Shown: in pieces, positions 1 through 64,000 of the stretch
How the letters are laid out: every line of letters begins with the position of its first letter
How positions within the stretch are numbered: the stretch's first letter is position 1
Source: Octopus vulgaris
Taxonomy: Eukaryota
Assembly (NCBI GenBank): GCA_951406725.2
Contig: OX597823.1
Span: 19,778,001 to 19,842,000, forward strand
Direction of reading: 5' to 3'
DNA length: 64,000 nt
The notes under the pieces: model-generated
What the model was told of the DNA's origin: nothing
What the model saw: the letters and a program-made list of their open reading frames with translations, nothing else
The model's database searches: none
Made by a program: the position numbers and the translations under genes

Positions 1-456
1 GAGCGGGATTTTGGTTTGTGTTTGGTAGGGCTTATTTTGATGTCTGGGAGTCCAATATGTTTGTGGTGTTGGTTTGTTGTATCTATTCATTTGTTTTGGT
101 AGTTTTTTTGTCTTCATAATTGATTCTTCACCATAGTTCTTTTCGTAGTTTAAAAACCACTCATGTTGTTTGGCCCACATAAATCTGGATCTTTCCTCCT
201 CTCGTTCGGTATCCTCTTTCCATAATTGTTGTAGTTTTTCTTTGTTTTGGTTATTGTTCCTTTCTGTTATCTCGGCCATTATGACCGTATCGATTGTTTT
301 AATCTTATCTTCCTGGTGTGTGCTTCGTGTTTGTAGAAGGGAAATTTCCGTTTCTAGTCGGCAGAGGGCTAGGTTTGCACGTATTGTTGTTTCTTCTAGT
401 GTTTCACCCCTTATTTCTTTGATAAGAAATTTTCTAGGGAGTATTGTGTTCTTCAT
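1..456 (-). CDS. Stop-free 152-codon frame (MKNTILPRKFLIKEIRGETLEE...), runs off the window edge; probably retroelement-derived
   Basis: Manual translation from ATG at 456-454 has no stop down to base 1; helical, charged composition; absent from the ORF track because no stop lies in the window; the 5' end abuts (TA)n. Confidence 0.45.
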   Translation of the reverse strand, partial: MKNTILPRKFLIKEIRGETLEETTIRANLALCRLETEISLLQTRSTHQEDKIKTIDTVIMAEITERNNNQNKEKLQQLWKEDTEREEERSRFMWAKQHEWFLNYEKNYGEESIMKTKKLPKQMNRYNKPTPQTYWTPRHQNKPYQTQTKIPL

Positions 457-1334
457 ATATATATATATATATATGTAAAATACAAAAATGGGAGAAGAAC
501 GCAAAACATCCAGACAGGTGATACAAAACCGAGGACAACAAAACATCCAGACAGACGATACAAAGAAAACAAGGACGGGTCATTCGGGGTTTTCTTCCTC
601 CGTCGAGTTCCAGATTATCTTTGCAATGATGGGAAAATGAAGGGTATAGAATAGAGTCGCATATATATGCGACTCAACTCTATCATTGTCTCTCTCATCC
701 TTTCTCTAATTCTCTTTTTCTTCACCTTCACCGTTTTCTGTCAGACTATCTGTCTCTCCCTCTTTCTTTTCTTCTCCCTCTCGTTGCTCACACGTGACCA
801 TCGTCCATCTTTCTTTTCTTTCGGGACTGTCTTAAGGACTGGACTTATCCTATCTCTCTCTTCTATCTTTTCTTTTGTCAAAGAAAATATTTCTCTAGCG
901 TTCGCTATTTTACCCACGTTCTGGTCTAACGGACCACCATGTTTGTTCTCGTTCGGTTCCCTTGTATGTCTCCACTGTCCTGTTTTTGTTCCCAACTTTG
1001 ACTCTCCATAAATCCAAAATTTTATTTTGATACTTATGGGAGCAACTGTCTTCGAAGACTCATATTGTCGTTCAATGCTCGAAATGAGGAGTAGATAGAC
1101 AGCCAACAACTGACGAAGGGTTGTTGTTTATGTTACTTGTCCTGTTTTCCATTTGTTTCTCTCCTTGTTTGCGTATTGAATTCATTTGTTTTCGTATTTC
1201 ATTTTGTTTACTGTTGGTCACGTTCTATACCCATACATGCATGTGTGTTTGTGTGTGTGTGTGTATGCATATATATATTATTTATATTATTATTTGACTG
1301 GACGCCACGCATCCTTTTCCAAGTGAATAAGTAA

Positions 1335-1396
<62 letters not shown>

Positions 1397-1478
1397 CAAA
1401 ATAAGCAACGAGGATATCCAGAGGTAATGCAGTACGATCGTTTAATTTAATTGAACTTAAGTATCATATTCATCTGAA

Positions 1479-3701
<2,223 letters not shown>

Positions 3702-3989
3702 TATATATATATATAAATTTAGGAAATGCATTTGATCAAATCTAGACTATGTATGTTTTCTAGCTAGCAGAACCTCAGAGGATTAATTACTTCCTTCTAC
3801 AACCTTCTACGGACTGCTCGAAGCTTACTAACTTCCTACACATAGAATCTTGGATTTTACCTCTACTTCTATATCTGTATACTTTTACATACATACATGC
3901 AAACATACATACGTACATACCTACATACATACATACATACATACATACATACATACATACATGCATGCATACATGCATACATAAATATG

Positions 3990-4040
<51 letters not shown>

Positions 4041-4467
4041 ATATATACGTGTGTGTGTGTGCGTGCGTGTGTGTAGCAGCAATCTTTCCGTACAGCCAAT
4101 GTTTTCTCTATTCATATGTCTGCCTGTCTTAGTAATTCATGTCTTACTAATCTAACCTGAGCCTTAGACCGCCCAAGAGAGCTGTCAGGTAGTTGTTTTA
4201 CAGGTAAAGCAACTTCTCATTGACAAAATTTTGACTTTTTCACTCTATTTACTGACCAGATCAAACAACATAGTTTCAACGGACTAGAGAAGAAGAGAAT
4301 GTATCTGGTTTGTTGAAAAACATGTTATCTGTTTGGTTAAGGGGGAGCCATTTTGTCTTTTCATTTCGTCATCAACTCGGACAATGATAATAGTATGATA
4401 ATAGCCTAGGTCTAGATGTGCAGTCGAACTGACGGAAAATTATTTATTTGAAAACAAAGCTGCACAA

Positions 4468-4972
4468 CATATATTCATGTATACATACATGTATACATTC
4501 ATGTATACATACATACATACATTCATGTATACATACACACACATACATACATAAATACATACATACATAAATACATACATACATACATACATAAATACAT
4601 ACATACATACATTCATGTATACATACATACATACATACATACATACATAAATACATACATACATAAATACATACATACATACATGCATACATACATACAT
4701 ACATACATACATGCATACATACATACATACATGAATACATACATACATAAATACATACATACATACATGCATTCATACATACATACATAAATACATACAT
4801 ACACAAATGCATACATACATACATACATACATACATACATACATACATAAATACATACATACATACATACATAAATACATACATACATACATACATACAT
4901 ACATGCATACATACATACATACATACATACATACATACATACATACATACATACATACATACATACATACAT
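4468..4972. repeat. (ATAC)n tetranucleotide microsatellite, ~500 bp
   Basis: Direct reading. Confidence 0.97.
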
Positions 4973-6987
4973 TATAAGAACAAACGTTGGTATTAAACGT
5001 GGAGGATTACCAGAAAGATTTAAGGCTTTGGTCTACCAATATGGGAGCGTCCCAAGAATCGTCTGGCACCTGCTCATCTCTGAAATTTGCACAACAGTAG
5101 TATCGTAGCACATAGGCTCGGTACACATAGTCTTTGAGTATATGATGGGCAGCTATCATCACAGATGGTTTGGTTTAGTTTGCTACACAGGTGGAGCAGT
5201 ATTGGACTGTACAGAAGCTGAAACATGTTCAGGCTTCCGTTTCGTTCCGTCAGGAAAGAAATCGTGATGACACGGCTAAGAGAACAATTGCTGTACACCA
5301 ATTCAAGGGACACCAAATCGTCTATCGCAGGGATTGCAGTAAGTATATGAAAGAAATGGAAGGTAATCGAGGCAATCAAGCAGGTAGTGGAGGAACTGAA
5401 ACACAAGATCCATCATGGGAGTATTCCATAGGGCAGGGTCAGATTTAGAAGCGTTGCAATACGGAAGAAGGGCAAGCAACGGAACAGTAGTGATGCGGAC
5501 ACACTTCCAGTATGAAGAGGGAGAAGGCGAGGGAGCAGAATGTCACCTAGCAGAACACTTGGAAATGGAACTCGTAAATGATCAAGTTCTTGATCTAGCG
5601 GGGTCTATGATGGTCTCCTCAGGCTATTCAACCCATTTACACGGGGCTTAGTAAAAATCACCGCTTACACCTTCTGTTCTGAGACATGGGCCCTCGAACG
5701 TATCTTAGGTAGCTGCTTTAAGGCACCGAGTGAAGGATGCTATCGCTATAGACACATTCATGTAAATAAGATCTGCAATTAGACAGAAGATCAGTGGCAG
5801 CAGAAATGCCAGCATTATAGCCTGAATAATAATCTTTTTAAGGTGGGAGAGCGACGTAATAAAAGCGCCAAGAACAGCTGTGACGATTTACTTTCCATAG
5901 CACAGGGCTGGGTGATAGGAGTTAACTTGGAGAAACAACTAATATATCTATCAAACATCACACGTACTTTGTTGAGATCAGATATCATCTTGGTTATAAG
6001 GCAACAAGGCATCTAATCCTATCGGAGTTGTCTACCCTTGAAAGAGAGGACGGAGGAGATTGAAGAAAGATAGATGGCTAAGTAGGAGGAGTTGATAGAG
6101 GAATGGAATAGAAATCTAATGAAAACCAGGTGTTTGGGCGTCGAGGATTCGTAGGTCGTATGCTGAGTAAGGTCTATGGAAACCTGAATAATACAAGAAT
6201 ACTGAGAAAGAACCTTGATAGCTTTGACTGAAAAGAGATGATCGGTGGGATTAACAGAATGCGCATTAGACACAAGCCGTAACGTGATTACTCTAGATTA
6301 GGTCATTTGCACAAAGGTGTATGTTCTAAGTCCCGAAACAGCCGTTAACTTCTGGATACAACATGGCCGTTGTAACCGCGTATTGCATCAGAAGATGTAT
6401 GCAAGACGGCACAATTGTGGCCTACAATTTGGAGCATACATATCATACAATATAAAAACTGTCACTCCGTCGGTTATGACGATGAGGGTTCAAGTTGATG
6501 CGATCAACAGAACAGCATACTCGTGAAATTAACGTGCAAATAGCTGAGCACTCCACAGACACGAGTTCTCTTAACGTAGTTCTCACACCGATGTTGGTGT
6601 GTTTACGTCCTCGTAACTGTCCGATTCGGCAATAAGAGACCGATACAATAAGTACTAGGCTTACAAAGAATAAGTCCAGGTGTCGATTTGTTCGACTAAA
6701 GGCGGTGCTCCAGCATGGCCACAGTCAAATGACTGAAACAAATAAAAGAATAAAAGAATGAATATATGTGTGTGTGTGTGTGTTTTATCTTTCACTTGTT
6801 TTAGTCATCAGACTCCGGCCATGCTGGGGCACGGCCCTGAAGAAGTTTAGTCGAACGAATCAACCACAGTACTTTAGTTTTTTTTTTTTAGCCTGGTCTC
6901 TTTTCCCGAACCGCTATATTACAGGGACGAAAACACACCAATGCCGGTTGTCAAGCGATGGAAGGAGGGGGGTAAACGCAGACAAAG

Positions 6988-7018
<31 letters not shown>

Positions 7019-7194
7019 CTTGCTATAGTAGAAAACACTTGCTCGAGGTACGACGCTGTGGGACTGAACCCGGAAATATATGGTTGGAAAGCAAGCTTCT
7101 TACCACTCAGCCATATCTATTTAATATATATGTACACTTATATATGCATATATATATATGTATGTACATGTATGCACATGTGTGTGTATGCATT

Positions 7195-7273
<79 letters not shown>

Positions 7274-7448
7274 AGACGTAGGAATGGTTGTGTGGTAAGT
7301 ATCTTGCTTAAGAATCACATGGTTCCGAGTTCAGTCCCACCGTGTGGCACCTTGGGCAAGTGTCTTCTACTATAGCCTCGGGTCGATCAAAGCCTTGTGA
7401 GTGGATTTGATAGACGGAAACTGAAAGAAGCCCGTCGTGTATATGAAC

Positions 7449-7486
<38 letters not shown>

Positions 7487-7488
<2 letters not shown>

Positions 7489-7869
7489 AGGCGCAATGGC
7501 CCAGTGGTTAGGGCAGCGGACTCGCGGTCATAGGATCGCGGTTTCGATTCCCAGACCGGGCGTTGTGAGTGTTTATTGAGCGAAAACACCTAAAGCTCCA
7601 CGAGGCTCCGGCAGGGGATGGTGGTGATCCCTGCTGTACTCTTTCACCACAACTTTCTCTCACTCTTACTTCCTGTTTCTGTTGTACCTGTATTTCAAGG
7701 GGCCGGCCTTGTCACTCTCTGTGTCACGCTGAATATCCCAGAGAACTACGTTAAGGGTACACGTGTCTGTGGAGTGCTCAGCCACTTACACGTTAATTTC
7801 ACGAGCTGGCTGTTCCGTTGATTCGGATCAACCGGAACCCTCATCGTCGTAACCGACGGAGTGCTTCCA

Positions 7870-7870
<1 letters not shown>
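7487..7870 (+). mobile_element. tRNA-derived SINE (family C) with LINE-like, probably RTE-type, 3' tail
   Basis: A box TGGCCCAGTGG, B box GTTTCGATTCC; same head at 8907, 11597(-) and 45691; tail also found alone, inverted, at ~6462-6585. Confidence 0.85.
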
Positions 7871-7943
<73 letters not shown>

Positions 7944-8378
7944 TGTCTGTGTTTGGCTCCCCCAACATCACTTGATAACCGATGCTGGTGTGTTTACGTC
8001 ACCGTAACCTAGCGGTTCAGCAAAAGACTCCGATGCAATAATTACCAGGTTTACAAAGAATAATTGTTGGGGTTCGATTTGCTCGACTAAAGGCGGTGCT
8101 CCAGCATGGCCACAGTCAAATGACTGAAACAAATAAAAGAATAAAAGAATGAATATATGTGTGTGTGTGTGTGTTTTATCTTTCACTTGCTTTAGTCATC
8201 AGACTCCGGCCATGCTGGGGCACGGCCCTGAAGAAGTTTAGTCGAACGAATCAACCACAGTACTTTAGTTTTTTTTTTTTTAGCCTGGTCTCTTTTCCCG
8301 AACCGCTATATTACAGGGACGAAAACACACCAATGCCGGTTGTCAAGCGATGGAAGGAGGGGGTAAACGCAGACAAAG

Positions 8379-8411
<33 letters not shown>

Positions 8412-8587
8412 CTTGCTATAGTAGAAAACACTTGCTCGAGGTACGACGCTGTGGGACTGAACCCGGAAATATATGGTTGGAAAGCAAGCTTCTTACCACT
8501 CAGCCATATCTATTTAATATATATGTACACTTATATATGCATATATATATATGTATGTACATGTATGCACATGTGTGTGTATGCATT

Positions 8588-8676
<89 letters not shown>

Positions 8677-8852
8677 AGACGTAGGAATGGTTGTGTGGTA
8701 AGTATCTTGCTTAAGAATCACATGGTTCCGAGTTCAGTCCCACCGTGTGGCACCTTGGGCAAGTGTCTTCTACTATAGCCTCGGGTCGATCAAAGCCTTG
8801 TGAGTGGATTTGATAGACGGAAACTGAAAAGAAGCCCGTCGTGTATATGAAC

Positions 8853-8906
<54 letters not shown>

Positions 8907-8908
<2 letters not shown>

Positions 8909-9287
8909 AGGCGCAATGGCCCAGTGGTTAGGGCAGCGGACTCGCGGTCATAGGATCGCGGTTTCGATTCCCAGACCGGGCGTTGTGAGTGTTTATTGAG
9001 CGAAAACACCTAAAGCTCCACGAGGCTCCGGCAGGGGATGGTGGTGATCCCTGCTGTACTCTTTCACCACAACTTTCTCTCACTCTTACTTCCTGTTTCT
9101 GTTGTACCTGTATTTCAAAGGGCCGCCTTGTCACTCTCTGTGTCACGCTGAATATCCCCGAGAACTACGTTAAGGGTACACGTGTCTGTGGAGTGCTCAG
9201 CCACTTACACGTTAATTTCACGAGCAGGCTGTTCCGTTGATCGGATCAACCGGAACCCTCATCGTCGTAACCGACGGAGTGCTTCCA

Positions 9288-9288
<1 letters not shown>
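8907..9288 (+). mobile_element. tRNA-derived SINE (family C), duplicate copy
   Basis: Near-identical to 7487-7870. Confidence 0.85.
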
Positions 9289-9339
<51 letters not shown>

Positions 9340-9824
9340 TGTCTGTGTTTGGCTCCCCCAACATCACTTGATAACCGATGATGGTGTGTTTACGTCACCG
9401 TAACCTAGCGGTTCAGCAAAAGACTCCGATGCAATAATTACCAGGTTTACAAAGAATAATTGTTGGGGTTCGATTTGCTCGACTAAAGGCGGTGCTCCAG
9501 CATGGCCACAGTCAAATGACTGAAACAAGTAAAAGAGTAAAAAAGAGAGAGTATGCAAACGCACAATCACATATAAAACTTACGCGCACACGCACGAATA
9601 CAGAGAGAGAGAGAGAATGAGAGGTTGATAGAGAAAGAGAAAGAAAGAGAAAGAGAACGGGAAAGAGAGAGGGAGAGAACGAGAGAGAAAGAGAGCTGGG
9701 GGTAATGTAGACGGTGCCAACGGAAGCTATTGTCGGCATAACTGTAAACATCTCGCGTCAGCCTATTAGCGAGAAATACGGCGCTTCTTTGATGGAGGCG
9801 ATACAAAGCTGCAACTGCTGCTGC

Positions 9825-9858
<34 letters not shown>

Positions 9859-10070
9859 CTTGTTGTTGTTGTTGTTGTTGTTATTATTGCTGTTGTAGTT
9901 TGCTGTTTGTTGTCGTCAAATGGTCTCACTGTGGAAATATTTACATAGAGTTCTTGAATAAAAAAAGCTGCCCTATTAAGTTGATATTATTAATTTAACA
10001 ATGTGAGACCACTCCCTTTTTTTCGTCTGCATGTTGGTATATGCTGCATGGCTCTACATACATACATACA

Positions 10071-10226
<156 letters not shown>

Positions 10227-10228
10227 TG

Positions 10229-10267
<39 letters not shown>

Positions 10268-10538
10268 GTATGATATGTATATGTATATACATCTCTGTAA
10301 ATGCATATTTGTACACAAAATCACTTAGACACAAACACACACATATTTATACAAGCTCACACGTACACACGCACTTACATACATGCATATATGCGTATGT
10401 ACGTGCATGTGTGTATATGTGTATGTATTTTTAAGGACATACGAACTATTGACGATGTAACTGTTAACGATGTATGTGTGTGTATGTGTGTGCGTGTAAG
10501 TATGTATGCCTGTATGTCTATGTATATGAGTGCATATA

Positions 10539-11046
10539 TATGGTGTCCTAAAAATGTATACACACTTTAAATAATTGTAAAGTAGGTGTTTACTAAAATA
10601 CATTTCATTTTCAGAATTTAATAGAATCTACAGCTATTATTTTATTGTTTTGTCAACGCCTGTTTTCCAAACTGACGTCTCTTCTGGTCCAGGCTCTGCT
10701 GACAACGCGAAGCAATGGAATCGCAAACATCACGAAACAATTCATTTGGTATTTGCGTACATTCTCGTTCAAATGGCTGCTCTCAAATCAGCGACTGTTT
10801 CAGGTTTCATAGCGTAGACTTTGTCTTTTAAGCATCGCAATAAAAAAAGTCTAGTGCTGTGAGGTCTGGTGAACGTGGAGGGTATTATTCAACGAAACCC
10901 CCTTCGTCTAATCCACCTGTTAAGCAAGAATACATCATGGAAGGATCTAACATCGCGATGGTATTGTGGGGTGCCCCATGTTGCTGAAAATAAAACTCCG
11001 AATCTTCAAAGTCTTCTCTAATGCTTTGCATGACAGACTGTTGCAA
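10539..11046 (-). pseudogene. Degenerate Tc1/mariner-superfamily transposase C-terminal fragment with terminus
   Basis: Minus-strand translation across frameshifts: YFQQHGAPH...PPRSPDLTALDFF...LKDKVY...KPETVADLRAAI. Confidence 0.85.
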
Positions 11047-11105
11047 CATATATATATATATATCTGCACATATATTTGTATGCATATAAACACATGTGTG
11101 AGTAC

Positions 11106-11173
<68 letters not shown>

Positions 11174-11247
11174 ATATTTATGTATGTACTTATATATGTA
11201 CACGTATGTATATATGTATGTATATATATGCATGTAAACATGTGTGA

Positions 11248-11303
<56 letters not shown>

Positions 11304-11306
11304 ATA

Positions 11307-11597
11307 TATCACGTGATCACATGACCGACTAGACCATCAGATGTTGTTGTTACACATCGCTGGTCACAATGCGTTCGCATTGTTTTAGCCTTTGAATGAC
11401 GCCACCCCGCTGGCTAAGCGATCAGGTCAACAGAAGAAAGAGTGGGAGAAAGAGTGGTGAAAGAGTACAGCAGGGATCACCACCCCCTGCCGGAGCCTCG
11501 TGGAGCTTTTAGGTGTTTTCGCTCAATAAACACTCACAACGCCCGGCCTGGGAATCGAAACCGCGATCCTCCGACTGCGAGTCCCCTGCCCTAACCA
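11307..11597 (-). mobile_element. tRNA-derived SINE (family C head) with RTE tail ending GGTCATGTGATCACGTGATA
   Basis: Head matches the 7487 copy; tail matches the 3' end of the RTE fragment at 36270-36330. Confidence 0.85.
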
Positions 11598-11623
11598 CAC
11601 ACACACACACACACATACATACG

Positions 11624-11724
<101 letters not shown>

Positions 11725-12299
11725 GTACAAATACAAACTTATGCTCAGACATACGACATACGTACATACCAATTTCGACAATATAATTAGCGTCCATTTT
11801 CGAAACCTACCCACCTTTCTGTGTAATTTGGAATATTTCTGTATATAAACTTAGCAGAAGATTTATAAACAAACACCTTCCGTTTACGAACATTCATTTA
11901 TATACAAAACTATGTATGTGTGTATGTGTGTGTGTGTGTGTGCGCGTGTCTGTGTGTGTGTGTATTCAGTACACTTCACATAACATGATTATTAGTATGA
12001 AATTTCGTCACCTTGACTCATGTGAATATCCGCCTGCGTATATATGTATTTATCGATGGAAACTGTACAGAAGCCTTCTAGGTGGATCGTATGGATTGTT
12101 GTTTGGTGGGTCGTCGCATCGAGGCAGTGGCTAGAAGACCTTGGCAGGCGCAGAGACATTGTTTACCAGAGATCATGTCGGGTGGTGGTGTTCATAATAT
12201 TTGAATGACAATCTCAGGCGCTTGTAGGACACGAGACACATTGACGCAGAGAGTCGAGGATTGCAATAGTCTTAGCTTCTGCACCGGCGCCATCGGTGT

Positions 12300-12460
12300 G
12301 GGGAGTCCAATAAAAAAAAAAAGTCACAGGAAAAATGTTACAGAGAAAAAAAGACAACGTCAAAGAACGCCTTCATAGCTTTTGTGTTGCACAACGAGAA
12401 AACCACAAGACTGTTGGAGTTTCTTCGTGGCGTCGGCTGGAATAATTGTCTTAGCCGTCG
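12300..12460 (+). mobile_element. Possible Mutator/MULE relic
   Basis: AAAAAGTCACAGGAAAAA-type terminal motif; frameshifted ERLHSFC...KTV..FLRGVGWN resembles MULE transposase C-termini. Confidence 0.3.
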
Positions 12461-12655
12461 GACATTAAACAGCTAAGTATACATATAATGCCACGATACG
12501 ATATCAAATGTTTTCCATCTGTACATGACATGCATCGTTAGTAAATGACCGATTTCAGTTCTATGTTTTATTATCTTATTTTGCTTAGGAAGTTGAATGA
12601 AAAGATTTTTTTTAATGCGTAATGTCATCAGATAAATTGTGTACCAGTTTCTGTC

Positions 12656-12687
<32 letters not shown>

Positions 12688-12785
12688 AATAAATGACACA
12701 ACGAAGCACCGATATTTACTGGAAAATAGCGAACGTACAGGTCATGCATTGTCAGTTAATAACTGATTAAATTTCCTTCGCTCTA

Positions 12786-13048
12786 TTGGGTTGTCCGGAA
12801 AGTTCGTGCCGATTTTTAAAGGAAAGAAAAAAGTTCAATAAATACTTGTCATTACATTTTTAATCAACCAAATATGAACCATTTTGTTGCACAATGCGTC
12901 TCCATCTTTCCTTTAACTTGAAAATACCCTCTTCCCAGAATTGAGGTGGTTTCATGGCAAAGAATTCATCATGGTATTTAAAAAAAATTTTTTTTGTCAT
13001 AATCAAAGGAATTGGAATTTTTACCATTAACACTATTCTGCAGATACC
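12786..13048 (-). mobile_element. Mariner fragment (one TIR plus transposase C-terminus)
   Basis: TA|TTGGGTTGTCCGGAAAGTTCGTGCCGATTT TIR; FFAMKPPQFWEEGIFKLKERWRRIVQQNGSY; homologous to 42995-43560. Confidence 0.9.
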
Positions 13049-13909
13049 TGAAGGAGGGGGACAAACACAGACACACAAACATATACACACGCATACATAC
13101 ATACATGCATACATACACACACACGCACACATACACACACACACACACACATATGTATATACGACGGGCTTCTTTCAATTTCCGTCTACCAAATCCACTC
13201 ACAAGGCTTTAATCGGCCCGAGGCTATAGTAGAAGACACTTGCCCAAGGTGCCACGCAGTGGAACTGAACCCAGAACCATGTGGTTGGTAAGCAAGCTAC
13301 TTACCACACAGTCACTCCTACGCCTATTACAATACAGTTATATGTTTGAAATCAGCGAGTGTTTTTGTGGACACTCTGTATAAAAAGAAAAACTTCAAAT
13401 CGTTGATACAATATCCACATATATGGAGTCAAGACCGAGCAGTTTGTTCTGGCATCTAAATCGTGATACTTCTAATCGGTGCATTGTGTAAACGGCAAAT
13501 AAAATTTAGGTAGTTGAAGATTCGTGAGGAGTTAGTATAACCGTTTGAGCCGTAATGTAATTGAGCGTTAAATAAGCGTGTGAGGGAGGAGTGTCATGTC
13601 ACATGATACGAAGATCAAGGCACAAAGCAACATGACGGCTTATCTCTGAGCACGTAACAGGTGTGAACGTCACGTTATCAACATTATATTTCCGTTGACA
13701 CACGTAAAGGGAAATATATATACATGAACATAGATAGGCACACAGATTTCTGGTCATTCATTCTTGTGTATTCTTTGTGTGTGTGTGCTGTATTTGTATG
13801 TGTCGGGAAGAATGTACGAATTTGTGTGAGTGTATATACATACATACATGCATATATATACACACACACACACATACTCACACAGATACACTCATACAGA
13901 TACATAGAT

Positions 13910-13953
<44 letters not shown>

Positions 13954-13996
13954 GGTGAATCCTCAGGAAAGGAAAGTTATATATAAATGTATGTAC

Positions 13997-14068
<72 letters not shown>

Positions 14069-14099
14069 ATATATATCTGTGTGTGTATATGTGTACACT

Positions 14100-14502
14100 C
14101 TTTTTACTCTTTAATTTTTTTCAGTCATTTGACTTTGGCCATGCTGGAGCACCGCCTTTTAGTCGAACAAATCGACCCAGGACTTATGCTTTGTAAACCT
14201 AGTACTTATTCTATCGGTCTCTTTTGCCGAGCCGCTAAGTTACACACCATAAACACACCAGCATCGGTTGTCAAGCGATGTTGGGGGGGGGGGGGGACAA
14301 ACACAGACACACAAACATATATACACACACATACACATATACATATATACGACGGGTTTCTGTCTACCAAATTCACTCACAGGGATTTGGTCGGCCCGAG
14401 GCTATAGTAGAAGACACTTGCCCAAGGTGCCACGCAGTGGGATGAACCCGGAACCATGTGGTTGGTAAGCAAGCTACTTACTACACAGCCGCTCCTACGC
14501 CT
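14100..14502 (-). mobile_element. tRNA-derived SINE family A, full length
   Basis: tRNA head, ACCTTGGGCAAGTGTCTT CORE-like block, internal microsatellite, conserved tail; >20 full or partial copies in the window. Confidence 0.9.
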
Positions 14503-14521
14503 ATGTGTGTGTATACATACA

Positions 14522-14604
<83 letters not shown>

Positions 14605-14627
14605 ACATATATACATATATATAAATG

Positions 14628-14687
<60 letters not shown>

Positions 14688-15105
14688 TACCTCTATATGT
14701 GTAAATTTGAGTGTGCGTGTGTGTGAGTGTGCGCGTGTGTGTGCGCCCGCGCGTGTGTATACGTATGACTGTATGTGTGTTTAATTACACACGTGAATAA
14801 AATGAACGAATTATTATTCCTGTTTTCATGTTTGAGGGTCAGGTAACAACAGACAGAAACACGTTGCATCATCAAGCTCTCTTCCGGATGACAAAATAGG
14901 GTCTGTGGGGCCCTAGTTCTGTTGCAACCCGAAAGTCTTAGTATCTCATACCACAGGTCTCCTGCTTAGAGAATTTTTCACTGTCGTTTACCGAGATCTT
15001 ACTGCCATTAGAGCAAACCACCATCTGATAATACTTTGCATGTACCACGTCCTCACGTTGTTTTCTTTTTTCCTGTGTTTGTTCTTCGTTTTTTTGGGGA
15101 TTTAC

Positions 15106-15198
<93 letters not shown>

Positions 15199-15294
15199 CG
15201 GGAAGCTTTATGAAAATAAACAAAAGACGAAGGCAGGTGGAAAACAAACGAACAATTGTATTAGTATGGCGCTCAGGAAATATAAATAAAAGAA

Positions 15295-15333
15295 GTCTTT
15301 AACGTTTCGAGCCTACGCTCTTCAACAGAAAGA
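15295..15333 (-). ncRNA. Minimal type-I hammerhead-like motif (CUGUUGA core variant)
   Basis: tcttt CTGTTGA A GAGC gtag GCTC GAAA CG TT aaaga. Confidence 0.7.
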
Positions 15334-15409
15334 TACACAGAGAGAGAAAAACACAGAAAGAAGGAGAGAAAAAAAAATGCGTGCAGTAGCTATATATATA
15401 TATATATCA

Positions 15410-15451
<42 letters not shown>

Positions 15452-15456
15452 TATTT

Positions 15457-15515
<59 letters not shown>

Positions 15516-15523
15516 TATTTATG

Positions 15524-15559
<36 letters not shown>

Positions 15560-15562
<3 letters not shown>

Positions 15563-15955
15563 CGCAGGAGTGGCTGTGTGCTAAGTAGCTTGCTAACCAA
15601 CCACATGGTTCCGGGTTCAGTCCCACTGCGTGGCATCTTGGGCAAGTGTCTTCTGCTATAGCCCCAGGCCGACCAATGCCTTGTGAGTGGATTTGGTAGA
15701 CAGAAACTGAAAGAAGCCTGTCGTATATATGTATATGTGTGTGTGTTTGTGTGTCTGTGTTTGTCCCCCTAGCATTGCTTGACAACCGATGCTGGTGTGT
15801 TTACGTCCCCGTCACTTAGCGGTTCGGTAAAAGAGACTGATAGAATAAGTACTGGGCTTACAAAGAATAAGTCCCGGGGTTGATTTGCTCGACTAAAGGC
15901 GGTGCTCCAGCATGGCCGCAGTCAAATGACTGAAACAAGTAAAAGAGTAAAAGAG
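15560..15955 (+). mobile_element. SINE family A, full length
   Basis: GGCGCAGGAGTGGCTGTGTG...GGTTCAGTCCC head through the (GTAAAAGA) tail. Confidence 0.92.
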
Positions 15956-15974
15956 TATATATATATATTTATAT

Positions 15975-16006
<32 letters not shown>

Positions 16007-16139
16007 CGATATAGTGTATATTTATACACATAAGGAATCCACACTTAGGGTGAGATTCAACACATTAGATAACCACAAAAATAATAGATAAAATTCGACA
16101 GGAATAAATTTGGAAATGAAAAACATTTACCATTTAATA

Positions 16140-16215
16140 CCCCGGACCAAATTAGTTTCTGATCTTCTTTTAGCAAGTCGGGGGAACTCGCAAGGTCTGA
16201 TCTTCTTCGGCGAGG
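16140..16215 (-). ncRNA. Type-I hammerhead ribozyme (CCGAAGA core)
   Basis: cctcg CCGAAGA A GATC [internal hairpin GCGAGT..ACTTGC] GATC A GAAA CTAATTTGG TC cgggg; stems I, II and III all pair; GUC cleavage triplet. Confidence 0.75.
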
Positions 16216-16254
16216 TACAACCTGGGGTTAAAACATAGATTTATTTACCGGAAT

Positions 16255-16313
16255 ATTATGTTGATGAAGGAAATGAATCTCATGATTCTAATCCAGAAAC
16301 GTGCGTCCATAAT
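16255..16313 (+). ncRNA. Type-I hammerhead ribozyme (UUGAUGA core)
   Basis: attatg TTGATGA A GGA aat GAATC tcat GATTC taa TCC A GAAA CGTGCG TC cataat; perfect 6-bp stem I; GUC triplet. Confidence 0.8.
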
Positions 16314-16592
16314 TGACCGTGGACTGTTTGATTTCGTTATTTTTCTTCTTTTTTTGCCATATATGAGTTACAAATATTGTTATCTGTGGAGACATATTTT
16401 TTGTAGTAAGAGGAAATAGCAGTCCTCTGGCTGCTATTTCTAAACTTTTCGGTATGTGGTCAAGCAACTTGTTGCAAAAACCCTTATTGTTATAATTATA
16501 TAAACTTTTACCGAATATGGTCCTTTTCCATACCGAAGTGCTACTAGGTGAAATTTGTTGATTTTATTAAATTAATTATATTTCACCCTTTA

Positions 16593-16636
<44 letters not shown>

Positions 16637-16642
16637 TAGGCA

Positions 16643-16724
<82 letters not shown>

Positions 16725-16862
16725 GCTAGCTAGCTAGCTAGCTATATATGTATGTATACGACGGGATTCTTTCAGTTTCCGTCAACCTAATATATTCACA
16801 AGGCTTTGGTGGGCCCGAGGTTATAGTAAAAGACACTTGCCCAAGGTGTCACGCAGTGGATA

Positions 16863-17075
16863 AGGCGGTGAGCTGGCAGAATCGTTAGCACGCCGGACGA
16901 AATTCTTAGCGGCATTTCGTCTGCCGCTGCGTTCTGAGTTCAAATTCCACCGAAGTTGACTTTACTTTGCATCCGTTCGGGGTCGATAAATTAAGTACCA
17001 GTTAAGTACTGGGGTCGATGCAATCGTCTATCTCCTTACCCCAAATTTCAGGCCTTGTGCCTATAATCGAAAGGA
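16863..17075 (+). mobile_element. tRNA-derived SINE family B (Meta-domain-like)
   Basis: GGCGGTGAGCTGGCAGAATCGTTAG head; CATCC.TTCGGGGTCGATAAATTAAGTACC block; more copies at 35300-36620, 39600-39835 and 63243-63447. Confidence 0.85.
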
Positions 17076-17306
17076 AAGTATTTGCAGATATCTAAATGTT
17101 TCAAGCAGTTGACTGACATCGACCGTACTCAACCGCATGAAACCTTTAGCTATGAGCATATAATCTGGTTTACTATTATTATTATTGCGCAATATTCCTT
17201 AAATCTTTTCTACTCTAGGCACAACGTACCCATATGATGTCCTGTACCCATATATGTCTGTATATATACATATATATGTAGGTATGTACATATATATATG
17301 TATATA

Positions 17307-17700
17307 TTCTTTTACTTGTTTCAGTCATTTGACTGCGGCCATGCTGGAGCACCGCCTTTAGTCGAGCAAATCGACCCCGGGACTTATTCTTTGTAAGCCC
17401 AGTACTTATTCTATCGGTCTCTTTTGCCGAACCGCTAAGTGACGGGGACGTAAACACACCAGCATCGGTTGTCAAGCAATGCTAGGGGGACAAACACAGA
17501 CACACAAACATATACACACACACTTATATATATATACATACATACGACAGGCTTCTTTCAGTTTCCGTCTACCAAATCCACTCACAAGGCATTGGTCGTC
17601 CCGGGGCTATAGCAGAAGACACTTGCCCAAGATGCCACGCAGTGGGACTGAACCCGGAACCATGTGGTTGGTAAGCAAGCTACTTACCACACAGCCACTC
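17307..17700 (-). mobile_element. SINE family A, full length
   Basis: Near-identical reverse complement of 15560-15955. Confidence 0.92.
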
Positions 17701-18685
17701 TATTTATGTTATATATATATATATATATATATATGACATGTTTCCACAGTTTCCATCTAACAAATCCTCTCCCAAAGCTTTGGTCAGTCCGAGGTTATTG
17801 TGGAAGACGGTTGCTCAAGATGCCGCTCAGTGGGACTGAATCTGAAACCAATGCCTCCTACAAAGTGAGCTTCTTCACCATACAACCATATCTTGCCCTA
17901 AGGACAAACATTAGCAGTTACTAAATTACATCCCAAGGAATCCGGTTTTGCTAATGGCTAACACGGTGTAGGAAGATCTAGCGTTAGAATACTCGCTAAT
18001 GTCTTTATGTTTGTCCCTGTCGGTGAAACCAAAACTTTTGTGTATCCTGAGGTGCTGACATGAGTATTCTGAACTCCCAAGGCACAGATCGCTTCGGATC
18101 TAATATCATATAAACTGAGGCTCAGGGTAATTTTTGTTATAGTTTCATTATGGCTGCATGTATTGAAATTCCAGTTTTTATTCTTGTGAGTTTTCTATGG
18201 GCATATGCTTAAAGAATGATTTATTTCCTTGGGTGGTTCATTTTCTAAATCTCGGGTTTCTATGCATTTACAAATTGCTTTAAGAAGGAAAGAAATTCGA
18301 AATTAAACGAAAATATATAGTTACCAACGGGAGAAAACTGTTTTCACTTTGACTTAATTCATTGTCCTTGTTTAGTTCTTTTCGTCATGATATTTATACA
18401 ATAAAATAGCGAAATACCCCGTGAACATAGAGTGAAGATCTGTGACACAATGCATTAGATACTAACCTGCTCTAAACGTAGAAGAAACTAATAGAAGTCC
18501 TGACATGGAAAACAACTTTTCCAGCTAAATTCAATAGCGTCTTACGTTTTCAATTCTAGGACATTTACTGTTATTTTTTAGCTTGGACAAAGCCGGGTAT
18601 TCTGCTAATATATACTGACATACACATATATAATATATGTGTGTATGTATATTTATGCATAAATATAATTATAAACATGCGCCCA

Positions 18686-18848
18686 GGCGCCGGAGTGGCT
18701 GTGTGGTAAGAAGGTTGCTTACCAACCACATGGTTCCGGGTTCAGTCAAAATTGAGTGGCATCTTGGGCAAGTGTTTTCTACTATAGCCTCAGGTCAGCC
18801 AAAGCCTCGTGAGTGGATGCTGTAGACAGAAACTGAAAGAAGCCCATC

Positions 18849-18900
<52 letters not shown>

Positions 18901-19023
18901 CGGCAAAAAAATCCCAATAGAATAAGTACTAGTCTTACAAAGAATAAGTGTTAGCGTCGGTTTTTTCGACCACAGGCGGCGCTCCAGCATGGCCGCAGTC
19001 AAATGACTGAAAGAAGGAAAAGA
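18686..19023 (+). mobile_element. SINE family A with internal deletion
   Basis: Head and tail similar to other copies. Confidence 0.85.
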
Positions 19024-19299
19024 ATATATATATACATAATTTCGTCAGCTGACATGTGGCACATGGTGCACCTCTGCAGATAGTATCGAATTGATAGACG
19101 GAGTGAGCTTATGTGTATATAAATATGTGATCACCATAAACAAATTATCTTTGTGGTTGACCCTCATACGTCATCTAATGACGGGAGAGTCCAAGATTAC
19201 ATCTTAAATTTATATCTTTGGAAAGTCATTGCCTACATTGTCCTGCATCCAAACGCTTTCAGTTCAAGAAACAAAACAATAAAAGAATTATATCCAACA

Positions 19300-19720
19300 C
19301 TCAACAAACACATTTGACCAATCCCAGGCAATCCAGCAATAAACAGGCACATTTGACCAATCCCAGGCAATCCAGCAATAAACACACACATTTAACCTAT
19401 CCAAGGCAATCGTGCAATCAGCAAACACATTTGACCAGTCCCAGGCAACCTTGCATTCAACAGAATCATTTGACCAACCACAGGCAATTCTGCAATCAGG
19501 AAACACACTTGACCAACCACAGGCAATCCTGCAGTCAACAGACACACTTGACCAGTCCCAGGCAACACTACAATCAACAGATACATTTGACCAACCACAG
19601 ACAATCCTGCAGTCAACAGACACACTTGACCAGTCCCAGGCAACACTACAATCACAGATACATTTGACCAACCACAGGCAATCCTGCAGTCAACAGACAC
19701 ACTTGACCAATACCAGACAA
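19300..19720 (+). repeat. 36-bp minisatellite (~11-12 units) coding a THLTNxRQSCxQQ repeat
   Basis: Unit ~CACATTTGACCAACCACAGGCAATCCTGCAGTCAACAGA; in frame apart from a 1-nt deletion near 19655. Confidence 0.92.
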
Positions 19721-20225
19721 AATGAAAATCATCAATGTCCTCATTGTAACTTCGTAGCCAAATCCATGCATCCATCGCCAGTAGATGGCGCTTCTTTTGT
19801 TCTTTTTATTCGAAAGGTCTTCTCTTTTGCCCCACTTTTCTTATAATCTATAAATCTTCTTCAAACACTCATACTTTGAAATGGTCGGAAGTGACCATCA
19901 TCATCATCATCATCGTCGTCGTCGTCGTCGTCGTTATCATCATCATCACCATCACCATCATCATCATCATCCTTTTCTTTCTACTCTCAATTCTGTTACC
20001 ATTTCTTGCCGAGTGTCTTCCCGACGCTTAGGGCAACGAAATTCACTGCATATATTTGTAGATCATTAAAATAATCACATCAGATTGTTCATTTACAAAG
20101 TCAAGTCATGTGATAGAAGAAAGAAGGGGGAGGGGGATAAAATAAGAAAAAAAATGGGTCAATGTAAAAAGTGGAAAACAAAAAAAAAGAATTCAAAAAG
20201 CAAAACGGAAAAAAGGAAAGAAAGT

Positions 20226-20563
20226 TCACAGCGACAATGCTCTTCTCAATACTTGGGACATACCAGTTAAAACAATCTTTTTCACTTCTTGCATGGATGG
20301 TAAGCCAGGGATTATCCTAAAAAATTTTTCAGTTTTTTTATCATTCCAAATGCTTCTACAATCACTGGTTATTGTAACCATCTTGAGATCCCACATTTTA
20401 TTTTTATTTCAATGAGCAAATCTTTATATTTTCTGAGCTTATCAAATTCTTTTGCCGCCATAACAAGGAATGCTCATATCGATCAGTAAACAGACCTTAT
20501 TATTTTGGTCTTTCACGACAATATCCAGTTTATTAGCTTTGATGGCTCGGTCTGTAAGTACTG
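20226..20563 (-). pseudogene. R4/Dong-like non-LTR retrotransposon C-terminus (restriction-like endonuclease)
   Basis: TDRAIKANKLDIVVKDQNNKVCLLIDMSIP...KEFDKLRKYKDLLIEI..MWDLK...PVIV...IPGLPSMQEVKKIVLTGMSQVLRRALSL* across frameshifts. Confidence 0.85.
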
Positions 20564-21648
20564 AAAAACCTTGTGAGTGGATTTGGTAGACGGAAACTGA
20601 AAGAAACCCGTCGATTATATATGTGTGTATGTGTGCGTGTGTGTGCGTGTGTGTGTGTGTGTACGTGTGTGTATATATGTTTGTGTGTCTGTGTTTGTCC
20701 CCCCCCCCAACATCGCCTGACAACCAATGCTGGTGTGTTTACGTCCCCGTAACTTAGCGGTTCGACAAAAGAGACCGATAGAATAAGTACTAGGCTTACA
20801 AAGAATAAGTCCTGGGGTCGATTTGCTCGACTAAAGATGGTGCTCCAGCATGGCCACAGTCAAATGACTGAAGCAAGTAAAAGAGTAAAAAAGAGTAAAT
20901 GGAAGATTTTAACTCTGGTTCAAAGTAATAAGGATTTAAGAGGAGTCCAGAGTTCATCAGCTTTTGTTATTTTTGAATTCATTGGCAGGGTTTGTCAGAA
21001 GTTTCCCGACAACAACACTGCTACAGATCTCATTTGAGATCTTTTGTTACTCAAGTCCTCCCTTGTCCGGATCTCTTTTGCGTGTGATCGAGCAATCTGC
21101 TTAGACTTTCCTTTCATATGCTTATATCGATTGGTAAACGACAATATCCAGTTTATTAGCATTGATCGTTCGGTCTGTAAGTACTGAAAAGCCTTGTGAG
21201 TAGGTTTGGTAGACGGAAACTGAAAGAAGCCCGTCGTATATATGTTTATATACTTATGTATGTGTGTGTGTGTATATGTTTGTGTGTCTGTGTTTGTGCC
21301 CCCAACATCGCTTGACAACCAATGCTGGTATGTTTACGTCCCCGTAACTTAGCGGTTCGACAAAAGAGACCGATAGAATAAGTACTAGGCTTACAAAGAA
21401 TAAGTCCTGGGGTCGATTTGTGTAAATGGAAGATTTTAACTCTGGTTCAAAGTAATAAGGATTTAAGAGGAGTCCAGAGTTCATCAGCTTTTGTTATTTT
21501 TGAATTCATTGGCAGGGTTTGTCAGAAGTTTCCCGACAACAACACTGCTACAGATCTCATTTGAGATCTTTTTTTTTACTCAAGTCCTCCCTTGTCCGGA
21601 GCTCTTTTGCGTGTGATTGAGCAATCTGCTTAGACTTTCCTTTCATAT
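20516..21648 (+). repeat. Tandem duplication, ~620-bp unit (20516-21118 / 21139-21648); second copy has a deletion in the SINE tail
   Basis: Identical R4/SINE junction and the same following unique sequence in both copies. Confidence 0.9.
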
Positions 21649-22072
21649 CGCTTAAGAATTTGTTCGATTCTCAAATTCTTGGCAATGCTGCAAAGCGATG
21701 CAACATTTATTCCTTCGCTTACGAGGATCTTGCAAGCAGAGAGTTATACGGCATCAGAAAAGAGTGCGGCGACAATATCTGAAAAAAAAGAGTAAAAAAA
21801 AAACAAAAAGAAAAAGTAACTCTGACAGATATGTCTTTATTAATTCTGATAGATTTTGGTAAGTAATCGACTCTTGAGAATTGTCTTTCCAGTTACTCCA
21901 GGATCATAAAGGAGCAAAATACAAATTTCTCGTTTCCGAACTCTATAAAAATAGTGGAATTGACTGTTCTCTTAGTCTGTCGTGAGATTGGGTTCATTTT
22001 CATTGATATATTATTTTAATGTACCAGCAATGTATGATTTTTCTCCCTCAAAACATCTGTTGATAGATTATA

Positions 22073-22497
22073 GGATCTTTTCGGTTTGAACGGCAGTTTT
22101 TAACATAATTTCTAGGTAACTAAAAAATTTTAAACTTCGTATACTGGTAGAATATGTTTATAAAACATCTTTTTCTCTTGGCTTTATTGAGAAAATTCTA
22201 TAGTTTGTAAGATATTTGTTTTTTTTTTTTTCAATTTCTGCAATTTCAACCAATCAGTTACGTCTATTGCGGTAAAAAGTCATTCTGTGCCGTATGAATA
22301 TCTCCCTCGTTTACGAAACAGAAAGGGTTTATTTACATTTGTGAAGAAAAAAGATACCCTTGCTCCACCCCTAACCCTAACTAACCCTAACTCCAAAACA
22401 GATAGAAATGCAATAGATCGATACTAGGGTCATAATTATGGGTGACAATTTCATATGACACCGCTAGAAAAAACTGCCGTTCAAACCGAAAAGATCC
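22073..22497 (-). mobile_element. MITE with ~29-bp TIR and 8-bp TSD (Merlin-like), internal telomere-type repeats
   Basis: TIR GGATCTTTTCGGTTTGAACGGCAGTTTTT; flanks AGATTATA/AGATTATT; internal CCCTAACCCTAA. Confidence 0.9.
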
Positions 22498-22823
22498 AGA
22501 TTATTAGTCTTACTGTGGTTAGGTTGATGAAGTCCATATTAATGATGATTTCTATCCTTAAACTTATTCTCAGTGTCGCTAAAATTTGCGTTGTAGTTTT
22601 CACCACTGTACTTTAATTGCAATTTTATTCATGGGTAGCGAATCAATAATAACAGAGAAACTTGATTTGGCCGTGACGGTAATTTGAATTCGCTCTGGCG
22701 AGTTTTGGTGTTCCGCATAAATTTAATGAGGAAGATGGAGGAAAGTAAGAGTTTGCGAAGGGAATGTCAGAGTTTGTAGTCATAATACATAAAGAAACAA
22801 AGAGAGGGAGAAAGAAAGAAAGA

Positions 22824-22855
<32 letters not shown>

Positions 22856-23454
22856 GGAGAGAGAGAAAGAGAGAAAGAGATAAATAGAGAGATAGATAGA
22901 GGGTTATAGTAAGAGAAGATAAACAGATTAGAGTGACGGAGAGAAACAGGAGTAGAAAGAGAAATAAAAAGCACCAAGAGAGAAAAAGTAAAGGAAAGAG
23001 AGAGGTGAAAGAAAGACTAATAGTATGTGAGTGACAGAGAGAGAGAGTGGAAGAAAAGGCATTGAGAGATAAAGGAGAAATTATGGAACAAAGAAGGAGA
23101 GAAAAAAAGGGGGAGAGGGAGAGAGGGAGAGAGAGAAGGTTCGATTGGAGAAAAAGTCAAATAAAGAATAGAAAAAAAGGAAAAGCTAAAACACGTGGAT
23201 TCAGCTTTCTTCATGATCACCTCATTTCACCAGATTCCTTGTAGTGTTATGCTCGTGTCTTCACCAATCAGGGAGATCCATCTCTAAGACGATCTTTCAC
23301 GTTAATTAGGGATTTTCATGCTTTAATGTGATGCTTGAGGTACGTAGGTTTTCGGTGGCCTTCTTATTTTACAATGTGGCTAATGTGCACAAAAACCCTT
23401 CCTTGCTATATATGCAAAAAAAAAAAAAAAAATAAGAAAAAAAAAAGAAAACCT

Positions 23455-23614
23455 AGGAGTGGCTGTGTGGTAAGTAGCTTGCTAATCAACCACATGGTTC
23501 CGGGTTCAGTCCCACTACGTGGTATCTTGGGCAAGTGTCTTCTGCTATAGCCCCGGGCCGACCAATGCTTTGTGAGTGGATTTGGTAGACGGAAACTGAA
23601 AGAAGCCTGTCGTA

Positions 23615-23661
<47 letters not shown>

Positions 23662-23871
23662 TTGCGTGTCTGTGTTTGTCCTCCTAGCATTGCTTGACAA
23701 CCGATGCTGGTTGTTTACGTACCCGTCACTTAGCGGTTCGGCAAAAGAGACCGATAGAATAAGTACTGGGCTTACAAAGAATAAGTCTTGGGGTCGATTT
23801 GCTCGACTAAAGGCGGTGCTCCAGCATGGCCGCAGTCAAATGACTGAAACAAGTAAAAGAGTAAAAGAGTA
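23455..23871 (+). mobile_element. SINE family A, full length
   Basis: Similar to 15560-15955. Confidence 0.9.
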
Positions 23872-24093
23872 AGCTTCTGTAATCTAACGTGGTGATAATT
23901 TTCTGTAATCTAACGCGCTGATGATTTTCCGCCCAAGGTATTTCGAAATGCAAGCTTATATATTTATATATGTTTCGTAGTTTAAATTGGATGCAAAATG
24001 AAACAATTGTAGATGAACATGTTAATTAATTAATAAAATTAATTTGTATACATTAGATCTCTCCGTTTTCAAACTTAACAACAACAACAACAC

Positions 24094-24136
<43 letters not shown>

Positions 24137-24170
24137 TAATAATATTATACACACACACACACAAACACAT

Positions 24171-24207
<37 letters not shown>

Positions 24208-24398
24208 CGCACATACATACATACAAACATACATACATACACAGGAGTGGGTGTGTGGTAAGAAGCTTGCTTCCTAACCACATGGTTCCGGGTTCAGTCC
24301 TACTGCGTGGCACCTCGGGCAAGCGTCTTGTACTATAGTCTCGGTTCAACCAAAGCGTTGAGAGTGGATTTCCTAGACGGAAACTGAAAGAATCCCGT

Positions 24399-24445
<47 letters not shown>

Positions 24446-24506
24446 GCACACACACACGCACACACACACGCACACACGCACACACACGCACACACACACG
24501 TACACA

Positions 24507-24546
<40 letters not shown>

Positions 24547-25074
24547 TATATATATCGGAGTGGCTGTGTGGTAAGTAGCTTGCTTACCAACCACATGGTT
24601 CGGGTTCAGTTCTCCTATAGCCTCGGGCCGACCAAAGCCTTGTGAGTGGATTTGGTAGGTGGAAAGTGAAAGAAGCCTGTCACGTGTATGTATATATATA
24701 TATATATATATCATATCGTATTCACCGTTCCCTCTCTCTCTCACTCCTCCTCCTCGACTCTCTCGTCGGTGACACGTAACGAAAGATAATCTGTCTTTCT
24801 GCCCACAATCCTTCGTAAAGAAAAAAAAACGTTCTTATACAGTCTCCTTCATAAGCTTGTCTTCCTAACGTTCAAAAATATTTTTTCTATCGTCTTGGAT
24901 TAATAGCCCTCACCCATTGTTTTTACTGTTTTGTTCTCACTGTCCTGTTCGTATTATCCCTTCCCCCCTCTGCATGCAGAAACAAGGTGAATGCCCCTTG
25001 TATTTGAATACTATGCAAATATTCTTAAAAAATACTTTGCGTTTAATTATTCCAAAATTTAATTGTTTTCAATA

Positions 25075-25110
25075 CAGTTGAAAAAGTCTCAATGGCTGAA
25101 ACCGGTACTG
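25075..25110 (+). ncRNA. Minimal hammerhead, compensated U3-A8 core
   Basis: cag TTGAAAA AGTC tcaat GGCT GAAA CCGG TA ctg. Confidence 0.72.
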
Positions 25111-25317
25111 AACCACCATGTAGCGATTCAACAATGATATAACTAAATCATATATACATATATTATATATTGCGAAATTACTAAACTAAGTTTGGAATTA
25201 TATTCCCTAATATTATATATATATGTGTGTATAATGGTGAAAAGGAACACACAAGTTGATATATATGAAAAAACAAGTAAGATAGAAAATGCTAAAATAA
25301 TTTTATAAAGAACATTT

Positions 25318-25354
25318 CAGTACCGGTTTCAGTCATTTGAGAACTTTTCAACTG
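25318..25354 (-). ncRNA. Minimal hammerhead, U3-A8 core (stem II slightly degenerate)
   Basis: cag TTGAAAA GTTC tcaaat GACT GAAA CCGG TA ctg. Confidence 0.6.
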
Positions 25355-25846
25355 TAACGATTAATTAATTAAATTTAGAAAAATTAAAAGAAAAGTTTTT
25401 TTAAAAGAATATTTGTATAGTGTTCAAATATAAGTGGCATTTTCCTAGTGTCTGCATTTCTCTGTCTCTCTTGTTTACACTTGTGGGTTCGAGGTCGTTG
25501 TGTTATATATATATACATATATACATATACATCCACTCACAAGGCTTTGGTCGGCCCGAGGCTATAGTAGAATTGAACCCGCAACCAATTGGTTGGTAAG
25601 CAAGCTACTTACCACACAGCCACCCCGATATATATATATGTGTTTGTGTGTGTGTGTGCGTGTGCGTGTGTGTGTGCGTGTGTGTGCATGTATATATATA
25701 TAACGACCTCGAACCCACAAGTGTAAACAAGAGAGACAGAGAAAGGCAGAAACTAGGAAAATGCTACTTATATTTGAACACTATACAAATATTCTTTTAA
25801 AAAAACTTTTCTTTTAATTTTTCTAAATTGAATTATTTAATCGTTA

Positions 25847-25883
25847 CAGTTGAAAAGGTCTCAAATGACTGAAACCGGTACTG
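25847..25883 (+). ncRNA. Minimal hammerhead, U3-A8 core
   Basis: cag TTGAAAA GGTC tcaaat GACT GAAA CCGG TA ctg. Confidence 0.72.
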
Positions 25884-25971
25884 AAATGTTCTTTATAAAA
25901 TTATTTTAGCATTTTCTATCTTGACTTGTTTTTTCATATATATCAACTTCTGTGTTCTTTTTCACCCTTAT

Positions 25972-26034
<63 letters not shown>

Positions 26035-26375
26035 GGGAATATAATTCCAAACTTACTTTAGTTTTGTTTTTTTCGTATATATATATATATATATATGTAT
26101 GGACATACATACATGCATACCATGCGAGAACATGATAGTTTGTGCGTCAGATTTGACGATAGCCTGGTAGATGCTAGAATAATGCCAGTTTTTCTTTTTT
26201 TATGTGAAAGAGCTGCGTGCACATAATATACAGTTTCATTTTCACATCATCTGCCCACTTGCAAGCTATAGTCAAGCAACTGAGCTTGTATAAGAATGCA
26301 GGAAATGGCCAAAATAACTGAAGTGGGGATCTCTAGGCCATGCAGTACTATATAACATGGTATGTGTGACAAGAC

Positions 26376-26559
26376 TCTTTAGTCGAGCAAATCGACCCAA
26401 TGACTTATTCTTTGTAAGCCTAGTACTTATTCTATCAGTCTCTTTTGCCGAACCGCTAAGTTATGGTAGACGTAAACACACCAGCATCGGTTGTCAAGCG
26501 ATGTTGGGGGTACAAACACAGACACACAAACATATACAAACACACACACACACTCAAAC

Positions 26560-26600
<41 letters not shown>

Positions 26601-26777
26601 CGTATATACGATGGATTTCTTTCAGTTTCCGTCTACCAAATCTACTCGCAAAGGTTTTAGTTGGCCCAAGGCTATAGTAGAAGACACTTGCCCAAGGTGC
26701 CACGCAGTGTGTGGCTGAACCCGGAACCCTGTGGTTGGTAAGCAAGCTACTTACTACACAGCCACTCCTACGCGTAT
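26376..26777 (-). mobile_element. SINE family A
   Basis: Similar to other copies. Confidence 0.88.
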
Positions 26778-26787
26778 GATTGAAAGA

Positions 26788-26905
26788 CGTGTACAGCACC
26801 TAGGTTTTCCAAACGGTCACCAATCTAAGTACTAACTAGGCTCGATGTCGCTTAACTTCGGTGATCGGTGAGAACCGGTGCTTTCAACGTGATATGGCCG
26901 TAAGC
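26788..26905 (-). rRNA. 5S rRNA copy (probable pseudogene)
   Basis: GCTTACGGCCATATCACGTTGAAAGCACCGGTTCTC-ACCGATCACCGAAGTTAAGC...AGTACTTAGATTGGTGACCGTTTGGAAAACCTAGGTGCTGTA; matches metazoan 5S with several substitutions. Confidence 0.92.
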
Positions 26906-26971
26906 GTTAGGATCGAGCCCGTGATGTCGTGGTTGCCAAGCGAACGTCTTAACCACTCGACCAAAATGCGG
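26906..26971 (-). pseudogene. tRNA-like segment fused directly 5' of the 5S copy
   Basis: A box TGGTCGAGTGG, anticodon arm TTCG cttggca..., B box GGCTCGATCC; 3' acceptor strand replaced by 5S nucleotide 1. Confidence 0.7.
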
Positions 26972-27218
26972 ATTTGTACATTAATAGAATCAATGCTTAG
27001 CCATTATGTGTATACGTACATTTATAATGCATTCTCTGAGTTCATTCATTCTTTAACAAGTCTTGTTTTCATCTTGAAGGGTTTCCAAAATCACCCTCCC
27101 CCGCTAGCAAACTTTGCGGAGTTACCAACTTAGTCGCCTACTGATGCAGCTGGTAACATGTGACCCGGATGTACTGGGTTGCATGTTACGAGTAGCGCTT
27201 ACTTATAAACGACTTCAC

Positions 27219-27281
<63 letters not shown>

Positions 27282-27960
27282 ATAGATGCATATATATATA
27301 TATATGTATAAAGTCAACATAACGTAACAGTCCCGTAGAGGGAATTACACCACCGCTATATAGCCCTAGGAAGCATCGACGCTTCTTGTCGGCTTTGACA
27401 CATTTCCTGTGACCTTATATTTGCAACCTGGAGACTAGCAACCTGGAGACATGCATGTTTCTGGGTCTTGCCCGTCGTCAGTCCAGGGTAGCGTGTCCTC
27501 GCTAGCGGTGATACTTACCAGGCCCTTGCGAATATATCTATTTACAGTGAAATTTATTCACTGGTCACCGTAATTAGAAATATTGAATTTCTAAATGTCT
27601 TAACGAGACATGAGCGGTGATAGAGCGATAGAGTGGTTATATATATATATATATATATGTACACCGATTTGTTCTGCTTTTTATATTTAACCCTACAGTC
27701 TCTTATGTGGTGGTTTAATAAAGTATGTGATTGAGTATTATCTGGTAATTGATATTTGATTTAGATGTATTTCTCCATTTTCTTATCTTGTATTAGTAAT
27801 TTGTGGTAAATCATTTTTACCTTTGCCCATATAATACAGTAAATGAATTGATTGCATCGCAATCATTAACATTTATGTATTAACTTTGTTGGGTACTTCA
27901 CTAGCAGTATATTGGATATATGTTATCCCATGGAGGGTTGCATTTACAACCCCTATCTCA

Positions 27961-28052
<92 letters not shown>

Positions 28053-28402
28053 TTACTTGTCTGCGATTAAGGAAACGTTACTGTGCCATCAACATATCAT
28101 TCTAGATGCCGATAAGTAACAAAATACTCCGCCTTACCACTCCTATAACATGCCCTACATACTAATTAATTGCTTATTCTAATAAGCAATTAACTAAAAT
28201 ATAGGGCATGCTATTTTAAGCTTCATATTCAACATCAGCCAAGAAAGGAAGCCATAGACATGAAAATTCTTTACACCTCATCAAATCAAACACAACTGAT
28301 TCTTGAGTCGAAATTCAGTCTCTGAATACAGTCTCTGAATGTATTCAGGGACTGAGAACCCACTTTGTTTATTTCTGCTATTTGCTTTTGGCCTGCACTT
28401 TT

Positions 28403-28789
28403 CACCACCACCACCACCGCCACCACCACCACCACTACTACCACCACCATCACCACCATCACCACCAATCATTGTCATCATTGTCGTCGTCGTCATCATC
28501 ATCGTCGTCGTCATCATCATCATCATCATCATCATCATGACCATCATCATCACTATTATCATCATCGTCGTCGTCGTCTTCATCATCATCATCATTACCA
28601 CAACCACCACAACCATGACCATGACCTTCTTCTTCTTCTTCTTCTTCTTCTTCTTCTTCTTCTTCTTCTCCTTCTTCTTCTTCTGCTGCTGCTGCTGCTG
28701 CTCCCCACCTCCTCCTTCTTCTGCTGCAGCTCCCCCTCCCCTCTTCTTCTTCTTCTTCTTCTTCTTCTTCTTCTTCTTCTTCTTCTTCT

Positions 28790-28840
<51 letters not shown>

Positions 28841-28856
28841 ACTGCTACTGCTACTA
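28403..28856. repeat. Compound trinucleotide array (CAC/CAT/CGT/CTT/CTG/CTA)
   Basis: Direct reading. Confidence 0.95.
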
Positions 28857-29133
28857 GTTGATGGCGATGACGGCTGCTGTTACAGTTATAGTGGAAATCC
28901 AGATCAGCTATGACCGAGCAGATCTACGATCGAATGCATTCCATCCGTGAACATCTCGTCTCCACGCTAAGAGCCCCAGGGGCGACATTATCTCACAAAT
29001 CACGTTATAACAAGGAAGAGAGTGCGATTCATTTCTAGCAGATCGAAAAGCCACATAGATGTACCCTCATAGTCACAGAATTCGTGTAGAGGCGGGTGAG
29101 AGCAGGGTTGATAATGGGGGGGGGGTGAGTTAA

Positions 29134-29560
29134 GGTAGTGGCGATGGTGGTGGTGGTGGTGTAAGTGGTGCTGTTGTTTGTGTTTTTGTTGGTGGTGGTG
29201 TTGGTGGTAATGGTAGTAATTGCGGTAGTGGTGATGGTGTTGATGATAGTGGTGGTGGTGGTATTTGTGGTGGTGTGGGTGGTAGTTGTGTTGCTGGTGT
29301 TTGTGGTAGTGGTGGTGGTGGATGTGGTTGAGGTTGTGGTGGCTGTGGTGGTCTTGGTGGTGTTGGTGATGGTGTTGGTGGTAATGATAATAGTAGCGGT
29401 AGTGGTGGTGGTGTTGGTTTTAGTGGTGGCTGTGGTATTGGAGGTGGTGGTGGTGGTGTGGGTGATAATGCGGTGGTGTTGGTATTGGTGTTGGTGTTGG
29501 AGGTGGTAGTGATAATAGTATAAGATGAGGGTAGTGGTGGTGGTGGTGGTGGTAGTGGGA
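29134..29560. repeat. Degenerate (GGT)n array
   Basis: Direct reading. Confidence 0.95.
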
Positions 29561-29673
29561 TGATGCATTTGCAGTCTCGAAAGTTGTAATAGTACACATC
29601 TTTGACACAGAAAGTAATGTCCCTGTCTGTTACGCGTTGCTTAAATTCTGTCCCCTTTCACACACACACACAC

Positions 29674-29715
<42 letters not shown>

Positions 29716-29862
29716 TTGGTGTATGTCTCTGCACACAATACATACATGTGAATGAAGAGATTGTATTTGAGTGCATGACTGTTTGCCTGTCTGTCTCTGT
29801 CTGTCCGCCTATCCGTCTGTCTGTTTCTCTGTCTGTCTCTAATATGTATATATGATACATAT

Positions 29863-29908
<46 letters not shown>

Positions 29909-29931
29909 TATATATATATATACATATATAT

Positions 29932-29976
<45 letters not shown>

Positions 29977-30079
29977 GACATATATATATATATATATACA
30001 TATATACATATATACATATATATATATATGAATATATATATATATATAATACATATATATATACACATATATATATATA

Positions 30080-30127
<48 letters not shown>

Positions 30128-30567
30128 CTCTTACTCTTTTACTCTTTTACTTGTTTCAGTCATTTGACTGTGGCCATGCTGGAGCACACCTTTTAGTCGA
30201 ACAAATCGACTCTCGGACTTATTCTTTGTAAGCCTAGTACTTATTCTATCAGTCACTTGTTCCGAACTGCTAAATTGCGGGGACGTAAACATACCAACAT
30301 CGGTTGTCAAGCGATGATGGAGAGGAAGACACACACACACACACAGACACACACATATATATATATACGCACATACATACTCTCTTATACACACACGCAC
30401 CTTTGTGTTGGGGGCACCTTCGTATTGGAAGTCATTTGACCCTGTTATCTCTCCTACTGTCCCCCTCGCGTCTGACCACTGTCCGAAGTCAGGACGCCAT
30501 GATAGATCGTTAGCTCCTACACGCATTTTTTTCTCTCCTTGTTTCTCTGCTTGTTTTTTTCTGTTCA

Positions 30568-30605
30568 TCTTCCTGTCGAAGAGCGTAGGCTCGAAACGTA
30601 AAAGA
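30568..30605 (+). ncRNA. Minimal hammerhead-like motif (CUGUCGA core variant)
   Basis: tcttc CTGTCGA A GAGC gtag GCTC GAAA CG TA aaaga; cassette homologous to 15196-15390. Confidence 0.65.
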
Positions 30606-30733
30606 CTTTTTCTATTTCTATTCCTGAGCGCTATACTAATACATTTGTTTGTTTGTACTCCACCTGCCTTCGTCTTTTGTTTATTTTCGTAAACTTTCCC
30701 GTTATATATATTTACATATATATACATATACAT

Positions 30734-30789
<56 letters not shown>

Positions 30790-30909
30790 TATATATACAA
30801 TATATATATATATATCTATATATATATATATATGTATATATGTATATATACGTTTATGAATTTGTGTTGCATCACTCCTGATGTGAAATAGTGTGTTGAA
30901 ACAGATATT

Positions 30910-31310
30910 GTAGTATTTCGGGATGGTCTTTCATTTTTCTTTCCAATTAAACACACGCACTGTACATTCGTTCTTCCCTCGCTTATTATTGTTCTCATTT
31001 TATTGTTTTAACTCGTGTCCATTATCCGGAAATCTTTTGTTACACATCTGTGACCTCTTCAACAATACTTTTCGCTTTCGTGTGTGTTCTTGCTCCACTT
31101 ACTCCATTATGTTCTAAGCAGAATGGAGTAATCGGAGCAAGGACACACACGGAAACGAAAAGTGTCGCTGAAGAGGTCACAGACGTGTGACGACAGATTT
31201 CCGGATAATAGACATGTGTTAGAATAAGAACAGTAATGAACGAGTGAAGAAAGAATATACAGTGCGTATGTTTAATTGGCAAAAAAAAATAACCCTACCG
31301 AAATACAACA
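30910..31310. repeat. ~400-bp imperfect palindrome centred near 31114, degenerate HHR motif in each arm
   Basis: Arms align as reverse complements around CCATTATGTT-CTA-AGCAGAATGG. Confidence 0.88.
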
Positions 31311-31315
31311 CTTTT

Positions 31316-31352
<37 letters not shown>

Positions 31353-31616
31353 GATAGGCTTGTCACGCAGCGGGATTGAACCCAGAACCTTGTGGTTGAG
31401 AAGAAGCTTCTTACCAAACAGCCACTCCTGCACCGTGGCAGAGTGACTTGAAGAGCGAGAGTTTCGTGTATTAGCGAACGTTAGCAAACGTTACTCTGTT
31501 ACTTCTGCCAAATATTAATAAAACATATAAATTAATATATATATGTACACACACACACATATATATATATACATACATACATACATATATATATATATAC
31601 ATACATGTATATATAC

Positions 31617-31648
<32 letters not shown>

Positions 31649-31670
31649 TCATATATGTGTGTGTATATAT

Positions 31671-31704
<34 letters not shown>

Positions 31705-31722
31705 TTATATATGTATATATAC

Positions 31723-31763
<41 letters not shown>

Positions 31764-31771
31764 TATATATA

Positions 31772-32185
31772 TAGGCGTAGAAGTGGATCTGTGGTAAGTA
31801 ACTTGCTTACGAACCACATGATTCCGGGTTCAGTGCCACTGCGTGGCACCTTCGGCAGGTGTTTTCTACTATAGCCTCGAGCTGACCAAAGCATTGTGAG
31901 TGGATTTGGTAGACGGAAACTGAAAGAAGCCCGTCGTATATATGTATATATATATATGTATGTGTGTGTATGTGTTTGCGTGTCTGTGTTTGTCCCCCAA
32001 CATCACTTGACAACCGATGCTGGTGTGTTTACGTCCCCGTAACTTAGCGGTTCGGCAAAAGAGACCGATAGAATAAGTACTGTGCTTACAAAGAATAAGT
32101 CCCGGGGTCGATTTGCTCGACTAAAGGCGGTGCCCCAGCATGGCCACATTCAAATTACTGAAACAAGTAAAAGATAAAGATAAAA
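31772..32185 (+). mobile_element. SINE family A, full length
   Basis: Similar to other copies. Confidence 0.9.
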
Positions 32186-32204
32186 AGATATGTATATATA
32201 TATA

Positions 32205-32420
32205 CTCTCTTTTTACTCTTTTACTTGTTTCAGTCATTTGACTGCGGCCATGCTGGAGCACCGCCTTTAGTCGACCATATCGACCCCGGGACTTATTCTT
32301 TGTAAGCCCAGTACTTATTCTATCAGTCTCTTTCGCCGAACCGCTAAGTTGCGGGGACGTAAACACACCAGCATCGGTTGTCAAGTGATGTTGGGGACAA
32401 ACACAGACACGCAAACACAT

Positions 32421-32455
<35 letters not shown>

Positions 32456-32598
32456 CGACGGGCTTCTTTCAGTTTCCGTCTACCAAATCCACTCACAAGG
32501 CTTTGGTCGGCCCGAGGCTATAGTAGAAGACACTTGCCCTAGGTGCCACGCAGTGGGACCGAACCCGGAACCATGTGGTTTGTAAGCAAGCTACTTAC
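32205..32598 (-). mobile_element. SINE family A, full length, tail-to-tail with the previous copy
   Basis: Similar to other copies. Confidence 0.9.
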
Positions 32599-32650
32599 CA
32601 CACACCCACTCTGCGCCTAATATATATATATGTATGTATATATATATGTA

Positions 32651-32705
<55 letters not shown>

Positions 32706-33324
32706 ATATATATATATACATAATGTGTATATGTATGCGTGTGTGTGTGTGTGTGAGCGCGCGTACAAAACTGTATATGCAGCGTTGTAGAAAAATGATG
32801 TTACGTCAGATGTTTGAAATATTTCCCGTCGTGCAACAAGACTATCCACAACTGCCGACCCCCACCAACACCACCACCACCACCACCACCACCACCACCA
32901 CCACCACCACCACCACCACCACCACCACGACCACCACCACCACCACTCACCACCACTCACACACCCGCATACCACGCCACCATCACCACCACCACCTCCA
33001 CCACCACCATCACTGCCACCACCACCACCACCACCGCCGCCGACGCTGCCGTCGCCGCCGTCGCCGATGATGTTCCAGGATAAAACAGAGAACCATATTC
33101 TGGGCGTTGCTGTGACAGAGATAAATGGGATGCTAAGGTCTTCCTGCATCCTTGTCCTCTGGCATCAACTCTTTTTCTCTCTCTTTCTCTCTCTCTCTCT
33201 CTCTTTCCCGCTCTCTCCACTCCCCCTCTCTCTCTCTGTCTCTTTCTCTTTCTCTCTCTCTCTCTCCCTCTCTCATTTACACACATTCACAACACATAAT
33301 ATTGACATACACTGACAAACGGAT

Positions 33325-33370
<46 letters not shown>

Positions 33371-33438
33371 ACACACACACCTTAACACCTTCCCACAAAA
33401 GACCTCATATTCTTATTGCGTTAATAGTTTACATACGC

Positions 33439-33551
<113 letters not shown>

Positions 33552-34224
33552 CATACACACACACACAAACACACACACACATATATATAACATACTTACA
33601 CGTGTGTGTGTGTGTGTGTGAACGCATAAATGAGCGAACTCACACACATAATATATACATAGATGCAAACATAGTTACAAGTGCATGTATGTGTGTGTGT
33701 GTGTGTGCATAAATACACACACACACACGCACGCACACACGCACACACACACACAACAGTTTGATGTCGTTTAAACCTTACCCGTGTGACAAAATGTCTG
33801 TATATTTGTGTACACACACACACTCATATATACGCACATATATATACGTACACATACACACACACATATATACACACATACACACACGTATCCACATATA
33901 CACATACACATACACACACACACGCACCCCTCTTATATATATATATCGGTCATCAGGTCTTGGAAAACTGACATCTTACTTATAGGTTATAAATTAGAGT
34001 TAATCCCTCGCTTATTATCTTTACTGTTTAAGCATCACCCTTAATGGAAGGTTTTGTATGCTAATTGTGTGGATAATCCAAGATAATCGAAGTTTTTCAA
34101 CTTCCTATATTTCATTTGTTGGGACCTTACCCGTATTTGTGTTTTGTCTGATGTGACCCCGACACAATACAATCCAATCCTGGAGTATTTCCCTCTAGCA
34201 AACACCCCCTACAACACGAGCGTC

Positions 34225-34595
34225 GCCGCCTGCACCATAACCACCACCATCACCACCACCACCACCACCGCTGCCGTTGCTGCCGCTGCCACCACCAACG
34301 CCACCACCACCACCGCCACCACCACCACCGCCACCACCACCGCAGCCGCCGCCACCGCTACCGCCGCCGCCGCCGCCGCCGCCGCCACCGCCACCGCCAC
34401 CGCCACCGCTACCGCCGTCACCTCCACCACCACCACCACCACCACCACCACCGCCACCATTTCCACTACCATCTCCACCACCACCACTTCCACCCCCACC
34501 TCCACCACCACCATTTCCACTACCATCTCCACCACCACCACCACCACTTCCACCCCCACCTCCACTCCCACCACCATTATTCCACCACCACCGCC
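34225..34595. repeat. (CAC/CGC)n trinucleotide array
   Basis: Direct reading. Confidence 0.93.
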
Positions 34596-34718
34596 GTGCA
34601 ACTCACCCCTCCTCCCCTCCCTCTTCTCTCCTACCTCCTTCTCGTCCTCCCCTCCCCCTTCTTCACCTCATCATTATAGCTTATCACTACTACCAATAGT
34701 ATCACTAGTACCAATAAT

Positions 34719-35093
34719 GAAGGCGCATGGCTCAGTGGCTAGAGCGTCGAGCTTACGATCGTGAGGTTGTGAGCTCGAATCCCGGATCGGGCTGCGTGTT
34801 GTGTTCTTGAGCAAGACACTTTATTTCACATTGCTCCAGTTCACTCAGCTGTAGAAATGAGTTGCGACGTCAAAGGTGCCAAGCTGTATCGGCCCCTTTG
34901 CCTTTCCCTTGGATAACACTGGTGGCATGGAGAGAGGAGGCCGGTATCCATGGGCGACTACTGGCCTTCCATAAACAACCTTGCCCGGACTTGTGTTTGG
35001 GAGGGAAACTTTCTAGGTGCAATCCCATGGTCAGGCATGACCGAAGAGGGTCTCAGACTACCATGGTCAGGCATGACCAAGAGGGTCTCAGAC
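34719..35093 (+). mobile_element. tRNA-derived CORE-like SINE (family D), terminal ~35-bp duplication
   Basis: A box TGGCTCAGTGG, B box AGCTCGAATCC, TGTGTTCTTGAGCAAGACACTTT CORE-like block; second copy at 53122. Confidence 0.85.
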
Positions 35094-35299
35094 CACCACC
35101 GCCGCCGCCACCACCACCACCACCACCGCCACCACCACCACCACGACCACCATTATTCGCTACCGTCATCTTAATCACAACCACCACCACCACCACCAGT
35201 CCCAGTACCACCAGTTGCGTTGGAGAATTACCCCCAATGGCATCACAGTTTTGAGTGCCACACGAAGATGGGTTTCAAAAACACAATCGTTCGATCTAC

Positions 35300-36620
35300 T
35301 AATAATGGTTTCATACTTCGACACAAGGCCAATAATTTCAGAGGACGGAGGCTAGACAACTACATCGACCCCAGTGTCCAACTGGTACTTATTCTATCGA
35401 CCCCAAAAGGGGACGAAAGGCAAAGTCAACCTCGGCGGAATTTGAACTCAGAACGTAAAGACAGATGAAATGCCGCTAAGTATTTTGTATGGCGTATTAA
35501 CTTTACTTTTCTACTTCTAGGCACAAGGCCCGAAATTTTTGGGAAGGGGGGCAGTCGATTAGAATGACCTCAGTACACAACTGGTACTTAATTTATCGAC
35601 CCCGAAAAGATGAAAGGTAAAGTCGACCTCCGGAGACACAAAGAGACGGAGAGGGACAGAGAGAGAGAGTACGCAGATGTTAACTGGCCGCCTCCAGTAG
35701 TGTTGTAAGCAAGGAACACTTCGTCGAATTATAACTAATGATTTTTCTTTGTTATTGTTGTTGTATGGACTCTGACAGTACAGATCTATGATCAAAAGCG
35801 TTCCTATCATCTCCAACTAATCTTCCTTTTCTGTAATAGTGTAAGATTCGTTTCTGCTCTAGGCACAACGCCCAAAATTTTCGGGGAAGGGACCAGTCGA
35901 TTAGATCGACCTCAGTACGCAACTAGTACTTAATTTATCGTCTCCGAAATGATGAAAGGTAAAGTCGACCTCCGCTGAATTTGAACTCAGAACGTAAAGA
36001 CAGACCAAATACATATTTCTTTACTACCCACAAGGGGCTAAACACAGAGACGACAAACAAGGACAGACAAAAGGATTAAGTATAGATGGGCTGGACACGT
36101 CGCTCGGCTCACCGATAATCGGTGGACGCACGCATTTGTCGAGTGGTACCCGCGTGAGCGGAAAAGACCACCCGGAAGACCTCCACGGTGGTGGAGTGAC
36201 GATTTCAAGAGGACGATTGGGATCACTTGGATGAGAAAGGCGCGATCCAGAGAGGAGTGGACAGCGTGCTGTGACCAGCGGTGTCAAATGGACGCCTGAC
36301 GGACTGGTCGGTCAAAGTGATCAAAGTGATACCGACCCCAGTGCGTAACTGGTACTTATTTAATCGACCCCGAAAGGATGAAAGGCAAAGTCGACCTCGG
36401 CGGAATTTGAACTCAGAACGTAACAGCAGAAGAAATACCTATTTCTTTACTACCCACAAGGGGCTAAACACAGACAGGACAAACAAGGACAGACAAACGG
36501 ATTAAGTCGATTATATCGACCCCAGTGCGTAACTGGTACTAATCTCATCGCCTTGATTATAATAATCCTCCTTTCTACTATGGGCACAAGGATTGAAATT
36601 TGTGGGGAGGGGTGTAATTC
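35300..36620 (-). mobile_element. Cluster of 4-5 family B SINE fragments with a nested RTE piece
   Basis: Repeated CGACCCCAGT..AACTGGTACTTA..TATCGACCCCGAAAGGATGAAAGGCAAAGTCGACCTC blocks. Confidence 0.85.
36078..36330 (+). pseudogene. RTE-clade LINE 3' end
   Basis: KYRWAGHVARLTDNRWTHAFVEWYPRERKRPPGRPPRWWSDDFKRTIGITWMRKARSREEW...* then a short 3' UTR with GTGATCAAA repeats. Confidence 0.92.
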
Positions 36621-36629
36621 GATCGCTGT

Positions 36630-37136
36630 GGCTTTCGTGGCTTCTGATCTTAACTGATTGGAAGTGTTATCATGTATATTGTTTTGTCTTGGTATAAGAG
36701 ATGGGCTATAGCAAATATTCTGCTCAATACCACAGATTTGCTTGTCAGTTGTTTGACCTTAACGAGTTCAGCATGTCCCTTAGTGGCTGACGATATGTGC
36801 ATCTCTGATCATGAACAGAAGTAGCGAAAGGAATTCTTAGAGGTTTGGATAATTCACCTTTGGAAACAGGGGTGGTTCGTTCAACATCCTTAAACAATCC
36901 TTATTCAGGGACCTTTTGAGCGGGTTGGGCTACTCGACCAGAAGAAAATTCTAACTGGGCCCCACCCGCAAGGTCATGCGCTGTTTATCTTGATATGAGA
37001 TCACCATGTTGTTCACATATGGTTGTGATGCATGTGTCTGGTGTACCCTTATCAGATAGGTAGTCATGATGGGTATACTGGGCGTCGTATATTTTACCCC
37101 AGTGTCACTTTGATGGTATGCACTGCTCTCACACTC

Positions 37137-37166
<30 letters not shown>
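36630..37166 (+). mobile_element. Probable non-LTR retroelement 3' region ending in an (AAT)n tail
   Basis: More GC-balanced segment ending ...GCACTGCTCTCACACTC(AAT)n; no protein motif identified. Confidence 0.45.
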
Positions 37167-37168
<2 letters not shown>

Positions 37169-38713
37169 AAAGAAGAAGAAGAAAAATGATAGTTTTAAAT
37201 GTAAATTTATAATATGGGTAGAAAATCTGTATGTTTTAAAGCTGTTCTCTGTAAATATTCTCTTTTTCACTGATTCTCAAAGAAACGTTCACATCTGTAG
37301 GACAGATGACCTCTATAACTGAACATAATTTTGTTTCTCCTTTTCTGTCACAAGCAATTATAGCAAACCTGTTACATTTGCATTTGACGGAAGTTTTGAT
37401 GGCAAAAGTTCTATCAATGTTCCATGTGTTGAAATGTATGTATTCTACCACTGCAGTATTTTCTTTCTTTTTTTTCCAGAGAAGTCTTTTCAACGCTTGG
37501 CACTGTATATTCTCTTCGTAACAACATCATGCGTGAGTTGCTAAACACATGTATTATATTTATCACATAATTATGGCATAACTAACATTTCCGGTATTAT
37601 ATTGGGGTTTTAAACCCTTCACTGTTTCTTTGCTTTATTAAGTATTTTGTGTTACATTTTAATAACTATGGAATGGCTTTCTTCTTTCTATAACCACTCA
37701 AGTATCCCAAATATATGAGCATTACAATTTGCATAGTGGGATTTCTTAGCGGAAAAAAATTCTGTTATATGTCTTAAACTTTGCTTCATGTAAAGGTGTG
37801 AATAAAGACGCAATGGCGTTGTTCACCCTGTCTTTAATCACAACTTTAGATAAACGTTTCCGTCAACAGCTAAGTATTTGGAGCACTCGTTGTGGGAAGC
37901 AACGAGACCATTATACATATAAGCTTTGAGTATGAGAAACAGCTTTCCATATTCAAATATCAAATGTGAATATGAGAAATTCCATCTCTGTAACAGCTGA
38001 AAATTTTGTAATCTAATTCCAGCCGTTTCTCAGCATTATAGATATATTTAAAATGAATCAACCTCGAAGAAATAATGAGTTACATTCACGTCTAATGCTG
38101 AGCACTTAACTACTTTAAAAAAAAAATATTTTGTAGAAAATATTTGACAATGGGTTTAACGACAGATTAAACCGAAACATAGATTGATTTCTTGGAACAT
38201 TACGTTCGAAAAAATTATAAGATAAATAATTGCTCATAATAGTTGACCAGATATTTGTAACCTTCCAATCACAGCAATTAGGGCAGCACCTCTCTTTCTC
38301 CGGAGTAATAATCTGTTGTTAAGAGTGTTTAGTCATAAAATGGTTCAAGTTTGTGTAAATTTCGTCTTAGCGATTCTTAAAACACTTCATACTTTCAGCA
38401 AAAAGATTTTCACGTGGTTTTCCATTGCACCGGAATAAATTTTGATTTAATTATAAAGAGAAGTGGTATGAACCGAAAACTTACGCCGTCTTACAGAGTT
38501 GGCACTACGGCTGGTGTCGATCTTTCAGTAGTATTGTTTTTATCAGCGTTATGAATACGCTAAAAGTACAGTTGACTATCCAATGTCCAATTACTTTCAC
38601 GCTAATTCGATAATAAAGTAATTCATTTGAGCCAGCAATAGAATACTCATTGATGAAAAAGATGGAGAGCCATTTTATAGGTGGTAAATATATTGTTAGA
38701 ATGTTTATAACTG

Positions 38714-38755
<42 letters not shown>

Positions 38756-38920
38756 GACACCGAGTCTCGAATAAACCACTGTCGGTAGACTCAGAGTTGT
38801 GAATGTAAATAAGTGTACGATGCGTGTGTCATCTAATCTCTCTCTCTTTCTTTCTCTCTCTCCTTCTCCCGCTGTCTGTCTGTCTGTCTATGTCTGTCTA
38901 TGTCTCTCTGTCTCTCTGTC

Positions 38921-39012
<92 letters not shown>

Positions 39013-39123
39013 CATACACACACACACACATTATTCGGATCGAGTCTGATTCTTACTACTCTGAGTCCCACCTGTACGTATACTGAGTTCTCAGTCAAAT
39101 AACTAAAGATCCTATCATAGGAT

Positions 39124-39162
<39 letters not shown>

Positions 39163-39599
39163 AATACAGTGTACACAAGAGGTGTCCATCATAGGATTCC
39201 TTGCACGCTAGAGAGGACAGTTAAATTCCAAAACACTATTAGAGATAAAATTTCGAAGAGAATAAAATTTCGAAGTTTAATTTATACTCGGAGTATATAG
39301 ATGGTATATACATGGAATATATAGATGGAATATAGGTAGAGTGAATAGTTAAATATATGTGGAATATGGACGGTGAATTAGCAAGGTCATTAGGATGTTG
39401 GGTAGAGCATCGTGTTCTGAGATTAAATACTGCTGAGGTCAACTTTGCCTTTCATTTCTTCGAGGTCAATAACTAAAGTATTACTCCATCACCGCCACGT
39501 GTCCTTTCTTTGTTGCTTCATGGCCATCTGTATATCTGGAAAAAAGGAAACTAGATATGAATATTTCGAATGTAGATCATTTTTGACATTATTAATAAT

Positions 39600-39835
39600 A
39601 TTTATTTCTTTATTGCCCACAAGGGGCTAAATATAGAGGGGACAAACAAGGACAGACAAAGGAATTAAGTCGATTATATCGACCCCAGTGCGTAACTGGC
39701 ACTTAATTTATCGACCCCGAAAGGATGAAAGGCAAAGTTGACCTCGGGGGAATTTGAACTCGCAACGTAACAGCAGACGAAATACGGCTACGCATTTCGC
39801 CTGGCGTGCTAACGTTTCTGCCAGCTCGCCGCCTT
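39600..39835 (-). mobile_element. SINE family B
   Basis: Reverse complement of the 63243-63447 type. Confidence 0.88.
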
Positions 39836-40426
39836 ATTAATAAGATTATGGATAACCTTACAGATTTAGGGTCAACAGTCAATATAAGTCAACAGTCATC
39901 CAGAAAAAATTGTTTACTAATCGAGCAAGCTTCAGAAGTTTTCCCATCACTTACAAAGTCTAATAACACCAAAATGTATATATAACTGTCCTTTTGCGTG
40001 CTAACAAATATCGTATCCCTAACTAATAGGTTTTGTGAAATTAATTCTTAATTTCTTGTGATTATCTCCCTTTTCTTTAACAATCGATAACAACCATTGC
40101 TTAGTTTTAACTTGTTTCTGGTGGGAGACACATTTCAATTAATTGAGAATGTTTTGCGCACGTCAATCATTACAGTTCTTTTTGCCTGTCGACTAAATAT
40201 TTTTTATGAAGTAGGTCAGCTCGATAAATTTATTTAGCATATACGCTTGTTGTGTCGCCGTAGATTAGCGGTTCGGCCAATAAGACCGATGGAATAAGTA
40301 CCAGGCTTAAAAATAATAAGTTATGGGCCCGATTCGTTTGACTAAAACTCTTCAAGGCGGTGCTCCAGCATGGCCGCACTCTAATGACTGAAGCAAGTGA
40401 AAGATAAAAGATATTTACATGTATAC

Positions 40427-40475
<49 letters not shown>

Positions 40476-40659
40476 ACACTCACAAACACACGTATGCGAT
40501 GGACTTTCGTCACTTTCCATCTACCAAATCCACGCACAAGGTTTTGGTTAACCCGACGCTATAGTAGAAGACACTTGCCCAAGGTTCCATGCAGTGGGAC
40601 TGAACCCAGAACCATGTGTTGTTGGGAAGCAAGCCTCTTACCACACATCTACACCAGCT

Positions 40660-40719
<60 letters not shown>

Positions 40720-41027
40720 TCAGTAATAATATAGGGTGAAATTAATTAATTTGGAATAATCATTAATTTCACCAAGTAGATTTCGGCCTGTAAAAGCCCC
40801 ATTCGAGGAAGGTTTAAGTAATACTAAGTAATTAAGGGTTTAGCAACGATTTGCCTCACCACACACCGAGTTTAGAAATAGCAGTCAAAGAGTTATGGCT
40901 ATTCTTTCTACTTAAAAGGGAGATCTCAGTAAAACCACAGCACTTGAAAGGCAAACGCAGGCAAAAGAGAAAGAAATGACGACAATCATTCTATATTAAG
41001 TCACCTATATTAAGTCATATATATATA

Positions 41028-42335
41028 CTAATTGAATTACCCGGTAATACTCGGAAAAGCGGGGGTTATTTCCAGTTCCCATTCTTATTACACTGTTTCA
41101 AGTCCTATCCCGTTCCTTCTCCAGTTCCCGTTTTAGTTCCGCTCGCATTCCTATCCCCAATCCTATGTCAGTATATAAATTTTAGAATCAGTTAGGTGTA
41201 ATTAAGCCATTAATATTTTATTAACATTTATGGTAATAGTTTGTTGCTAAAAATAGGTATTACAAACTATTAATACAATTAATGAGTGAATAAGGAATGT
41301 TCCTATATTATTTTAACAAACTAAATTAGTTGACCTGTAATACCGGGAAAGTGGTGGGGTTATTCCCAGTTCTCGTTTATCATTACGGATCTTTTCGGTT
41401 CGAACGGCAGTTTTTTCTAGCGGTGTCATATGAAATTGTCACCCATAATTATGACCCTAGTATCGATCTATTGCATTTCAATCTGTTTTAGGGTTAGGGT
41501 TAGTTAGGGTTAGGGTTACGGGTGGGGGGAAGGGTATATTTTTTCTTCACAAATGTAAATAAACCCAATCTGTTTCTTAAACGAGGGACATATTCATGCG
41601 GCACAGAATGTTTTTTTAACTCAATAGACGTCAGTGATTAGTTGAAATTGCAGAAATTGAAGAAAAAAACAACAACAAATATCTTACAAACTATAGAATT
41701 TTCTCAATAAAGCCAAGAGAAAAAGATGTTTTATAAACACATTCTACCAGTATACGAAATTTAAAATTTTTTAGTTACCTAGAAATTATTTTAAAAACTG
41801 GTGTTCAAACCGAAAAGATCCATCATTACAGTATTCCATGTCGTATCTCGTTTCCTCTTCAGTTCACGTCTTTATGCCCAGCCCATCCTTTATGATAATA
41901 ACTTATTGCTAAAAATAGACATTACAAACTATTAATTCGATTAGTGGGTAAAAGGAATGTTCCTATATTATTTTAACAATTAAATATGCATCTGAGTAAA
42001 GTAAATTAGATAAATAGATAGATTTATAAATACATTGACGAATAGTCCGTGTATTGTAGCTGGCGTTGTCACGTGTCGTAGCTTATCGAAGCTGATTTGT
42101 AAACATGTATTACAGCCCCACGCCCTAGGGAGCCCATTATAGAGTTTTCTTGAATTCTAATTCGCCTATAATTTAACTGGATGTTAGGGGCAAATAAATA
42201 ACAAAATCGGATTTAACGTGGGAAATTATTTCAATGTACCAAATTTGAAAATTTTGACGTAATCTTAAAATCTCGCGATATGCGACAGCAATAGGGAAGA
42301 GCCTACAAAAGCAGAGAGAAGACAGTTATAGGACG

Positions 42336-42404
<69 letters not shown>

Positions 42405-42992
42405 TTACAAACATACACAGGTAATCACGAGTTTAAAATAGTGTATAGTAGACATGTATGAATGCATCTATGTAAGTATGTACATACGTATGTATGTGTA
42501 TGTATGTACGTACATACGTATGTATGTGTATGTGTGTTAGTGTCTGTGTATGAGTGTTTCTTTGCAATGGACAGCAGAAAGGCCACCTATCCATCTCTCC
42601 TTAAAGCTACGTATTCCTCACACCCACCTTTCTGTGTGTGTGCTGTATCTATGTACTTACGAAAGTATGTATGCAATGTCGCGTATATATGACAGCTATA
42701 TCAACGTTAAGATCCCATTGCCACTGCTGATCTCGCCTTCACCGATATAAGTCACCCTTATTCTGCTACTATCTTTCCCATCGACTAATACTCTTTGAAA
42801 CCTTCTCATTTTATCATATAATTCGCCCAACGCCCCTGGTAGTTGTGGGGGCACATTATAGATTTTTATTAAAATCCACTTAGTCTATTGATAGTGTAAC
42901 ATGTATGCAAAGTTTCGTGAATATTGGTTGGCTGGTTTAGGCCCTAAGATGGTAAAAGACAGACAGAAGTAGCCATTTACTATATATATAGA
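41028..42992 (-). mobile_element. Possible non-autonomous Helitron with nested MITE
   Basis: Minus-strand 5' TCTATATATATAGTAAATGG...; 3' CCGAGTATTACCGGG hairpin then ..TTAG|T; internal sub-repeats. Confidence 0.45.
41387..41821 (+). mobile_element. MITE with 8-bp TSD (Merlin-like) and TTAGGG repeats
   Basis: Perfect TSD ATCATTAC; same TIR as the 22073 copy. Confidence 0.93.
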
Positions 42993-42994
42993 TA

Positions 42995-43560
42995 TTGAGT
43001 TGTCCAGAAAGTTCGTGCCGATTTTTAAAGGAAAGAGAAAGGTCAATAAATACTTGCCATTACATTTTTAATGAGCCAAATATGAACCATTTTGTTGCAT
43101 AATGCGTCTCAATCTTTCCTTTAACTTGAAAATACCCTCTTACCAGAATTGAGGTGGTTTCATGGCAAAGAATTCATCACGGTATATTTTTACGCCATCC
43201 AAGTAATTGAAATTTTTACCATTAAGACTATTCTGCAGGGACCTGAATAAGTGGAAATCCGAAGGTGCAATATCTGGTGAATATGGAGGGTGGGGTAACA
43301 CATCCCAGCCGAGCTGCAGCAATTTTTGTCTGGTTCCCAAAGCATCAAGTCCCGAAAAGGAACTTTCCTATCTTCCATTTTAAAGGGTTACAGAATTAAC
43401 ACAGGTTATAGGAACATAAACCTTCTATCACGAAAAGATAGCTTAAACTGTGCTCTAAATGGAGGTGTAGTCAAATCCTATTTTATGGACTCAACCATGT
43501 TCTAAAATAAGTCGAAACGTAAGCTACTATAAATCGGCACGAACTTTCCCGACAAGCCAA
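42995..43560 (-). mobile_element. Internally deleted mariner with both TIRs and TA TSD
   Basis: TIRs TTGAGTTGTCCAGAAAGTTCGTGCCGATTT / AAATCGGCACGAACTTTCCCGACAAGCCAA; LLQLGWDVLPHPPYSPDIAPSDFHLFRSLQNSL motif. Confidence 0.95.
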
Positions 43561-43619
43561 TATATATATATATTAAAGTATATTTATTAATTAATTATTT
43601 TATTGTTCTAATTTATTTT

Positions 43620-43709
43620 TAACCTTATGAAGTGACTATATTTATATCGAAGTGATTTCTCTACCACTATAATCATTTCTTAAATATAGCCACGAAACAC
43701 GTGTCGTTA
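43620..43709 (+). ncRNA. Hammerhead-like motif with long stem II; core mutated at G5
   Basis: taac CTTATGA A GTGACTATATTTA ... TAAATATAGCCAC GAAA CACGTG TC gtta. Confidence 0.65.
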
Positions 43710-43964
43710 TTCTACAATTTATATACGTTATTATTATTTTTTTTTTGCAATTTACCTAATCTTTGACATTTTATTGCTATTTTAATGTTAATATTTCTAT
43801 CACATGTAATTTTCTAGATGGTGTAATTTAATTGCTCATTTTGAATTGATAAAATGTGTTTTTTTCTAATTTTTTATATATATATTATATTGTGTGAAAT
43901 TTGATTTAGTATTTCTAAATTGACTTTTTTTCCTTGTAAGTTTTGGATTTTATTCCCTCAGATA

Positions 43965-44015
<51 letters not shown>

Positions 44016-44122
44016 AAAAAAGGAGATGTCGAACACGAGTGGTGATATATAAAAAAGGAAATGAAGAAAATGCTGACAAATAATTGAAGTAATTTAAGTA
44101 ATTTAATTAGGTGAAAGTTCTT

Positions 44123-44156
44123 TTTACCGGTTGCGCATTTGTTATGCTTATCAAAA
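44123..44156 (-). ncRNA. Hammerhead-like motif (UUGAUAA / GCAA variant)
   Basis: tt TTGATAA GCAT aacaa ATGC GCAA CCGG TA aa; degenerate homologue at 54225-54255. Confidence 0.45.
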
Positions 44157-44593
44157 TATAAAAGAGAGATTAGAGTTGCTTTCTTATAGAATTTTTCCTC
44201 TTATCCTTATATATATATATATATATATATATGTACGTTTAAATATTTGTTGTGCAAGATTTTTTTTTTTTTTTTTTAGATTAGATTTATTATTATTATT
44301 ACTAATATTGTTGTTATACATACATACAAGCATATGTAATGATAATAATGGGTGGATGTAAACACATGAACAAAATTAGAACAAAAGCAACAACAACAAA
44401 AACAAAATACAAATTACAAGAATGTATATAACCAGAAGATACAAATATTACAGGCATCCCCCCACACACACACTAAATAAACATAGACGCACATAGAGAT
44501 ATAAGTATGCGCAAATGAAGACATACAATAGAAATACAAAATGGCTGACGGTTAGTAAGGAGAGACACAAGTAAGTGAGAAGAAAACAAAGGA

Positions 44594-44633
44594 CCACTGA
44601 TGCGGTCACAGGAGTGTGACGAAAGAACTTTGG
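44594..44633 (+). ncRNA. Hammerhead-like motif (CUGAUGC variant)
   Basis: cca CTGATGC G GTCAC aggagt GTGAC GAAA GAAC TT tgg. Confidence 0.6.
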
Positions 44634-44753
44634 CCGAAATAAGATTAAGATTAATGTAAAAAATAAATATCACTGAAGCAAAATAACACCAAATATATAG
44701 TGCGTGTGTTTTTATTGGCTAAACTGGCAATATGACCATTCCGAAATATAACA

Positions 44754-44786
<33 letters not shown>

Positions 44787-44787
44787 T

Positions 44788-44830
<43 letters not shown>

Positions 44831-45537
44831 TATATCATACTTCCACACTGTTACATACCCAGGACTAACGATAGGATACCCATTCTCGTGCCTTTAGGGA
44901 GAACAATGTCAGCCTGGCCACACAGTCCATTATGTTTGCCTTCTAACTATTTGTAAGAATGAGTTAAACTTCTGCAAAATCGAGCCACTGTGATGCTTTT
45001 TCAATACCTCGTTGTCCCGGCTGCATGTAGAACCTGACATTAAGATACTGTTACTATCTAATTTTGTCTCTCAAGCCCTAGTTCAAGGATTGGTCATGAC
45101 AGGAACGTTTTTCGGATATCAGATCTGACCTGGGTTTAATAATAACCATCTAACGAGAGAATCTTTACCTGATCCTTCGATCAGCTTGAAATAGCAGCTA
45201 TCCCTCAAATCAAATCCTACTTCCTTAAAATGGAGCTAAGACACATTGGATTATCTTGTCTTCTGTATACTTTTCCTAAATAGAAACCGATGTGGTCATT
45301 TTTCGAAAGCCTTTGATTTATCGTAGATCTGTGCAACAAAAACTGACTCGGGGTTAAGCAACAACTGGGCCGTAGTTTCACACAGGCTTTTGCGTTTTTG
45401 CAATTTCATTTAGTTATCAGCCATGTCTGACTACGGTTAGAAGAAGGAGCTCACAGATCTTTAGTACCAAGCGAGTCAAATGAATCCTATGGCGCAGTCT
45501 TCAGAGACTTGACGGTACCACCACCACCACCACCACC

Positions 45538-45569
<32 letters not shown>

Positions 45570-45582
45570 CAACACCAGCACC

Positions 45583-45613
<31 letters not shown>

Positions 45614-45624
45614 CCACCACCACC

Positions 45625-45656
<32 letters not shown>

Positions 45657-45690
45657 CAACAGCAGCAACAATAACAGCAGCAGCAGCAGT

Positions 45691-46040
45691 GGAGGCGCAA
45701 TGGCCTAGTGGTTAGGGCAGCGGCCTCGCGGTTTCGATTCCCAGACCGGGCGTTGTGTGTGTTTATTGAGCGAAAACACCTAAAGCTCCACGAAGCTCTG
45801 GCAGGGGATGGTGGCGACCCCTGTTGTACTCTTTCGCTCCAACTTTCTCTCACTCTTTCTTCCTGTTTCTCGTCCCCGACTTCCTACGCAACTGCTGAGC
45901 CTGGATGCGCATTCATCCATCCGTCGATGCTCTCGGTGCCGGGGGTTGACCTGCTTTCTCTTCTGCGGGTCTTACAAATAGCAAAGGACCACGTATCGGA
46001 CTTCTCCGAAGAGGACGAAGACCGCTTCGCTCAACAAACA
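45691..46040 (+). mobile_element. SINE family C head with a third, different 3' tail
   Basis: Head matches 7487 up to CTTCCTGTTTCT, then diverges. Confidence 0.8.
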
Positions 46041-46932
46041 AAGCAGCAGCAACAAAAACTGTAACATCACCACCACCACCAATAACAACAACAGCAATAG
46101 CAGTAGCAACAACAAAACATCACCGACGAACCACCACTACAACCACCACCACCACCACCACCACCACCACCACCACCACCACTACAACCACCACCACCAC
46201 CACCACCACCACCACCACCACCACCACCACCACCACCACCACTACTACCATCACCATCACCACTACCACCGTCGCCGCCACTACCACTACCACTACTATC
46301 AATAACAACAACAGCAACAACAAAAATTCTAGCATCACCGTCGCCACCACCACCAAAACCACAACCACCACCACCACCGCCACCGCCACCGCCACCCCGC
46401 CACCACCAATAACAACAACACCAACAGCCGTAGCAACAACAAAATTTGTAACATCACCGCCGCCACCACCACCACCACCACCGCTGCCACCACCACTACC
46501 ACTACTACCAATAACAACAACAGCAACAACAAAAATTCTAACATCACCGCCGCCGCCGCCACGACCACCACCACCACCACCACGTTTCCATATTACATGC
46601 ATGTCTTACAACATGTAATATGGAAGCGTTGGCTTTTACAAACCATCACGAAGATGCTATAACACACACAGATATCAAGATTAAATAACTTTAACTAAAA
46701 ATAACTTTGTATCATGGGTCTAACGCACATTCACAATTCGTAGCCTGCTAAAAATATATTCCATAGTACACACTACACTATATATATAAATATATGTGTG
46801 TGTTTGCGCGCGTGTGCGTGTGTGTATGTATTACACACAATATATTTATATATATATGTGATCTCTTGAGCACCACCAGCAAAAAAATTTTTTTCCTCTG
46901 TCTTCCCTTCTCGGGATTTTTCCTTCTTCTTT

Positions 46933-46967
46933 GTTTCCGACGAAGAGCTCCGCTCGAAACGTTAAAC
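46933..46967 (+). ncRNA. Minimal hammerhead (CCGACGA core)
   Basis: gttt CCGACGA A GAGC tcc GCTC GAAA CG TT aaac. Confidence 0.72.
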
Positions 46968-47064
46968 CCTCCTTCCCTTCTTTCCTGAGCGTCAAATAAT
47001 ACTTTAATTGTTCCACGTCCTCGCGTTGCTATGTTTTTTTCTGTGTTTTCTTGTTTGGATTAAC

Positions 47065-47115
<51 letters not shown>

Positions 47116-47547
47116 TTATATATATGGACATTTCACCTAATCATGGTATATATAGTGGGATTCGATTACGTAGTGAAAACTCTCAATAAAAGATTAAATG
47201 TCGAAATAACAACAAGAGCACTCAGAAAGCGCAAACCTCCACCAAGGCAACACCAACATCCTCTCAACGATTAACCAGAGATGATTTTTAAAATGAGAAT
47301 ATCTGAAATGAACTCGACTGCTCTCACAAACGAGAGTTCTAAAAATGAATCCGACCGTTCTCAAAAATTAAAAAAAAAAATAATAAATAAAAAGGAGAAA
47401 ATAATCCAGAATCCTTGTTCGGCACCGGATCGATCTCAAAATCTAATATACACCCACATACATACATACATACATACATACATACATACATACATACATA
47501 CATACACACATACATACATACATACATACATACATACTTACATACAT

Positions 47548-47578
<31 letters not shown>

Positions 47579-47600
47579 TAAATATATATATATATATATA

Positions 47601-48039
47601 TCTTTATATATAAAAGTAAGGTTGTGTGTCTGTCTCCTATGATTTAGATTCCTAACTACTCCCACATTTTGCGGTGCAGTTTAACCAAAACCGGGTATCG
47701 TATAGTCGTGATTCATATCGAGCCCTTCTGGGTATTAGCGCGCGTCTACGATGAGTCTACGATTTAAAAAATAATTTACCATCATTTTTTCCATTTCAAT
47801 GCATTTTTTCGCTATTATATAAGGGAAGTAACTCTCGAAAAATGTCTACGATGAGTCAACGATTAAAAAAATTTACCATAATTTTTTTTATAACTCTCTA
47901 AAAATGCTTAAAAAAACAAATGTCTACGATGAGTCAACGATTAAAAAAAAATTTGCCTATTTTTGGGCTATAACTCTCTAAAAATGCTTATATAGTTATT
48001 TCCCTTACAAACCCGAGCAACGCCGGGCGATACTGCTAG
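47601..48039 (+). mobile_element. Non-autonomous Helitron
   Basis: A|TC 5' end, 3' hairpin CCCGAGCAACGCCGGG, CTAG|T end; three internal GTCTACGATGAGTC repeats. Confidence 0.8.
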
Positions 48040-48070
<31 letters not shown>

Positions 48071-50284
48071 GTGAGTGTATATATTTGTGTGTCTGTGTTT
48101 GTCTCCCCAACATAACTTGACAACCGATACTGGTGTGTTTACGTACCCGTAACTTAGCGGTTCGGTAAAAGAGACCGATAGAATAAGTACTAAGCTTACA
48201 AAGAATAAGTCCTGGGGTCGATTTGCTCGACTAAGGTCGGTGCTCCAGCATGGCCGCAGTCAAAATGACTGAAGCAAGTAAAAGAGTAAAGAGTAGTCTT
48301 GCGTGCGTAGTCAGAAAAAAAAACCCCACAGGAATAATGATTATATCTACAATAGATTGACAAGAATTTAGCATAGAACAATTATATTTTCTCCACGAGC
48401 ACAAGGAAGATGGCCTAACGTCTCTGTATTATAGGTGTATGATGTTCAGGTAGAGGTATAATGCGTTTAGAAAACTATTATGAAGTATCCATAAAAGCAC
48501 ATATATCTAGTAAAGGAAATAGGAAAATCTGCGCAAGCGCCTTCACTAGTCAGTTATGGTGAGACAGTTTCACGTGACAACTTGCTGGGGCTGCATGCTG
48601 GAGCCTAGCGGCAGGTATTTAAAGGGAAAAATTTGACAAGTCAGTCAGTCACCAGCTGACGATACATCGAAGAGGCCAGGGAACGGAAGAAAGAAGTAAG
48701 AAGACATGCACCCAACACCAGAGCTCAAGACACATCCGAAAGACGGGGGGGGGGGCGCCACGTCAAAACGGTAGAGGAGTAGGGGCTGAAACCGGACGCG
48801 GTTCCTCCTGATGATGTCTTGAGCTAACTGGATCCTATAAAGGAGCTGTTGTGGTAGCAGACCACGAAACACGGTTGTAATTCCTCAAGAATAAAACCAA
48901 ACCAAAGATTTCTTTCTGTCCCCTACTGAATTCAAGAAAAAGAAAAGAGAGACTGGAATGAGAAATAGCTTTGATTGGAAAGAAACATCATCAATAAATG
49001 AGAAGTAGTTAAAAATGAAACTAAAATGGAGTATAGATAGAATAGCATGTTAAAGCGATGGCAAGGAAAGGAAGATCAAAGCTAAAACGCCGGATGTTGT
49101 TAAGGAGTTACAAAGGAAGACATGCCTCTAAAATCGAAATAAGAGCAGCAACAGATGATAATTTATCTATTAAGGAAATTGAAAAATTCTCTAAAGATCT
49201 GAAAAAGAGATAAAACTGAAAACTGAAGCACTTCATATAATAATGCGTGCCTTGGGAATGATATAAAATACAGGTCAATGCTATCACCATCACATATATA
49301 CGACGGGCTTCTTTCAGTTTCCGTCTACCAATTCCACTCACAAGGCTTAGGTCGGCCCGATGCTATAGTAGAAGACACTTGCCCAAGGTGTCACGCAGTG
49401 GGACTGAACCCGGAACCATGTGGTTGGTAAGCAAGCTACTTACCACACAGCCACTCCTGCGCAGTCTTTTGAACTTCCAGAATGACCGCGGTTAATTTTG
49501 TAATGCTATCGGTCAATAAGCTCTGACCTGAGGTCAACAAGCAAAACAGCAGCATCATTACCAGTCCCACCACCAAAAAAAAAAAATCACCGCCGCCACC
49601 ACCTTCACTGCCACCGTCTCCATGGCCGTTACCATCAACCATCACGAAAACCACCACCACCACCACCACTAACAACAACAACAACATAACCACCTCGAAG
49701 GTCAATGCTACCACCATCACCGTTACAACCACCACAATTACAATAACCACCTCCACCACCAACCACCAAAACGACAAGCAATCATGACAGCAATAACAAA
49801 AAGAATGAACAACAAAAGGTCACAGTGGCAACAAACGACTTCAAAATGGTCACCGTTTATAGTAAACTGATCAAAATGGCGGCTGTTCTCCACGTCACAG
49901 TAAAAGTGTTACGGTGAGATAAAACTTTTGGCGCGTTTGTTAAGCTAACACGTTGGAGAGTTATTTATGGCTTGTTTAGTCTGCAATAGCAAAGCAGACA
50001 TCTGGATAGATTGCACATGAAATACGCACTTATACATATTTATACACAAATATACTTGCACAAACACGCGCGCGCATGCATGCATTTATTTTATATATCT
50101 ATATGTTTATAAACATATGGAGTCATATACATCCAGTCGATACGTTCATGTACTTATAGACATTTACACTTAAAAAATATGATAGTTATAACTTTTGCTT
50201 TTTGGCTGGTTTTGTTTTTTTTATTGCATACAATAAAAATAAACGTGTCAAGTTTAATATATTCAATGGTTTCACACAAATTTG

Positions 50285-50694
50285 GGATCTTTTCAGTTTG
50301 AACGGCAGTTTTTTCTAGCGGTGTCATATGAAATTGTCACCCATAATTATGACCCTACTATCGATCTATGACATTTCAATCTATTTTAGGGTTAGGGTTA
50401 GGGTTAGTTAGGGTTAGGGTTAGGGGTGGGGCGAAGGGTATCTTTTTTTCTTCACAAATGTAAATAAACCCAATCTGTTTCTTAAACGAGGGACATATTC
50501 ATACGGCACAGATTGATTGGTTGAAATTGCAGAAATTGAAAAAAAAAACAAATATCTTACAAACTATAGAATTTTCCCAATAAAGTCAAGAGTAAAAGAT
50601 GTTTTATAAACACATTCTACCAGTATACGAAGTTTCAAATTTTATAGTTACCTTGAAATTATGTTAAAAATTGCCGTTCAAACCGAAAAGATCC
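50285..50694 (+). mobile_element. MITE with 8-bp TSD (Merlin-like) and TTAGGG repeats
   Basis: Perfect TSD CAAATTTG; same TIR. Confidence 0.93.
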
Positions 50695-51056
50695 CAAATT
50701 TGTAGAGAGCTAATTTCATAAATGAGTATAACTGATAGAACTCACATGAGTCTAGGTTTAAGCAATTTCCATATTTCTTGGTTCATAAGAGGCTGCAAAT
50801 GATACGATGTGTTCTATAATCAGGAAATTTTATTTAGAAAAAAAGAGTTTTTGAAGATTTAATAAAATAAAGATACATTATTTTTGTATAAGAATTTTAA
50901 TTATAATTTTAATTATTGCGCATTGAAAATATTTAGTACATTTCTACCAGATATGCTCTCTTCGAACAATCCAAAGAGACGTTTACATTCCATGGTGCCG
51001 CGTTGGCATTCAGTTATTACCAATTATGACTACTTTACGTTCATATTCTGTCAATG

Positions 51057-51449
51057 TTCATTATAAGAAACAGGTTAGCTGGACACCCACCGCCCCATTA
51101 TATTCAGAGAGAGAGAGAGGGGGGGATAGAGGGAGAGAGAGAGGGGGAGAGAGAGGGAGAGAAAGGAGGGAGAGAGACCGACAGATACGGGGAGTGTGTT
51201 TTTAGGAGATAGAGAGAAATGAAAAAAAGCAAAATGTTCCCTCACTGGAGTCGATGTGTCAATCTTCATTATAAGAAACAGGTTAGCTGGACACCCACCG
51301 CCCCATTATATTCAGAGAGAGAGAGAGAGGGGGGAGAGAGGGGGAGAAAGGGAGAGAGAGAGAGAGAGACCGACAGATACGGGGAGTGTGTTTTAGGGAG
51401 ATAGAGAGAAATGAAAAAAAGCAAAATGTTCCCTCACTGGGGTCGATGT
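51057..51449 (+). repeat. Tandem duplication of a ~209-bp unit containing a (GA)-rich tract
   Basis: TTCATTATAAGAAACAGGTTAGCTGG...CACTGG.GTCGATGTG repeated twice. Confidence 0.93.
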
Positions 51450-51499
51450 GATTAACTAGCACCCGCGCCCACCCCGAATTTCAGTCCTTGTGCGTACAA

Positions 51500-52700
51500 G
51501 AAAAAGCCTGGTCCTTAAGGTTATCTTCAATACTATAAAGAACCAAATTGATCTCAACAACAATGAGAAAAAACCGTTGAAAGTACCAACTAGAGATTTC
51601 ATTACCTTCATGCGCTCAGGTCAGTGGATCTGTTTCAAGAAGAAATTTCCTGTGAGAGATGAAAGTGGAGCGGCTGTTGGGAGGTGACTGCAGATTAACC
51701 AGGGTGCCAGGGACTCTTTCCCTTCCCAGTTACGAAAAAACCGGATATTTTAATGTGGTGTGAAGGAAAGAAAGTTGTAAATTTAGTCGATGATTTTTTA
51801 TTAACCATAAAAGGTCTTACATAGAGGGGACACTACAACACATTGGGGACACAAAACGTCAAAAAAAAATTATCGTATGATAAAATGAGAGAAAGGGTGA
51901 AAATGAAAGATGAAATTGATGTTAACTGCTCCATCAGTCAACATCTCTTACTTGTCCTTTTTTTTCCTCTTTTACCTCGAAAATCACAAAGTCTACAAAT
52001 TTAACCTCATATATTTCTTCTAGTTTATTCCTCTTTCCCGGTTCCAATGTTCTTCTTATTAATGTATATTCATCCTCAAGTTCCTTTTCAAGTTCCTCAA
52101 CCTGACTTTTTGACACTACTATAATCATTTTCTGATGCCAGCCATCTGGCATTTCTATCTTTCCCCATATTTTCAATCTTTCATATAAATGTTTGAAAAT
52201 CTAGTCGAGTTAACGGTTCCTCATGAAGATAACATGGACGCCGCTCGGGCTCGAAAGATTGACCGTTATGTAAACCTCCTCGAGGAATGTGAAGACATAG
52301 GCTGGAAAGCGGAGTATTTTCCAATCCAAGTCGGATGTAGAGGGTTTGTTGGACGTAGAGTGAGACGACTGCTGTTATCGTTAGGCCTAACTCATCGTAA
52401 AGAAAATACCACCCTTACCAATATCCCAACTACAGTGGAGAGGGCTAACCACTGGATTTGGTTGAAAAGAGACGATGAGCGATGGCTAGAGAAATATTGA
52501 GCGATATCTAATAACTAGTTGATCTAGCAAGCGGGGCCTCATAACAGTGAGGAGGACCAGTGCGCATTGATGCTGTCGAGAAGTAGGCCCCGAAACGGCG
52601 CGCATTCTCTCCGGATAACCCATACACTTGCTGGTTTCCGGTATGCGGAGTTCTCGACTGGTAGCACTTGCTTGTGAAAGATGTTTGCAAGACAACCGTC
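51500..52700 (+). pseudogene. HERO-clade non-LTR retrotransposon 3' end (RLE domain), split by an insertion
   Basis: WEVTAD*...FP..VTKKPDILMWCEGKKVVNLV | ELTVPHEDNMDAARARKIDRY..L..C...GWK....PIQVGCRGF...ERANHWIWLKR. Confidence 0.88.
51791..52196 (-). mobile_element. ~406-bp retro-insertion with 12-bp TSD
   Basis: Flanks AAATTTAGTCGA / AAATCTAGTCGA; minus-strand 3' end AATAAAAAA; carries the 80-aa ORF 51934-52176. Confidence 0.75.
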
Positions 52701-53028
52701 CCATTAATCAGATATTGAAATCAACCATATTTGACCAGTTCTGTTTTTTTTTCATCATTTATATTTTATTGATAATTCTACTCAACCCATTACTACAAAT
52801 TTTCCTGTTTTGAATATCTGTAACATGTTTTGTAAATATGACTATTCTTTAATTTCGCCGGTTCGTTGGACAGAATGATTTGTTATTCTGTTTGACACAC
52901 TGGGTTGACGCTGAGGAGACCCAGAAGAATAGTCAACAAGATTATCCCTAAATAAATTATTAAACGGTATCATTGTATCAAATACATTTCTCTTGTTCGT
53001 GTGATATATATATACACACATACACATG

Positions 53029-53121
<93 letters not shown>

Positions 53122-53124
<3 letters not shown>

Positions 53125-53435
53125 GGCGCATGGCTCAGTGGTTAGATCGAACTTATCGTGAGGTTGTGAGTTCGAATACCGGACGGCTGCGTGTTGTGTT
53201 CTTGAGCAAGACACTTCATTTCACGTTGCTCAGTTCACTCATCTGTAGAAATGAGTTGGACGTCACAGGTGCCAAGCTGTATCGGCCTTTGCCTTTCCTT
53301 GGATAACATCGGTGTCGTGAAGAGGGAGGCTGGTATGCATGGGCGACTGCTGGTCTTCCATAAAAACCTTGCTGGACTTGGAGGGTAACTTTCTAGGTGC
53401 AATCTCATGGTCATTCGTGACCGAAGCGGGTCTCT
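53122..53435 (+). mobile_element. SINE family D
   Basis: Homologous to 34719-35060; (GATT)n tail. Confidence 0.85.
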
Positions 53436-53470
53436 GATTGATTGATTGATTGATCGATCGATTGATTGAT

Positions 53471-53522
<52 letters not shown>

Positions 53523-54005
53523 GGATGGATGGATGGATGGGTTGGGTTGGGTGGGTGGGTGCATGTATGTATGTGCAGATTTTTATGTTTTATGTATGCA
53601 TTCTCATGCATATAGTTACATACATATAGTATATACTTATATATATATATTTAAATGATAAACTTCTGAAAGTTTTATAGATTTATACAGTTCCAGGGGA
53701 TTGAAGTCTTCGAATTGCTTCTCCTTTCTGGTTTTGAGAAGCTAATTTATCAAGATTGGGTATGTACAGTATCATGTATGTAAAACTGTTACTTGGTCAT
53801 TCAATAGACTAATTAGCAGAGTTAAATGCGATTTTTATATAGTGCAAAAAATGTGCAACATTAGGTTTCGTCTCTAAATATCAAACTGCAATCTGTTTTT
53901 ACAGTGTTCCATTCAGAATGAATATGAGTCTCTCACCATTTCACCAGCTTGTACATGTATTATGTGCATCAAAAGCTGAGTAACAATGAAGTGATTCAAC
54001 ACGTC

Positions 54006-54029
<24 letters not shown>

Positions 54030-54036
<7 letters not shown>

Positions 54037-54349
54037 GAAATGAAAAATGCGACAATAATTGAAGAATTTAAGTAATTTAATTAGTGAATGTCTTTTAGTT
54101 GGCATTTTTATTATATTATCATTTGCTTGGTTCGCGCCTAAAATTTTGATACTGGCGGAAACCAAGCAAATCTGGAGCCTCTTTTCCACATATAAGAGAC
54201 AGACTCTAATCTCTCTTTTATATTTTGATAAGCATAACAAATGCGCAACGAAAAACATTCACTAATTAAATTACTTAAATTACTTCAATTATCAGCATTT
54301 TCTTCATTTCCTTTTTATATATCACCACTCGTGTTCGACATCTCCTTTT

Positions 54350-54353
<4 letters not shown>
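54030..54353. repeat. Cassette with ~70-bp inverted ends and an internal 12-bp hairpin; homologous to 44013-44170
   Basis: 54032-54095 is the reverse complement of ~54252-54316; hairpin ATTTGCTTGGTT/AACCAAGCAAAT at 54121-54171. Confidence 0.75.
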
Positions 54354-54389
<36 letters not shown>

Positions 54390-54573
54390 TAAATTAGAGA
54401 TAAAACCACTATTAGGCAAATCAAACAATGAAAAACATAAGCCAATACATAAAATTAATTAATTTATATTATTTTAAATATATATCAAAAGTGTTAAAAG
54501 TTTAATAAAAGATAAAGAGTAAAACACTACGATTGTTTCATGGCTGTACAATTCGTAATAATTCGAGTTATGG

Positions 54574-54604
<31 letters not shown>

Positions 54605-54614
54605 CATACATACA

Positions 54615-54648
<34 letters not shown>

Positions 54649-54715
54649 CATACATACATACATACATACATACGTACATACATATATATGAATAAATCGT
54701 GCTTTATATCTATTA

Positions 54716-54788
<73 letters not shown>

Positions 54789-54847
54789 GCCATCCATCCC
54801 TCCATCCATCCCTCCATCCACCCATCCATCCATCCATCTATCCATCC

Positions 54848-54920
<73 letters not shown>

Positions 54921-55193
54921 CCTGTATATCTATCTGTATATCTGTCTATATGTATATATATATATATATATATTAAGTACGATTTATTCGCGATCAGAGT
55001 TGTTCGAAAACTAAGGTACAACTACATACATACATATACATATGTATGTATGTATTTATGTATGTATTTATGTATGTATATCTAAATTCCTAAAATGTAT
55101 TTCTCCATGCTGCAATGAAAAATTTGTGACAATAGTATTAAAATAGTATCATAAATTCCAGTCTTTGTACATACGCGCGCACACACACACACA

Positions 55194-55239
<46 letters not shown>

Positions 55240-55406
55240 CATACATATACCTGTGTGTAGGTGTTGTCTGGGTGTGCGCGTGCGCGTTTGTGTTGTTTTG
55301 CGTAAATATGTAAATATATTTTATGCATATATATATATGTATATATATATATATGAGCATATACATTATATATATTTGTATAAGTGTGCGTGTGCATATA
55401 TATATG

Positions 55407-55463
<57 letters not shown>

Positions 55464-55880
55464 CCATATGTGTGTGTGTGTATTTATGCTCATACATATG
55501 TATATAAAACATGTATCATAAAGAAGTAAAAAGCGAAAAAGCAAGCATAAAGTGACATATAGAAACAGCTATTTGTTTGTTCTATCAATCATATATTCAT
55601 TCTATGCTCACATTTATCAAATGTGACATCATCACCTCAGAATATACGTCTTTCCTTAGGTCGGCCATTACCGGAAGTAGCCCATGAAAGACTTTGACCT
55701 ATGAGCTCTCTGTTGCTTTACTTTGATGGACAACGTTTACTTCCGGTCGACTTCGGTGTGATTAAAACTAATCTTTGTTGTCATATTTGCTACATTGTCA
55801 AAAACTATTACTTTCTTGTGAAGTTTGAAAGGTTACTAACATTTACGGATCAGAATATAGATGTATATATATATATATAA

Positions 55881-56011
<131 letters not shown>

Positions 56012-56024
56012 GTATATATATATG

Positions 56025-56110
<86 letters not shown>

Positions 56111-56124
56111 TGTATATGTATATG

Positions 56125-56155
<31 letters not shown>

Positions 56156-56359
56156 GTGCATGTTTGTGTGTATATATGCATGAATGCATGCATATATTTT
56201 GTGCGTGACTTTATGTATGTATGACTTGTATATACTCGTATGTATGAAGTATGAATATAGTTCAGTGTGTATGAATGTGTGTGTGCACATGCGTGTATGA
56301 ATGTATATATGTATATATGTGTGTGTATTATATATACATATTTAAATAATATATATAGT

Positions 56360-56404
<45 letters not shown>

Positions 56405-56442
56405 CGTGTGTGTGTGTATGTGTGTATATACATATATACGTG

Positions 56443-56480
<38 letters not shown>

Positions 56481-56749
56481 CATACATATATGTATATATA
56501 TGGACACACATATATATGCATATATATATACACATAAATGTACACAGGGTGCACACATACATGTGTGCGTGTGCGTGTGCGTGTGTGTGTGTGTGTTTGT
56601 GTGTGTGTAATCTCCCTGTCTTCCTGTCTTTCATCTTTATATATTGTTACGCCTAAGTCTCTCTGTTTCTCTCTTGTTTCGTCTGAAAACCAGATTCACA
56701 AACTTTTCCTTCTTTCTTCCCTTGCCACTGATCACCCATACAGTTCACT

Positions 56750-57285
56750 AATGTATGTATGATATGTATGTATGCATGTATGTATGTGTGTATGTATGTA
56801 TGCATGTATGTGTGTATGCATGTATGTATGTATGTATGTATGCATGTATGTGTGTATGCATGTATGTATGTGTGTGTGTGTATGTATGTATGTATGTATG
56901 TATGTATATATCTATGTATGTGTGTATGTGTGTGTATGTAAGTATGTGTGTATGTGTGTATGTGTGTATTATGTATTTATGTATTCGTGTATGTATGTGT
57001 GTATGTATGTATGTATGTATGTGTGTGAATGTATGTATGTATGTGTGTATGTACGTATGTATGTGTGTATGTAAGTATGTATGTATGTATTATGTATTTA
57101 TGTATGTATGCGTGTATGTATGTGTGTATGTATGTATTATGTATTTATGTATATATGTGTGTATGTATGTGTGTATGTATGTGTGTGTATGTATGTATGT
57201 ATGTATGTATCTATGTATGTGTGTATGTATGTGTGTATGTATGTATGTATGTATGTATGCATGTATGTGTGTATGCATGTATGTA

Positions 57286-57320
<35 letters not shown>

Positions 57321-57570
57321 ATATATCTATGTATGTATGTATGTGTGTATGTAAGTATGTATGTATGTATTATGTATTTATGTATGTATGCGTGTATGTA
57401 TGTGTGTATGTATGTATTATGTATTTATGTATATATGTGTGTATGTATGTGTGTATGTATGTGTGTGTGTATGTATGTATGTATGTATGTATGTATGTAT
57501 GTATGTATGTATGTATGTATGTATGTATGTATGTATGTATGTATGTATGTGTGTGTGTATGTGTGTGTGA
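56750..57570. repeat. Degenerate (TATG)n array with higher-order repetition
   Basis: Direct reading. Confidence 0.95.
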
Positions 57571-57782
57571 ATTTCATGCAAATATACTTGGAAGAATTAT
57601 CTAGTAAGGGCGTTAATTCCCGATTGCAAGTTTAGAGATTGTATTATAGATTTTGCATGGAATTTACTTTCATTTTCTTCCTTAATATTATGGACATTGC
57701 CAGGCATAATATCTGTAGCTACTGCAGCTGTTGTATGTCTCTGCTTTGGCAGCAATACCATAATTCTTTCGCCACTGTCTCT

Positions 57783-58385
<603 letters not shown>

Positions 58386-58567
58386 AAGTTACGCGTTTTC
58401 TAAAGTTACGTGTTGGTGCCATTTCTCCGGGATCTAAACCACAGAATCTCAACCAATTTCTACCAATGAATCCCTGCCATTCCTATTTTACTTGGGTGGA
58501 CCCTCAGAGCCATTCCATGTTTAAAAATATCCCATTACATTTTCATAATTAAAGACTATTACGAATT

Positions 58568-58902
58568 GTAGGAGTGGTTGGGTGGTAAGTAGCTTGCTTA
58601 CCAACCACATGGTTCCGGGTTCAGTCCCACTGCGTGGCACCTTGGGCAAGTATCTTCTACTATAGCCTCGGGCGGACCAAAGCCTTGTGAGCGGATTTGG
58701 TAGACGGAAACTGAAAGAAGCCCGTCGTATATATGTATGTATATATGTGCGTGTGTGCTTGGCTGTGTTTGTCCCCCCCACCTAATCACCGCTTGACAAC
58801 CGGTGTTGGTGTGTTTACGTCCCCGCAATTTGGCAATTTGGCAAAAGAGAGCGGTAGTATAAGTACTAGGCTTAATATATATATATGTATATATATACAT
58901 AC

Positions 58903-58942
<40 letters not shown>

Positions 58943-59160
58943 GTGTGTGTGTTTGTGTGTCTGTGTTTGTGTCTCCAACATCGCTTGACAACCGATGCTG
59001 TTGTGTTTACGTCCCCGTGACTTAGCAGTTCGGCAAAAGATAGAATACGTACTAGGCTTACAAAGAATAAGTCCTGGGGTCGATTTGCTCGACTAAAGGC
59101 GGTGCTCCGGCATGGCCACAGTCAAATGACTGAAACAAGTAAAAGAGTAAAGGAGTAAAG
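58568..59160 (+). mobile_element. SINE family A with duplicated 3' module
   Basis: Head at 58568; tail module present twice (58765-58875, 58955-59160). Confidence 0.88.
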
Positions 59161-59987
59161 AGAGAGAGTAAAATATTTGGTGTATTGTAGAAATATAACC
59201 AGTTAATTGCACATACAAAGAAATCTTATATGGACCCCCAAAGGTCATGTAACCCTGGTTGAGAACCACTGACCTAAATAAAAGGGTCTATTGTATATTG
59301 TGTCTTTAGCGTAGCTAGAGTGTGTGCCGCTCGGGGCGGTCCTTACGTTTGCGCTCTCAGACCCCACAAAAACATATATTGCCTACAGCAGACCCCAAAA
59401 TGGTGCTCCTTTAAAAGTGCCGCCCCTACTTCCCCATTCCTAGCCACGCTAGTGTGTCGAGTTTTAAAATATTCTCGAAAAACCGATAGGAATTTATACG
59501 TGTTCTTAATAATTCTGTGTCTGTTCTTTATCTATACACAAACAAAAAGCTCAAAATTATGTTCCCGTCCAGTGATATCGAAAATAAGTGAGAAAAAGCA
59601 CTTTCTTCTTTTCTTTGCGTCAAAATCCATTCTCTCTTGACGGATGCTTACTCTGAACCCAGCAAAATCTGCACTCTAAGACTGGATCTTCTCCTGGATT
59701 AGGAAATGCTTCTGTCCCCATGAACCGCTGCAAAGCTTAGTGACACTCAACGATTTACTGTTCCCACATGTAGGAATGTGTGTTCCAATACACACAAACA
59801 TTACTTATTACATCTAGAAAAAGAATATTCGGTAGATTGCCATGAAATCCCTCTCTCTCTCTCTCTCTCTCTCTCACCAACCCCTGACAATAGGAGTCTT
59901 GTGTTCTACAGCTCTATATTTAAGAGACGAGGAATTATGTACATTATTTACATTTGACGGATATTTGTCCTCATCATGTTTGTTGTT

Positions 59988-60033
59988 AACACAACGTTTC
60001 GGCTGATATGCCCACCAGCCTTCATCAGATGTC
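59988..60033 (-). ncRNA. Canonical minimal type-I hammerhead
   Basis: gacat CTGATGA A GGCTG gtgggcatat CAGCC GAAA CG TT gtgtt. Confidence 0.85.
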
Positions 60034-60078
60034 TTGGGAAATTTCGAACCTGGGTTCTCATTTCTAAGGCATTTTTCG

Positions 60079-60193
<115 letters not shown>

Positions 60194-60195
60194 TA

Positions 60196-60268
60196 GGTCT
60201 CTGCCTGGGATCGAACTCGGAATCTTAGGGTTAGTAGCCCGCGCTCTTAACCACTACGCCATATGCCC
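60196..60268 (-). pseudogene. tRNA-like head (Pol III A/B boxes)
   Basis: GGGCATATGGCGTAGTGGTTAAGAGCGCGGGCTACTAACCCTAAGATTCCGAGTTCGATCCCAGGCAGAGACC; acceptor stem imperfect. Confidence 0.8.
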
Positions 60269-60567
60269 GAGGGCCAAATCCTCTCACGCCCTCCCGTTTC
60301 ACTCATTTATTCTTCTCTTATCACCCACAAACTCGGCACTAATTACTATATTTCTTTTACTCTTTTACTTCTTTCAATAATTTGAGTGTGGCCATGCTGG
60401 AACCCCGCCTTAGAAGGTTTTTTAGTCGAAGAAATCGACCCAGGACTTATTCTTTGTAAGCCTAGTACTTACTCCATCGGTTACTTTTCCCGAATAGGTA
60501 AGTTAGGAGGATGTAAACACACCAACATCGGTTGTCAAGCGATGGTGCTGGAAAACACAGACACAAA

Positions 60568-60605
<38 letters not shown>

Positions 60606-60668
60606 TAAATATGCATACATACATATATAGAGTTGGAATTTACAGAAAAACAAAAGACGAAGTCAGAT

Positions 60669-60724
<56 letters not shown>

Positions 60725-60893
60725 ATCTGACTTCGTTTTTTGTTTTTGTTTTTGTATATATATGTATATATGATTTCTTTTGAATGAAACAGTTCTAGTC
60801 CTGTAGAAGCTCCTTCTATAAAATAAATTAATTTACTCTGATATGTATTGAGTACCTTATTTACTGTGGTTAACCCCGACTCAACCCGGGACC

Positions 60894-60971
<78 letters not shown>

Positions 60972-61652
60972 CACATATATATATACACGTGTTCGTGCGT
61001 GTGTGTGTTTGTGTACGAGCATTAGTGTGTATATAGATGTATATGTGAACGACCACGTATATGTCCGTATAGGCCGATTCGTAAAGGTCAGCTAAGGACA
61101 ATCGCTTGTGTAACCAACCATGTAGAACAAACCAACAGTACAAAGGAACCAAATGCTAATCCCTTTGAAACGGCAACCACTTAAACAGTAGCAGAATCAT
61201 CATCCCACAACATCTACACATTCAAAGCAGTTTGCCAGCGGTCCTTTAGCAACAACACACCTCGATAAACTCAGTGACTACTTCTAAATTCAGGCTACGA
61301 TAGACAGAGAGGATGTTCTTGAAGCAGAGAATGTGAACATAGGGAAACAATATTTACATATCGCCTGAGGAAACACAACTAGATCTCATAATGCAGGGAA
61401 ACGGTCGCAAATTCAAGTACCTGCACTCCTGGAGAACTACGTTGCGTGGAAACAATTGTAGTGATTAAAATATAAGTGTCCAGACGTACTCCAACTTGTT
61501 GACTCCATTTTTTTCAATTACCCATTCTCACACGACAGATGCTCAAACGCAAACCTGGGGGTACGAATAATACTACTACTGGACAGCACAAATTGAAATC
61601 TGAAGGTAGACGAGCTTTATACTCTATTCTAGTACGTTCTTAACAGAATCCA

Positions 61653-61739
<87 letters not shown>

Positions 61740-61968
61740 CATGTATATACATATATATATATGATGGGGTTCTTCTAGTTTCCGTCTACCAAATCCACCC
61801 GTAAGGCTTTGTTTGGCCGAAGGCTATAGTAGAAGACACTTGCCCAAGGTACCACGCAGTGGGGCTGAACCCATAACCATGCTACTTACCACGCAGCCAC
61901 TCCTGCGCCTATATATAAATAATATATATATATATATAAAATAATATGCTACAATTACTCAATAGTCA

Positions 61969-62031
61969 AGATAAAACTCTGAGTTTCAGATGCCGAAGTG
62001 GAAATCCACAACACCATCTCTTCGGTTATCT
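61969..62031 (-). ncRNA. Type-I hammerhead (CCGAAGA core) downstream of PLE RT
   Basis: agataa CCGAAGA GATG gtgtt GTGGA tt TCCAC ttcgg CATC T GAAA CTCAGAG TT ttatct. Confidence 0.8.
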
Positions 62032-62489
62032 GGCCATCTGAAAAAACGCTATGAAAATATACCGTTATATAAAGGGAAAATACTGTGTTATAATTATGCT
62101 ACTTATATAAAAGAAGATTAAAATTTCATAGTCTAGTCATACGCTCACATGTGCGCTCGCGGACCCACGTGCGTACTTATACGTCACTATGAAAACGTAC
62201 ACATCTTCACTCGCATTTTTCGCCAAATATATACGCATATATATACAAACTCATACACACACAAATGCGTACCGTAAAAGTTCATACATACGTCTATATA
62301 CGCACAAGCACAAGAAAAACCATGGTTAAACGTAACAGAAAAAAACATAAGGAAGTATACAAAGCATAAAAACCACGTTCATATACTGACATGCCCTTAT
62401 GCACTCATACACACACGCCCATATATGTACATAGCCGCACATGTTTATATACGCATACACACACGCGCATATACGAAAAATGAATATAT

Positions 62490-63235
62490 TGTTGTGGTTT
62501 TTGTGTGTTATGTTTGATTATATTTTTAAAATTGGTAGTTGAACTAAAACTAATTTTTAAATTGTGTTTATTGAAGAGTTTCCTATAAGTATGGTTAACT
62601 GGAAAATGTCTATCTATCAGTGTTAAGAAATATTTACCTATATTGAAGGTCACCTCGGTTGAGTAAGGGAGTGTAAACCAGATGATCTTCCTATTTCTAT
62701 TTTTCCTCTTCTTTACTGTTGGGCTAGTAACAGGTGTATATTTGATTTTTTCGCTAAAACCACTATCTTTTAAAGCCTTATTATAAACTGGGGCAACGCT
62801 ATTAAAAATGTCCTTATTGGAGGAGAGGCTAGAAATTCTCTTACTAATATTTTTAACTAAATTTTTGAATACTATAGGGGGATGGCATGAACCTACATTA
62901 ATATAACTAAGTCTATCATTGGGCTTCCTATAAGGCTTATAAATATTCTTATTTAGATCTAAGGAAACGTCTAGGAAATTGACAACCGTCAGGTTAGTAT
63001 CTATTGTTATACTAAGTCCGAAGTATTTCCTTAATTGGATAATATCCTTCCTAAAACGATCCTGTGCTGGTCTATTTGTATTAGCGGTTAAAGCGAGGGC
63101 ATCATCTTTGTAGATGGCGAAATATACGTCAGGAAATGTCTTACCTAAAGTATCTAAGAGAAAAAATCCAATAAGATCGCAAATGCCTGCTCCATCATAT
63201 GACCCCATGCTCACATCGAAAGTACCCTCTGTGTC
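62490..63235 (-). pseudogene. Penelope-like element reverse transcriptase fragment (RT motifs 4-7 plus thumb/linker), possibly Naiad/Chlamys-type
   Basis: FDVSMGSYDGA..CDLIG, YKDD, NFLDVSLDL...YKPYRKPND...Y....SCHPP, RNRKIIWFTLPYS..V..NIGKYFLTLIDRHFP; ends at a SINE on the 5' side and stops before the GIY-YIG domain. Confidence 0.92.
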
Positions 63236-63242
63236 GGTATAT

Positions 63243-63444
63243 AAGGCGACGAGCTGGCAGAAACGTTAGCACGCTGGGCGAAATGCGTAGCCGTATTTCG
63301 TCTGCCGTTACGTTCTGGGTTCAAATTCCGCTGAGGTCGACTTTGCCTTTCATCCTTTCGGGGTCGATAAATTAAGTACCAGTTACGCACTGGGTTCTGT
63401 CTTTGTTTGTCCCCTCTATGTTTAGCCCCTTGTGGGTTGTAAAG

Positions 63445-63447
<3 letters not shown>
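63243..63447 (+). mobile_element. SINE family B
   Basis: GGCGACGAGCTGGCAGAAACGTTAG head plus Meta-like block. Confidence 0.88.
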
Positions 63448-63482
<35 letters not shown>

Positions 63483-64000
63483 CACACACACACACACATA
63501 ATATATAATATATAATATAATATACATTATATATAATATAATATAATATAATATAATATAATATATATATACACACACACAGATATTTACACTTACATAC
63601 ACACATATGTATATGTATACATACAGATATCCATATCAATACACTTCCCCATCGCTCCATGTTTTACATACCTTCTTACAAAGAAGCCGAGAAACTGACA
63701 GACAGATAAACCGTCATAAAATGCATCCTTCATCACGTTTGGCTGCTGGTTGAATCAGAGTATCAGGGCGGTCTACAATAATTCGACGCGCAGCACAAAA
63801 CACTTACTGTTACAACATCCACTTATAAATGCTCTACCTAGAAAACAGATACGATAGTAACTCTCGGATCCGAACAAATACAAACATAGACCGAAGCACG
63901 AAAAATAAAATGGCGGAAAATGTATGTATCTTGTATCTTGTTAATCGCTTTATCTAGGCACCCATCTATCTTACACTGGCCTCTCTGCTTTTATCTATAT

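Follow-up and report, generated by a model that had tools for sequence, protein, structure and literature searches.

Hammerhead motifs, (TA)n targets and inverted copies have been described together in Penelope-like retroelements (PLEs), and the available parts of these papers provide the closest parallels to the locus discussed here. PLE insertions target (TA)n tracts and carry adjacent inverted truncated copies (Craig et al., 2021, PMC8557442), fold-back insertions being a standard PLE pattern (PMC8557442; PMC3846280) and head-to-head the most frequent inverted arrangement (PMC3846280). In work with a purified PLE protein, both target strands were cleaved and extended; its hammerhead was cleaved only when the protein was present and was dispensable for insertion in vitro (PMC11167929). 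Of the 26 Hydra-clade rows in File S2 of PMC8557442, 15 have stem II flanked by an unpaired letter at each side, and stems III are palindromic. Among the PLE motifs of Cervera and De la Pena (2014, PMC4209133), the UUGAAGA core and one AGAAA are encountered (Fig. S3), and a truncated PLE is depicted with a second, opposite-strand motif at its 5' end (Fig. S4A). Stem II-flanking mismatches, palindromic stems III, (TA)n targeting and opposite-strand pairs are, in the parts of the two papers at hand, already described for PLEs (PMC8557442; PMC4209133).

The window analyzed here, a stretch of 64,000 nucleotides of Octopus vulgaris DNA (contig OX597823.1, positions 19,778,001 to 19,842,000), contains two different hammerhead-type sequences, A and B, placed back to back on opposite strands (Table 1). 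This arrangement had been reported in an earlier note based on the sequence alone and is present, with a gap of 39 nt by the bounds used there and of 36 nt when stem I is taken in full. The extra A on both sides of an extended stem II was likewise found in both motifs; for the minus-strand motif the core, the extra As and the cleavage site were as described, while stem I comprises 8 bp instead of 5 bp. The motifs share this architecture and not their sequence, and the view that no recent inverted duplication is involved agrees with our analysis, in which blastn and nhmmer gave no self-match between the halves of the cassette and a search for a long inverted repeat found none. Terminal inverted repeats, looked for under a MITE reading, were absent, and this reading was rejected. 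The (TA)n-bounded cassette of ~580 bp holds in its coordinates and less well as one element, as it probably consists of two halves. We believe, with a probability of roughly 75%, that it represents the 5'-truncated 3' ends of two PLEs from different families in a head-to-head join; the PLE families behind the halves probably belong to the Hydra clade.

Table 1. Coordinates of the cassette, its two hammerhead motifs and related features of the window.
Feature	Position	Strand	Remarks
(TA)n tract	15956-16006	.	Adjoins half A 3' end; likely insertion target
Half A, multi-copy repeat	16007-16237	-	Putative 5'-truncated PLE 3' end (pLTR-type)
Shared TA dinucleotide	16236-16237	.	5'-to-5' junction, common to both halves
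Half B, multi-copy repeat	16236-16596	+	Putative 5'-truncated PLE 3' end
(TA)n tract	16597-16634	.	Adjoins half B 3' end
Hammerhead A, type I	16218-16137	-	U4C core, A.A mismatch at 10.1/11.1, extended stem II
Motif A stem I	16218-16211/16144-16137	-	8 bp
Motif A core CCGAAGA	16210-16204	-	
Motif A extra A	16203 and 16160	-	One each side of stem II
Motif A stem II		-	GAUC/GAUC plus 6-bp hairpin
Motif A stem III	16156-16146	-	Near-palindromic, 4 pairs, 3-nt loop
Motif A cut	between 16145 and 16144	-	Predicted
Hammerhead B, type I	16255-16313	+	U3.G8 core, A.A mismatch at 10.1/11.1, extended stem II
Motif B stem I	16255-16260/16308-16313	+	6 bp
Motif B core UUGAUGA	16261-16267	+	
Motif B extra A	16268 and 16295	+	One each side of stem II
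Motif B stem II		+	GGA/UCC plus 5-bp hairpin extension, then GAA-A 3' of extra A
Motif B stem III	16299-16306	+	Self-complementary (palindromic)
Motif B cut	between 16307 and 16308	+	Predicted, after GUC
Compact hammerhead at 27481	27487-27442	-	Consensus core, C.A mismatch flanking stem II
Minimal hammerhead at 46937	46933-46967	+	Extra letter after A9 only, U4C core
Minimal hammerhead at 60028	60033-59988	-	Extra letter after A9 only
Hammerhead at 62025	62031-61969	-	CCGAAGA core, one-sided extra U before GAAA, 31 nt from TA tract
RT fragment, 5'-truncated frame	62405-63265	-	~370 nt upstream of 62031-61969 hammerhead

Both motifs fit a three-way junction with a CUGANGA/GAAA core and an NUH site, with one core variant each (U4C and U3.G8, respectively). 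Pairing at 10.1-11.1 beside the core is absent from both and is replaced by an A.A mismatch, so that they are variants rather than canonical type I members, natural U.U mismatches being known. A descriptor scan of the window returned four motifs, against a mean of 0.13 and a maximum of one in 30 block-wise dinucleotide shuffles, and a class-split scan raised the total to six hammerheads; in three of these, stem II carries an extra letter at either side, a class that averaged 0.01 over 100 shuffles. One or both motifs might still be chance matches, motif A having perhaps been built by a perfect 12-bp direct repeat (16158-16169 and 16196-16207) that provides both strands of its stem II. The non-consensus cores are compatible with such an origin, and so is the outcome of two checks proposed in the earlier note: the Rfam hammerhead models left both motifs unmatched at the gathering score and even up to E 10, and local folding gave weak z-scores of -1.1 and -1.4 for the two motifs. 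Compared with the predicted minimum fold, the hammerhead fold is less stable by 3.9 kcal/mol in the plus-strand motif and by 5.8 kcal/mol in the minus-strand motif. Nevertheless, the 3-4 motifs observed compare with shuffle means of 0.01-0.13, stems I and III are improved by the majority letters of the families, and the same layout is seen again in published hammerheads and in other, unrelated motifs of the window; a chance origin is thus extremely improbable.

Regarding variation among the copies, for which 40 of 102 sites are listed, the majority letters at 16154 (97-100%) and 16137 (76-100%) turn wobbles of motif A into Watson-Crick pairs, and with them the gap to the minimum fold is about halved, from 5.8 to 2.7 kcal/mol. 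The present copy of motif A therefore appears slightly decayed. Variants at 16143 (29-52% in three runs, at a CpG site) and 16140 (3-36%) fall on the 3' strand of its stem I and would break pairs there, barring covarying partners. In motif B, A at 16303 in 52-64% of the family makes the stem III palindrome perfect; among the variant sites listed, a TA insertion behind 16301 leaves this stem palindromic, and the variable positions 16281 and 16283 both lie in loop 2. An ambiguous one-letter loss at 16266 in 8-36% would, if it is G that is lost, yield the U3-A8 core described for PLEs. Taken across the stems, the listed sites, which carry no linkage to one another, comprise supporting single-site changes and two pair-breaking ones. 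Judged from these sequences, variation within the families (16303, the TA insertion, loop 2, 16154 and 16137) would seem to favour structure.

Stem III of motif B is too short to close within one molecule, and its pairing would take a second one. For stem III, homodimer energies of -8.8 and -6.1 kcal/mol are predicted, against 0 for the heterodimer. Each motif would likely show no more than weak cleavage, as a homodimer. At the locus itself activity is predicted to be low, because in vitro cleavage is reduced by U4C and, of the mispairs at 10.1-11.1, U.U has the highest activity (PMC3088659), and because single minimal PLE motifs were not cleaved, their dimers being cleaved weakly (PMC4209133). 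Exact motif B patterns gave no match in viral contigs and none in metagenome contigs. A gapped motif A pattern hit 120 metagenome loci, which we attribute to chance and rejected since none of the 120 closes stems I and III or has a blastn match to the cassette.

Twenty runs from 10 studies, with four organism labels and including very small runs, contain the cassette or parts of it. Copies were surveyed in 4 of 24 listed runs from three organisms at 80% likeness, giving 1574, 700, 1748, and 126 contigs; the small run X15 was taken as RNA by guess only. All 30 bins of the cassette were covered, and both halves proved to be multi-copy in runs of three organisms. Among the 32 listed of 4212 pieces, three long contigs reach 16237 from the left (one each in X15, X5, and X6, i.e., under three organism labels), and all of them depart there into 47-66 unlike letters, while one X6 contig begins at 16236; the halves therefore overlap by one TA. 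None of these 32 pieces bridges the junction, and none of the four that touch it crosses. With 32 pieces listed out of 4212, bridging contigs may exist among the others. In X15, motif A is covered by one departing contig alone, at a flat depth of 72.2 over 16148-16227. The sequence that follows half A in one departing contig is absent from the window. A loose end at 16150 in X1 belongs to a diverged motif A subfamily with another stem II region, in which the extra A before GAAA is kept. A stretch of 32 nt at 38175-38206, 81% like the junction spacer 16231-16262 (E 0.009) and without a hammerhead, is probably a chance likeness.

Summed contig depth, which is not a copy number, peaks near both outer ends of the cassette and is lowest over 16148-16247, barring one bin where this copy has a deletion. 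In X1, half A reaches 55,000-106,000 near its outer end versus 3,800-6,800 over the hammerhead, and half B 24,000-182,000 over most of its length. The depth beside motif B exceeds that beside motif A by factors of 6.4, 6.7, and 7.3 in X1, X5, and X6, respectively, and of 1.4 in the small run. Peaks at the outer ends are what 5'-truncated copies would give. The depth implied over 16238-16247 (~6,200, 340, and 5,300) comes close to the depth of motif A, with motif B far higher, and fits a joined subfamily as well as edge loss. Many inverted junctions occur among the copies of half B: 9 of the 15 listed joints are opposite-strand, with both ends of all nine in 16236-16547, and half B thus appears to form fold-back insertions. 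In one X1 contig, such a joint runs from exactly 16236 to 16326. Dispersed 5'-truncated copies with inverted junctions are therefore seen for B, while for A only the depth gradient points to them. Within the window, a truncated paralogue of half B at 40990-40715 on the minus strand (match 40890-40729, 75% identical) has the same 3' end and its own (TA)n tract, and carries neither a hammerhead nor half A.

Several features connect the halves with PLEs. Half A, half B and the half B paralogue all have their 3' end in (TA)n, and the motifs lie near that end, at a distance from the TA tract of 131 nt for A and 283 nt for B. The depth gradient, taken as a guide to orientation, puts each motif on the sense strand of the half that carries it, the usual placement of PLE hammerheads. 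Neither half has an ORF for RT plus C-terminal GIY-YIG upstream of its hammerhead, which truncated copies would be expected to lack, and no RT or endonuclease ORF could be linked to A or B, the single tblastn match in the window being at 62381-63241. The RT fragment located there has 246 homologues at E<=0.001, and among the 120 listed a MGSYDGAE-type motif occurs in 85, a CxC linker in 72 and a YIG motif in 39. In PMC8557442 (supplement), proteins of Hydra-clade PLEs are marked by GSYDGAE, and the frame looks close to Hydra-1_Obim when compared by eye. Between the fragment and the nearby hammerhead an unrelated-looking stretch replaces the endonuclease region. Pfam searches gave nothing useful for four ORFs of the window and a sub-threshold GIY-YIG match in one of four homologues of the RT fragment. 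The fragment and the hammerhead at 62031-61969 are read together as a 5'-truncated Hydra-like PLE.

The window as a whole consists of animal DNA that is rich in repeats and includes 73 TA tracts of >=12 bp. A TA tract lies within 290 nt on the 3' side of five of the six hammerheads, compared to 37.5% of random positions, a weak excess given that A and B are among the five. The U4C variant occurs in three of the six. The compact hammerhead at 27487-27442 has a perfect 10-nt palindromic stem III and lies in a TA-bounded island (27305-27640), where another possible cut site and stem I strand arise from a 15-bp duplication. When aligned, the four islands that bear motifs revealed no common ancestry at the sequence level. 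About 540 nt from this compact motif there is a lone 5S rRNA-like copy (26788-26905, minus strand, 84 bits), adjoined by a repeat which we take to be SINE-like. In addition, a 39-bp minisatellite of about 11 copies with open frames on both strands is located at 19301-19720, and paired microsatellites and near-identical frames at about 6900-7950 and 8300-9350 give the appearance of a ~1.4 kb tandem duplication.

The break at 16237, the TA flanks, the lone B copy and the presence of a hammerhead of the same type behind a Hydra-like RT all speak for two joined PLE tails. The implied depth past the junction, the joint at 16236, the symmetric spacing and the ORF-less halves speak against them, as do the variants at 16143 and 16140 that would break stem I pairs of motif A. 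Some of these points could also be explained if the two halves were joined a single time and the product then multiplied as a non-autonomous unit, with a hammerhead in each polarity and either strand as template. The depth at the junction stays above single-copy level and matches motif A, a joint again involves 16236, stems I of both motifs begin 17 nt from the central TA, and both ends are PLE-type 3' ends able to prime insertion. However, none of the four listed pieces touching the junction crosses it, a crossing contig is absent from X15, which contains both halves, and no other joined A+B copy exists in the 64-kb window, so that we consider a spreading unit unlikely. Slightly less likely again is its fuller form, in which two PLE tails made a composite element that was amplified as one in cephalopod genomes and whose two strands each have a working hammerhead and a priming end.

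Alternatively, A and B may be the ends of one longer element that lost its middle by deletion at the TA microhomology. Past 16237, other copies of half A do run on into unlike sequence, PLE copies commonly show microhomology deletions in the available part of PMC3846280, and the legend of Fig. S4A in PMC4209133 records an opposite-strand second min-HHR at the 5' end of one PLE. Ends of one element are difficult to reconcile with their several-fold difference in depth, with the folding back of half B on itself in many copies and with the occurrence of B alone at 40.7 kb, and we hold this history to be quite improbable. The earlier note had favoured a single genomic element whose sense and antisense transcripts can both self-cleave, and had pointed to ribozymes in both polarities as typical of viroid-like and satellite circular RNAs. 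An integrated RNA of this type would account for one hammerhead per strand in about 590 nt devoid of ORFs, and the circular folds of both strands are slightly more stable than those of shuffles (z of -2.6 and -3.0). Yet the paired fractions of 0.61 and 0.57 equal those of shuffles (0.60 and 0.56), for which reason the cassette cannot be called rod-like, no listed joint connects its two ends, and the motif architecture is that of PLE hammerheads. The note had proposed collecting further copies, and had named two unrelated fragments joined only here as an outcome that would contradict it; this is largely what was found, with three of three listed contigs leaving at 16237. Given also that the halves are separate genomic repeats with a 6- to 7-fold difference in depth and that B has a lone copy, a single element self-cleaving in both polarities is not supported, and an integrated viroid-like RNA is very improbable.

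Under the preferred reading, of two PLE tails from different families, the GIY-YIG endonuclease would nick the TA tract, two different RNAs would be reverse-transcribed from their 3' ends, with priming on opposite strands and an early stop, and the two truncated 5' ends would join via the TA microhomology. The geometry would be that of a usual fold-back PLE insertion with a foreign partner, and both a single event with two templates and two successive insertions are compatible with the locus. In the parent elements, the likely role of each hammerhead would be the processing of tandem transcripts, with the ribozyme acting as a homodimer via its palindromic stem III. At the locus, where each is a lone and slightly decayed copy, cleavage is predicted to be weak or none, and A and B would be unable to partner each other.

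As read here, the locus offers two undescribed, abundant hammerhead-bearing repeat families, whose A.A mismatch and long stem II are missed by Rfam, together with one case in which different families are joined head to head. It also calls for caution, since ribozymes on both strands need not mean a viroid-like agent where about one hammerhead per 10 kb and a common TA target are present. Should mixed joins be frequent, they would bear on the unsolved mechanism of PLE insertion, and the case would also gain weight if the A+B join spreads as a unit. If the composite reading were true, it would show how retroelement debris in a genome can give rise to a viroid-like RNA with two ribozymes, and would indicate that a single insertion complex is able to copy RNAs from two families.

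Within the literature covered, which excludes most subscription journals, we found no description of the A and B families, of the A.A form with a long stem II or of a mixed-family join. Lunse et al. 2017 reportedly present PLE hammerhead variants, which may include an A.A variant. Six short motifs taken from halves A and B are absent from the supplement of PMC8557442. Viroid-like circular RNAs resemble the cassette in having one hammerhead per strand; unlike them, the cassette has separable halves, is not rod-like and gives no sign of circularity in the listed contigs, which are unstranded. Non-LTR retrozymes, in the part of the preprint available (bioRxiv 10.64898/2026.07.22.740005), also combine a type I hammerhead with a non-coding repeat, but they form tandem units that each carry a hammerhead, whereas the locus has no tandem array.

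The minimal hammerheads of metazoan PLEs come closer, since in the accessible parts of PMC4209133 they share with A and B the extra letter after A9, a G-C closing pair and a palindromic helix III for dimer action, and dual motifs are found on opposite strands about 100-700 bp apart. The cassette differs from them in its gap of <40 nt, in the extra 3' A of both motifs and in a longer-than-minimal stem III. Fold-back PLE units have the same build as the cassette, with 5' ends joined, 3' ends outward and microhomology at the 5' junction, as far as covered by PMC3846280 and Fig. 2 of PMC8557442; their arms are copies of one family, while the arms of the cassette are unrelated. Finally, in the available text and supplement of PMC8557442, the hammerheads of Hydra-clade PLEs are, like A and B, of type I, on the sense strand and a few hundred nt from a 3' end in (TA)n. 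The mismatch at stem II is U.U in 14 of their rows and U.C in one, as opposed to A.A in the cassette, and the internal loop plus hairpin of stem II and the U4C and U3.G8 cores set the cassette motifs apart from these rows. Where an inverted truncated copy is attached, as in Penelope-13_HM, these elements also present one motif per strand, the inverted partner being of the same family there and of a different family in the cassette.
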